From positions 120,001-152,000 of the forward strand of contig NZ_AP014945.1 in the NCBI RefSeq assembly GCF_001548275.1: 32,000 bases of DNA, in the 5' to 3' direction. The translations under genes and the position numbers were made by a program. Origin of the DNA: Caldimicrobium thiodismutans (GTDB lineage Bacteria; Desulfobacterota; Thermodesulfobacteria; Thermodesulfobacteriales; Thermodesulfobacteriaceae). Below the pieces are notes generated by a model. That model saw only the letters and a program-made list of their open reading frames with translations. It ran no database searches and had not been told where the DNA came from. This document shows, in pieces, positions 1-32,000 of this stretch (positions are counted from its first letter, which is position 1; each line of letters opens with the position of its first letter).

Positions 1-1
1 T

Positions 2-325
2 GATCTTCCTCATGGTCTTGGCTTAAGTATCCTCATGCGTGCCTTTCTTAAAAGATTTGGTCATCACAAAGTGGTTAGAAGATTTTTTCTTGAGGTCCTT
101 GAAGTCCCAGAAGGTAAAGATCTTGCCAGAAGGGGGCTTAAGACCTTTGATAGTTTATTAACTTATTTTGAATTACCAAGATCTCTCAAGGCCTGTGGTC
201 TTTCTCGGGAGGATTTAAATTTTCTCATTGAGAAGGCCTGGGAGATACTCTTTATCTGGAAGGCAGAAAGGGAATTTAATAAAGATATTGTTAAGGAAAT
301 CTATGAAATAGCTTATGAGGGTTGA
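2..325 (+). CDS. C-terminal fragment of an iron-containing (group III) alcohol dehydrogenase-family protein; the 5' end lies outside the window
   Basis: The frame is open from the window edge (frame of nt 2) to TGA at 323-325. The translation DLPHGLGLSIL... resembles the conserved PHG metal-ligand region and helical C-terminal domain of Fe-ADH proteins. The family call is from memory and was not searched. Confidence 0.45.
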   Translation, partial: DLPHGLGLSILMRAFLKRFGHHKVVRRFFLEVLEVPEGKDLARRGLKTFDSLLTYFELPRSLKACGLSREDLNFLIEKAWEILFIWKAEREFNKDIVKEIYEIAYEG

Positions 326-327
326 AT

Positions 328-987
328 TTAAACTGCCTTCCATTCGGTAATTAAGAAGTTATCAATAATAAAGTGATTTTTGATCTGGAAGTGTCTAATT
401 CTCTTAAGACTTTTAAAGCCTTCACCTCCCACAAGGGTAGGCACATTTTCTCCCCCCACAACCACAGGTAAATGGATAATTCTCAATTCATCTACAAAAC
501 CAAGACGCATAAATTCCCAGTTTATAGATGCCCCTCCTTCAACCATAAGTTTTTTAATTCCCCTTTGATAGAGCACAGGTAGAAGCCTTTCAAATTCAAC
601 AAGCTCTTCACCAGCATAAAGGACCTCAGCCCCAAGTTCTTTTATTTTTTCAATTCGCTCTTTGGGAGCTCTTTCAGTGGTAACAATGATGGTTTGGGCA
701 TCCTTTGAAAAGATACTGGCATTGTAGGGGACATTGGCTGTTGAACAGGGGATAATTCTTATAGGATTTTTTCCTTCCACATGACGAACGGTTAAACTTG
801 GATCGTCAGTTCTAACAGTTTCACAGCCAACCATGATTCCATCTACTTCAGCTCTAATGCTGTGAAGGTATTTATAAACCTCTCTGGTCATGAGGCTCAT
901 AAGTTCCTTGGAGGAGGCACCTCTATAAAGGGTTAATTTCCCATCTAAGGTAACCTCTGAAACAATAATAACATAAGGTCTATTCAT
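328..987 (-). CDS. 2,5-diamino-6-(ribosylamino)-4(3H)-pyrimidinone 5'-phosphate reductase (RibD C-terminal / DHFR-like fold, archaeal-type stand-alone form)
   Basis: This is a 219-aa ORF. The N-terminus MNRPYVIIVSEVTLDGKLT, then IRAEVDGIMVGCETVRTDDPSLTV, then MVEGGASINWEF closely follow the stand-alone riboflavin-pathway reductase of methanogens as I recall it. Its start overlaps the stop of the upstream gene by 8 nt. Confidence 0.75.
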   Translation of the reverse strand: MNRPYVIIVSEVTLDGKLTLYRGASSKELMSLMTREVYKYLHSIRAEVDGIMVGCETVRTDDPSLTVRHVEGKNPIRIIPCSTANVPYNASIFSKDAQTIIVTTERAPKERIEKIKELGAEVLYAGEELVEFERLLPVLYQRGIKKLMVEGGASINWEFMRLGFVDELRIIHLPVVVGGENVPTLVGGEGFKSLKRIRHFQIKNHFIIDNFLITEWKAV

Positions 988-1606
988 CTTCCACCTTCCC
1001 GAAGTTTTTATAGAGATAAAAAATTCTTTGCAACAGAGAAAGGGCTGTAAGAATAGTTATGAGTTTAAGCCCGAAGGCAAGCCCAGTGTTAAAATGAGCC
1101 TTTTCTAAGATCGTAAAAATGGCGAGGGCAAGATGAGTTTCTGGGCGGCCAAAAAAACCAACCCCCTCTAAGGGGTCAAGGATTTTTCCTTTGATTTTTA
1201 CCTCAAAACCGATTTCAGAATAAACAACAGGTTTTATAAAGGAATGAAGTAAAGAGAGGGTTATGGCAAAGGTAGCCCAGGTAGGACCTGCGTAAATATA
1301 TCCGATTGTTCCAAGAATTAGGCCATCTACCCACTTATCCGCAATCCAGTCAAAGACCGCTCCAAACTTAGTAGGTCTTTCCATAAAACGGGCTACCGCT
1401 CCATCTATGAGGTCAAAAAGTCCAGACAAAAGTAGGAGTAAAAGGGCGGTAAGAAGATTATCATAATAATAAGCTAAGGCAGAGGCTGTGCCAGTTAAGA
1501 TGGAAAGTAAGGTGATGAAATTGGGGGGAGTTTTAAGCTTGTAAAAGACATAGGCCAGGGGAAGGTAGAAGCGTTTTAGAGACTCCCTCTTTTCTGTAAG
1601 ATTCAT
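980..1606 (-). CDS. CDP-alcohol phosphatidyltransferase family protein (integral membrane)
   Basis: This is a 208-aa hydrophobic ORF. It carries the family motif D-G-x2-A-R-x8-G-x3-D-x3-D (DLIDGAVARFMERPTKFGAVFDWIADKWVD). There is no SD, and the ATG lies 9 nt after a TAAAAT -10 hexamer. Confidence 0.75.
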   Translation of the reverse strand: MNLTEKRESLKRFYLPLAYVFYKLKTPPNFITLLSILTGTASALAYYYDNLLTALLLLLLSGLFDLIDGAVARFMERPTKFGAVFDWIADKWVDGLILGTIGYIYAGPTWATFAITLSLLHSFIKPVVYSEIGFEVKIKGKILDPLEGVGFFGRPETHLALAIFTILEKAHFNTGLAFGLKLITILTALSLLQRIFYLYKNFGKVEDE

Positions 1607-1615
1607 AATAATTTA

Positions 1616-1676
1616 ATTTTAAAGAACTAAGGGGTTTTGTCAAGGCAGTTGTATAAGTCCATATCTTTTGAGACTC
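1616..1676 (-). promoter_or_regulatory. Box-type promoter P1 for the 1606..328 operon: box, -35 TTGACA, -10 TAAAAT
   Basis: On the minus strand the box GAGTCTCAAAAGATATGGACTTATAC occupies 1676-1651. A 7-nt gap follows, then TTGACA (1643-1638), a 16-nt spacer, TAAAAT (1621-1616), 9 nt and the ATG at 1606. Confidence 0.6.
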
Positions 1677-1800
1677 TATAGGATTTTTTCTTAGGGCGTA
1701 ACACAAATTAAATCTCTCCACACAATCCCCCTTCGGAAAGAAAGGATAAATAATCTTTAAAATCTTTCTTTTAAGTAGGGGTTTAAAATTTTAAACCCCT
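1637..1800. repeat. Left arm of a ~165-bp inverted repeat flanking the 1979-3529 gene; it ends in a 24-bp perfect palindrome
   Basis: 1637-1800 aligns by eye at roughly 90% identity from TCCATATC onward with the reverse complement of 3746-3912. The inner end is AGGGGTTTAAAATTTTAAACCCCT (1777-1800). Weaker similarity continues to about 1850. Confidence 0.85.
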
Positions 1801-1943
1801 ACCCTGGATACCTCAAAAGCAGAAACAGTTGCCTCTGTTCCATACTTTTTACCACCCCTCCTCAAACACCTTAGGTCTGCCCCTACATTAATGATGAAAA
1901 CTGTCTATTTTTAAAAAGGGATTGCACAAGGAAAGAGCTAACA

Positions 1944-1972
1944 TTGATTTTTCATAAAAGAAGCCTTAAAAT
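1944..1972 (+). promoter_or_regulatory. Sigma-70-like promoter placed for a leaderless transcript of the 1979 gene
   Basis: TTGATT (1944-1949), a 17-nt spacer, TAAAAT (1967-1972), 6 nt (aaagct), then the ATG at 1979. There is no SD. Confidence 0.5.
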
Positions 1973-1978
1973 AAAGCT

Positions 1979-3529
1979 ATGGAGAAAAAGCTTCCCATCG
2001 GGATTTCAAGCTTTGAAAAGATTAGAAGTGAGCCCTATTATTATGTGGATAAAACTCCATTTGTTGTAAAGCTTGTTGAAGAGGGAACTTATTATTTTCT
2101 CTCCCGCCCAAGGAGATTTGGAAAATCCCTTTTTGTGGATACCCTGAAACAGGCCTTCCTTGGAAGAAAAGAGCTTTTCCAAGGGCTCTATCTTGAAAAG
2201 AACTGGGACTGGAGTGTCAGGTATCCTGTTATACATATTGATTTTGGGGGAGGAGAGGTTAAAAGTATAGAAGCCCTTGAGAAATGGATACTTCAGCAAC
2301 TTGAGGAACATCAAAATCTTTATGATATTACCTGCAAATGGAAAGATGATTATCATGCCTGTTTCAGGGAACTAATCTTAAAACTTTCTCAGAAATATGC
2401 ATCTAAAGTAGTAGTTCTTGTTGATGAGTATGACAAACCCATTCTTGATTGCATTGAGGATAGAGAAACTGCAAAGGCAGTAAGAGATGTCCTTAAGAAT
2501 TTTTATAGTGTCTTAAAACCCCTTGATGCTCAGCTCAAGTTTGTTTTCTTAACAGGGGTCTCTAAATTCTCAAAGGTTTCTCTTTTTTCTGGGCTAAATC
2601 AGTTAAATGATATTACCATTGATAAGAGATTTGCAGAAATCTGTGGATACACTCAAGAAGAGCTTGAAGAGGTCTTCAGAGAGGAATTAGAAGATAAGGA
2701 TTTAGAGCTTATAAGATGCTGGTATAATGGTTATTCCTGGCTTGGGGAGCCTCTCTACAATCCCTTTGATATCCTTCTCTATTTAGAGGAAAAAAAATTC
2801 CACCCCTACTGGTTTGAAACTGGGACTCCAAGTTTTCTTGTAAAACTTTTAATGGAGAAGCGTTTTTATCTTCCCGAGCTTGAAGACCTAACTGCAACTG
2901 ATGACCTTATTGGCTCTTTTGACCTTGACTATATTGAACCAGAAAACCTTCTCTTTCAGGTAGGTTATTTGACCATCAAAGAAACTATAGAAGAGGAAGG
3001 GTTAGTTCTCTATAAGCTTTCTTATCCGAATAAAGAGGTAAAGATTAGTTTAAATAGAGTTCTTTTTTCTTATTTTACTCAGCTCAGTTCAGAAAGACCA
3101 AGGCTATCTCTTAAGATGATTGAGGCAGTGAGGGAGAGGGATTTTGAGAAGATGAAGAGGGTTCTTGAGAGTCTTTATGCAGGGATCCCCCATGATTGGT
3201 TCAGGAAAAATGAGCTTTCCCGTTATGAGGGGTATTATGCCAGTTGTTTTTATGCCTTTTTATGTGGGTCAGGGCTTGAGGTGATACCTGAGGATATAAC
3301 AAATAAGGGGCAGATAGATTTGACGGTGCTCTATAGGGAAAGGGTTTATCTTTTTGAGTTCAAGGTGGTTGAGGGAGAGGGGGGAGAAGCTAAAGCTTTA
3401 GCTCAACTGAAGGAGAAGGGTTATCACAAGAAGTATGATGGTTCAGCCAAGGAGATTTATCTTATTGGGATTGAGTTTTCTTCAGGGGAGAGGAATCTTA
3501 AGAGTTTTTTCTGGGAAAAAATAAATTGA
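1979..3529 (+). CDS. AAA-ATPase-like protein with a C-terminal PD-(D/E)XK nuclease domain (the 'predicted AAA-ATPase' / PDDEXK_9 architecture)
   Basis: This is a 516-aa ORF. The N-terminus LPIGISSFEKIRSEPYYYVDKTPFVVKLVEEGTYYFLSRPRRFGKSLFVDTL is the hallmark of this family. VVVLVDEYDKP is Walker-B-like. The C-terminal GQIDLTVLYRERVYLFEFKV fits a D...E-x-K nuclease core. Confidence 0.8.
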   Translation: MEKKLPIGISSFEKIRSEPYYYVDKTPFVVKLVEEGTYYFLSRPRRFGKSLFVDTLKQAFLGRKELFQGLYLEKNWDWSVRYPVIHIDFGGGEVKSIEALEKWILQQLEEHQNLYDITCKWKDDYHACFRELILKLSQKYASKVVVLVDEYDKPILDCIEDRETAKAVRDVLKNFYSVLKPLDAQLKFVFLTGVSKFSKVSLFSGLNQLNDITIDKRFAEICGYTQEELEEVFREELEDKDLELIRCWYNGYSWLGEPLYNPFDILLYLEEKKFHPYWFETGTPSFLVKLLMEKRFYLPELEDLTATDDLIGSFDLDYIEPENLLFQVGYLTIKETIEEEGLVLYKLSYPNKEVKISLNRVLFSYFTQLSSERPRLSLKMIEAVRERDFEKMKRVLESLYAGIPHDWFRKNELSRYEGYYASCFYAFLCGSGLEVIPEDITNKGQIDLTVLYRERVYLFEFKVVEGEGGEAKALAQLKEKGYHKKYDGSAKEIYLIGIEFSSGERNLKSFFWEKIN

Positions 3530-3552
3530 TTTTTTACTGCTTTATTATGGAA

Positions 3553-3582
3553 GTCTGCATAAGTTCATATCCTTACAAGAAG
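3553..3582. repeat. Distal box of the tRNA-Tyr promoter module, an inverted copy of the promoter box
   Basis: GTCTGCATAAGTTCATATCCTTACAAGAAG. Its GCATAAGTTCATATCCTT part matches the reverse complement of the promoter box (GCATGCGTCCATATCTTT) at 13 of 18 positions without gaps. Related copies lie at 27281-27305, 31664-31686 and, reverse-complemented, 22581-22607. Confidence 0.7.
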
Positions 3583-3640
3583 AAGGAAGTGGGGTAAAAG
3601 GGGAATTAGATATCTATATAAGGGAGGTTATACAAGTCTG

Positions 3641-3724
3641 AAAGTAACACAGGCAATCTTGCCTGTGGAGGTAAATTACACTTCAATGTATGAAAGAAAC
3701 ACAGACAAGAATGTCTGTGCTACA
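3641..3724. repeat. Two tandem ~32-nt units, each containing a hairpin
   Basis: GAAAGTAACACAGGCAATCTTGCCTGTGGAGG has the stem CACAGGCA/TGCCTGTG at 3648-3667. GAAAGAAACACAGACAAGAATGTCTGTGCTAC has the stem CACAGAC/GTCTGTG at 3700-3719. A related hairpin occurs in the left arm at about 1820-1841. Confidence 0.6.
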
Positions 3725-3745
3725 ACAAACCCACAAAAAAATTCA

Positions 3746-3912
3746 AGGGGTTTAAAATTTTAAACCCCTACTTAAGGAAAGATTTTGCAGATTTTTTATC
3801 CTTTCTTTCCGAAGGGGAATGGGTATGTGGAGAGGTTTAATTTGTGTTAGGCCCAAAGAAAAAATCCTATAGAGTCTTAAAAGATATGGACGCATGCATG
3901 CCCTTGACAAAA
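3746..3912. repeat. Right arm of the ~165-bp inverted repeat; it starts with the same 24-bp palindrome
   Basis: AGGGGTTTAAAATTTTAAACCCCT lies at 3746-3769. The rest is the reverse complement of 1637-1776 with scattered substitutions and small indels. On the minus strand the palindrome is followed by TGAATTTTTTT. Confidence 0.85.
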
Positions 3913-3931
3913 TGTTAAAATAAGTTAATTT
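3872..3931 (+). promoter_or_regulatory. Box-type promoter P2 for the tRNA-Tyr/Gly/Thr-tuf transcription unit
   Basis: Box GAGTCTTAAAAGATATGGACGCATGC (3872-3897), a 6-nt gap, TTGACA (3904-3909), a 16-nt spacer, then the candidate -10 TAATTT (3926-3931). The tRNA-Tyr 5' end is at 3946. Confidence 0.55.
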
Positions 3932-3945
3932 TATTAATACAAAAA

Positions 3946-4027
3946 GGAGGGGTACCCGAGTGGCCAAAGGGGCTGGGCTGTAAACCCAGTGGCTTCGCCT
4001 TCGGAGGTTCGAATCCTCCCCCCTCCA
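3946..4027 (+). tRNA. tRNA-Tyr (anticodon GTA), class II with a long variable arm
   Basis: The acceptor GGAGGGG pairs with CCCCTCC. The anticodon loop is CTGTAAA and the T-arm is GGAGG-TTCGAAT-CCTCC. It closely parallels bacterial tRNA-Tyr. No CCA is encoded. Confidence 0.9.
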
Positions 4028-4043
4028 CTTTTAGGATAATAAA

Positions 4044-4115
4044 GCGGGCGTAGCTCAGTGGTAGAGCATCAGCCTTCCAAGCTGAGGGTCGCGGGTTCGA
4101 ATCCCGTCGCCCGCT
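4044..4115 (+). tRNA. tRNA-Gly (anticodon TCC)
   Basis: The acceptor GCGGGCG pairs with CGCCCGC. The D-arm is GCTC/GAGC, the anticodon loop is CTTCCAA and the T-loop is TTCGAAT. Confidence 0.9.
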
Positions 4116-4129
4116 TTTATAAATTTTAT

Positions 4130-4202
4130 GCCCACGTAGCTCAGGAGGCAGAGCACTTCCTTGGTAAGGAAGAGGTCACCGGTTCGAATCCGGTCGTGGG
4201 CT
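4130..4202 (+). tRNA. tRNA-Thr (anticodon GGT)
   Basis: The acceptor GCCCACG pairs with CGTGGGC. The anticodon stem is CTTCC/GGAAG with loop TTGGTAA, and the T-loop is TTCGAAT. The tRNA cluster lies directly upstream of tuf, as in many bacteria. Confidence 0.9.
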
Positions 4203-4240
4203 TAAAGCCTTACGGATAAAAACATTTAGGAGGAAAAGCT

Positions 4241-5440
4241 ATGGCCAAGCAGAAATTTGAGCGTAAGAAGCCCCACTTAAATGTAGGAACAATAGGACAC
4301 ATTGACCACGGTAAAACCACATTAACGAGTGCAATAACCAGGGTTTTATCTACGAAGGGGTATGCCCAGTGGATACCCTTTGATAGCATTGATAAGGCCC
4401 CTGAGGAGAAGGCGCGTGGAATAACCATTCAGCTTGCCCATGTGGAGTATGAGAGTGATAAGAGGCACTATGCGCATATAGATTGTCCGGGGCATGCGGA
4501 CTATATAAAGAACATGATAACAGGAGCAGCGCAGATGGATGGAGCGATACTTGTGGTTGCGGCAACGGATGGGCCTATGCCGCAGACGAGGGAGCATGTA
4601 TTACTTGCTCGTCAGGTGAATGTTCCAGCGATGGTGGTGTTTATGAACAAGATAGACATGGTGGATGATGCGGAGTTACTTGATTTAGTTGAGCTTGAGG
4701 TGAGGGAGTTATTGAGCAAGTATGGATTTCCTGGGGATGAGGTGCCAGTGATAAGGGGTAGTGCCTTGAAGGCGCTTGAGTGTGGGTGTGGAAAGGAGGA
4801 GTGTCAGTGGTGTGGGGCGATATGGCAGTTGGTGAAGGCGATGGATGATTATATACCTGAGCCAGTTAGGGATATAGATAAGCCATTTCTTATGCCGGTT
4901 GAGGATGTGTTTAGTATAAGTGGTAGGGGTACGGTAGTGACAGGAAAGGTGGAGAGGGGGGTATTGAAGCCTGGAGAGGAGGTGGAGATAGTAGGGTTAA
5001 GGCCAACGATAAAGACGGTGGCAACGAGTCTTGAGATGTTCAGGAAGATACTGGATGAGGCGTTACCTGGAGACAATGTGGGGGTGTTGTTGAGGGGAGT
5101 TGGGAAGGATGATGTGGAGAGGGGTCAGGTATTAGCGAAACCTGGGACGATAAAGCCGCATACGAAGTTTAAGGCAGAGGTATATGTATTGAAGAAGGAG
5201 GAGGGGGGTAGGCATACACCTTTTTTTAATGGATACAGGCCACAGTTTTATTTTAGGACAACGGATGTTACAGGGGTAGTGAGTTTACCGGAGGGAGTGG
5301 AGATGGTGATGCCTGGAGATAATGTGGAGTTTGAGGTGGAGTTAATAAAGCCGGTAGCGTTGGAGGAGGGATTGAGGTTTGCGGTGAGAGAGGGAGGAAG
5401 GACAGTTGGAGCTGGAGTTGTAACCAAGATTATAGAATAG
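4241..5440 (+). CDS. tuf: Elongation factor Tu
   Basis: This is a 399-aa ORF with [10 protein letters not shown] (G1), DCPGH (G3) and NKID (G4). The SD AGGAGG precedes the ATG. It contains an unusual Cys-rich insertion, described in the findings. Confidence 0.98.
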
Positions 5441-5450
5441 GGGCAAGAGA

Positions 5451-5621
5451 ATGGCTAAAAAAGGAGAAGCAAGAGTTACAATTCATTTACAGTGCACTGA
5501 GTGTAAAAGGATAAATTATACAACCAGTAAAAATAGAAGAAATACCCCAGACAGGCTTGAGCTAAAGAAATATTGTCCCTGGGATAGAAAGCATACCTCC
5601 CATAGAGAGGTTAAAAAATAA
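5451..5621 (+). CDS. rpmG: 50S ribosomal protein L33
   Basis: This 56-aa ORF falls below the ORF-track length cutoff. It reads [56 protein letters not shown]. The CxxC...C Zn-ribbon pattern and the position between tuf and tRNA-Trp/secE are both classical. Confidence 0.9.
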
Positions 5622-5624
5622 GGT

Positions 5625-5701
5625 AGGGCAGTAGCTCAACTTGGCAGAGCATCGGACTCCAAATCCGAAGGCTGGGGGTTCAAGTCCCTCCTGCCCTGCC
5701 A
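5625..5701 (+). tRNA. tRNA-Trp (anticodon CCA), 3' CCA encoded
   Basis: The acceptor AGGGCAG pairs with CTGCCCT. The anticodon loop is CTCCAAA and the T-loop is TTCAAGT. The gene ends GCCA. Confidence 0.9.
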
Positions 5702-5729
5702 TTTTTATTATTTTAAAGGAAAGGAATAA

Positions 5730-5960
5730 ATGAAAGAGCCTGTGAAAAAGGGAGTAACTGAGGGTAGTGTTAGCTTTTTAGAAAGGACTATCCGATTTTT
5801 AAAAGAAGTTAAAATAGAGGCCAGGAAGATCACCTGGGCTCAGAGAAAACCAGTTTTAATGACCAGTTTGATGGTGATTTTTTTTAGTCTTTTTATAGGA
5901 GCCTATTTAGGTATTTTGGATGTTATCTATAATTTTATTATTTCTTTGATGGTGAAATAG
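5730..5960 (+). CDS. secE: Preprotein translocase subunit SecE
   Basis: This is a 76-aa ORF with a single C-terminal TM helix. EARKITWAQRKPV matches the SecE signature (E-x-rKV-x-WP-type). It lies immediately upstream of nusG. Confidence 0.9.
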   Translation: MKEPVKKGVTEGSVSFLERTIRFLKEVKIEARKITWAQRKPVLMTSLMVIFFSLFIGAYLGILDVIYNFIISLMVK

Positions 5961-6488
5961 ATGGCAAAAAACTGGTATTCCATACAGGTCTGGTCTGGGA
6001 AAGAGGAAGAGGTAAAGAAAAACCTTGAGAAATATCTTGCAGAAAATAATTTAAGTGATAAAGTTGAGAAAATTTTTGTTCCTCCTCCCAAGGAGATAGA
6101 AATCCTTTTTTCTCCTGAAAAACAGGAGGTAAGAAGGTATTATTCAGGTTATTTTTTGATTTATGCAGAGCTTGATGAGGATTTAAGGAGCGCTATAAAA
6201 TCTATGGAAGGTGTTTTGGATGTAGTGGGTGGGGATAAGATATACTTTTTCCGCACCGAGGAAGTGGAAAAGCTTATGAATCAACTTGTAGTTGAAGAGA
6301 TTAAGCCCAAGCCAAGATACCAATTTATGCCTGGTGATAAAGTTAAGATTACTGAAGGGCCTTTTGCCAATTTTATTGGAACTGTTGAGGAGGTTAAGCC
6401 TGATAAAGGTAAGGTCAAGGTGCTGGTAAGTATTTTTGGCCGGGAGACCCCGGTAGATATAGATTTTACAAATTTACAGAAGATCTAA
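5961..6488 (+). CDS. nusG: Transcription termination/antitermination factor NusG
   Basis: This is a 175-aa ORF. The N-terminus KNWYSIQVWSGKEEEV is the NGN domain, and the C-terminal KOW motif is GDKVKITEGPFANFIGTVEEV. The ATG abuts the secE stop. Confidence 0.95.
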   Translation: MAKNWYSIQVWSGKEEEVKKNLEKYLAENNLSDKVEKIFVPPPKEIEILFSPEKQEVRRYYSGYFLIYAELDEDLRSAIKSMEGVLDVVGGDKIYFFRTEEVEKLMNQLVVEEIKPKPRYQFMPGDKVKITEGPFANFIGTVEEVKPDKGKVKVLVSIFGRETPVDIDFTNLQKI

Positions 6489-6507
6489 AGGAAGGAGGAT
6501 ACTTTAA

Positions 6508-6933
6508 ATGGCTAAAAAGGTCATTACTCAGATAAAATTACAGCTTCCAGCTGGTCAGGCTACCCCTGCTCCTCCAGTAGGACCTGCTCTGGGTCAGCAT
6601 GGTGTTAATATTATGGAGTTTGTGAAGGCCTTTAATGAGAAAACACGAGCTCAAGAAGGCTATATAATTCCTGTGGTGATAACGGTTTATGCAGATAGAT
6701 CCTTTACCTTTGAGTTGAAGACGCCTCCTGCCTCGGTGCTTCTTAAAAAGGCTGCTGGTGTTGAGACAGGTGCTCATACTACCAAGAAAGAAATAGTGGG
6801 AAAGATCACCAGAAAACAGCTTGAAGAGATAGCTAAAACCAAGATGGTAGATATGACAGCAGCCTCTTTGGAGGCAGCTATGCGCACCATTGAAGGGACA
6901 GCCAGATCCATGGGAATTGAAATTGTGGACTAA
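6508..6933 (+). CDS. rplK: 50S ribosomal protein L11
   Basis: This is a 141-aa [37 protein letters not shown] is the canonical L11 N-terminus. Confidence 0.97.
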
Positions 6934-6944
6934 GGAGATAAGCC

Positions 6945-7667
6945 ATGCCAAGAAGAGGAAAAAAACACATTCAGGCCCTGTCAAGAATTGATCGCACTAA
7001 GAAATATTCCTTTGAAGAGGCTGTTAAGCTGGCTTTGGAAAATGCCTATGCCAAATTTGATGAAACCGTTGAGGTCTCTGCTGTTTTAGGAGTAGATCCC
7101 CGGCATGCTGATCAGATGGTTAGAGGTTCAGTAGTTTTGCCTCATGGCACTGGAAGAGTAGCCCGAGTGCTTGTTTTTGCTAAGGGCGATAAGGCCAAGG
7201 AGGCTCAGGAAGCAGGAGCTGATTTTGTCGGAGATGAGGATCTTATTAAAAAGATTCAAGAAGAAAACTGGCTTGACTTTGATAAAGTCATAGCTACTCC
7301 TGATATGATGGGACAGGTTAGCAGGCTGGGGAAAATTCTTGGTCCAAGAGGTCTTATGCCCAGCACCAAAACAGGAACTGTTACCTTTGATGTAGCTAAG
7401 GCAGTAAAGGATATAAAGGCTGGGAAGGTTGATTTTAAAGTAGATAGAGCTGGAGTTGTTCATGCCCCGGTGGGCAAAGTGTCCTTTGGAGAGAAAAAGA
7501 TTTTGGAAAACCTGGCTGCTTTTTTTGAGGCCTTGCTTAAGGCCAAGCCTGCAGCTGCTAAAGGGCAGTATATTAAAGGAGTTGCCCTTTCAACTACTAT
7601 GGGCCCAGGTGTAAAAGTTGATGTGAACGATGTTAGAAATCTCTTGCAGAAATATACAGGGGATTAA
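6945..7667 (+). CDS. rplA: 50S ribosomal protein L1
   Basis: This is a 240-aa ORF with FDETVEV...[14 protein letters not shown]...LPHGTG, which are typical L1 motifs. Confidence 0.97.
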
Positions 7668-7825
7668 TATAAATTTTCAGGCCAGAAGGTTCTCTCAATT
7701 AGAGGGGAGACCTTAAGGCCAGAGACGGGTAGGTGCCAGATATTGGCTTAATTCCTGCTATAAAGCAGGGCCTGCCGTAGGCGAAGGGGTACCCTTTCGT
7801 ATGACAAATATTAAGGAGGTTAGCC
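7668..7825 (+). promoter_or_regulatory. Probable L10 (rplJ) leader / autoregulatory 5' UTR
   Basis: A 158-nt GC-enriched, visibly self-complementary spacer lies between rplA and rplJ, for example CTGCTATAAAGCAGGGCCTGCCGTAGGC. This is the position of the known L10(L12)4-binding leader. The structure was not folded. Confidence 0.45.
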
Positions 7826-8356
7826 TTGATTACCAAAGCTAAAAAAGGGGAAATGCTGCAATCTCTAAGGGAAAAGCTTCAAAGGTCAGAGGCTGTTTTT
7901 GTAACTACCTTTAAAGGAATAAAGGTTTCAGAGGTTAATGAGGTCAGAAAACTTGTTCGTGAAAAGGGTGGAGAATATAGGGTATTTAAAAATACCCTTA
8001 TCCGTCTTGGAACAGAGGAGACCTCTTTTAAACCGGTTGTGGATTTTGTGGAAGGGCCAACGGCGCTGGTGTTTTCTTATAAAGATCCTGTAGAGATTGC
8101 CAAGGCCTTAAAAGAATTTATTAAAACCCATCCAACCCTTGAAATTAAGGGTCTGGTAATGCAAGGTAAGGGCTATGATGCCAAAGTGATAGATGAATTT
8201 GTCAAGCTTCCACCCAAAGAAGTTCTTTTGGCCCAGGTGTTGGGAACTATTCAAGCCCCGGTCTCCAATTTCGTGGGGCTTCTTTCTGCTATTTTGAGAA
8301 ACTTCCTCTATGTGCTCAAAGCTATTGAAGAGAAAAAGGGAAAAGGAGAGGCCTAA
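7826..8356 (+). CDS. rplJ: 50S ribosomal protein L10 (TTG start)
   Basis: This is a 176-aa ORF starting at TTG, 6 nt after AAGGAGGT. The call rests on sequence and on the position between rplA and rplL. Confidence 0.93.
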   Translation: MITKAKKGEMLQSLREKLQRSEAVFVTTFKGIKVSEVNEVRKLVREKGGEYRVFKNTLIRLGTEETSFKPVVDFVEGPTALVFSYKDPVEIAKALKEFIKTHPTLEIKGLVMQGKGYDAKVIDEFVKLPPKEVLLAQVLGTIQAPVSNFVGLLSAILRNFLYVLKAIEEKKGKGEA

Positions 8357-8387
8357 AATAAAAAGAAAATAAAAAGGAGGGTAAGAG

Positions 8388-8777
8388 ATGGCGGTAACTA
8401 AAGAAGAGGTAATTGAGTTTATTTCTAACATGACGGTGCTTGAACTTTCTCAGTTCATTAAGGAGCTTGAGGAGAAATTTGGAGTTACAGCAGCCGCTCC
8501 TGTTGCAGCTGTTGCAGCTATGCCTGGTGCTGCAGCTCCAGCTGAGGCAGCTCCAGCTGAAGAAAAGACCGAGTTTGATGTAGTCTTAGCTGAGGCAGGA
8601 GCTAATAAGATCAATGTCATCAAGGTTGTGAGAGAGATCACCGGGCTTGGACTTAAGGAAGCCAAAGATCTCGTTGAGACTGCTCCCAAACCAGTGAAAA
8701 CTGGTATCTCTAAGGCTGAGGCTGAAGAGATCAAAAAGAAATTAGAAGAAGTAGGTGCCAAGGTAGAAATTAAGTAG
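8388..8777 (+). CDS. rplL: 50S ribosomal protein L7/L12
   Basis: This is a 129-aa ORF with an Ala/Pro-rich hinge ([25 protein letters not shown]) and a conserved C-terminal domain ([24 protein letters not shown]). Confidence 0.97.
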
Positions 8778-8779
8778 CC

Positions 8780-8855
8780 TTGACAAAATTAGTATTCAGG
8801 GATAATCTTTTATGAGGGAACTCCCTCTCTGAGGGAGGGCCCTTATTGTCTTTTT
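8780..8855 (+). promoter_or_regulatory. rplL-rpoB intergenic region: candidate internal promoter plus two mutually exclusive hairpins (possible attenuator)
   Basis: TTGACA (8780-8785), a 17-nt spacer, TAATCT (8803-8808). Hairpin GAGGGA-ac-TCCCTC (8814-8827) competes with CTCCCT-ctctg-AGGGAG (8821-8837). A T-rich run follows at 8847-8855. Confidence 0.35.
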
Positions 8856-8883
8856 AGAGATCTCAAAAGGAGGGATTTCAGGA

Positions 8884-11800
8884 ATGTCAAGGTTTAATCA
8901 GGCTTTGAAGGTTAGAAAAAACTTTGGTAAAGTAAAACTAATTATGGATGTTCCGGATCTTATTAGTATTCCCAAAAAGTCCTACGAACAATTTTTACAA
9001 ACCAATACGCCCCCGGAAAATAGGGCAGATGTTGGAATTCACAGATGTTTTAAGCTCGTCTTTCCTATAAGGGATTATGCTGAAACTGCTGTGCTTGAAT
9101 ATCTGGATTATAAAATTTTACCTCCTGAATATGAACCATCAGAGGCCAAGGATAAAGGGCAAAGCTATGAAGCGCCTATGAAACTAAGGGTGAGGCTTGT
9201 GACCTATGACCTTGATCCAGATACAGGTGTTAAGAGTATAAGGGATATAAAGGAGCAAGAGCTTTATTTTGGAACTATTCCTATAATGACTGAAGATGGA
9301 AAGTTTATTATTAATGGCACAGAAAGAGCAGTGGTTAATCAGATCCAGAGATCTCCTGGAGTTATTTTTGAAAAAGATAAAACTCAGGCTCGGGCAGGAA
9401 GATTAACCTACATTGGAAGGGTTATTCCTGTTAAAGGTTCCTGGGTGGACTTTATTTATGATTACAAAGGGAGGTTTTTAGTAAGGATAGATAAGAGGAA
9501 AAATGTTACTGCAACGGTTTTTCTAAAAGCCATGGGGTTAAGTGAGGAGGCTATTTTAAATCTATTTTATCCAAGAGAAAGATACTATATTCTGCCAGAT
9601 GGGGTAGAAAGAGAGCTTGATTTTGAGATTCTGGCAGGCAGAAAGGCAGAGGCAGATTTTGTCCATCCCGAAACAGGCGAGGTAATTCTGAAAAAAGGTA
9701 AGGTCATTAGCGCAGGAGTTATAAGAAAGCTAAAAGAGCTGGGAATAAATAAAATAAATGGAGATGATTCCCTAATCCTCGGGAAAATCACTGCTAAGGA
9801 TATTGTGGATAAGACAACTGGAGAAGAGATTGTCCCTATTAATACAGAAATTACCGCTGATACCTTAAAGATTTTAAGAGAAAAGGGAATTAAAGAGGTA
9901 GATGTCCTCTTTACAGATATTCATCGCTATTCTCTTGCCCTGCGGGATTCTTTGAAGACTGATAAGGCAAAAAACAGAGAAGAGGCCCTTCTTGAGATCT
10001 ATAAAAAGATGAGACCTACAAGTCCTGCTACCATAGAGGTTGCTTCTGCCTATTTTAATTCCCTCTTTTTTGATCTTCAGACCTATGACCTTTCGGAGAT
10101 AGGAAGATATAAGATGAATTTAAGGTTGGGGCTTGATATACCCATTACCCATAGAACCCTCACCTTAGATGATGTGATTGCTATTTTGAAAGAACTTATC
10201 CGGATGAAGGATCAGGAAGAGGAAGGAGATGATATAGATAGTCTTTCTAATAGAAGGGTAAGAGCAGTTGGTGAACTTGTAGAAAATCAGTTTTTAATTG
10301 GACTTATGCGTATGGAAAGGATTATAAAAGAAAAACTTCAGCTTGAAGAGATTGAGAATCTTACTCCTGGCGATCTTATTAACAGCAAGCCTGTTCTTTC
10401 TGCAGTGAAGGAGTTTTTCGCTCAGGGACAGCTCTCTCAATTTATGGATCAGACTAATGTTCTTTCCATGCTAACGCATAAGAGAAGGCTTTCTGCCCTT
10501 GGTCCTGGCGGGCTTACTCGTGAAAGGGCAGGTTTTGAGGTTAGAGATGTCCACCCCAGCCATTATGGCAGGATATGTCCTATTGAGACCCCTGAGGGTC
10601 CCAACATTGGTTTAATTATTTCTCCAACTACCTTTGCTCTTGCCAATCCTTATGGATTTCTTGAGACTCCATACCGACTTGTTAAGAATGGGAAGGTTAC
10701 TTCTCAGGTGATTTATTTAAATGCTGCTGAAGAAAGGGATATGGTTATTGCCCAGTCAACCATTCGGCTTGGAAAGGATGGAAGCATTCTGGATGATGTT
10801 GTTCCAGCCAGAAAAAATGGAGAATTCATTATGGCTAAAAGAGAGGAGGTGGACTTAGTTGACCTTTATCCAGCTCAGGTTGTTAGTGTCTCAACCTCTC
10901 TTATTCCTTTCTTAGAACACGATGATGCTAACCGTGCCCTTATGGGCTCAAACATGCAAAGACAGGCTGTTCCACTTATGCGAACCAAAGCTCCTTTAGT
11001 AGGCTCAGGTATGGAAAAAAGTGTAGCCAGAAATTCGGGATTTCTCTTGATGGCTGAAAAAGATGGAGTGGTTGAGAGTGTTGATAGCCAGAGAATAATT
11101 GTGAGATATGATGTTGAAGTTGATGGTCTTCCTGAGGTTAAGGTCTACAATTTGATAAAATGGGTAAAATCCAATCAAAATACAACTTTCATACAAAAAC
11201 CTGTGGTAAAACCTGGTCAGAGAGTAAGAAAGGGTGATATTTTAGCAGATGGACCATCTATAGAAAAGGGGGAACTTGCCTTAGGGAAAGATGTTATTGT
11301 GGCTTTTATGCCCTGGAGGGGATATAACTTTGAGGATTCTATAATTATCTCCGAAAGGCTTGTTAAAGAAGATGTTTTTACTTCTATTCACATTGAGGAA
11401 TTTGAGTGTGTAGCCAGGGAAACTAAAATTGGAAAGGAAGAGATCACCCGCGATCTTCCCAATATTGGTGAGGAAGGCCTTCTTCACCTTGATGACAGCG
11501 GAATAGTTAAGATTGGAAGCTATGTCCGCCCTGGAGATATTTTAGTTGGAAAGGTGACCCCTAAGGGAGAGACGACCCTTACTGCAGAGGAAAGGCTTTT
11601 AAGAGCTATTTTTGGAGAAAAGGCAAGAGATGTTAAGGATACCTCTTTAAGGGTTCCAGCAGGAATTGAGGGAATAGTCATTGATACTAAGGTCCTAACC
11701 AGAAAGGGAGTTGAGAAGGATAGTCGGGCAAGAGAAAAGGAAGATGAGGCCATTGCGAGACTATTAAGGACCCAGGCGGATGTGTTGGAAGTATTGCAGA

Positions 11801-12969
11801 AAGGTCTGATTTATAAACTTACTCAAGTGCTTGAGGGAACGAAGGCCAAGGCTGATTTAGAATGGGAAGGAGAGATTTTTTTGAAAAAGGGAGAGCCCTT
11901 TACTCGGGAATTAATAGCGAACTTACCTATGGCTCTCTTAAGCAGGTTAAAGGATGTGGCTCACCAGGAGAAAAAAGCAATTTTACAGGAGCTCTGGAAA
12001 AATTTTGAGAAGAGAAGAAGAGAGATTATGGAGGAATATGAGGCTAAGATTAATAGAATTAAGAAGGGTGAAGAACTTCCACCAGGAGTTTTGAAAATTG
12101 TAAAGGTCTATGTGGCAATGAAAAGGAAGCTTCAGCCCGGAGATAAGATGGCTGGTCGTCATGGAAACAAAGGTGTAGTATCAAAGATTGTTCCCATTGA
12201 GGATATGCCCTTTTTACCTGATGGTAGACCAGTTGATATGATTCTCTCTCCTCTTGGAGTGCCCTCGCGTATGAATATCGGACAGCTTCTTGAAACTCAC
12301 TTGGGTTGGGCCTGCAAGGAGCTTGGAGCCAAACTTGCAAGTCTTGCGCAGACCTATCAGATAGAAGCTGTTAAAAATCTTCTGAAAGAGATTTTTACGG
12401 AGGAGGAATTTGAAAGATTAGTTGAGGGAAAAACAGAGGAGGAAATTCTTGAGCTTGCTAAGGCCTTTGGAGAGGGAATTCCTGTTGCAACTCCCGTATT
12501 TTCTGGAGCCAAGGAAGAAGAAATCAAAAAGTGGCTGAAATTAGCAGGGCTTGATGAATCAGGAACAACTATTCTTTATGACGGTATGACTGGAGAACCC
12601 TTTATGGAGAGGGTTACCGTTGGATGTATGCACATGCTAAAGTTACACCACTTAGTGGACGATAAGATTCATGCCAGATCAACAGGGCCATATTCCCTTA
12701 TAACTCAACAGCCCTTAGGTGGAAAGTCTCAATTTGGAGGACAGAGGCTTGGTGAGATGGAAGTATGGGCTATTGAGGCCTATGGTGCTGCTCATACCCT
12801 GCAAGAATTTCTAACTGTCAAGAGCGATGATGTAGAGGGTAGAACCAGAATGTATGAGAAACTGGTTAAAGGGAAAAACTTTCTTGAGGCAGGTATACCT
12901 GAAAGCTTCAGAGTTTTAACTAAAGAGCTTCAGGGATTAGCCTTAGATTTAGAACTCATAGAAGAATAA
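8884..12969 (+). CDS. rpoB: DNA-directed RNA polymerase subunit beta
   Basis: This is a 1361-aa ORF. Conserved blocks include [45 protein letters not shown] and [17 protein letters not shown]. Confidence 0.98.
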
Positions 12970-12989
12970 GTTTCGTAGGAGGGAGATAA

Positions 12990-15900
12990 ATGAAAGACCT
13001 CTTAAGTATCCTTGAAAAACCCAAGGACATGATTCGCCTTAGGGCAGTTAAGGTTGCATTAGCAAGCCCTGAGAAGATTAGGGAATGGAGTTATGGTGAG
13101 GTAAAAAAACCTGAGACCATCAATTATAGAACTCTTAAGCCTGAGAGAGATGGCCTTTTCTGTGCCAAAATTTTTGGGCCTGTAAGGGACTATGAGTGCG
13201 TCTGCGGTAAATACAGGGGACAGAAACACAGAGGGGTTATTTGCGAAAAGTGTGGAGTTGAGGTTATTCAGAGCAAAGTTCGCCGAGAAAGACTTGGACA
13301 CATTGAACTTGCAGCTCCCGTTGCCCATATCTGGTTCTTGAGAAGTATTCCCTCAAAAATTGGGCTTCTTCTGGATATGACTCTGAAAGAAGTTGAGTCA
13401 GTTCTTTATTTAGAAAGATATGTGGTTATTGAAAGTGCCATAGAAGAGTTTCCTGTTGGCACTCTTTTAACTGAGGAGAAATATTACTATCTTCAGGAGA
13501 CTTATGGAGATAAGATTAAGATCGGGACAGGCGCTTCAGCTATTTATGACCTTCTTAAGGGCCTTGACCTGGAAAAACTTGCTAAGGATATTCAGATAGA
13601 GATGCAAACAACTCATAGTGAGGCCAGAAGGAAGAAGTTAGGAAAAAGGCTTCAACTTATCAGAAGCTTTCTTGAATCTGGCAACAAACCTGAGTGGATG
13701 ATCTTACAGGTTATTCCAGTTATTCCTCCTGAGCTTAGGCCTCTTGTTCCCCTTGAGGGAGGTAGATTTGCAACTTCAGATCTAAACGATCTTTACAGAA
13801 GGGTTATCAATAGAAATGTGCGTTTAAAAAAACTTATAGACCTTGATGCCCCGGAGATTATTCTCAGGAATGAAAAGAGAATGCTTCAGGAGGCGGTTGA
13901 TGCCCTTTTTGACAATGGAAGGAGAGGAAGACCGGTTACTGGCCCTAATCGGAGACCCCTCAAAAGCCTTTCAGATGTCTTAAAGGGTAAGCAGGGGCGC
14001 TTTAGACAGAATCTTCTGGGAAAAAGGGTAGATTTTTCTGGAAGGTCAGTTATTGTGGCTGGTCCGGAGCTCAGGATGCACCAGTGTGGGCTTCCCAAGA
14101 AGATGGCTCTTGAGCTCTTTAAACCCTATATCTTTGGCTGGCTGGAAAGAAACGGATATGCCACCAATATCAAAACTGCAAGAAAATTGGTAGAAGAAGA
14201 GCATATGGTGGTCTGGGATGCCCTTGAGGAGATTGTTAAGGAGTATCCCATAATGCTCAACCGAGCACCTACGCTTCATCGTCTTGGAATACAAGCCTTT
14301 GAACCTGTGCTTATTGATACCAAGGCTATTCAGCTTCATCCCCTTGTGTGCGTAGCTTACAATGCAGACTTTGATGGAGACCAGATGGCAGTGCATGTGC
14401 CTCTCTCTGTTGAGGCTCAGATTGAGAACCGTGTTCTTATTCTTTCCACTAATAATATTCTGCTTCCTGCCAATGGGGTGCCAGTTGTTTATCCAACCCA
14501 GGATATGGTGCTTGGCTCTTTTTATATGACCATGGAGAGACCTTTTGCTCCTGGAGAGGGGAAGATTTTTAAAGATAAAGAGGAGGTCTTTTTGGCCTAT
14601 CTTTCAGGCGAGGTGCACCTCCAGGCCAAAATTAAGGTGCGGCTGAATGGAAAACTTGTGGATACAACGGTTGGAAGGATTATTTTTTCAAGTATTGTGC
14701 CTGAGGAAATACCCTTTGAGGAATATAACAAACCCTTGAGGAAAAAGGAACTTCAGGATTTAATCAATGTCTCCTATAGAAGGGCTGGCCTTAAAAAGAC
14801 TGTTCTCTTTGCGGATCGCATTAAAGATCTGGGTTATGCCATGGCTACAAAAGCTGGGCTTTCAATTTCCATAGATTATTTAGTGATTCCTGAGAAAAAG
14901 ACAGAGATCTTAAGAGAGGCTGAGAGAAGAATTGCTGAACTTTGGGAGCAATATCAGGATGGTTTAATCACCGAGTCTGAGAGATACAATAAGGCCATAG
15001 ATATCTGGTCCACAACTACAGAAAGGATTACCGATGAGATGATGAAGCGTATGGAGACTGGAGAATACATTGGTCCTAATGGAGAGAAAGTGATGGGGCC
15101 AAGTTTTAATCCTGTTTATATAATGGCTTTTTCAGGAGCCCGTGGATCAAAGGACCAGATTAGACAGCTTGCTGGTATGAGGGGTCTTATGGCGAAACCT
15201 TCAGGAGAGATCATTGAGACCCCTATTAAAAGTAATTTTAGAGAGGGCCTTTCAGTTCTTGAATACTTTGTCTCCACCCATGGAGCAAGAAAAGGATTGG
15301 CTGATACCGCTTTGAAGACCGCAAATGCAGGATATCTTACCCGAAAATTAGTGGATGTCGCTCAGGACTGCATTGTATCAGAAGAGGATTGCGGAACCAT
15401 TGATGGTTTAGAGATCGGGCATCTCATTGAAGGTGGAGAAATCATTGAGCCTGTTTGGGACAGGGTGCTTGGAAGGGTTGCGCTTGAAGATATTGTAGAT
15501 CCTATTACAGGAGAGATTCTGGTTAAGGCAAATGAGGAAATTGATGAAAGGAAGGCCCTTAAACTTAAGGAAGCTGGAATTGAAAAAGTAGCTATCCGTT
15601 CGGTGATGACCTGTGAGGCCAAATTTGGGGTATGCAGAAGGTGTTATGGAAGAGATCTGGCTACAGGAAGGCTTGTTGAGATAGGAGAGGCTGTGGGAAT
15701 AATTGCAGCTCAATCCATTGGTGAGCCTGGAACTCAGCTTACAATGAGAACCTTCCACATTGGTGGTGCTGTGGGTAAGGCCCTTGAGCAGAGTCAGCAT
15801 GTGGCTCAATCTCAGGGGAAGGTAAAATTTATCAATTTGAGGGCTGTAAGAAGGTCTGATGGATCTCTGGTGGCTTTAAATCGTCAGGGAGAGATAGCTC

Positions 15901-17051
15901 TTGAAGGCCCAGATGGAAGAATTCTTGAAAAGTATCCTGTAGTTTACGGAGCTAAAATCCGTGTAGAAGAGGGAGAGGTTGTTAAGGCCGGAACTCTTCT
16001 TGTAGAGTGGGATCCCTATACCATGCCTATCATTACTGAGGCCTCTGGAAAGGTGAAATTTGGTGACATCATTGATGGTGTAACTGTGGATGAGAGGATT
16101 GATCCCACTACAGGAAGAATTACTATTGTAGTAAGAGATTACAAGCTTACCGATTATAGACCCAGAGTCTCAATTAAAGATGAGAAGGGAAGAACTATTG
16201 ATCTTCCAGAAGGGAGAGGAAAAGCAAGATATGAACTTCCCGTAGGGGCAATTATAAGTGTGCAGGAGGGAGATCAGGTTGAGGCAGGAGATGTAATAGC
16301 CCGTATTCCCAGAGAGGCCCTTAAGGCCAAAGATATTACGGGTGGTCTTCCTAAGGTTACAGATCTCTTTGAGGCCAGAAAACCCAAAGAAAGCGCCATA
16401 ATTAGTGAGATTGAGGGAAGAATCCTTTTTGAAAAGGATGTGCGTGGAAGAAAAAGGCTTGTTGTTCAGCCTGAAATCGGAGAGGCCAAGGAATACATGC
16501 TACCCAAAGGTAAATACATTGTGGTGCGAGAGGGTGATGTGGTTAAGCCAGGAGAACCTTTAATTGAGGGGTCTCCTAATCCTCATGACATCCTCAAGGT
16601 AGCAGGTATAAAGGGAGTGGCAAGTTTTCTTGTGGAAGAGATTCAAGAGGTTTACCGACTGCAAGGTGTTAAAATCAATGATAAACACTTTGAGGTTATA
16701 ATCAGGCAGATGTTGAAAAAGGTAAAGATTAAGGATGCCGGGGATACTCCCTTTATGATAGGAGAATATGTGGATAGGGTTCACTTTGAGGAGGAGAATG
16801 AAAAGGTTCTGGCTCAGGGTGGAAAGCCAGCTGTGGCTGAGCCAGTTATCCTTGGAATTACCAAGGCAGCCCTTCTTACTGATTCTTGGTTATCAGCAGC
16901 CTCTTTCCAGGAGACAACTCGTGTTTTAACAGAGGCTTCTTTGGCTGGTAAAATTGATTATCTCAAAGGACTAAAGGAAAATGTCATAATTGGAAGACTT
17001 ATTCCAGCTGGAACAGGAAGAGTTTTATATGAAGAACTTGGATGGGTATAG
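12990..17051 (+). CDS. rpoC: DNA-directed RNA polymerase subunit beta'
   Basis: This is a 1353-aa ORF with the Zn-binding CVCGKY...CEKCGV motif, the catalytic [14 protein letters not shown] motif and the trigger-loop/bridge-helix regions. Confidence 0.98.
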
Positions 17052-17056
17052 AGGGG

Positions 17057-17096
17057 AGGGCAGGGCAAAAGGCCCTGCCCTTTCTCTTTATTTTTT
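17057..17096. terminator. Stem-loop terminator between convergent rpoC and rpsO
   Basis: AGGGCAGGGC-aaaag-GCCCTGCCCT (17057-17081) is followed by TTCTCTTTATTTTTT on the plus strand. The T-tract overlaps the rpsO stop region. On the minus strand the trailing sequence is not U-rich. Confidence 0.75.
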
Positions 17097-17357
17097 GAGG
17101 CCTAATTCTTTTAGAAGGGCTTGATAGCGTAAAAAGTCTTTCTTTTTCAGATAATCAAGAAGGGATCTTCTTTGGCCGATAAGCATCATAAGTCCTCTAC
17201 GGGAGTGAAAATCTTTACGATGAATGCGAAGGTGTTCTTCAAGTTGTTTGATTCTTGCGGTAAGAAGTGCGATCTGCACCTCAGGGGAGCCTGTATCCTG
17301 AGGATGTCTTTGAAAGTGGGTAATGATTTGATTTTTAACCTCCGGATCTAAAGGCAT
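17088..17357 (-). CDS. rpsO: 30S ribosomal protein S15
   Basis: This is an 89-aa [45 protein letters not shown] is the canonical S15 sequence. The SD AAGGAGGT precedes the start. Confidence 0.96.
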
Positions 17358-17483
17358 TTTTGAAACCTCCTTTTAATTTATTTTTAAGCCTGAGAGGGGA
17401 TGCCCCACCACCCAAGCAGTAGATAAAATATAACGGATTTTAGGGAAAAAACAAGAGAAGGGTGGTTGTTCTGGGGATTTATG

Positions 17484-17574
17484 CGGAGGAGGAGGGATTC
17501 GAACCCCCGGAGGGAGCTAATACTCCCTCAGCCGATTTCGAGTCGGCCCCCTTCGTCCACTCAGGCACTCCTCC
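17484..17574 (-). tRNA. tRNA-Ser (anticodon CGA), class II
   Basis: The minus strand reads GGAGGAGTGCCTGAGTGG...GACTCGAAATC...GGGGGTTCGAATCCCTCCTCCTCCG. The acceptor GGAGGAG pairs with CTCCTCC, the variable arm is long and no CCA is encoded. Confidence 0.9.
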
Positions 17575-17583
17575 TTTTTTTAA

Positions 17584-17643
17584 ATTTTAAGCCCTCAAAA
17601 GCCCCTGTCAAGATAATATATGCGTCCATATCTTTTGAGACTC
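17584..17643 (-). promoter_or_regulatory. Box-type promoter P3 for tRNA-Ser (and possibly rpsO)
   Basis: On the minus strand: box GAGTCTCAAAAGATATGGACGCATAT (17643-17618), a 6-nt gap, TTGACA (17611-17606), a 16-nt spacer, TAAAAT (17589-17584), then 9 nt to the tRNA 5' end. Confidence 0.65.
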
Positions 17644-17699
17644 AAATCTACCCTACACCCAACCCAAATCATTCATTTTTTGAATAATTTTATTTAATT

Positions 17700-17854
17700 C
17701 TCATTTTACAGTAGGGGTAAACCTATGTGTTTGCCCTCTTTGGGTATCACCTTTCACCTTTTTACCTCTCACCTTTTACTACCCTTTTTGCCTATATTGA
17801 TCTAAAGTTATGAAGGAAGATTACATCTTTACCTGAAAATATGAATTTACATAA
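17700..17854. repeat. Mosaic repeat segment upstream of P3: GTAGGGG box, C/T-rich (anti-SD-like) heptad tract and a degenerate distal box
   Basis: CAGTAGGGGTAAACC lies at about 17709-17725. TCACCTTTCACCTTTTTACCTCTCACCTTTTACTACCC lies at about 17747-17785. GAAAATATGAATTTACATAA (17835-17854) resembles the box in inverted orientation, matching about 12 of 19 positions. Confidence 0.55.
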
Positions 17855-17875
17855 ATTTAGATTTATCTGACTCTC

Positions 17876-17903
17876 TTGAAATCCCCCTAATTTCTGGCAA
17901 AAT
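17876..17903 (+). promoter_or_regulatory. Sigma-70-like promoter placed for a leaderless transcript of the 17910 gene
   Basis: TTGAAA (17876-17881), a 16-nt spacer, CAAAAT (17898-17903), 6 nt, then the ATG at 17910. There is no SD. Confidence 0.45.
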
Positions 17904-17909
17904 ACCTCT

Positions 17910-18908
17910 ATGTCAAAGAAGAAACCTCCTGTTCCCTATGACCTTTTTGCCAAGGCCTTTCTCAAAGACCCTGAAAACTTAAAAGGCTTCCTCTTAACCT
18001 TCCTCCCTGATCACATTAAAACTCATCTTGACCTTGACTCCCTTAAAATTATCCCTGAAGAGCAAGTCTCTCTCTCAAGAAAAAAGAGAGAAATCCCGGA
18101 CCTTGTTGCTGAGGTTAATCTTCTTAGTGAAGGGAAACCTTCAACCAAAGCCCATCTCTACATCCTTATTGAGCACAAAAGTGCACCTGATAAAAGGATT
18201 TACCTTCAGATTTTAAATTACATAACCGCTTTAAATGAGAGGTCTTTCAAGGAGGGGAAGGGGTATGTGCCTGTTTTACCCCTTGTGTTTTATGAAGGGG
18301 ATAAGCCCTGGGAGTATCCTGAAAGGATAGAGGAGATATTTTCAGTGCCAGAGGGGTTAAAGGGAGAACTTTTTAAGGTTCATGTGGTAGATTTAAAGAG
18401 GGTAGAGGATGAGAAGATATTGAGGATATTTGATATTTTAGCAGGGCTTGGGTGTTATCTTTATTTAATAAAGGCGGAAGCAGGTAATTTTGAAGAGATA
18501 ATTGAAGTTATTACAAGGGCGATAGAGAGATTAGTAGCGATAGGGGAGAAGGGGAGGTGGGAGATAGGGTTTTTAATTACGATATCTGAAATAAAGTTTA
18601 GGGTTGACGGGGAGGTAATTTGGTTTAATATATTAGATAGGTGTGAAGAAGAGGGGGTAAAGATGGAGTTAAAGAACTTTTGGGATAGAGTAGGAGAGAA
18701 ATTTTATCAGCAGGGGATATATCATGGATTGATACAGGATGCAAGGGAACTTGTGCTTGAGGCCATAGAGGTGAAGCTCGGGTATGTGCCTGAGGAAGTG
18801 AGGGAGAGGGTGGTAAGGGAGGAGGATAGAAAAGTTCTTAAAGCGTGGCATAGAGAAATAATTCTTGCCAAGGGTTCTGAAGATATCTTTAAACTCTTTG
18901 AAAGTTGA
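17910..18908 (+). CDS. Rpn/YhgA-like PD-(D/E)XK recombination-promoting nuclease / putative transposase family protein
   Basis: This is a 332-aa ORF. The N-terminus YDLFAKAFLKDPENLKGFLLTFLP and the core PDLVAEV...HLYILIEHKS match the family pattern (D...IEHQS-type). Confidence 0.7.
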   Translation: MSKKKPPVPYDLFAKAFLKDPENLKGFLLTFLPDHIKTHLDLDSLKIIPEEQVSLSRKKREIPDLVAEVNLLSEGKPSTKAHLYILIEHKSAPDKRIYLQILNYITALNERSFKEGKGYVPVLPLVFYEGDKPWEYPERIEEIFSVPEGLKGELFKVHVVDLKRVEDEKILRIFDILAGLGCYLYLIKAEAGNFEEIIEVITRAIERLVAIGEKGRWEIGFLITISEIKFRVDGEVIWFNILDRCEEEGVKMELKNFWDRVGEKFYQQGIYHGLIQDARELVLEAIEVKLGYVPEEVRERVVREEDRKVLKAWHREIILAKGSEDIFKLFES

Positions 18909-18997
18909 TAATTTTTAAGTCTTTTTTATTTTATTACTAAAGTGTAGATAAAGAACATTTTAAAAATTTCATATAAACACAGAGAAAAAGGCTAATT

Positions 18998-20020
18998 TTA
19001 ATTTATCTTTAAAACTTTTGCTCCTTTTATTTTTTGATTTTTTAAATCCTCAAGTGCCTCAAAAGCCCTTTCAAAGGGACAGATTTCAAACTCTGGCTCA
19101 ATTTGGGCCTTATCCACAAGCATGAGAAATTCCTCAATATCCTGCCTTGTAATATTGGCCACTGTTTTAATTTCTCTTTCATGCCAGAGATCCCTTTCAT
19201 AGGAGAGATTTAATAGAAACTCTTTATCAAGATCCTCCTTTCTTATAGCATTTATAACGAGTCTTCCTCCTGGTTTGATATATTTCAGAAGGTAAAAGGG
19301 AGGTCTCCAAACAGGGGTTGTATCTATTAAAGCTTGTGGATATTCTTCTGGTTCCTCTTCTATATCAAAGGCTTTATCTGCACCGAGTGAGAGGGCAAGT
19401 AATCTCTGGTTTGGATTCCTTGCGAAGACAAAAACAGGGGAATCTGGATATAGAACTTTGGCTATTTTTAAGACCAGATGATTGGAAGCTCCGAATCCAA
19501 TCAACCCGAGAATTTCCCCGTTTTTAAGTCCTGAGAGTTTTAAAGCCCTATAACCTATACCTCCGGCACAAAAAAGTGGGGCAAGTTTTTCTGGCTTTTT
19601 CCCATGGGGAAGCTTAAAAGCAAAGTCTTCTCTGATCTTGAAATATTCAGCATAACCTCCCTGGGCATCCTTTCCTGTTCCTTTAAATTCAGGGCAAAGA
19701 TTTTCAAGGCCTCTTTTACAGAAAGCACATTTTCCACAGGTTGAATAAATCCATCCTGCTCCTGCAAGATCTCCAATTTGAAATTTGTTAACACATTCTC
19801 CAATTGCTACCACTTCACCAACAATCTGATGGCCGGGAATAATTGGTAAAAAAGAGGGCTTAGCTCTTCCCTCAATTTCATCAAGTTCAGTATGACAAAC
19901 CCCACAGACAAAAACTTTTATAAGAATTTCATTCAGAGCAATAACTGGTTCCTCAACTTCGGAAAGATAAAAATTTCGTGGATTAAGTTCTCCAATTTCT
20001 TTTATAACCCATGCTCTCAT
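18998..20020 (-). CDS. Zinc-dependent alcohol dehydrogenase (MDR superfamily)
   Basis: GVCHTELDEIEGR holds the catalytic Zn ligands, a structural-Zn Cys cluster reads CGKCAFCKRGLENLC, and the Rossmann motif is GLIGFGASNH. I place the start at the ATG (MRAWVIKE...) at 20020 rather than the track's TTG at 20041. A TATAAT lies at 20035-20030, 9 nt upstream of that ATG. Confidence 0.8.
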   Translation of the reverse strand: MRAWVIKEIGELNPRNFYLSEVEEPVIALNEILIKVFVCGVCHTELDEIEGRAKPSFLPIIPGHQIVGEVVAIGECVNKFQIGDLAGAGWIYSTCGKCAFCKRGLENLCPEFKGTGKDAQGGYAEYFKIREDFAFKLPHGKKPEKLAPLFCAGGIGYRALKLSGLKNGEILGLIGFGASNHLVLKIAKVLYPDSPVFVFARNPNQRLLALSLGADKAFDIEEEPEEYPQALIDTTPVWRPPFYLLKYIKPGGRLVINAIRKEDLDKEFLLNLSYERDLWHEREIKTVANITRQDIEEFLMLVDKAQIEPEFEICPFERAFEALEDLKNQKIKGAKVLKIN

Positions 20021-20198
20021 GTTATTGTCATTATAGCTCAAAATACTCTATAAGAAAGCCTTCGACCCTTTGGGAGTTATATAAAGTATCTTTAAGGTTT
20101 CAAAATCAACATTTTTAAGCATCTTGATTTTATACAGGGTAAGATTAAACTTTAACACTTCAGAAGATTTAAAAGCATAAAAGAACCGAGGCTTAAGG

Positions 20199-21068
20199 AT
20201 GTATTTATTATTTAGCCTAAAGGCACCTCCCGATTTAGCTCCTCTTTTGGAGGAAGAATTTTATATACAACCAAAACTTTCTTGGGAGACAGAAGAGACT
20301 GAAAATGAGATAATCTTTAAATTTTACTTCCCCTTTAATCTCAAACCAGAGGATCAGGAAGTTTTATCTTGGCTTGAAAAGCTTTCTGCTCGTTACCAGG
20401 AGCTTATTCCAGAATACACCCTTGTTAAGAAGGAAAACTGGGAGGTTATCTGGAAGTATCATTTTAAACCCCTTAAGGTTGGTAAGAGACTTTGGGTGCT
20501 TCCTACCTGGGAAGAAATTACACTTCAGGAAGGCGAAATTCCTATTTATATAGATCCTGGTCAGGCCTTTGGAACAGGGCATCATCCAACTACCCAGCTT
20601 ATGCTTGTGAATCTGGAGGCCTATGTAGAGAAAATTTGTGAGGAAGAAAGTGTTCCCAGGGTGCTTGATATGGGCTGTGGTTCAGGGATTCTCTCTATCG
20701 CAGTGGCAAAACTTTGTCCCAGGGCAAGCATTTTGGCTGTAGATATTGATGAGCTTGCCCTTGAGACAACTTTAAAAAACGCAGAAGTGAACCAGGTCCT
20801 GGAAAATATTAAGATTCTGAAGAAAATAACACCTTCAGAGTCTTCGGGTTTTCATCTCATTTTAGCTAATATTGGCTTTCGGGAATTAAAAAATTTAGCT
20901 CCCCTTTTTAGAGAAATATTGCACCCCCAAAAGGGAATCCTTCTTCTTTCAGGGATTTTAAAAGAGGATCTTCCAGAGCTTGAAAAATATTACAAAAGTC
21001 TTGGATTCAGAAGAATAAAAAGTGAGTGTCTCAAAGGTTGGGCTCTTACATCTTTAAAGCTTATTTAA
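20199..21068 (+). CDS. prmA: Ribosomal protein L11 methyltransferase
   Basis: This is a 289-aa ORF. IDPGQAFGTGHHPTTQLML is the PrmA signature and VLDMGCGSGILSI is SAM motif I. Confidence 0.88.
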   Translation: MYLLFSLKAPPDLAPLLEEEFYIQPKLSWETEETENEIIFKFYFPFNLKPEDQEVLSWLEKLSARYQELIPEYTLVKKENWEVIWKYHFKPLKVGKRLWVLPTWEEITLQEGEIPIYIDPGQAFGTGHHPTTQLMLVNLEAYVEKICEEESVPRVLDMGCGSGILSIAVAKLCPRASILAVDIDELALETTLKNAEVNQVLENIKILKKITPSESSGFHLILANIGFRELKNLAPLFREILHPQKGILLLSGILKEDLPELEKYYKSLGFRRIKSECLKGWALTSLKLI

Positions 21069-21119
21069 AAAAGTCGTATTTCTGTTAAAATAAACTAAAA
21101 ATTAGATTAGGTAGTTAAT

Positions 21120-22334
21120 GTGTCAAAAAGTAAGAATAAAATAAGTATTTTCCTCATTATTAAGGAGTTTTTTCAAAAATTTTTAAGAGATGAAATCCTT
21201 CTCTTCGCGCAGGGTTTAACCTATAATACCCTTTTAACTATTATTCCATTATTAGGATTAGTGGTTTCTCTCGGGAGAAGTTTTCTTCAAGAAGACCTGG
21301 TTATCCAGCAAAGTTTTCTCTTCTTTGCCAATTATCTTAGCACAGAAGCCTTGATACAGGTAATGGAAAGAATTATTAGTCTTTTGGAGAATTTAAAGAA
21401 GTTTCCCCTTGGTAAGTTTAGTCTTTTCTTTTATTTTATTATGAGTCTTGGGCTCCTCTTTCAGCTTGAGGATGCTTTAAATCGTATTTTTTTGAGCCTA
21501 AAGAGAAGGACTTTTAAAGAAAGGATTCTCTTTTATTGGATTGTTCTCACCCTTTCCCCTTTTATTTTCTTCCTCCCTGTGCTTTTACAGACTTCTCTTA
21601 AGCCTTATTTGAGTTATCAGCTTATTTTTTATTTCTTTTTTCTGTTGATATTCTTTTTTTTGCTTTACATCTATTTTCCTGCCCGAAAGGTTAGTAAGGT
21701 TGCTGCTATTAAAGGAGCTATTTTTGCTACCATTCTCTGGTATGGATTTTCCTTTCTTTTTGGTTTTTATGTAAAAAAGGCAGTAGCTTATTCCAAACTT
21801 TACGGAAGTTTGTCTATTTTTCCTATTTTTCTGATTTTTGTGTTTTTAAATTGGCTAATTTTTCTAATCGGTGCAGAGATTACCTATTTTTTAGAGAGGA
21901 GGCCCTGGAAAAAGAGGGTAATTACCCTTGCCTCTCCTTTGAAAGAGTTTTTTCTTTTAATCTTTTTGACTAAGAGCTTTTATAGTGGACAGGTTGTCTC
22001 CTTAAAGACCTTAAGTAAAGAGCTTCCTCTTTCAGAAGAGGAAATCTTGATGGCTATAAAAGAGCTTGAAAAGAAAAATTTTGTATTTTTAAGGGATGAG
22101 GAGGTATTTTTTCGCATTCCCCCAGAAGGGATTTTAATAGGGGATTTATTTTCTGGGGACATTTTTCAGGAAATAAAGGAAAGTAAAGAATTTTTATCCT
22201 TGATGACCGAGCTTTGCCCTTTTAGGGAGGATATTTTAAGAAAATCCTTAAGGGATTTAGTTATTTCTGAGGATATAAAAAATGCCGAGGGCGGGAGTCG
22301 AACCCGCACGGGGGTAAACCCCAGTGGATTTTGA
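21120..22334 (+). CDS. YihY/BrkB-family membrane protein (formerly annotated 'ribonuclease BN') with a ~130-aa soluble C-terminal extension; GTG start
   Basis: This is a 404-aa ORF with FAQGLTYNTLLTIIPLL and multiple TM helices typical of YihY. The last 52 nt overlap tRNA-Leu on the opposite strand. Confidence 0.7.
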   Translation: MSKSKNKISIFLIIKEFFQKFLRDEILLFAQGLTYNTLLTIIPLLGLVVSLGRSFLQEDLVIQQSFLFFANYLSTEALIQVMERIISLLENLKKFPLGKFSLFFYFIMSLGLLFQLEDALNRIFLSLKRRTFKERILFYWIVLTLSPFIFFLPVLLQTSLKPYLSYQLIFYFFFLLIFFFLLYIYFPARKVSKVAAIKGAIFATILWYGFSFLFGFYVKKAVAYSKLYGSLSIFPIFLIFVFLNWLIFLIGAEITYFLERRPWKKRVITLASPLKEFFLLIFLTKSFYSGQVVSLKTLSKELPLSEEEILMAIKELEKKNFVFLRDEEVFFRIPPEGILIGDLFSGDIFQEIKESKEFLSLMTELCPFREDILRKSLRDLVISEDIKNAEGGSRTRTGVNPSGF

Positions 22335-22367
22335 GTCCACCGCGTCTGCCTGTTCCGCCACCTCGGC
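22283..22367 (-). tRNA. tRNA-Leu (anticodon CAA), class II
   Basis: The minus strand reads GCCGAGGTGGCGGAACAGGCAGAC...GGACTCAAAATCC...GCGGGTTCGACTCCCGCCCTCGGCA. The acceptor GCCGAGG pairs with CCTCGGC and no CCA is encoded. Confidence 0.9.
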
Positions 22368-22376
22368 TAATATTAA

Positions 22377-22436
22377 ATTTTAATCCCCTTTTTTTAGTTT
22401 ACAAGCATTTGGATGTATTCATATCTTTTGAGACTC
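22377..22436 (-). promoter_or_regulatory. Box-type promoter P4 for tRNA-Leu
   Basis: On the minus strand: box GAGTCTCAAAAGATATGAATACATCC (22436-22411), a 6-nt gap, TTGTAA (22404-22399), a 16-nt spacer, TAAAAT (22382-22377), then 9 nt to the tRNA 5' end. Confidence 0.6.
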
Positions 22437-22607
22437 TTATCTCCCCTTTTTAGCAAATAAACTGGGTTATCCTTTTATCCTAAACATTAAACGATAGATC
22501 TTCCCCTACATTGATGAGACATATGTTATTTGACATTATTTCTACCTCTCACCTCTCACCTTTTTACTCTCCTTCCTTTTCCTTGTAAGGATGTGAGCTT
22601 ATACAGG
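22411..22607. repeat. Type-2 mosaic module (~197 bp), a near-identical inverted copy of 27281-27487
   Basis: From CATATCTTTTGAGACTCTTATCTCCCC to TTATTTCTACCT, about 130 bp, I see only ~5 mismatches against the reverse complement of the 27.3-kb copy. The ends are inverted boxes at 22411-22436 and 22581-22607. Confidence 0.9.
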
Positions 22608-22647
22608 TTGCCAAGGGAGAATGAGTAGGTGGACAAAAATCCTCATT

Positions 22648-22708
22648 AAGTCTTAAAAGATATGGACGCATACATTTTCTTGACAGAAAGGCTTTGAGAA
22701 GTTAAAAT
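22648..22708 (+). promoter_or_regulatory. Box-type promoter P5 for rimP-nusA-ylxR
   Basis: Box AAGTCTTAAAAGATATGGACGCATAC (22648-22673), a 6-nt gap, TTGACA (22680-22685), a 17-nt spacer, TAAAAT (22703-22708), 6 nt, then the ATG at 22715. Confidence 0.65.
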
Positions 22709-22714
22709 TTATTT

Positions 22715-23200
22715 ATGTATAAAAGCTCAGAAGGGGAAAAGGATCTTAAGGAAAAGCTATGGGAATTGCTTGAATTGCCTATTCTGAAGAAAAAAATGGA
22801 GCTTGTGGATATAGAGTGGAGAAGAGAAAGAACAGGTTGGGTGCTTAGACTATATATTGATAAACCCGGAGGTGTTACCATAGGAGATTGCGCAAAAATT
22901 AGTGAACTTGTAGGTCACCTTTTGGATAAAGAGAATCTTATTCATCATCCTTATAATCTTGAGGTTTCAAGCCCCGGTATTGAAAGACCTCTTAAAACAA
23001 AAGAACACTTTGAGAGATTTAAGGGAGAAAAGGCCAAAATTACTCTTAAAAATCCTCTTGCAGGCAGAAGAAATCTTGTGGGGACAATTCTTGGGATTAA
23101 AGAAGATTTCTTAGAACTTTCTGCCGAGGGAAAAGTTTGGGAAATTGCCCTCTCAAACATTAAAAAAGCCAATCTTCAGCCTGAAATAACTTTTAAATAA
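22715..23200 (+). CDS. rimP: Ribosome maturation factor RimP
   Basis: This is a 161-aa ORF. LVDIEWRRERTGWVLRLYIDKPGGVTIGDCAKIS...YNLEVSSPGIERPL matches the RimP core. It lies upstream of nusA. Confidence 0.9.
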   Translation: MYKSSEGEKDLKEKLWELLELPILKKKMELVDIEWRRERTGWVLRLYIDKPGGVTIGDCAKISELVGHLLDKENLIHHPYNLEVSSPGIERPLKTKEHFERFKGEKAKITLKNPLAGRRNLVGTILGIKEDFLELSAEGKVWEIALSNIKKANLQPEITFK

Positions 23201-23212
23201 AAGGAGTTATAA

Positions 23213-24448
23213 ATGCAAGTATCAAAAGAGATGAAAAAGATTGTTGAGGCCTTAAGTAAGGAAAAAGGCTTATCTAAGGAAATTGTAGTTGAGGCCCTTG
23301 TGGAGGGGTTAAAAACTGCTGCTAAAAAGAAATATGGCTCAGGAGCTAAAATTGAGGTTAAATACGATGATGAAACCGGAGAAATTGAGATTTATCGTTT
23401 TCGGGAGGTTGTGGATAAAGTAGCGGATCCCAACCGTGAGATAGCCTTTGATTCTGCACAAAAGCTTTCACCCAATGTGAGCATAGGAGATATGCTTGGT
23501 GAAAAGATTAACCTTCAGGACCTTGGGCGAATTGCAGCTCAAATTGTAAAACAGCTCTTTTCTCAACGCCTGCGCTTGGCTGAAAAACAGATAATCTATG
23601 ATGAATACAAGCATCGCCTTGGAGAAATAGTGACAGGTTATGTGCATCGTTTTATCAAACGGGATGTAGTGCTTAATCTGGGTAGAGCAGAGGCCCTGCT
23701 GCCTGAGGAAGAACAAATACCTACGGAGAGGTATCATCGTGGAGATAGAGTTAAGGCCATAGTAATTGAGGTTTATCGCCAGAAGGAGCCTCAGATCGTA
23801 GTTTCAAGGTCTCATCCAGCCTTTGTTAAGAAACTCTTTGAAAAAGAAGTACCTGAAATTCAAGAAGGTTTAGTTAAAATTATAGCTATTGCAAGAGAGC
23901 CAGGCTCAAGAACAAAGATTGCCGTTGCCTCTACAGACCCTAATGTGGATCCTGTGGGAGCCTGTGTGGGGGTTAGAGGCTCAAGGATTTCTGCAGTGCT
24001 TCAGGAAATCAAAGGTGAAAAAATAGATGTGGTTCTTTATGAAAAGGATCCAGCTAAGTTTGTCTATAATGCTTTATCACCCGCCGAGTGCAGTAAGGTT
24101 ATCGTGGATGAAGCAACTAAGACCCTTGAGGTTATAGTGCCTGATGATCAACTCTCCCTGGCAATCGGAAGAAAAGGAGAGAATGTAAGACTGGCTTCAA
24201 AGCTTATAGGCTGGAGAATAGATATTTTAAGTGAAACTCAATACATGAGAAGACAGGATCCTGAATTTTTGAAACTTCTTAAAGTGACAGGTCTTTCTGA
24301 TGAGATTGCAGGACATCTCTATGAGGCTGATATCAGAGATTTAAAAACTCTTCTTGAAACTCCGCCCGAGCGAATTTCTCAACTTACCAGATTTTCGGAA
24401 GACCAGGTTAAAGAAATCCTTGAAAAGGCAAAAAGCGCCCTAAAATAG
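23213..24448 (+). CDS. nusA: Transcription termination/antitermination factor NusA
   Basis: This is a 411-aa ORF with N-terminal, S1 (GEIVTGYVHRFIKRDVVLNLG) and KH (DPVGACVGVRGSRI; LAIGRKGENVRLASKL) domains. Confidence 0.96.
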   Translation: MQVSKEMKKIVEALSKEKGLSKEIVVEALVEGLKTAAKKKYGSGAKIEVKYDDETGEIEIYRFREVVDKVADPNREIAFDSAQKLSPNVSIGDMLGEKINLQDLGRIAAQIVKQLFSQRLRLAEKQIIYDEYKHRLGEIVTGYVHRFIKRDVVLNLGRAEALLPEEEQIPTERYHRGDRVKAIVIEVYRQKEPQIVVSRSHPAFVKKLFEKEVPEIQEGLVKIIAIAREPGSRTKIAVASTDPNVDPVGACVGVRGSRISAVLQEIKGEKIDVVLYEKDPAKFVYNALSPAECSKVIVDEATKTLEVIVPDDQLSLAIGRKGENVRLASKLIGWRIDILSETQYMRRQDPEFLKLLKVTGLSDEIAGHLYEADIRDLKTLLETPPERISQLTRFSEDQVKEILEKAKSALK

Positions 24449-24675
24449 TGCCTCGGAAGGGACATGTTCCAGAAAGAACCTGTGTGGCCTGTAGAATAAA
24501 GGTTCCTAAAGGAGAGCTTATAAGATTTGTCGCCAGTAAGGGAGAAATCCTTCTTGATGAAAAGGGAATCTTACCAGGAAGAGGGGCCTATCTTTGCAAG
24601 AATTGTTTTCTTAAAAAGGATCAGCCAAAGATTCTTAAAAAACTTAAAAAGGCCTTGAGGATGGCTGAAAAATGA
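24448..24675 (+). CDS. ylxR: YlxR/RnpM-family (DUF448) RNA-binding protein; GTG start overlapping the nusA stop (TAGTG)
   Basis: This is a 75-aa ORF. ERTCVACRIKVPKGELIRFV...GRGAYLC is the DUF448 signature. The position after nusA is classical. Confidence 0.85.
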   Translation: MPRKGHVPERTCVACRIKVPKGELIRFVASKGEILLDEKGILPGRGAYLCKNCFLKKDQPKILKKLKKALRMAEK

Positions 24676-25559
24676 AAGTCTTTATTCTTGGAGGAACTGG
24701 ATTTATTGGTAGTTATCTTACCGAATATTATCTCAATAAAGGTGCAAGGGTTTTCCTTTTAGTAAGAAATCCTCAAAGGGTTAAAACTATAAAACCAGGA
24801 GTTGAGGTCGTTTTTGGAGAGGCTTTAAAAGGAGGAGACTGGCAAAGGCTTATACCTGAAATGGATTATGTAATCAATCTTGTAGGAGAGACTATTTTTA
24901 AACGCTGGACTCCTGAATATAAAAAACTTATCTGGGATTCAAGAATACTTTCCACAAGAAGGGTAGTTGAAGTCCTAACCGAAAGAAATATTCTTTTTAA
25001 TGCCAGTGCAGTTGGTTATTATGGAGATGGAGGGGAAAGGGAGCTAACAGAAGAGAGTCCTCCTGGTAAGATGTATGTATCAGAGCTTTGCAAGGCCTGG
25101 GAAGAAGAGGCTTTGAAAGGAGAATCCACTGGAGCAAGAATTATTGTGGGTAGATTTGGGATTGTCCTTGGAAAGGGTGGAGGGATGCTTTCTGTGATCC
25201 TTCCCTTTTTTAAACTTGGCCTTGGAGGAAGGCTTGGTTCAGGAAAGCAGTGGTTTCCCTGGATTCATGTGGAAGATTTAGTAAGAGCCATTGACTTTCT
25301 TTATGAAAAAGAGGTTAGTGGAATTTTTAATGTCACTTCTCCTGAACCTGTGCAAAATAAAGAAATGACAAAGATTATAGGGAAGGTTTTACGGAGACCC
25401 ACTCTCTTTCCAGTACCCAAATTTGCCCTAAGGCTTCTTTATGGAGAACTTGCCGATGTAATTATGGCAAGTGCAAGGGTGATTCCAAAAAGACTCCTTG
25501 AAAGGGGTTTTACTTTCAAATATCCCTCCTTTGAATCTGCCTTTAGGGCCTCAATGTAA
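24672..25559 (+). CDS. TIGR01777-family (YfcH-like) NAD-dependent epimerase/SDR with a DUF1731 C-terminus
   Basis: This is a 295-aa ORF with ILGGTGFIGSYL (Rossmann) and a C-terminal PKRLLERGFTFKYPSFESAF typical of the family. The start overlaps the ylxR stop (ATGA). Confidence 0.8.
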   Translation: MKVFILGGTGFIGSYLTEYYLNKGARVFLLVRNPQRVKTIKPGVEVVFGEALKGGDWQRLIPEMDYVINLVGETIFKRWTPEYKKLIWDSRILSTRRVVEVLTERNILFNASAVGYYGDGGERELTEESPPGKMYVSELCKAWEEEALKGESTGARIIVGRFGIVLGKGGGMLSVILPFFKLGLGGRLGSGKQWFPWIHVEDLVRAIDFLYEKEVSGIFNVTSPEPVQNKEMTKIIGKVLRRPTLFPVPKFALRLLYGELADVIMASARVIPKRLLERGFTFKYPSFESAFRASM

Positions 25560-25575
25560 GCCAATTAGAGGGAAA

Positions 25576-25848
25576 CTAAAGTTCTTCTTCAGGTTCCTCA
25601 GCTTCCTCCTCATATACATACACTGGTTCTTCTGTAACTTTTTCTTCCTTTGGGAGGATGGTGTGAGGGACACGAATGATTTCTCTCAGTTGATCTAATT
25701 CTAAATTAAGGTCAGGATCCTCTTTACAAATCGAGCATTGTTTAATATGTCTATCCACAAGCTCCATCATTTTAATGGGAGATAAAGTGAAGCTTCTTAC
25801 CTGTTGATACCAGTCTCGCAAAAGGGTCTTAAGCCTTGGGCATTGCAT
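25576..25848 (-). CDS. Small hypothetical protein with a ZAS-like C...H-x3-C-x2-C motif and a strongly acidic C-terminal tail
   Basis: This is a 90-aa ORF preceded by the strong SD AGGAGGAGG. The candidate ligands are Cys3, His34, Cys38 and Cys41 (DRHIKQCSICKE). The tail reads EEPVYVYEEEAEEPEEEL. Confidence 0.6.
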   Translation of the reverse strand: MQCPRLKTLLRDWYQQVRSFTLSPIKMMELVDRHIKQCSICKEDPDLNLELDQLREIIRVPHTILPKEEKVTEEPVYVYEEEAEEPEEEL

Positions 25849-25866
25849 TTTTTGGTGCGCCTCCTC

Positions 25867-26448
25867 CTATACTTTTTCGGCTAAAAATATCCAAACATAA
25901 GGTTCTTTGGCAATTTTTTGTTTTATCTTAAAGGAACTTTCTTTTAAGAGGTTTATGATCTCCTCTTTTTCAAAGACCTCCTCTGGTGGTGGCCCCATAT
26001 CTCTTTCTCTTTTGTCCCAGTCAATTAGGAGTAATTTGCCCTTTTTCTTTAAGAGGTGATGCAAATCTTTTAAGGTCTGATGCGGTTCATTGAGTTCGTG
26101 AAAAGTGAAGGCAAGATAAATGAAATCAAAAAAGGCTGGGCTAAAAGGAAGGGGCTCAAATTCATCTATCTTCAAAAATTTTACTTTTTTCATGAGGGGA
26201 GAATCTTTGTATTTTTCTTGGGCATATCTTAAGAGCTCTTCCTGAATATCAATAGCATAAATTGTGCCAGAGGGGCTTAAAAGAGATACCAGATAGGGTA
26301 AATAAAAACCTGTGCCAACTCCAAAGTCAAGAATACTCTCAAAATGGCTAAGATTCAAATCTTTGAATAGAGCTTCTGGATCAAAGATTTTAAGCCTTTC
26401 AGGACTTTCCAATTTTTCCAGCTTTCTGGGATCAAATTTATGGGCCAT
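25867..26448 (-). CDS. Class I SAM-dependent methyltransferase
   Basis: This is a 193-aa ORF. Motif I is ILDFGVGTGFY. The N-terminus HKFDPRKLEKLESPERLKIF is typical of small Methyltransf_11/25-type enzymes. Confidence 0.8.
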   Translation of the reverse strand: MAHKFDPRKLEKLESPERLKIFDPEALFKDLNLSHFESILDFGVGTGFYLPYLVSLLSPSGTIYAIDIQEELLRYAQEKYKDSPLMKKVKFLKIDEFEPLPFSPAFFDFIYLAFTFHELNEPHQTLKDLHHLLKKKGKLLLIDWDKRERDMGPPPEEVFEKEEIINLLKESSFKIKQKIAKEPYVWIFLAEKV

Positions 26449-26544
26449 TGCAAAAAGTTCTTTTATTTTAATGGAATTTTCAAAAAAATCAAAAAGATAA
26501 AGACTTTTGGGGAGGATGGGTTAAGAATTATAACTGATAAAATC

Positions 26545-27147
26545 TTATCTTATGTATAGAGTTCTCTTAAAGTTGAAAAGGGCTTCAAGATAGGTGTCAG
26601 TTCCACCTCTTAACCCCACTTTTAAATCCTTTTCAAGATTACAATATTTAAGACAGGTTCCGCAGGAAAAGATCTCAACTCCTCTTTTTTCAAGTTCTTT
26701 GAGAAGAGGGATAAAGGTCTCATCAAGAGTGGTAAGTTTTACCCCTGTGTTCATAAAAAAGATCCTGTCAGGAAGGAGATTCTGAGCAAGCATGGTCTCA
26801 AAAAAGCCTTTAAGAAGAATTTTTCCTAATTCTCTATCTTCCCCCATGTGATCAGATGCAACAATTACAAGAAGATTTTTCTCCCCTTCTCTGGGGCAGG
26901 AGATTACATATTCTTCTGAGGAAATTCCTTCTCCCTTTTCAATGAGAAGATGAAATTCTTCCCCTTTTTTTTCTGTGGAGAGAAGTTTATGCCCCTGAGC
27001 AGAGAGAAATTTTTGGATATTTTGAAGGGAGACCTCACTATCAATTAAAACCCTTATTTTTTCACCTACCTGGATTTCATCTAAAGCCTCTTTAGTTTTG
27101 ATCACTGGTTGAGGACAAGGTAGCCCCCTTGCATCAACCTCTTTCAT
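26545..27147 (-). CDS. yedF: YedF-type sulfurtransferase-like protein (N-terminal TusA/SirA CPxP domain fused to a DsrE-like domain)
   Basis: DARGLPCPQPVIKTKEAL is the TusA motif. The C-terminal half, LLVIVASDHMGEDRELGKILLKGF...CGTCLKYC, is DsrE-like. I prefer the ATG at 27147, which lies 8 nt after AGGAGG, over the track's TTG start at 27165. Confidence 0.7.
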   Translation of the reverse strand: MKEVDARGLPCPQPVIKTKEALDEIQVGEKIRVLIDSEVSLQNIQKFLSAQGHKLLSTEKKGEEFHLLIEKGEGISSEEYVISCPREGEKNLLVIVASDHMGEDRELGKILLKGFFETMLAQNLLPDRIFFMNTGVKLTTLDETFIPLLKELEKRGVEIFSCGTCLKYCNLEKDLKVGLRGGTDTYLEALFNFKRTLYIR

Positions 27148-27280
27148 AGGAAAAGCCTCCTGCAATTTTTGTTATCATTAAAAAATACACTATAGTAGAA
27201 GTAAAAACAAATAAAAAATTTCAATTTTTAATTTAAAATTAATTGAAAAATCTAATCAAAATATAAGGAGAGAACCTTAG

Positions 27281-27487
27281 GTCTGCATAAGTTTATACCT
27301 TACAGGAAAAAAGGTGGTAAAAGGTAAAAAGGTAAGAGGTGAGAGGTGAAAGGTAGAAATAATGTCAAATAACATATGTTTCATCAATTTAGGGGAAGAT
27401 CTATCGTTTAATGTTTAGGATAAAAGAATAACCCAGTTTATTTGCTAAAAAGGGGAGATAAGAGTCTCAAAAGATATGGACGCATAC
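27281..27487. repeat. Type-2 mosaic module (~207 bp), an inverted near-identical copy of 22411-22607
   Basis: In order it holds the distal box GTCTGCATAAGTTTATACCTTACAG (27281-27305), an AGGT heptad tract (27311-27356), CATCAATTTAGGGGAAGATC (about 27384-27408), and the proximal box GAGTCTCAAAAGATATGGACGCATAC (27462-27487). Confidence 0.9.
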
Positions 27488-27522
27488 ACAGGTCTTGCAA
27501 GATTTTAAAATCCTTTTAAGAT
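27462..27522 (+). promoter_or_regulatory. Box-type promoter P6 for the 27529 kinase-fusion gene
   Basis: Box (27462-27487), a 7-nt gap, TTGCAA (27495-27500), a 16-nt spacer, TAAGAT (27517-27522), 6 nt, then the ATG at 27529. There is no SD. Confidence 0.55.
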
Positions 27523-27528
27523 TTAGCT

Positions 27529-29082
27529 ATGGAAAATACCATTCCCTGGGCAGAGGTCTTAACATTTAGCAATCTTCCCTTTGACACAAAAACATTTCAG
27601 ATTCTGCAGACCCATATCTCCTATGTGATTATTACTGATTCTATAGTTTATAAAATCAAAAAGCCCGTAAATTTTGGATTTCTTGACTTTACCACCCTTG
27701 AAAAAAGAAAGTTTTATTGTGAAAGGGAAGTAGAGCTTAACCGCAGGCTTTGTGGAGATCTTTATATAGGGGTGGTTCCTATTGTTAAAACAGAGAAAGG
27801 TTATCAGATTGAGGGAGAGGGTGAGCCAGTTGAATATGCCGTTAAGATGGGAAGGCTTCCTGAAGAGGGGATGATGAAAGGGCTCTTAAGGGAGGGGCTC
27901 TTAACTAAGGCTCATCTTGATCTCATTGTGGATACCCTGGTTCCCTTCTATAAAAGTGCAGAAACTGGAGAGAAGGTGAATTACTTTGGAAGTCTTGAGG
28001 TGATCTCCTTTAATACTGAGGAAAATTTTGAGCAAACTAAAGGTTTTGTAGGTAAAGCCTTAACCAAAAGAAAATATGAACACATTGTTAATTATACCAG
28101 AAATTTTATTAAGGAGAGGGCTTCAATTTTTCAAAAAAGAATAAAAGAGGGTTATATTCGAGATGGTCATGGTGATCTCTATTCTGCCAATATTTGCTTT
28201 GATGACTTAAAAAGGGTTTATATCTTTGATTGTATTGAATTTAATGATCGCTTTAGATGTGGAGATGTGGCTCAGGATCTTGCCTTTCTTGCCATGGATC
28301 TTGACTTTTATCGTCTTAAAGAATTTTCTGATTATTTTATAGAGGAGTATGTGAAGAAGAGTGGAGACAAAGGGCTTTATGAGGTGCTTGATTTTTACAA
28401 GTGTTACAGGGCTTATGTGAGGGGGAAAATAGGTTGTTTTACCTCTGAAGATGAGAGGGTTCCAGAGGAAGAGAGGATTAAAGCCCTTGAATCAGCTCAG
28501 AAATATTTTGATCTTGCCTTTTCCTATGCAGGGGGGAAACCAAAGGTAGCTGTTTTTATGGGGCTTTCAGGAACAGGGAAGACCTTTTTGGCTAAAGAAA
28601 TTCAAGCAAGGTATCCAGTCGCCTATCTTTCATCGGATATTGAAAGAAAAAGACTTTTGAGTTTAAGCCCTGAGGAGCACTATTTTGCTGAGTTTGAAAG
28701 GGGAATTTACTCCCCTGAGATGACAGAAAAAACCTATGCTCAGTTGATAGAAAAGGCTATAGAGGAGACTTCCTTTGGAAGGGATGTTGTTATTGATGCT
28801 ACTTTCAGAGAGAAAAGATTTAGGGATAATCTTAAGAAGGCTTTAGAAGGAATTGGTATTGAGCCCCTTTGGGTCTTATGCACCGCTACGGATGAGGTAG
28901 TAAAGGAGCGTATAGAAAAAAGGCTTAAGGAGAAAACTGCATCAGATGCCCTCTTTGAGACCTATCTTAAGCAAAAGGAAAGATTTGAGCCCCCACAGTC
29001 AGAAGATAATTTATTAATTCTGGATACTTCCCAGGAACTCTCCAAAGTTCTCGGTTATCTTGAAGAATTTTTAGATTTTTAG
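27529..29082 (+). CDS. Bifunctional phosphotransferase-like (APH/ePK-fold) plus P-loop kinase (AAA_33-like) fusion protein
   Basis: This is a 517-aa ORF. DGHGDLYSANICF (HGD-x4-N catalytic loop) and IFDCIEF lie in the N-terminal domain. GLSGTGKTFLAK (Walker A) lies in the C-terminal ~180 aa. Confidence 0.7.
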   Translation: MENTIPWAEVLTFSNLPFDTKTFQILQTHISYVIITDSIVYKIKKPVNFGFLDFTTLEKRKFYCEREVELNRRLCGDLYIGVVPIVKTEKGYQIEGEGEPVEYAVKMGRLPEEGMMKGLLREGLLTKAHLDLIVDTLVPFYKSAETGEKVNYFGSLEVISFNTEENFEQTKGFVGKALTKRKYEHIVNYTRNFIKERASIFQKRIKEGYIRDGHGDLYSANICFDDLKRVYIFDCIEFNDRFRCGDVAQDLAFLAMDLDFYRLKEFSDYFIEEYVKKSGDKGLYEVLDFYKCYRAYVRGKIGCFTSEDERVPEEERIKALESAQKYFDLAFSYAGGKPKVAVFMGLSGTGKTFLAKEIQARYPVAYLSSDIERKRLLSLSPEEHYFAEFERGIYSPEMTEKTYAQLIEKAIEETSFGRDVVIDATFREKRFRDNLKKALEGIGIEPLWVLCTATDEVVKERIEKRLKEKTASDALFETYLKQKERFEPPQSEDNLLILDTSQELSKVLGYLEEFLDF

Positions 29083-29225
29083 ATTTTTCCACCTCCATAC
29101 TGAGAATTTATAATACAACCAATCAGTTTTAAGGGAGGATTTCAACCTGGGGCAGACTGGTCTACCCCTGCTTTAATGTTGAATCTGCCTTGATTTCAAA
29201 AAGATAGCCTATGGGAAATTTAAAA

Positions 29226-29328
29226 AGCAGATTTATCTGCTAAAATCAGCAGATTTAAATCTCAAAAGATATATACGCATACCCCCTTGTCTTTTAAAAA
29301 GGAATGATTATTTTTTGGTTAACCAAAA
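29226..29328 (+). promoter_or_regulatory. groES upstream control region: palindrome, degenerate promoter box P7, -35/-10 and a 16-bp palindrome at the predicted start site
   Basis: AGCAGATTTATCTGCT (29226-29241) is followed by a repeated half-site AGCAGATTT (29248-29256). The box AAATCTCAAAAGATATATACGCATAC lies at 29257-29282. Then come TTGTCT (29287-29292), a 16-nt spacer, TATTTT (29309-14) and TTTTGGTTAACCAAAA (29313-29328). Confidence 0.5.
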
Positions 29329-29355
29329 ATCAATATTGAGGAGGGAGGTGGATCT

Positions 29356-29646
29356 ATGAAGATCAAACCACTTTATGATCGTATTCTTGTTCAACGCATT
29401 GAGGAGGAACAAAGAACTGAATCAGGTATCATCATCCCTGACACCGCTAAAGAAAAGCCCATTATGGGTAAAGTTATTGCGGTGGGCGAGGGCAGGCTTC
29501 TTGAAAATGGTCAAAAACAATCTCTTATTGTCAAAGAAGGGGACAAGATCCTTTTCAGCAAATATGCAGGCACTGAAATAAAAATCAAAGGCGAAGAATA
29601 TCTCATCATGAGAGAAGATGATGTTTTAGCTATCATAGAAGGCTAA
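29356..29646 (+). CDS. groES: Co-chaperonin GroES
   Basis: This is a 96-aa [37 protein letters not shown] is the canonical GroES sequence with the mobile loop. The SD is GAGGAGGGAGG. Confidence 0.97.
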
Positions 29647-29668
29647 TTAACCTAAAAAATCTATATAA

Positions 29669-31303
<1,635 letters not shown>

Positions 31304-31324
31304 GGAGGTAACCCCTCTTAACTT

Positions 31325-31356
31325 AAGGGGGCTCTTAAGCCCCCTTTTTTATTTTT
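31325..31356 (+). terminator. Rho-independent terminator of groESL
   Basis: AAGGGGGCT-ctta-AGCCCCCTT (a 9-bp stem, 31325-31346) is followed by TTTTATTTTT. The T-tract overlaps the stop codon of the convergent rubredoxin gene. Confidence 0.85.
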
Positions 31357-31555
31357 CCTGTTCCCCTTCAACTTCACTCATGGGTTTAAAAGCCTTTTTG
31401 GAAGCTCCACAGACAGGACATCTCCATTCCTCAGGTAAATCCTCAAAGCGAGTTCCAGCAGGTATCTTCCCTTTACGATCACCCTTGGCTGGATTATAAA
31501 TGTATCCGCAATTAGTAGTTGAGCAGATCCAGGATCCCTCAAATTGATTTGCCAT
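31349..31555 (-). CDS. Rubredoxin-family protein with an atypical first Cys pair (C-x4-C)
   Basis: This is a 68-aa ORF reading [18 protein letters not shown]...[23 protein letters not shown]. The SD AGGAGGT lies 4 nt before the ATG. Confidence 0.85.
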
Positions 31556-31652
31556 AATTACCTCCTTTTTTAAATTTTTTCTTTTTTTAAAAGTAATTCA
31601 AAAACATAACCTTATAATGTTTTGTGAAAATTTTCTTTTTTAAAGTTTTTTT

Positions 31653-31763
31653 GTATAAGTTTTCCATAAGTTCACATCCTTACAAGAAAAATGAAGGGTG
31701 GAAAAAGGTGAGAGGATATGGACGCATACAATTTTTTGCTTTTCTTTAAAGCAGAGGTATAAT
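31653..31763 (+). promoter_or_regulatory. Shortest mosaic module with box-type promoter P8, about 120 nt upstream of mnmA
   Basis: The distal box CCATAAGTTCACATCCTTACAAG lies at 31664-31686. AAGGTGAGAGG is fused directly to the truncated box ATATGGACGCATAC (31716-31729). A 6-nt gap follows, then TTGCTT (31736-31741), a 16-nt spacer and TATAAT (31758-31763). Confidence 0.55.
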
Positions 31764-31883
31764 AAAAATAAGGCTCTAATTTATTTTTTGAGTTTGAGTT
31801 TTTATTATAATTGTGAAAAATTTGTCTTATTAAGATGTTTTTAATTTTGCATAAGTAAACGGGCAAAACTGCGCAGTTTTTGA

Positions 31884-32000
<117 letters not shown>

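Follow-up and report, generated by a model that had tools for sequence, protein, structure and literature searches.

Why should a single gene for an AAA-ATPase with a nuclease domain, in the thermophile Caldimicrobium thiodismutans, lie between two inverted repeats that each end beside a promoter reading outward? The gene, THC_0114, belongs to a stretch of 32,000 nucleotides (contig NZ_AP014945.1, positions 120,001 to 152,000) that was analyzed as a whole and is called here the window; coordinates are those of the window unless a locus is named. A preliminary description had seen in this layout either a composite element or an insertion that split or duplicated a divergent promoter region. We consider it likely, with good confidence, that each arm is a decayed copy of the same IS481-like element, lying beside a native promoter, and that THC_0114 is a separate accessory insertion.

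Structure of the inverted repeats

The inverted repeat around THC_0114 far exceeds chance expectation. By gapped local alignment, 1635-1800 and 3746-3912 are inverted copies identical in 150 of 167 columns (89.8%), in good agreement with the roughly 90% identity claimed earlier for 1637-1800 and 3746-3912. A repeat search returns the pair as segments of 73 nt at 90% (1650-1722/3826-3898), 74 nt at 80% (1725-1798/3747-3820) and 30 nt at 100% (1771-1800/3746-3775). The perfect 24-bp palindrome AGGGGTTTAAAATTTTAAACCCCT that had been reported at each inner end is indeed present, at 1777-1800 and 3746-3769, and the weaker similarity said to run inward to about 1850 and about 3690 can be followed by eye between the reverse complement of 1815-1850 (GGAACAGAGGCAACTGTTTCTGCT) and 3695-3722 (GAAACACAGACAAGAATGTCTGTGCT). 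We considered the palindrome as a terminator and set this aside: a T-run follows the right copy only, on the minus strand, and no transcription enters from that side.

The true ends of the element copies are at 1650 and 3898, with -35 hexamers 5-6 nt beyond. The arms appear longer for the sole reason that both native promoters happen to have CCTTGACAAAA in common.

Relics of an IS481-like element

Read from their translations and terminal repeats, the arms are relics of an IS481-like insertion sequence, neither promoter modules nor termini of a functioning composite transposon. Each of them translates to the C-terminus of a transposase (PKGNGYVERFN...QKIWTYT), and both flanking transposase copies are dead, with stop codons and deletions. 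The left arm (1650-1800, minus strand), recognized by its translation (FFPKGDCVERFNLCYALRKNPIESQKIWTYT), by alignment and by a match to the right terminal repeat, is the 3' part of a decayed element. It contains that right terminal repeat (TIR-R, 1650-1668), a remnant of the transposase C-terminus and the palindrome. Further inward on the same strand, 1801-1935 translates to FIINVGADLRCLRRGGKKYGTEATVSAFEVSR, a remnant of the N-terminal helix-turn-helix and 5' region that is continuous with a longer relic in locus L063 and resembles, by eye, the interior of a MITE at 27285-27488. The left terminal repeat is missing from this copy, which is truncated against the promoter of the AAA-ATPase gene.

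On the right, terminal repeat matches, translation and a second copy all point to a complete, non-autonomous IS481-like MITE of 343 bp (3556-3898, plus strand), with TIR-L at 3556-3579, TIR-R at 3880-3898, a transposase C-terminal remnant at 3809-3850, and hairpins at 3648-3667 and 3700-3719 in addition to the palindrome. Its translation is PKGNGYVERFNLC*AQRKNPIES*KIWTHA, and its 3' half, 3746-3898, is the right arm. A 343-bp copy, 97% identical, occupies an unrelated site (L063:10312-10655) in the close strain that also has the longer left relic, and is flanked there by the 5-bp target duplication AGAAC; no target duplication surrounds 3556-3898 (ggaagtc versus tgccc).

Indel polymorphism among close strains, which the preliminary description had suggested looking for, was found in both arms. 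In the close strain GCA_017880035.1, 463 bp of rve pseudogene stand where the left arm of the window has 64 bp (1740-1803), and another close-strain polymorphism is an IS110 element within the right element. The right arm of the close strain has the palindrome in imperfect form, a further point against a terminator role.

When a composite relic is assembled from L063 and L065, its best NCBIfam match is the IS481 transposase model NF033577 (5e-31), followed by IS3 (4.9e-16); because a pseudogene was scored, the IS481 value does not reach the curated cut-off. The transposase relic also matches Pfam rve (9.6e-5). The terminal repeats, TGCATAAGTTCATATC and TGTATGCGTCCATATC, begin with TG, agree at 12 of 16 positions and are both present at 3556/3898 and in at least six other complete copies. 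Copy numbers are drawn from about 130 kb of C. thiodismutans and close strains: eight right ends fall in the 32-kb window, further ones in L063-L065 and L096, and internal-deletion derivatives of 68-343 bp are dispersed through intergenic DNA. Perfect 5-bp target duplications are kept in only two of about nine complete copies (AGAAC at L063:10312-10654 and AGGTC at 27285-27488 of the window); the copy at 31663-31730 has a duplication matching at four of five positions, and several others have none. The copy at 27285-27488 is missing in three close strains. When metagenomes were scanned with the degenerate pattern AAAAGATATGGAYKYATRYA, L096 was the sole true copy among the matches listed, the others being chance. 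A search of 5.8 billion proteins yielded no intact transposase closely related to the relics, the best intact relative having 43% identity, and we therefore infer element boundaries and activity from the relics alone. A literature search gave no report of IS481 elements abutting promoters, or of repeats in Caldimicrobium.

Native promoters and the empty site

Two predicted promoters flank the pair. P1, which would serve the CDP-alcohol transferase/RibD_C operon, occupies 1607-1649 on the minus strand together with the 6-nt spacer 1644-1649; the consensus scan gives a -35 TTGACA (1643-1638), 16 nt and a -10 TAAAAT (1621-1616), with 11 of 12 consensus matches. Its layout is unchanged in a sister species (L072 and L069), where 9 nt, the -10, 16 nt and the -35 follow one another and the distance to the ATG is equal. 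P2 would serve the tRNA-Tyr-Gly-Thr-tuf operon and, with the 5-nt spacer TGCCC, spans 3899-3945 on the plus strand: a -35 TTGACA (3904-3909), 16 nt, and a -10 TAATTT (3926-3931) placed 14 nt before tRNA-Tyr. P2 is absent from the scan list because its -10 matches only three of six positions; it is identified by the conservation of CCCTTGACAAAAATTTAAAATAAGTTAATTTTAAG in the sister species that lacks the element. Both promoters are consensus predictions backed by conservation rather than mapped transcription starts. An Rfam search returned tRNAs only.

The synteny comparison recommended in the preliminary description proved informative. In the sister Caldimicrobium species (four contigs), the CDP-alcohol transferase gene adjoins tRNA-Tyr-Gly-Thr-tuf directly and is read away from it, with 345-830 bp between the transferase gene and tRNA-Tyr; the architecture of both promoters is kept, and the AAA-ATPase gene and both arms are absent. 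Since the sister species has P1 and P2 in the absence of arms and gene, both are native: two different promoters that the element copies abut and do not carry. The outward promoters described at the outer end of each arm are predicted where they were said to be, although 5-6 nt separate the end of each element copy from the -35. Likewise, an insertion did take place, as shown by the sister species that has neither gene nor arms, but it neither split nor duplicated the promoter region, because P1 and P2 keep their position and sequence at the empty site. What the preliminary description named as its own refutation therefore holds by half: the arms are ordinary copies of a genome-wide module, but the arrangement is not common to all relatives.

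Oriented spacing to -35 hexamers

Among 15 independent copies, the right end of the element faces, without exception, a TTGACA-like hexamer 4-7 nt away. A perfect TTGACA starts 4-6 nt away from six of these right ends (background 0.064%, p ~3e-16), and 13 of 15 have a match at four or more of the six positions (p ~4e-10). By eye, most right ends are followed by the hexamer, a TAAAAT-like -10 after 16-17 nt, and then a gene or tRNA reading outward.

Such regularity could be explained the other way round, with the arms as an upstream activating or operator box of a regulon comprising tRNA, tuf, groES and rimP-nusA genes, duplicated along with its promoters and having nothing to do with transposon debris. 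The box GAGTCTCAAAAGATATGGACGCATACA does keep a fixed position: in 32 kb it precedes eight or more promoters, at about -41 to -67 relative to the inferred transcription start, and many of the promoters bearing it are housekeeping or tRNA promoters. We nevertheless judge this reading improbable. The box forms the 3' end of a reading frame for a transposase (QKIWTYT), and in longer copies it is continuous with rve-coding DNA. It has its counterpart in a matching terminal repeat on the left, and some copies have target duplications. Copies are gained and lost between close strains and are lacking in the sister species, where the promoters are intact in other respects. The box may still have been co-opted later, as an UP element or as a site bound by some factor.

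Our preferred reading, decayed copies beside native promoters, would take the spacing as the target choice of the transposase and not as selection after insertion. One IS481-like insertion sequence would have left many short MITEs in the intergenic DNA of C. thiodismutans, each with its right end facing a -35-like hexamer across one target-duplication length. At the present locus, a complete MITE (3556-3898) and, in opposite orientation, a copy now reduced to a truncated relic (1650 to about 1935) would have been placed with their right terminal repeats 5-6 nt upstream of the native -35 of P2 and P1, respectively. Since the right end always points at a -35-like hexamer, two divergent promoters give an inverted pair automatically; having gained two opposed copies, they would form an inverted bracket whose promoters read outward. 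Two other divergent regions, 22410-22674 of the window (tRNA-Leu and rimP) and L064:16234-16745, show this inverted geometry without an enclosed gene. The DUF1703 gene, found in six copies in this genome, would have entered between the arms as a separate accessory insertion. As the bracket arises from the manner in which the element inserts, it is no device serving THC_0114, and today the arms probably act only as portable homology for recombination.

We may generalize this to a rule: the family would integrate in a single orientation, 5-6 bp upstream of the -35 of sigma-70-type promoters (among them those of tRNA, tuf, groES and rimP-nusA genes), and its right end may since have taken on the role of an upstream promoter element. 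We give this rule an even chance of being correct. If it holds, the bracket around THC_0114 is one visible consequence of a genome-wide regularity. Insertion beside promoters in a fixed orientation may be new.

The enclosed gene

THC_0114 (1979-3529, plus strand) encodes a DUF1703-type protein, assigned from Pfam and homologs. Its AAA-ATPase_like domain (PF09820) covers residues 6-203 (3.2e-70; 236.5 bits against a gathering cut-off of 26.1), and a PDDEXK_9 nuclease domain (PF08011) follows C-terminally at residues 416-508 (8.5e-21; 74.3 bits against 25.5). The residues G48-K49-S50, D149-E150-Y151-D152, D447 and E460-x-K462, corresponding to Walker A/B and D...ExK motifs, are invariant in 30 homologs. 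The protein is 100% identical to a C. thiodismutans protein, and that genome holds five more paralogs (THC_0502, THC_0717, THC_0970, THC_1258 and THC_1600) at 76-89% identity. A scan of genome contigs with the protein as query had a best match of 67% identity and returned no C. thiodismutans locus. Identity between strains and paralogs follows a mosaic pattern, from which the paralogs are seen to exchange segments.

That the space between the arms holds a single gene with its own, apparently leaderless promoter was stated previously, and we concur. The predicted promoter, TTGATT from 1944, 17 nt, and TAAAAT up to 1972 (plus strand; 9 of 12 scan matches), is conserved upstream of the paralogs at L064 and L065; the mRNA looks leaderless because the ATG comes 6 nt after the promoter with no Shine-Dalgarno sequence. 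We can also support the statement that the protein family combining PF09820 and PF08011 has no established function. PADLOC defense-protein models gave no match at E <= 0.1, and no relative of solved structure was found by sequence. An AlphaFold model of moderate quality (pLDDT 70) has weak fold matches to Cdc6/Orc1, CinB/CidB and HincII-type nucleases. The arms say nothing about the role of the gene. A foreign composition, raised earlier as something to check, was not observed: GC is 36-40%, similar to that of the neighbors, so there is no compositional signal. A second 517-aa ORF, at 27529, first taken as a candidate paralog, codes for an unrelated AAA_33 kinase-like protein.

Could the gene be the cargo of a composite transposon, mobilized by two inverted insertion sequence copies through their outer right ends? 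One accessory gene does lie between two copies of the same element with terminal repeats outward, and the gene is multi-copy. At one paralog locus, L065, about 110 bp of the left relic (1871-1978) and a palindrome-like sequence are found upstream of the AAA-ATPase gene, and at L064 a short MITE lies 188 bp downstream of its gene copy. In view of these two contexts, the DUF1703 family and the element may have some physical link. Recent mobility of the family is hinted at by the MITE at 27285-27488, with its perfect target duplication and its absence from three close strains. The arrangement itself, however, argues against a composite transposon. No direct repeat surrounds the pair (GGCAGT versus TGCCC), and in the empty-site species the flanks stand 345-830 bp apart as two separate promoters, not as one target. 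The left copy has no inner terminal repeat, both transposase genes are destroyed, and the protein search described above found no intact one. The unit 1650-3898 was found nowhere else, and flanking inverted repeats at least 22 nt long are absent from all eight other loci, the paralog loci L064 and L065 and six homolog loci. We hold the composite element put forward in the preliminary description to be highly improbable.

An invertible switch, in which recombination between the 165-bp arms would flip the 1.9-kb segment and change the promoter reading into the AAA-ATPase gene, or form a cruciform, has in its favor two inverted arms of about 150 bp and 90% identity spaced 1.9 kb apart, and a left arm that in the window is closer to the right arm than that of the close strain is, with the same deletion junction and palindrome, which suggests that the copies have exchanged sequence; but it is the reading to which we give the least credence, a slight one, since the gene has its own conserved promoter and segment orientation should therefore not matter, the orientation is identical in both available assemblies (the window and the close strain, two genomes), so that no inversion of the kind envisaged earlier was seen, 150 bp at 90% identity is little for homologous recombination to act on, the close strain has an imperfect palindrome in its right arm, no recombinase domain occurs in the Pfam-scanned proteins (two upstream neighbors and seven elsewhere in the window), and the genes downstream are tRNAs, tuf and ribosomal and rpo genes with no recombinase gene nearby. 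A tempting but wrong reading is thereby removed: the arms are neither a promoter cassette, nor a switch, nor an active composite transposon.

Comparison with known systems

Like Tn10 and Tn5, the locus has a non-transposase gene between two inverted copies of one element; unlike them, it is flanked by two separate native promoters, its transposases are dead, one inner end is truncated, and no duplication surrounds it. For the enclosed gene, the closest parallel is the endosymbiont Cardinium cCpun, where DUF1703 is present in 25 recombining paralogs with about 39% identity (Siozios et al. 2019, PMC6387759). Both cases have the PF09820 and PF08011 combination, a lineage-specific multi-copy expansion, recombination between paralogs and no known function. 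They differ in scale and host, with six copies at 76-89% identity in our free-living thermophile, which adds such an organism to the few documented cases of DUF1703 paralog expansion and segment exchange.

The element resembles IS481-family insertion sequences and their MITEs in its single helix-turn-helix and rve (DDE) transposase, in its terminal repeats starting with TG and, at some copies, in short duplications. IS481 itself produces 6-bp duplications at NCTAGN. Here, in contrast, only pseudogene relics were seen, the duplication is 5 bp long and the site is defined by a neighboring TTGACA-like hexamer.

If the spacing reflects target choice, it would represent a new target class for DDE transposases, would account for the tolerance, in a thermophile genome of 1.8 Mb, of a repeat at about half of the promoters, and would offer a natural system in which to study the recognition of promoter DNA or RNA polymerase by transposases. 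A precedent exists in the ISAba32 subgroup of IS1202-family elements. These insert at XerCD recombination sites, keep one constant end 5 bp away from a defined short sequence, and generate a 5-bp duplication; copies without duplications are attributed by the authors to recombination between copies (Siguier et al., bioRxiv 10.1101/2022.12.17.520857). Our relic scores as IS481 in NCBIfam, which may hold no IS1202 model, and it may or may not belong to the IS1202 family. The two share an rve-type element, one fixed end about 5 bp from a short site and a 5-bp duplication that some copies lack, but the abutting end is the left, transposase-proximal one at an XerC/D site in ISAba32, and the right one at a -35-like hexamer in Caldimicrobium. 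By analogy with ISAba32 at Xer sites, or with Ty3 at Pol III promoters, we propose that the DNA just upstream of bacterial promoters may have served this element family as a promoter-proximal 'safe haven'.

Relics of an IS481-like element flank a single gene

The segments 1635-1800 and 3746-3912 form inverted arms identical at 150 of 167 columns (89.8%) in a gapped alignment, which joins the three collinear inverted segments found by a repeat search (73 nt at 90%, 74 nt at 80% and 30 nt at 100%). The same perfect palindrome, AGGGGTTTAAAATTTTAAACCCCT, lies at the inner end of both arms. On the left flank, the minus strand encodes CDP-alcohol transferase and RibD_C, as identified by a domain search; on the right flank are tRNA-Tyr, tRNA-Gly and tRNA-Thr, then tuf. 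The sole gene between the arms (1979-3529; PF09820 and PF08011) encodes a protein 100% identical to the AAA-ATPase/PDDEXK_9 protein THC_0114. In arm identity of about 90%, shared palindrome, flanking genes and single enclosed gene, the locus is as the preliminary description had it.

Each arm has at its outer end a 27-nt box, GAGTCTCAAAAGATATGGACGCATACA, which occurs eight times within the 32-kb window and is paired with a second box, TGCATAAGTTCATATCCTTACAAG; the two match each other imperfectly in inverted orientation (12/16 positions) and are therefore terminal inverted repeats. Translation of the arms reveals transposase ends (PKGNGYVERFNLC*AQRKNPIES*KIWTHA on the right, FFPKGDCVERFNLCYALRKNPIESQKIWTYT on the left), with a helix-turn-helix remnant (...GGKKYGTEATVSAFEVSR) in the inner part of the left copy. 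The polymorphism anticipated at this locus is real: in the left arm of a close-strain MAG (GCA_017880035.1), whose flanks are ~99% identical to the window, 463 bp of rve pseudogene take the place of the 64 bp at 1740-1803. Another element copy, at the locus of a THC_0114 paralog (L065:13803-14098), retains the entire C-terminal region from ERFN to LCYAQRKN. The joined relics best match the NCBIfam IS481 transposase model (5e-31), followed by IS3 (4.9e-16). Both terminal repeats are present in the right element (3556-3898), a complete MITE of 343 bp; a copy 97% identical to it lies at an unrelated close-strain site, flanked by a 5-bp duplication, AGAAC, and the window copy 27285-27488 has AGGTC on both flanks. 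A search of 5.8 billion proteins yielded no close intact transposase, and the family, as sampled, is known from relics alone. The arms are ordinary members of this genome-wide IS481-like relic family.

Other copies in the window deserve mention. A second, stronger inverted pair (22410-22564 and 27334-27488; 155 nt, 94%) is formed by two members of a MITE subfamily of 200 bp. The 27285-27488 copy, with its perfect 5-bp duplication, is absent from three close strains whose flanks are 99.2-99.5% identical; in place of window 27161-27573, these strains carry ~2.85 kb with four genes, including one for a peroxiredoxin, and window homology restarts 45 bp inside the 517-aa gene. In a minimal 68-bp derivative (31663-31730), whose flanks agree at 4/5 positions (agttt/atttt), the right terminal repeat is joined directly to the left one and its GGTGAGAGG repeat. 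Several copies have runs of short GGTRARAGG-like repeats immediately inward of the left terminal repeat (27310-27365, 22552-22580 and 17745-17790); these runs may be subterminal transposase binding sites. Also in the window, a 404-aa plus-strand ORF (21120-22334) overlaps the minus-strand tRNA-Leu (22283-22367) by ~50 nt; the mechanical ORF call may misplace its true stop or start.

Insertion between two native promoters

In a sister Caldimicrobium species, represented by four contigs, the CDP-alcohol transferase gene (73% identical to that of the window in protein, ~76% in DNA) is directly divergent from tRNA-Tyr-Gly-Thr-tuf, with 345 or 830 bp between them and neither the AAA-ATPase gene nor arm sequence at the locus. 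This synteny comparison, which had been proposed as a check, upholds insertion into a divergent promoter region. On the right side, window homology restarts at 3901, where CCCTTGACAAAAATTTAAAATAAGTTAATTTTAAG matches window GCCCTTGACAAAATGTTAAAATAAGTTAATTTTATT; on the left, the -10 and -35 of P1, the leftward promoter of the CDP-alcohol transferase operon, are equally distant from the ATG in both species. P1 and P2 (the latter driving the tRNA-tuf operon rightward), predicted promoters supported by this conservation, are native to the locus. At 1650 and 3898, the two element copies stop 6 and 5 nt short of the respective -35 hexamers, and the arms thus abut the promoters instead of carrying them, contrary to the earlier view that an outward promoter was part of each arm.

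In an 80%-identical relative (L073:1-138), 138 bp of contig precede the CDP-alcohol transferase gene; the -35 is conserved, the right-end box is absent and a sequence resembling the element 5' region (gacctgctcctacattt) is present. Here the locus may be in an intermediate state.

The enclosed gene and its relation to the arms

The 1.8-Mb genome that carries THC_0114 has five paralogs of it (76-89% identity), and across 30 homologs there is no variation in the Walker motifs or the D...ExK nuclease residues. The flanks of the gene are ~99% identical in the window and the close strain, but its own sequence is mosaic: patches at 2250-2400, 2740-2840 and 3340-3490 are 55-88% identical between these otherwise ~99% identical strains, the first just ~55%. 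The close-strain ortholog at 3254-3500 is 98-99% identical to a different paralog (locus L064), and 2804-3250 is 99-100% identical to a third (locus L065). Since some patches match other paralogs at 97-99%, segments have been exchanged among the six copies, in agreement with the recombination reported for DUF1703 paralogs of Cardinium (PMC6387759). GC content, suggested as a means of setting the gene apart, is similar in the gene and its neighbours. PADLOC defence-protein models gave no match for THC_0114 and no relative of solved structure was found by sequence; a moderate structure model weakly matches Cdc6/Orc1 and PD-(D/E)XK nucleases.

A homolog 84% identical to THC_0114 (P0007) bears the label Thermodesulfovibrio sp. 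TK110, from another phylum, which suggests recent horizontal transfer of the family among thermophiles. The AAA-ATPase gene (1944-1981), rimP (22680-22717) and the 517-aa AAA_33 gene (27493-27531) lack a Shine-Dalgarno sequence and have their -10 box 6-7 nt upstream of the ATG, and therefore look leaderless; tuf and groES have GGAGG.

Flanking inverted repeats are absent from eight other loci with a THC_0114 paralog or homolog, and the bracket is thus no feature of the gene family itself. This speaks against a composite transposon. Of the earlier interpretation, insertion into a divergent promoter region and polymorphism are supported; the composite transposon, the promoter cassette and the invertible switch are not, orientation for the last being the same in the two assemblies compared.

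Some association between the gene family and the element nevertheless persists. The region upstream of the L065 paralog has window 1871-1978 and a palindrome-like sequence in common with our locus, and a short MITE lies 188 bp downstream of the L064 paralog. As the element occurs at about half of the promoter regions counted in the window, such adjacency is expected by chance. Conversion tracts running from the gene into adjoining element copies would explain the upstream piece in common with L065. No target duplication flanks the copy at 3556-3898, and the left arm of the window has the deletion junction and palindrome of the right arm, both missing from the close-strain left arm; these features point to recombination between element copies at the locus.

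In the close strain, a 1470-bp IS110-family element (L066:1635-3104; DEDD_Tnp_IS110) lies within the right MITE, at window 3667-3670, directly after the hairpin CACAGGCAATCTTGCCTGTG, with GGAG repeated at the junction.

Right ends adjoin -35-like hexamers

The unusual feature of this relic family is its insertion location. We gathered all right ends in the window and in close-strain loci, and a TTGACA-like hexamer lies 4-7 nt beyond the right end in 15 independent copies. Six of the 15 hexamers, at 4-6 nt, are exactly TTGACA (background 0.064%, binomial p ~3e-16), and 13 match at least 4/6 hexamer positions (background 13.5%, p ~4e-10). Most hexamers are followed, by eye, by a TAAAAT-like -10 at 16-17 nt, then a gene or tRNA directed away from the element. 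All right ends of the element in the window (1650, 3898, 17617, 22410, 22674, 27488, 29283 and 31730) have a -35-like hexamer at a distance of 4-6 nt, and they adjoin the promoters of tRNA-Tyr, tRNA-Ser, tRNA-Leu, CDP-alcohol transferase, rimP-nusA, the AAA_33 gene, groES and mnmA. The 5 nt between right end and hexamer show no conservation, and are the duplication itself in the two copies with intact duplications.

Wherever two promoters diverge, insertion in one orientation beside a -35 would yield an inverted pair. The same inverted geometry is observed at two further divergent regions, tRNA-Leu/rimP (22410-22674) and L064:16234-16745, with only element sequence between the ends. The regular spacing may reflect either target choice or selection after insertion; we favour the former, since a distance fixed at one duplication length would not arise from neutrality alone. 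The nearest published behaviour to this spacing is that of the ISAba32 subgroup (IS1202 family), in which one end is inserted 5 bp from XerCD sites with a 5-bp duplication, and copies without duplications were put down to inter-element recombination (bioRxiv 10.1101/2022.12.17.520857).

Follow-up and report, generated by a model that had tools for sequence, protein, structure and literature searches.

Repeat modules and promoters in the window

The window, which is the whole 32,000-nt stretch analysed here, covers positions 120,001–152,000 of the forward strand of Caldimicrobium thiodismutans contig NZ_AP014945.1. Several of its promoters are preceded by repeat modules, labelled W1 to W8 in order of position. 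W4 (22410–22605, minus strand, ∼196 bp) lies upstream of the promoter of a tRNA-Leu gene (22283–22367). Its proximal box (22410–22439) ends 5 nt before that promoter (TTGTAA-16-TAAAAT, 22377–22404, minus strand), AGGTGAG heptads occupy 22544–22564, and a distal inverted end lies at 22582–22605 on the minus strand. W6 (27284–27488, plus strand, ∼205 bp) belongs to the same subfamily and consists of a distal end (27284–27307), heptads (27330–27354) and a box (27461–27488). It precedes a putative AAA_33 promoter (27495–27528, plus strand; TTGCAA at 27495–27500, 16 nt, TAAGAT at 27517–27522), read from the sequence and below the consensus-scan threshold, and a gene of the leaderless type with its ATG at 27529. 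The pentamer AGGTC stands on both sides of W6 (27276–27280 and 27489–27493), and the module sits within a strain-specific segment (27160–27574).

The other modules adjoin genes of varied function. W1 (1650–1802, minus strand; box 1650–1679) lies upstream of the promoter of a CDP-alcohol phosphatidyltransferase gene, and W2 (3556–3898, plus strand, 343 bp; box 3869–3898, distal end 3556–3581) upstream of the tRNA-Tyr/Gly/Thr-tuf promoter. The two have a ∼150-nt proximal segment in common (the proximal ∼100 nt as delimited in W2) that includes the palindrome GTAGGGGTTTAAAATTTTAAACCCCTAC. The W2 interior (3555–3772) also occurs at ∼91% in two other loci, L059 and L060, and W2 is a chimera of two subfamilies; its distal box faces the 3′ end of a gene. 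W3 (17617–17854, minus strand; box 17617–17646), upstream of the tRNA-Ser promoter, contains a REP-like hairpin ending in CCCCTAC (17705–17730), heptads (17749–17777), and a degenerate distal end near 17830–17854 that faces an Rpn/YhgA-like gene. W5 (22648–22708, plus strand) is a solo box (22648–22674) followed by the rimP-nusA promoter (TTGACA-17-TAAAAT, 22680–22708). W7 (29157–29283, plus strand) comprises a box variant (29257–29283) and an upstream module before the groES promoter. Finally, W8 (31663–31730, plus strand, 68 bp) runs from a distal end (31663–31688) through heptads to a box, upstream of a TTGCTT-N16-TATAAT promoter before mnmA. The five modules listed in the original prediction (W2, W3, W4, W6 and W8) all exist where it placed them.

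A repeat search of the window identified 22410–22564 and 27334–27488 as 155-nt arms with 94% complementarity. Using blastn, the central part of the W4/W6 pair (22420–22561 versus 27478–27337) aligns at 97.2% over 142 nt with 4 mismatches, and identity drops toward the distal ends, so the ∼200-bp reverse-complement copies and their distal divergence, both proposed earlier, are real. Their ‘inverted’ orientation holds by coordinates but not relative to the promoter served, where both copies lie the same way round. The inverted look arises only because each copy precedes a promoter and those promoters run in opposite directions. W1 and W2 form a second inverted pair, one not picked out earlier (1657–1800 and 3746–3891, ∼150 nt, 90%; 90% over 147 nt by blastn). 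An assembly artefact is unlikely, as the flanks are matched at 99% in three independent assemblies and the window was taken from one 1.81-Mb contig.

The pieces shared among modules are strongly over-represented. The promoter box AAGATATGGACGCAT, allowing up to three mismatches, has 11 matches in the window versus 0.58 expected; eight of these are intergenic and followed by a −35 hexamer. The submotif AGGTGAGAGGT, allowing one mismatch, has eight matches versus 0.66 expected, all within modules and on the promoter strand each time, and GTAGGGG has 10 matches versus 3.6 expected. The anticipated sharing of interior pieces is borne out by these counts.

Anatomy of the element family

These modules represent a single family of discrete elements that are non-coding. 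The canonical length is ∼105–113 bp, and nested segments or deletions account for an overall range of 68–343 bp. The ends are imperfect inverted repeats (TGCATAAGTTCATATCC ... GGATATGGACGCATACA), with the left end reading (C)TGCATAAGTTCATATCCTTACAAG and the right end GAGTCTCAAAAGATATGGACGCATACA. Between them lies a purine-rich tract of AGGTGAG heptads, to which longer members add nested hairpin-rich segments. None of the elements has its own ORF, and the gene calls that fall within them are short and lack a Pfam match. Five canonical copies (105–113 bp) occur at unrelated loci with the same two ends, and three ∼250-bp copies with ∼91% identity have unrelated flanks, which defines sharp boundaries. 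W8 had been read as an internal deletion, and it is indeed a derivative of the canonical ∼105-bp form (compare L062, 11738–11842). The family shows the MITE-like traits first suggested for it, namely terminal inverted repeats, variable size and deletion derivatives, along with nested derivatives and interiors built as mosaics. Like MITEs, its members are shorter than ∼600 bp, non-coding and dispersed, with common boundaries.

The distal end is an inverted version of the promoter box, as proposed, although our recount gives 14 of 18 matching positions rather than 13. Across 12 two-ended elements the two ends agree at 11–15 of 20 positions (mean 12.7), compared with 6.8 ± 1.7 for random 20-mer pairs from the same sequences, and one subfamily carries an identical change at both ends. 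The distance from box to box varies from ∼30 to ∼300 bp. For approximately eight of ∼20 boxes, including those of W1, W5 and W7 in the window, no distal box could be recognised at the mismatch limit used. The distal box might instead belong to a divergent promoter, but this fits only the CBS gene in L060, and mostly no −35/−10 pair follows. No intrinsic terminators were found within the modules. A structured RNA or sRNA was rejected: the sole Rfam matches at the gathering threshold were tRNAs, those at E ≤ 1 were just noise, and the W6 fold z-scores (below) are close to zero.

Some interiors contain hairpins that begin or end with GTAG/CTAC (e.g., GGGCAAACACATAGGTTTACCCCTAC and the W1/W2 palindrome), and the W2-type interior forms a far more stable fold than shuffled controls do (z = −5.4). 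These features, together with the lack of consistent target-site duplications described below, would suit a REP/REPIN-RAYT or IS200/IS605-derived palindrome-associated type that moves as single-stranded DNA hairpins. However, the hairpins are optional interior passengers that the canonical 105-bp elements lack, the family is defined by terminal inverted repeats and not by subterminal hairpins, and the W4/W6 module shows no excess structure (W6 fold z-scores +0.38 and −0.29). In addition, the Pfam lists for ∼140 kb of loci, checked by eye, showed neither a RAYT nor a TnpA gene. We regard this origin as very improbable.

Register with promoters

In 15 of 17 aligned boxes, 5 ± 1 nt separate the proximal end of the element, the box, from a sigma-70-type −35 hexamer downstream. 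The spacing is 5 nt in 11 boxes, 6 nt in four, and 3 and 8 nt in one each. The box is always directed at a gene and occurs at no fewer than six tRNA promoters. Similarity between copies ends at ...GCATACA; the 5-nt spacer and the −35/−10 hexamers are locus-specific. With the right end ∼5 nt before the −35, the box therefore occupies about −41 to −67. Judged by position alone, it would be an upstream promoter element, whether of the UP-like kind or an activator site in contact with RNA polymerase.

The idea of a portable promoter cassette was right as to the tight promoter coupling but not as to the cargo, since the promoter itself is not on the element. Because the spacer, −35 and −10 are locus-specific, and are kept at groES in relatives without the element, the element is an upstream add-on and not a full cassette. 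That each copy examined ends ∼5 bases upstream of a promoter makes it resemble a portable add-on more than a duplication that arose by chance. A fixed distance between the element end and the −35 in every copy examined is not accounted for by random transposition.

Distribution in relatives and strains

We counted ∼20 boxes in 89,231 bp of C. thiodismutans versus one in ∼51 kb of the congeneric loci L052, L055 and L061 (binomial p = 9 × 10−4), and put the density at ∼20-fold above that of congeneric lineages. The frequency of one element per 4.5 kb comes from ∼89 kb of species sequence that was reached through relatives, part of it through repeated genes, and would extrapolate to ∼400 elements genome-wide. 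In wider collections, the box pattern had 36 singleton matches among genome contigs, about the chance number for an 18-nt pattern at that collection size, its 12 matches in metagenome contigs were unrelated, and viral contigs had no match to either element end.

Presence/absence differences, on which the mobile reading had been staked, exist both among sister lineages and among strains. The orthologous groES and AAA_33 promoters of three congeneric lineages lack the element. At groES, the promoter core is kept in all three without box or module, and conservation starts at 29284 (CCCCTTGTCTTT), exactly at the 3′ edge of the W7 box. As the tree of congeneric lineages is star-like, one gain at groES is more parsimonious than repeated loss. 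W8 is likewise absent upstream of mnmA in L052. At rimP, the box core and promoter are kept at the orthologous position in L055 (5874–5924), while the adjoining intergenic DNA is not alignable there; this conservation supports the view that functional constraint may act on the box.

Between strains, W6 is missing in L001–L003, the flanks of which are 99% identical. At the W6 site these relatives carry 2.85 kb of DNA in which there are four genes but no box (L001, 14447–17302). The polymorphism is a 414-bp replacement of the 2.85-kb segment, with diverged flanks, and not a clean pair of filled and empty sites. The W4 and W6 copies of the window strain have four derived sites in common relative to W4 of L001 and L002, and the module differs by ∼4% between strains versus ∼0.8% in the flanks. 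This variant pattern lends support to concerted evolution as its probable source.

The same observations bear on a second reading, in which the modules are a fixed two-site regulatory architecture and are not mobile: one protein would bind the proximal and the inverted distal box and loop the DNA, and copies would be similar because of selection on the binding sites. Looping is favoured by the strict placement of the box with respect to the −35, in both distance and direction, by the conservation of the box core at rimP across species and by the co-varying ends of one subfamily, which are expected if one protein reads both. Yet the 91–97% similarity over 100–250 nt of interior, with sharp outer boundaries, extends far beyond binding sites, and neither the variable inter-box distance nor the boxes that lack a recognisable distal partner suit a looped complex. 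In three sister lineages the orthologous promoters function with neither box present, and one copy is strain-specific. We consider looping unlikely as the full explanation, and the observations do not require it.

Alternatively, promoter regions may simply have been duplicated or converted (‘promoter reuse’) by homologous recombination among existing boxes or short intergenic repeats, with no dedicated mobility and with the inverted ends as a by-product. W3 (tRNA-Ser) and W5 (rimP) are alike through the −35 and −10, which indicates whole-promoter duplication; the W4/W6 variant pattern resembles gene conversion, W2 is chimeric, W6 arrived within the recombined 414-bp tract, and a consistent target-site duplication is missing. 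On the other hand, recombination of existing copies cannot seed promoters that had no box (groES, mnmA and AAA_33), canonical ∼105-bp units recur with the same two ends at five unrelated loci, and the density contrast with congeners implies efficient gain of copy number. On balance, promoter reuse without dedicated mobility seems an unlikely account of the family.

Target sites and candidate mobilizing genes

No consistent target-site duplication was found among 12 elements. AGGT(C) is present on both sides only at W6, the youngest copy, where it could be due to chance, and three other elements have 4-nt flank matches that are offset. Nor was an autonomous partner or a transposase with the same ends found in ∼140 kb of loci.

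The Rpn-like and PDDEXK genes had been put forward as candidate mobilizers, but the flanks and numbers of their paralogues do not support this role. The PDDEXK_9/AAA-ATPase gene (1979–3529) is bracketed by W1 and W2, with the boxes facing outward. As an autonomous element it was rejected: at least six paralogues share only 1940–3530, and those in L062 and L063 lie among CRISPR arrays. Their flanks have no terminal boxes, and it was the L062 paralogue, without box-terminated flanks, that decided the matter. The Rpn/YhgA-like gene has at least four paralogues, far fewer than the elements; an element lies on the 5′ side of two and none in one. With one element per 4.5 kb, such an association is uninformative.

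Proposed origin and significance

We favour, as reasonably probable, the explanation that W4 and W6 belong to a lineage-specific family of small inverted-repeat elements, miniature and non-coding, in the hot-spring bacterium C. thiodismutans. The evidence supports a MITE-like spread of an upstream promoter module. Copies multiply and exchange segments, and would spread through trans-acting transposition or through recombination and gene conversion between copies. As the box core is ancient at rimP-nusA, it probably began as a resident cis-element. If the box is an upstream promoter element (UP-like or an activator site), as its position suggests, the elements would behave as portable promoter boosters, and these may be preferentially kept at tRNA, translation and chaperone genes.

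A bolder version, which we think improbable, is that the element homes to promoters, or that the protein binding its ends doubles as an activator, so that a selfish repeat rewires promoters into one regulon. Insertion might be guided to the site just before the −35, for example through recognition of a promoter-bound factor or of the RNA polymerase holoenzyme; or else one protein might bind both ends and also activate transcription. In both cases, a single regulon dependent on the box could have come to include a large fraction of the species’ promoters, perhaps a third or more, over the time in which the genus diverged.

The spread of regulatory sites by mobile DNA ranks among the major themes of genome evolution in eukaryotes, whereas bacterial cases are thinly documented. 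In this family, a small element seems to put the same 27-nt box in the −35 register at many housekeeping promoters of one thermophile (tRNAs, rimP-nusA and groESL), while sister lineages run the orthologous promoters without the element. If the box is active, the family would be a natural experiment in rapid genome-wide promoter rewiring, and it could provide thermophilic chassis with a portable, compact module for upstream activation. Insertion, if it is truly directed to promoters, would represent a mode of targeting undescribed for bacterial MITEs.

Relation to known systems

The earlier view that nothing of this kind had been described was too strong, as Correia elements and ‘putative mobile promoters’ (PMPs) are already in the literature (PMC3575422). 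PMPs are defined as sequences that are at least 80% similar across 50 nt or more and that precede non-homologous genes of one genome, and their mechanism of mobilization is given as unknown (Matus-Garcia, Nijveen & van Passel 2012, PMC3575422). The W4/W6 (97%, 142 nt) and W1/W2 (90%, 147 nt) pairs fall within this operational definition. The PMP category is purely operational, however, and most PMP families are pairs, whereas the Caldimicrobium family has a defined anatomy, with two ends, subfamilies and a canonical form of 105 bp; it numbers ∼20 copies in 89 kb and keeps a constant register to the −35.

The Correia elements of Neisseria (CREE/NEMIS) are 100–155 bp long and non-coding, with hundreds of intergenic copies in full-length and internally deleted forms that influence neighbouring gene expression. 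They have 26-bp terminal inverted repeats, a TA target duplication and an IHF site, and −35/−10 sequences are carried or created in their ends. To our knowledge, no transposase has been identified for them. The comparison draws on established knowledge and on the 2011 paper of Siddique et al. to which PMC3575422 refers. The Caldimicrobium elements are similarly small and non-coding, with terminal inverted repeats and both full-length and deleted forms. Unlike Correia elements, they stop 5 nt upstream of a resident −35 and supply the upstream box only, and they have unrelated end sequences, no TA duplication and one fixed orientation to the promoter.

REP-type elements are defined by hairpins and lie mostly at the 3′ ends of genes. 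The Caldimicrobium family resembles REP/BIME/REPIN and ERIC sequences as mosaic, modular intergenic repeats with palindromes, and some interiors carry the GTAG/CTAC hallmark. It differs in being defined by terminal inverted repeats and in occurring only at 5′ promoter-proximal positions.

The UP element, at about −38 to −59 of sigma-70 promoters, is A/T-rich and stimulates transcription when bound by the alpha-CTD of RNA polymerase. UP elements and class I activator sites, such as the rrnB P1 UP element and the MarA/SoxS marbox, are orientation-dependent and lie just upstream of the −35. The Caldimicrobium box shares this placement (about −40 to −67) and the association with tRNA and translation genes, and by analogy may be functionally alike. 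Unlike UP elements, the box GATATGGACGCATACA does not follow the A/T-rich consensus, and unlike ordinary binding sites it is ∼27 nt long, nearly invariant among copies and carried on a repeat element.

Boxes in register with promoters

The window has housekeeping content: genes for tRNA-Tyr/Gly/Thr, tuf, nusG, rplKAJL, rpoBC, rpsO, tRNA-Ser, an Rpn/YhgA-like protein, prmA, tRNA-Leu, rimP-nusA, a TusA-DsrE gene, an AAA_33 kinase-like gene, groES/EL, rubredoxin and mnmA. Its AAA_33 protein shows 100% identity to one annotated in Caldimicrobium thiodismutans. We compared the window with same-species loci at ∼99% nucleotide identity (L001–L003, L058–L060, L062 and L063) and with loci of three congeneric lineages (L052, L055 and L061; AAA_33 proteins 72–79% identical). 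The box AAGATATGGACGCAT occurs at eight intergenic positions of the window, against 0.58 occurrences expected anywhere. Every box leads into a sigma-70-type promoter aimed at a gene (e.g., TTGACA-17-TAAAAT at rimP and TTGTAA-16-TAAAAT at tRNA-Leu).

Among 17 aligned boxes, 11 end 5 nt before the −35 hexamer, four end 6 nt before it, and single boxes end 3 and 8 nt before it, placing the box at about −41 to −67. At least six of the boxes serve tRNA genes. The spacer and the −35/−10 hexamers vary by locus, so the repeated unit stops just short of the promoter. From this position and the kind of genes served, we infer that the box is a putative upstream promoter element. Its register with the −35 needs either targeted insertion or strong selective filtering. 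At rimP (solo box and promoter at 22648–22708, + strand), the box core and promoter (ATATGGACGCATACA-N5-TTGACAGAAAGG...AGTTAAAATTT) are kept in L055, where the neighbouring intergenic DNA is unalignable. This points to the rimP box as a probable old, constrained cis-element, which the repeat family may have carried or copied to many promoters.

Half-boxes containing the core ATATGGACGCATACA without GAGTCTCAAAAG are also found in same-species loci, before a sigma-70 family gene (L058 3585–3650, −35 8 nt away) and before a gene of a SAVED/type III CRISPR locus (L062 6688–6702, −35 5 nt away). The inferred promoters at window positions 1606, 1979 and 27529 have −10 hexamers just 6–7 nt from the ATG (e.g., TAAAAT-AAAGCT-ATG, 1968–1981), a spacing that suggests leaderless mRNAs may be made there.

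Two pairs of elements lie in inverted orientation. The ∼200-bp inverted copies of the original prediction are confirmed: 22410–22564 and 27334–27488 are complementary at 94% across 155 nt, with a 142-nt core of 97.2% identity. A second pair, 1657–1800 and 3746–3891, shows 90% identity over 147 nt. Because each box precedes a promoter aimed at its gene, the elements before tRNA-Leu (22410–22605, − strand) and AAA_33 (27284–27488, + strand) are equally oriented toward their own promoters, and they appear inverted solely because the two genes face opposite ways. A BrkB-family ORF (21120–22334, + strand) overlaps the opposite-strand tRNA-Leu gene at its 3′ end by ∼50 nt (22283–22334).

Anatomy of the element family

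The window and same-species loci, 89,231 bp together, contain ∼20 boxes, 12 of which have a recognisable distal end, TGCATAAGTTCATATCCTTACAAG. The distal end repeats the box imperfectly in inverted orientation, and the two match at 11–15 of 20 positions (6.8 ± 1.7 for random pairs). A two-site looping architecture, which had been offered as one explanation of such paired boxes, was judged not supported. Five copies are 105–113 bp long and run from the distal end through purine-rich AGGTGAG heptads and GAAATAGTAGAAAAAATCCTNTNGAGTCTC to the box, a layout that we take as the canonical form. The heptads lie on the promoter strand in every case, and their number differs among strains. The 68-bp copy before mnmA (31663–31730, + strand) is a deletion derivative; copies of 196–343 bp contain additional interior segments.

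The subfamily at window 3555–3772 recurs in L059 and L060 at ∼91% identity within unrelated flanks, which sets the element boundaries at (C)TGCAT... and ...GCATACA. Its interior contains three perfect hairpins (ssDNA fold z-score −5.4), and no Rfam-known structured RNA was found in the element interiors. The element before tRNA-Tyr/Gly/Thr-tuf (3556–3898, + strand) is chimeric, joining this subfamily to the proximal 100 nt from the element at 1650–1802 (− strand). In the subfamily copies of L059 (12790–13038) and L060 (5956–6206) the distal end reads CAGATC for CATATC and the box GACCTG for GATATG. The same departure from the family consensus at both ends indicates that the terminal repeats co-vary.

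Lineage-specific spread

Box density differs between lineages, with ∼20 boxes in 89 kb of C. thiodismutans versus one in ∼51 kb of L052, L055 and L061 (p = 9e-4). At groES (element at 29157–29283, + strand), the promoter from CCCCTTGTCTTT through the start codon is kept in all lineages compared; the box and its ∼125-nt upstream module occur only in C. thiodismutans, with alignable sequence starting exactly at the box edge. The three congeneric lineages are related in a star-like manner rather than as a clade excluding the window strain, so parsimony favours a single gain over several losses. L052 has no mnmA element, and none of the three lineages has the AAA_33 element. Between the groES promoter and its ribosome-binding site lies a perfect 18-nt palindrome, TTTTTGGTTAACCAAAAA (29312–29329), fully conserved in L055 and half conserved in L052 and L061. 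Since no CIRCE element is present, the palindrome is a candidate operator of a heat-shock regulator.

The AAA_33 locus also differs within the species. Opposite window 27160–27574, strains 99% identical on each side carry 2.85 kb (L001 14447–17302) that contains four genes but lacks a box, and an ordinary TTGATT-17-TATGAT promoter precedes AAA_33 in these strains. The extra genes, between TusA-DsrE and AAA_33, encode an HVO_A0114-like protein, a peroxiredoxin, a small ORF and a 279–357-aa ORF. Their lack in the window, together with a diverged allele over the first 15 codons of its AAA_33 gene, indicates a recombination tract. The tRNA-Leu element differs by ∼4% between strains (flanks ∼0.8%) and shows concerted evolution, sharing four variants with the AAA_33 element of the window strain that are not in the tRNA-Leu element of L001 or L002.

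The proposal of a MITE-like, promoter-coupled family is partly supported, and several observations fit simple transposition poorly. No consistent target-site duplication was found across the elements; AGGT(C) stands on both flanks only at the AAA_33 element, the youngest copy, possibly by chance. The strain difference there takes the form of a recombined tract whose flanks have diverged, rather than that of a clean insertion.

Candidate mobilisers and a second miniature element

No gene bounded by the element ends TGCATAAGTTCATATCC...GGATATGGACGCATACA was found in the loci read. The idea that Rpn-like or PDDEXK genes mobilise the family is not supported. The PDDEXK_9/AAA-ATPase gene between the first two elements has at least six paralogues in C. 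thiodismutans (76–89% identity), whose common unit spans only 1940–3530 and has no element flanks. Copies lie at window 1979–3529, L062 10001–11551, and L063 10001–11395 and 13381–14931; those in L062 and L063 are flanked by CRISPR arrays and adjoin a type III-A/SAVED locus. Close homologues occur in other phyla (84% for a Thermodesulfovibrio protein). The Rpn/YhgA-like (Transposase_31) gene (17910–18908), beside the tRNA-Ser element (17617–17854, − strand), is likewise multi-copy (at least four paralogues, 84–97% identity), and its association with elements is uninformative. Synteny of the 99%-identical L059 with the window stops ∼20 nt past this gene (18928).

A distinct ∼339-bp MITE has ∼20-bp terminal inverted repeats, CGAATTGCCTCATTAAAAATC and CGTAATGCCTCATTTAATTTTC, with copies at L001 7003–7341, L002 ∼2252–2595 and L058 10771–11090. 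It lies between ADH and prmA in two 99%-identical strains and not in the window (empty site at 20065), and occurs elsewhere as an 88% copy. This clean filled/empty polymorphism shows apparent activity of miniature elements in C. thiodismutans.

Comparison with known systems

Because its promoter register is exact and its expansion lineage-specific, the family allows rewiring of promoters by a repeat element to be tested directly. The box would work much like an UP element or a class I activator site, although its sequence departs from the UP consensus. ‘Putative mobile promoters’ have an operational definition (PMC3575422), and the family falls within it. Correia elements (Siddique et al. 2011, cited in PMC3575422) are of similar size, have inverted ends, occur in deleted forms and are likewise associated with promoters. 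Unlike either, the present family has its own sequence and provides an upstream box rather than the −35/−10, in fixed register and orientation.
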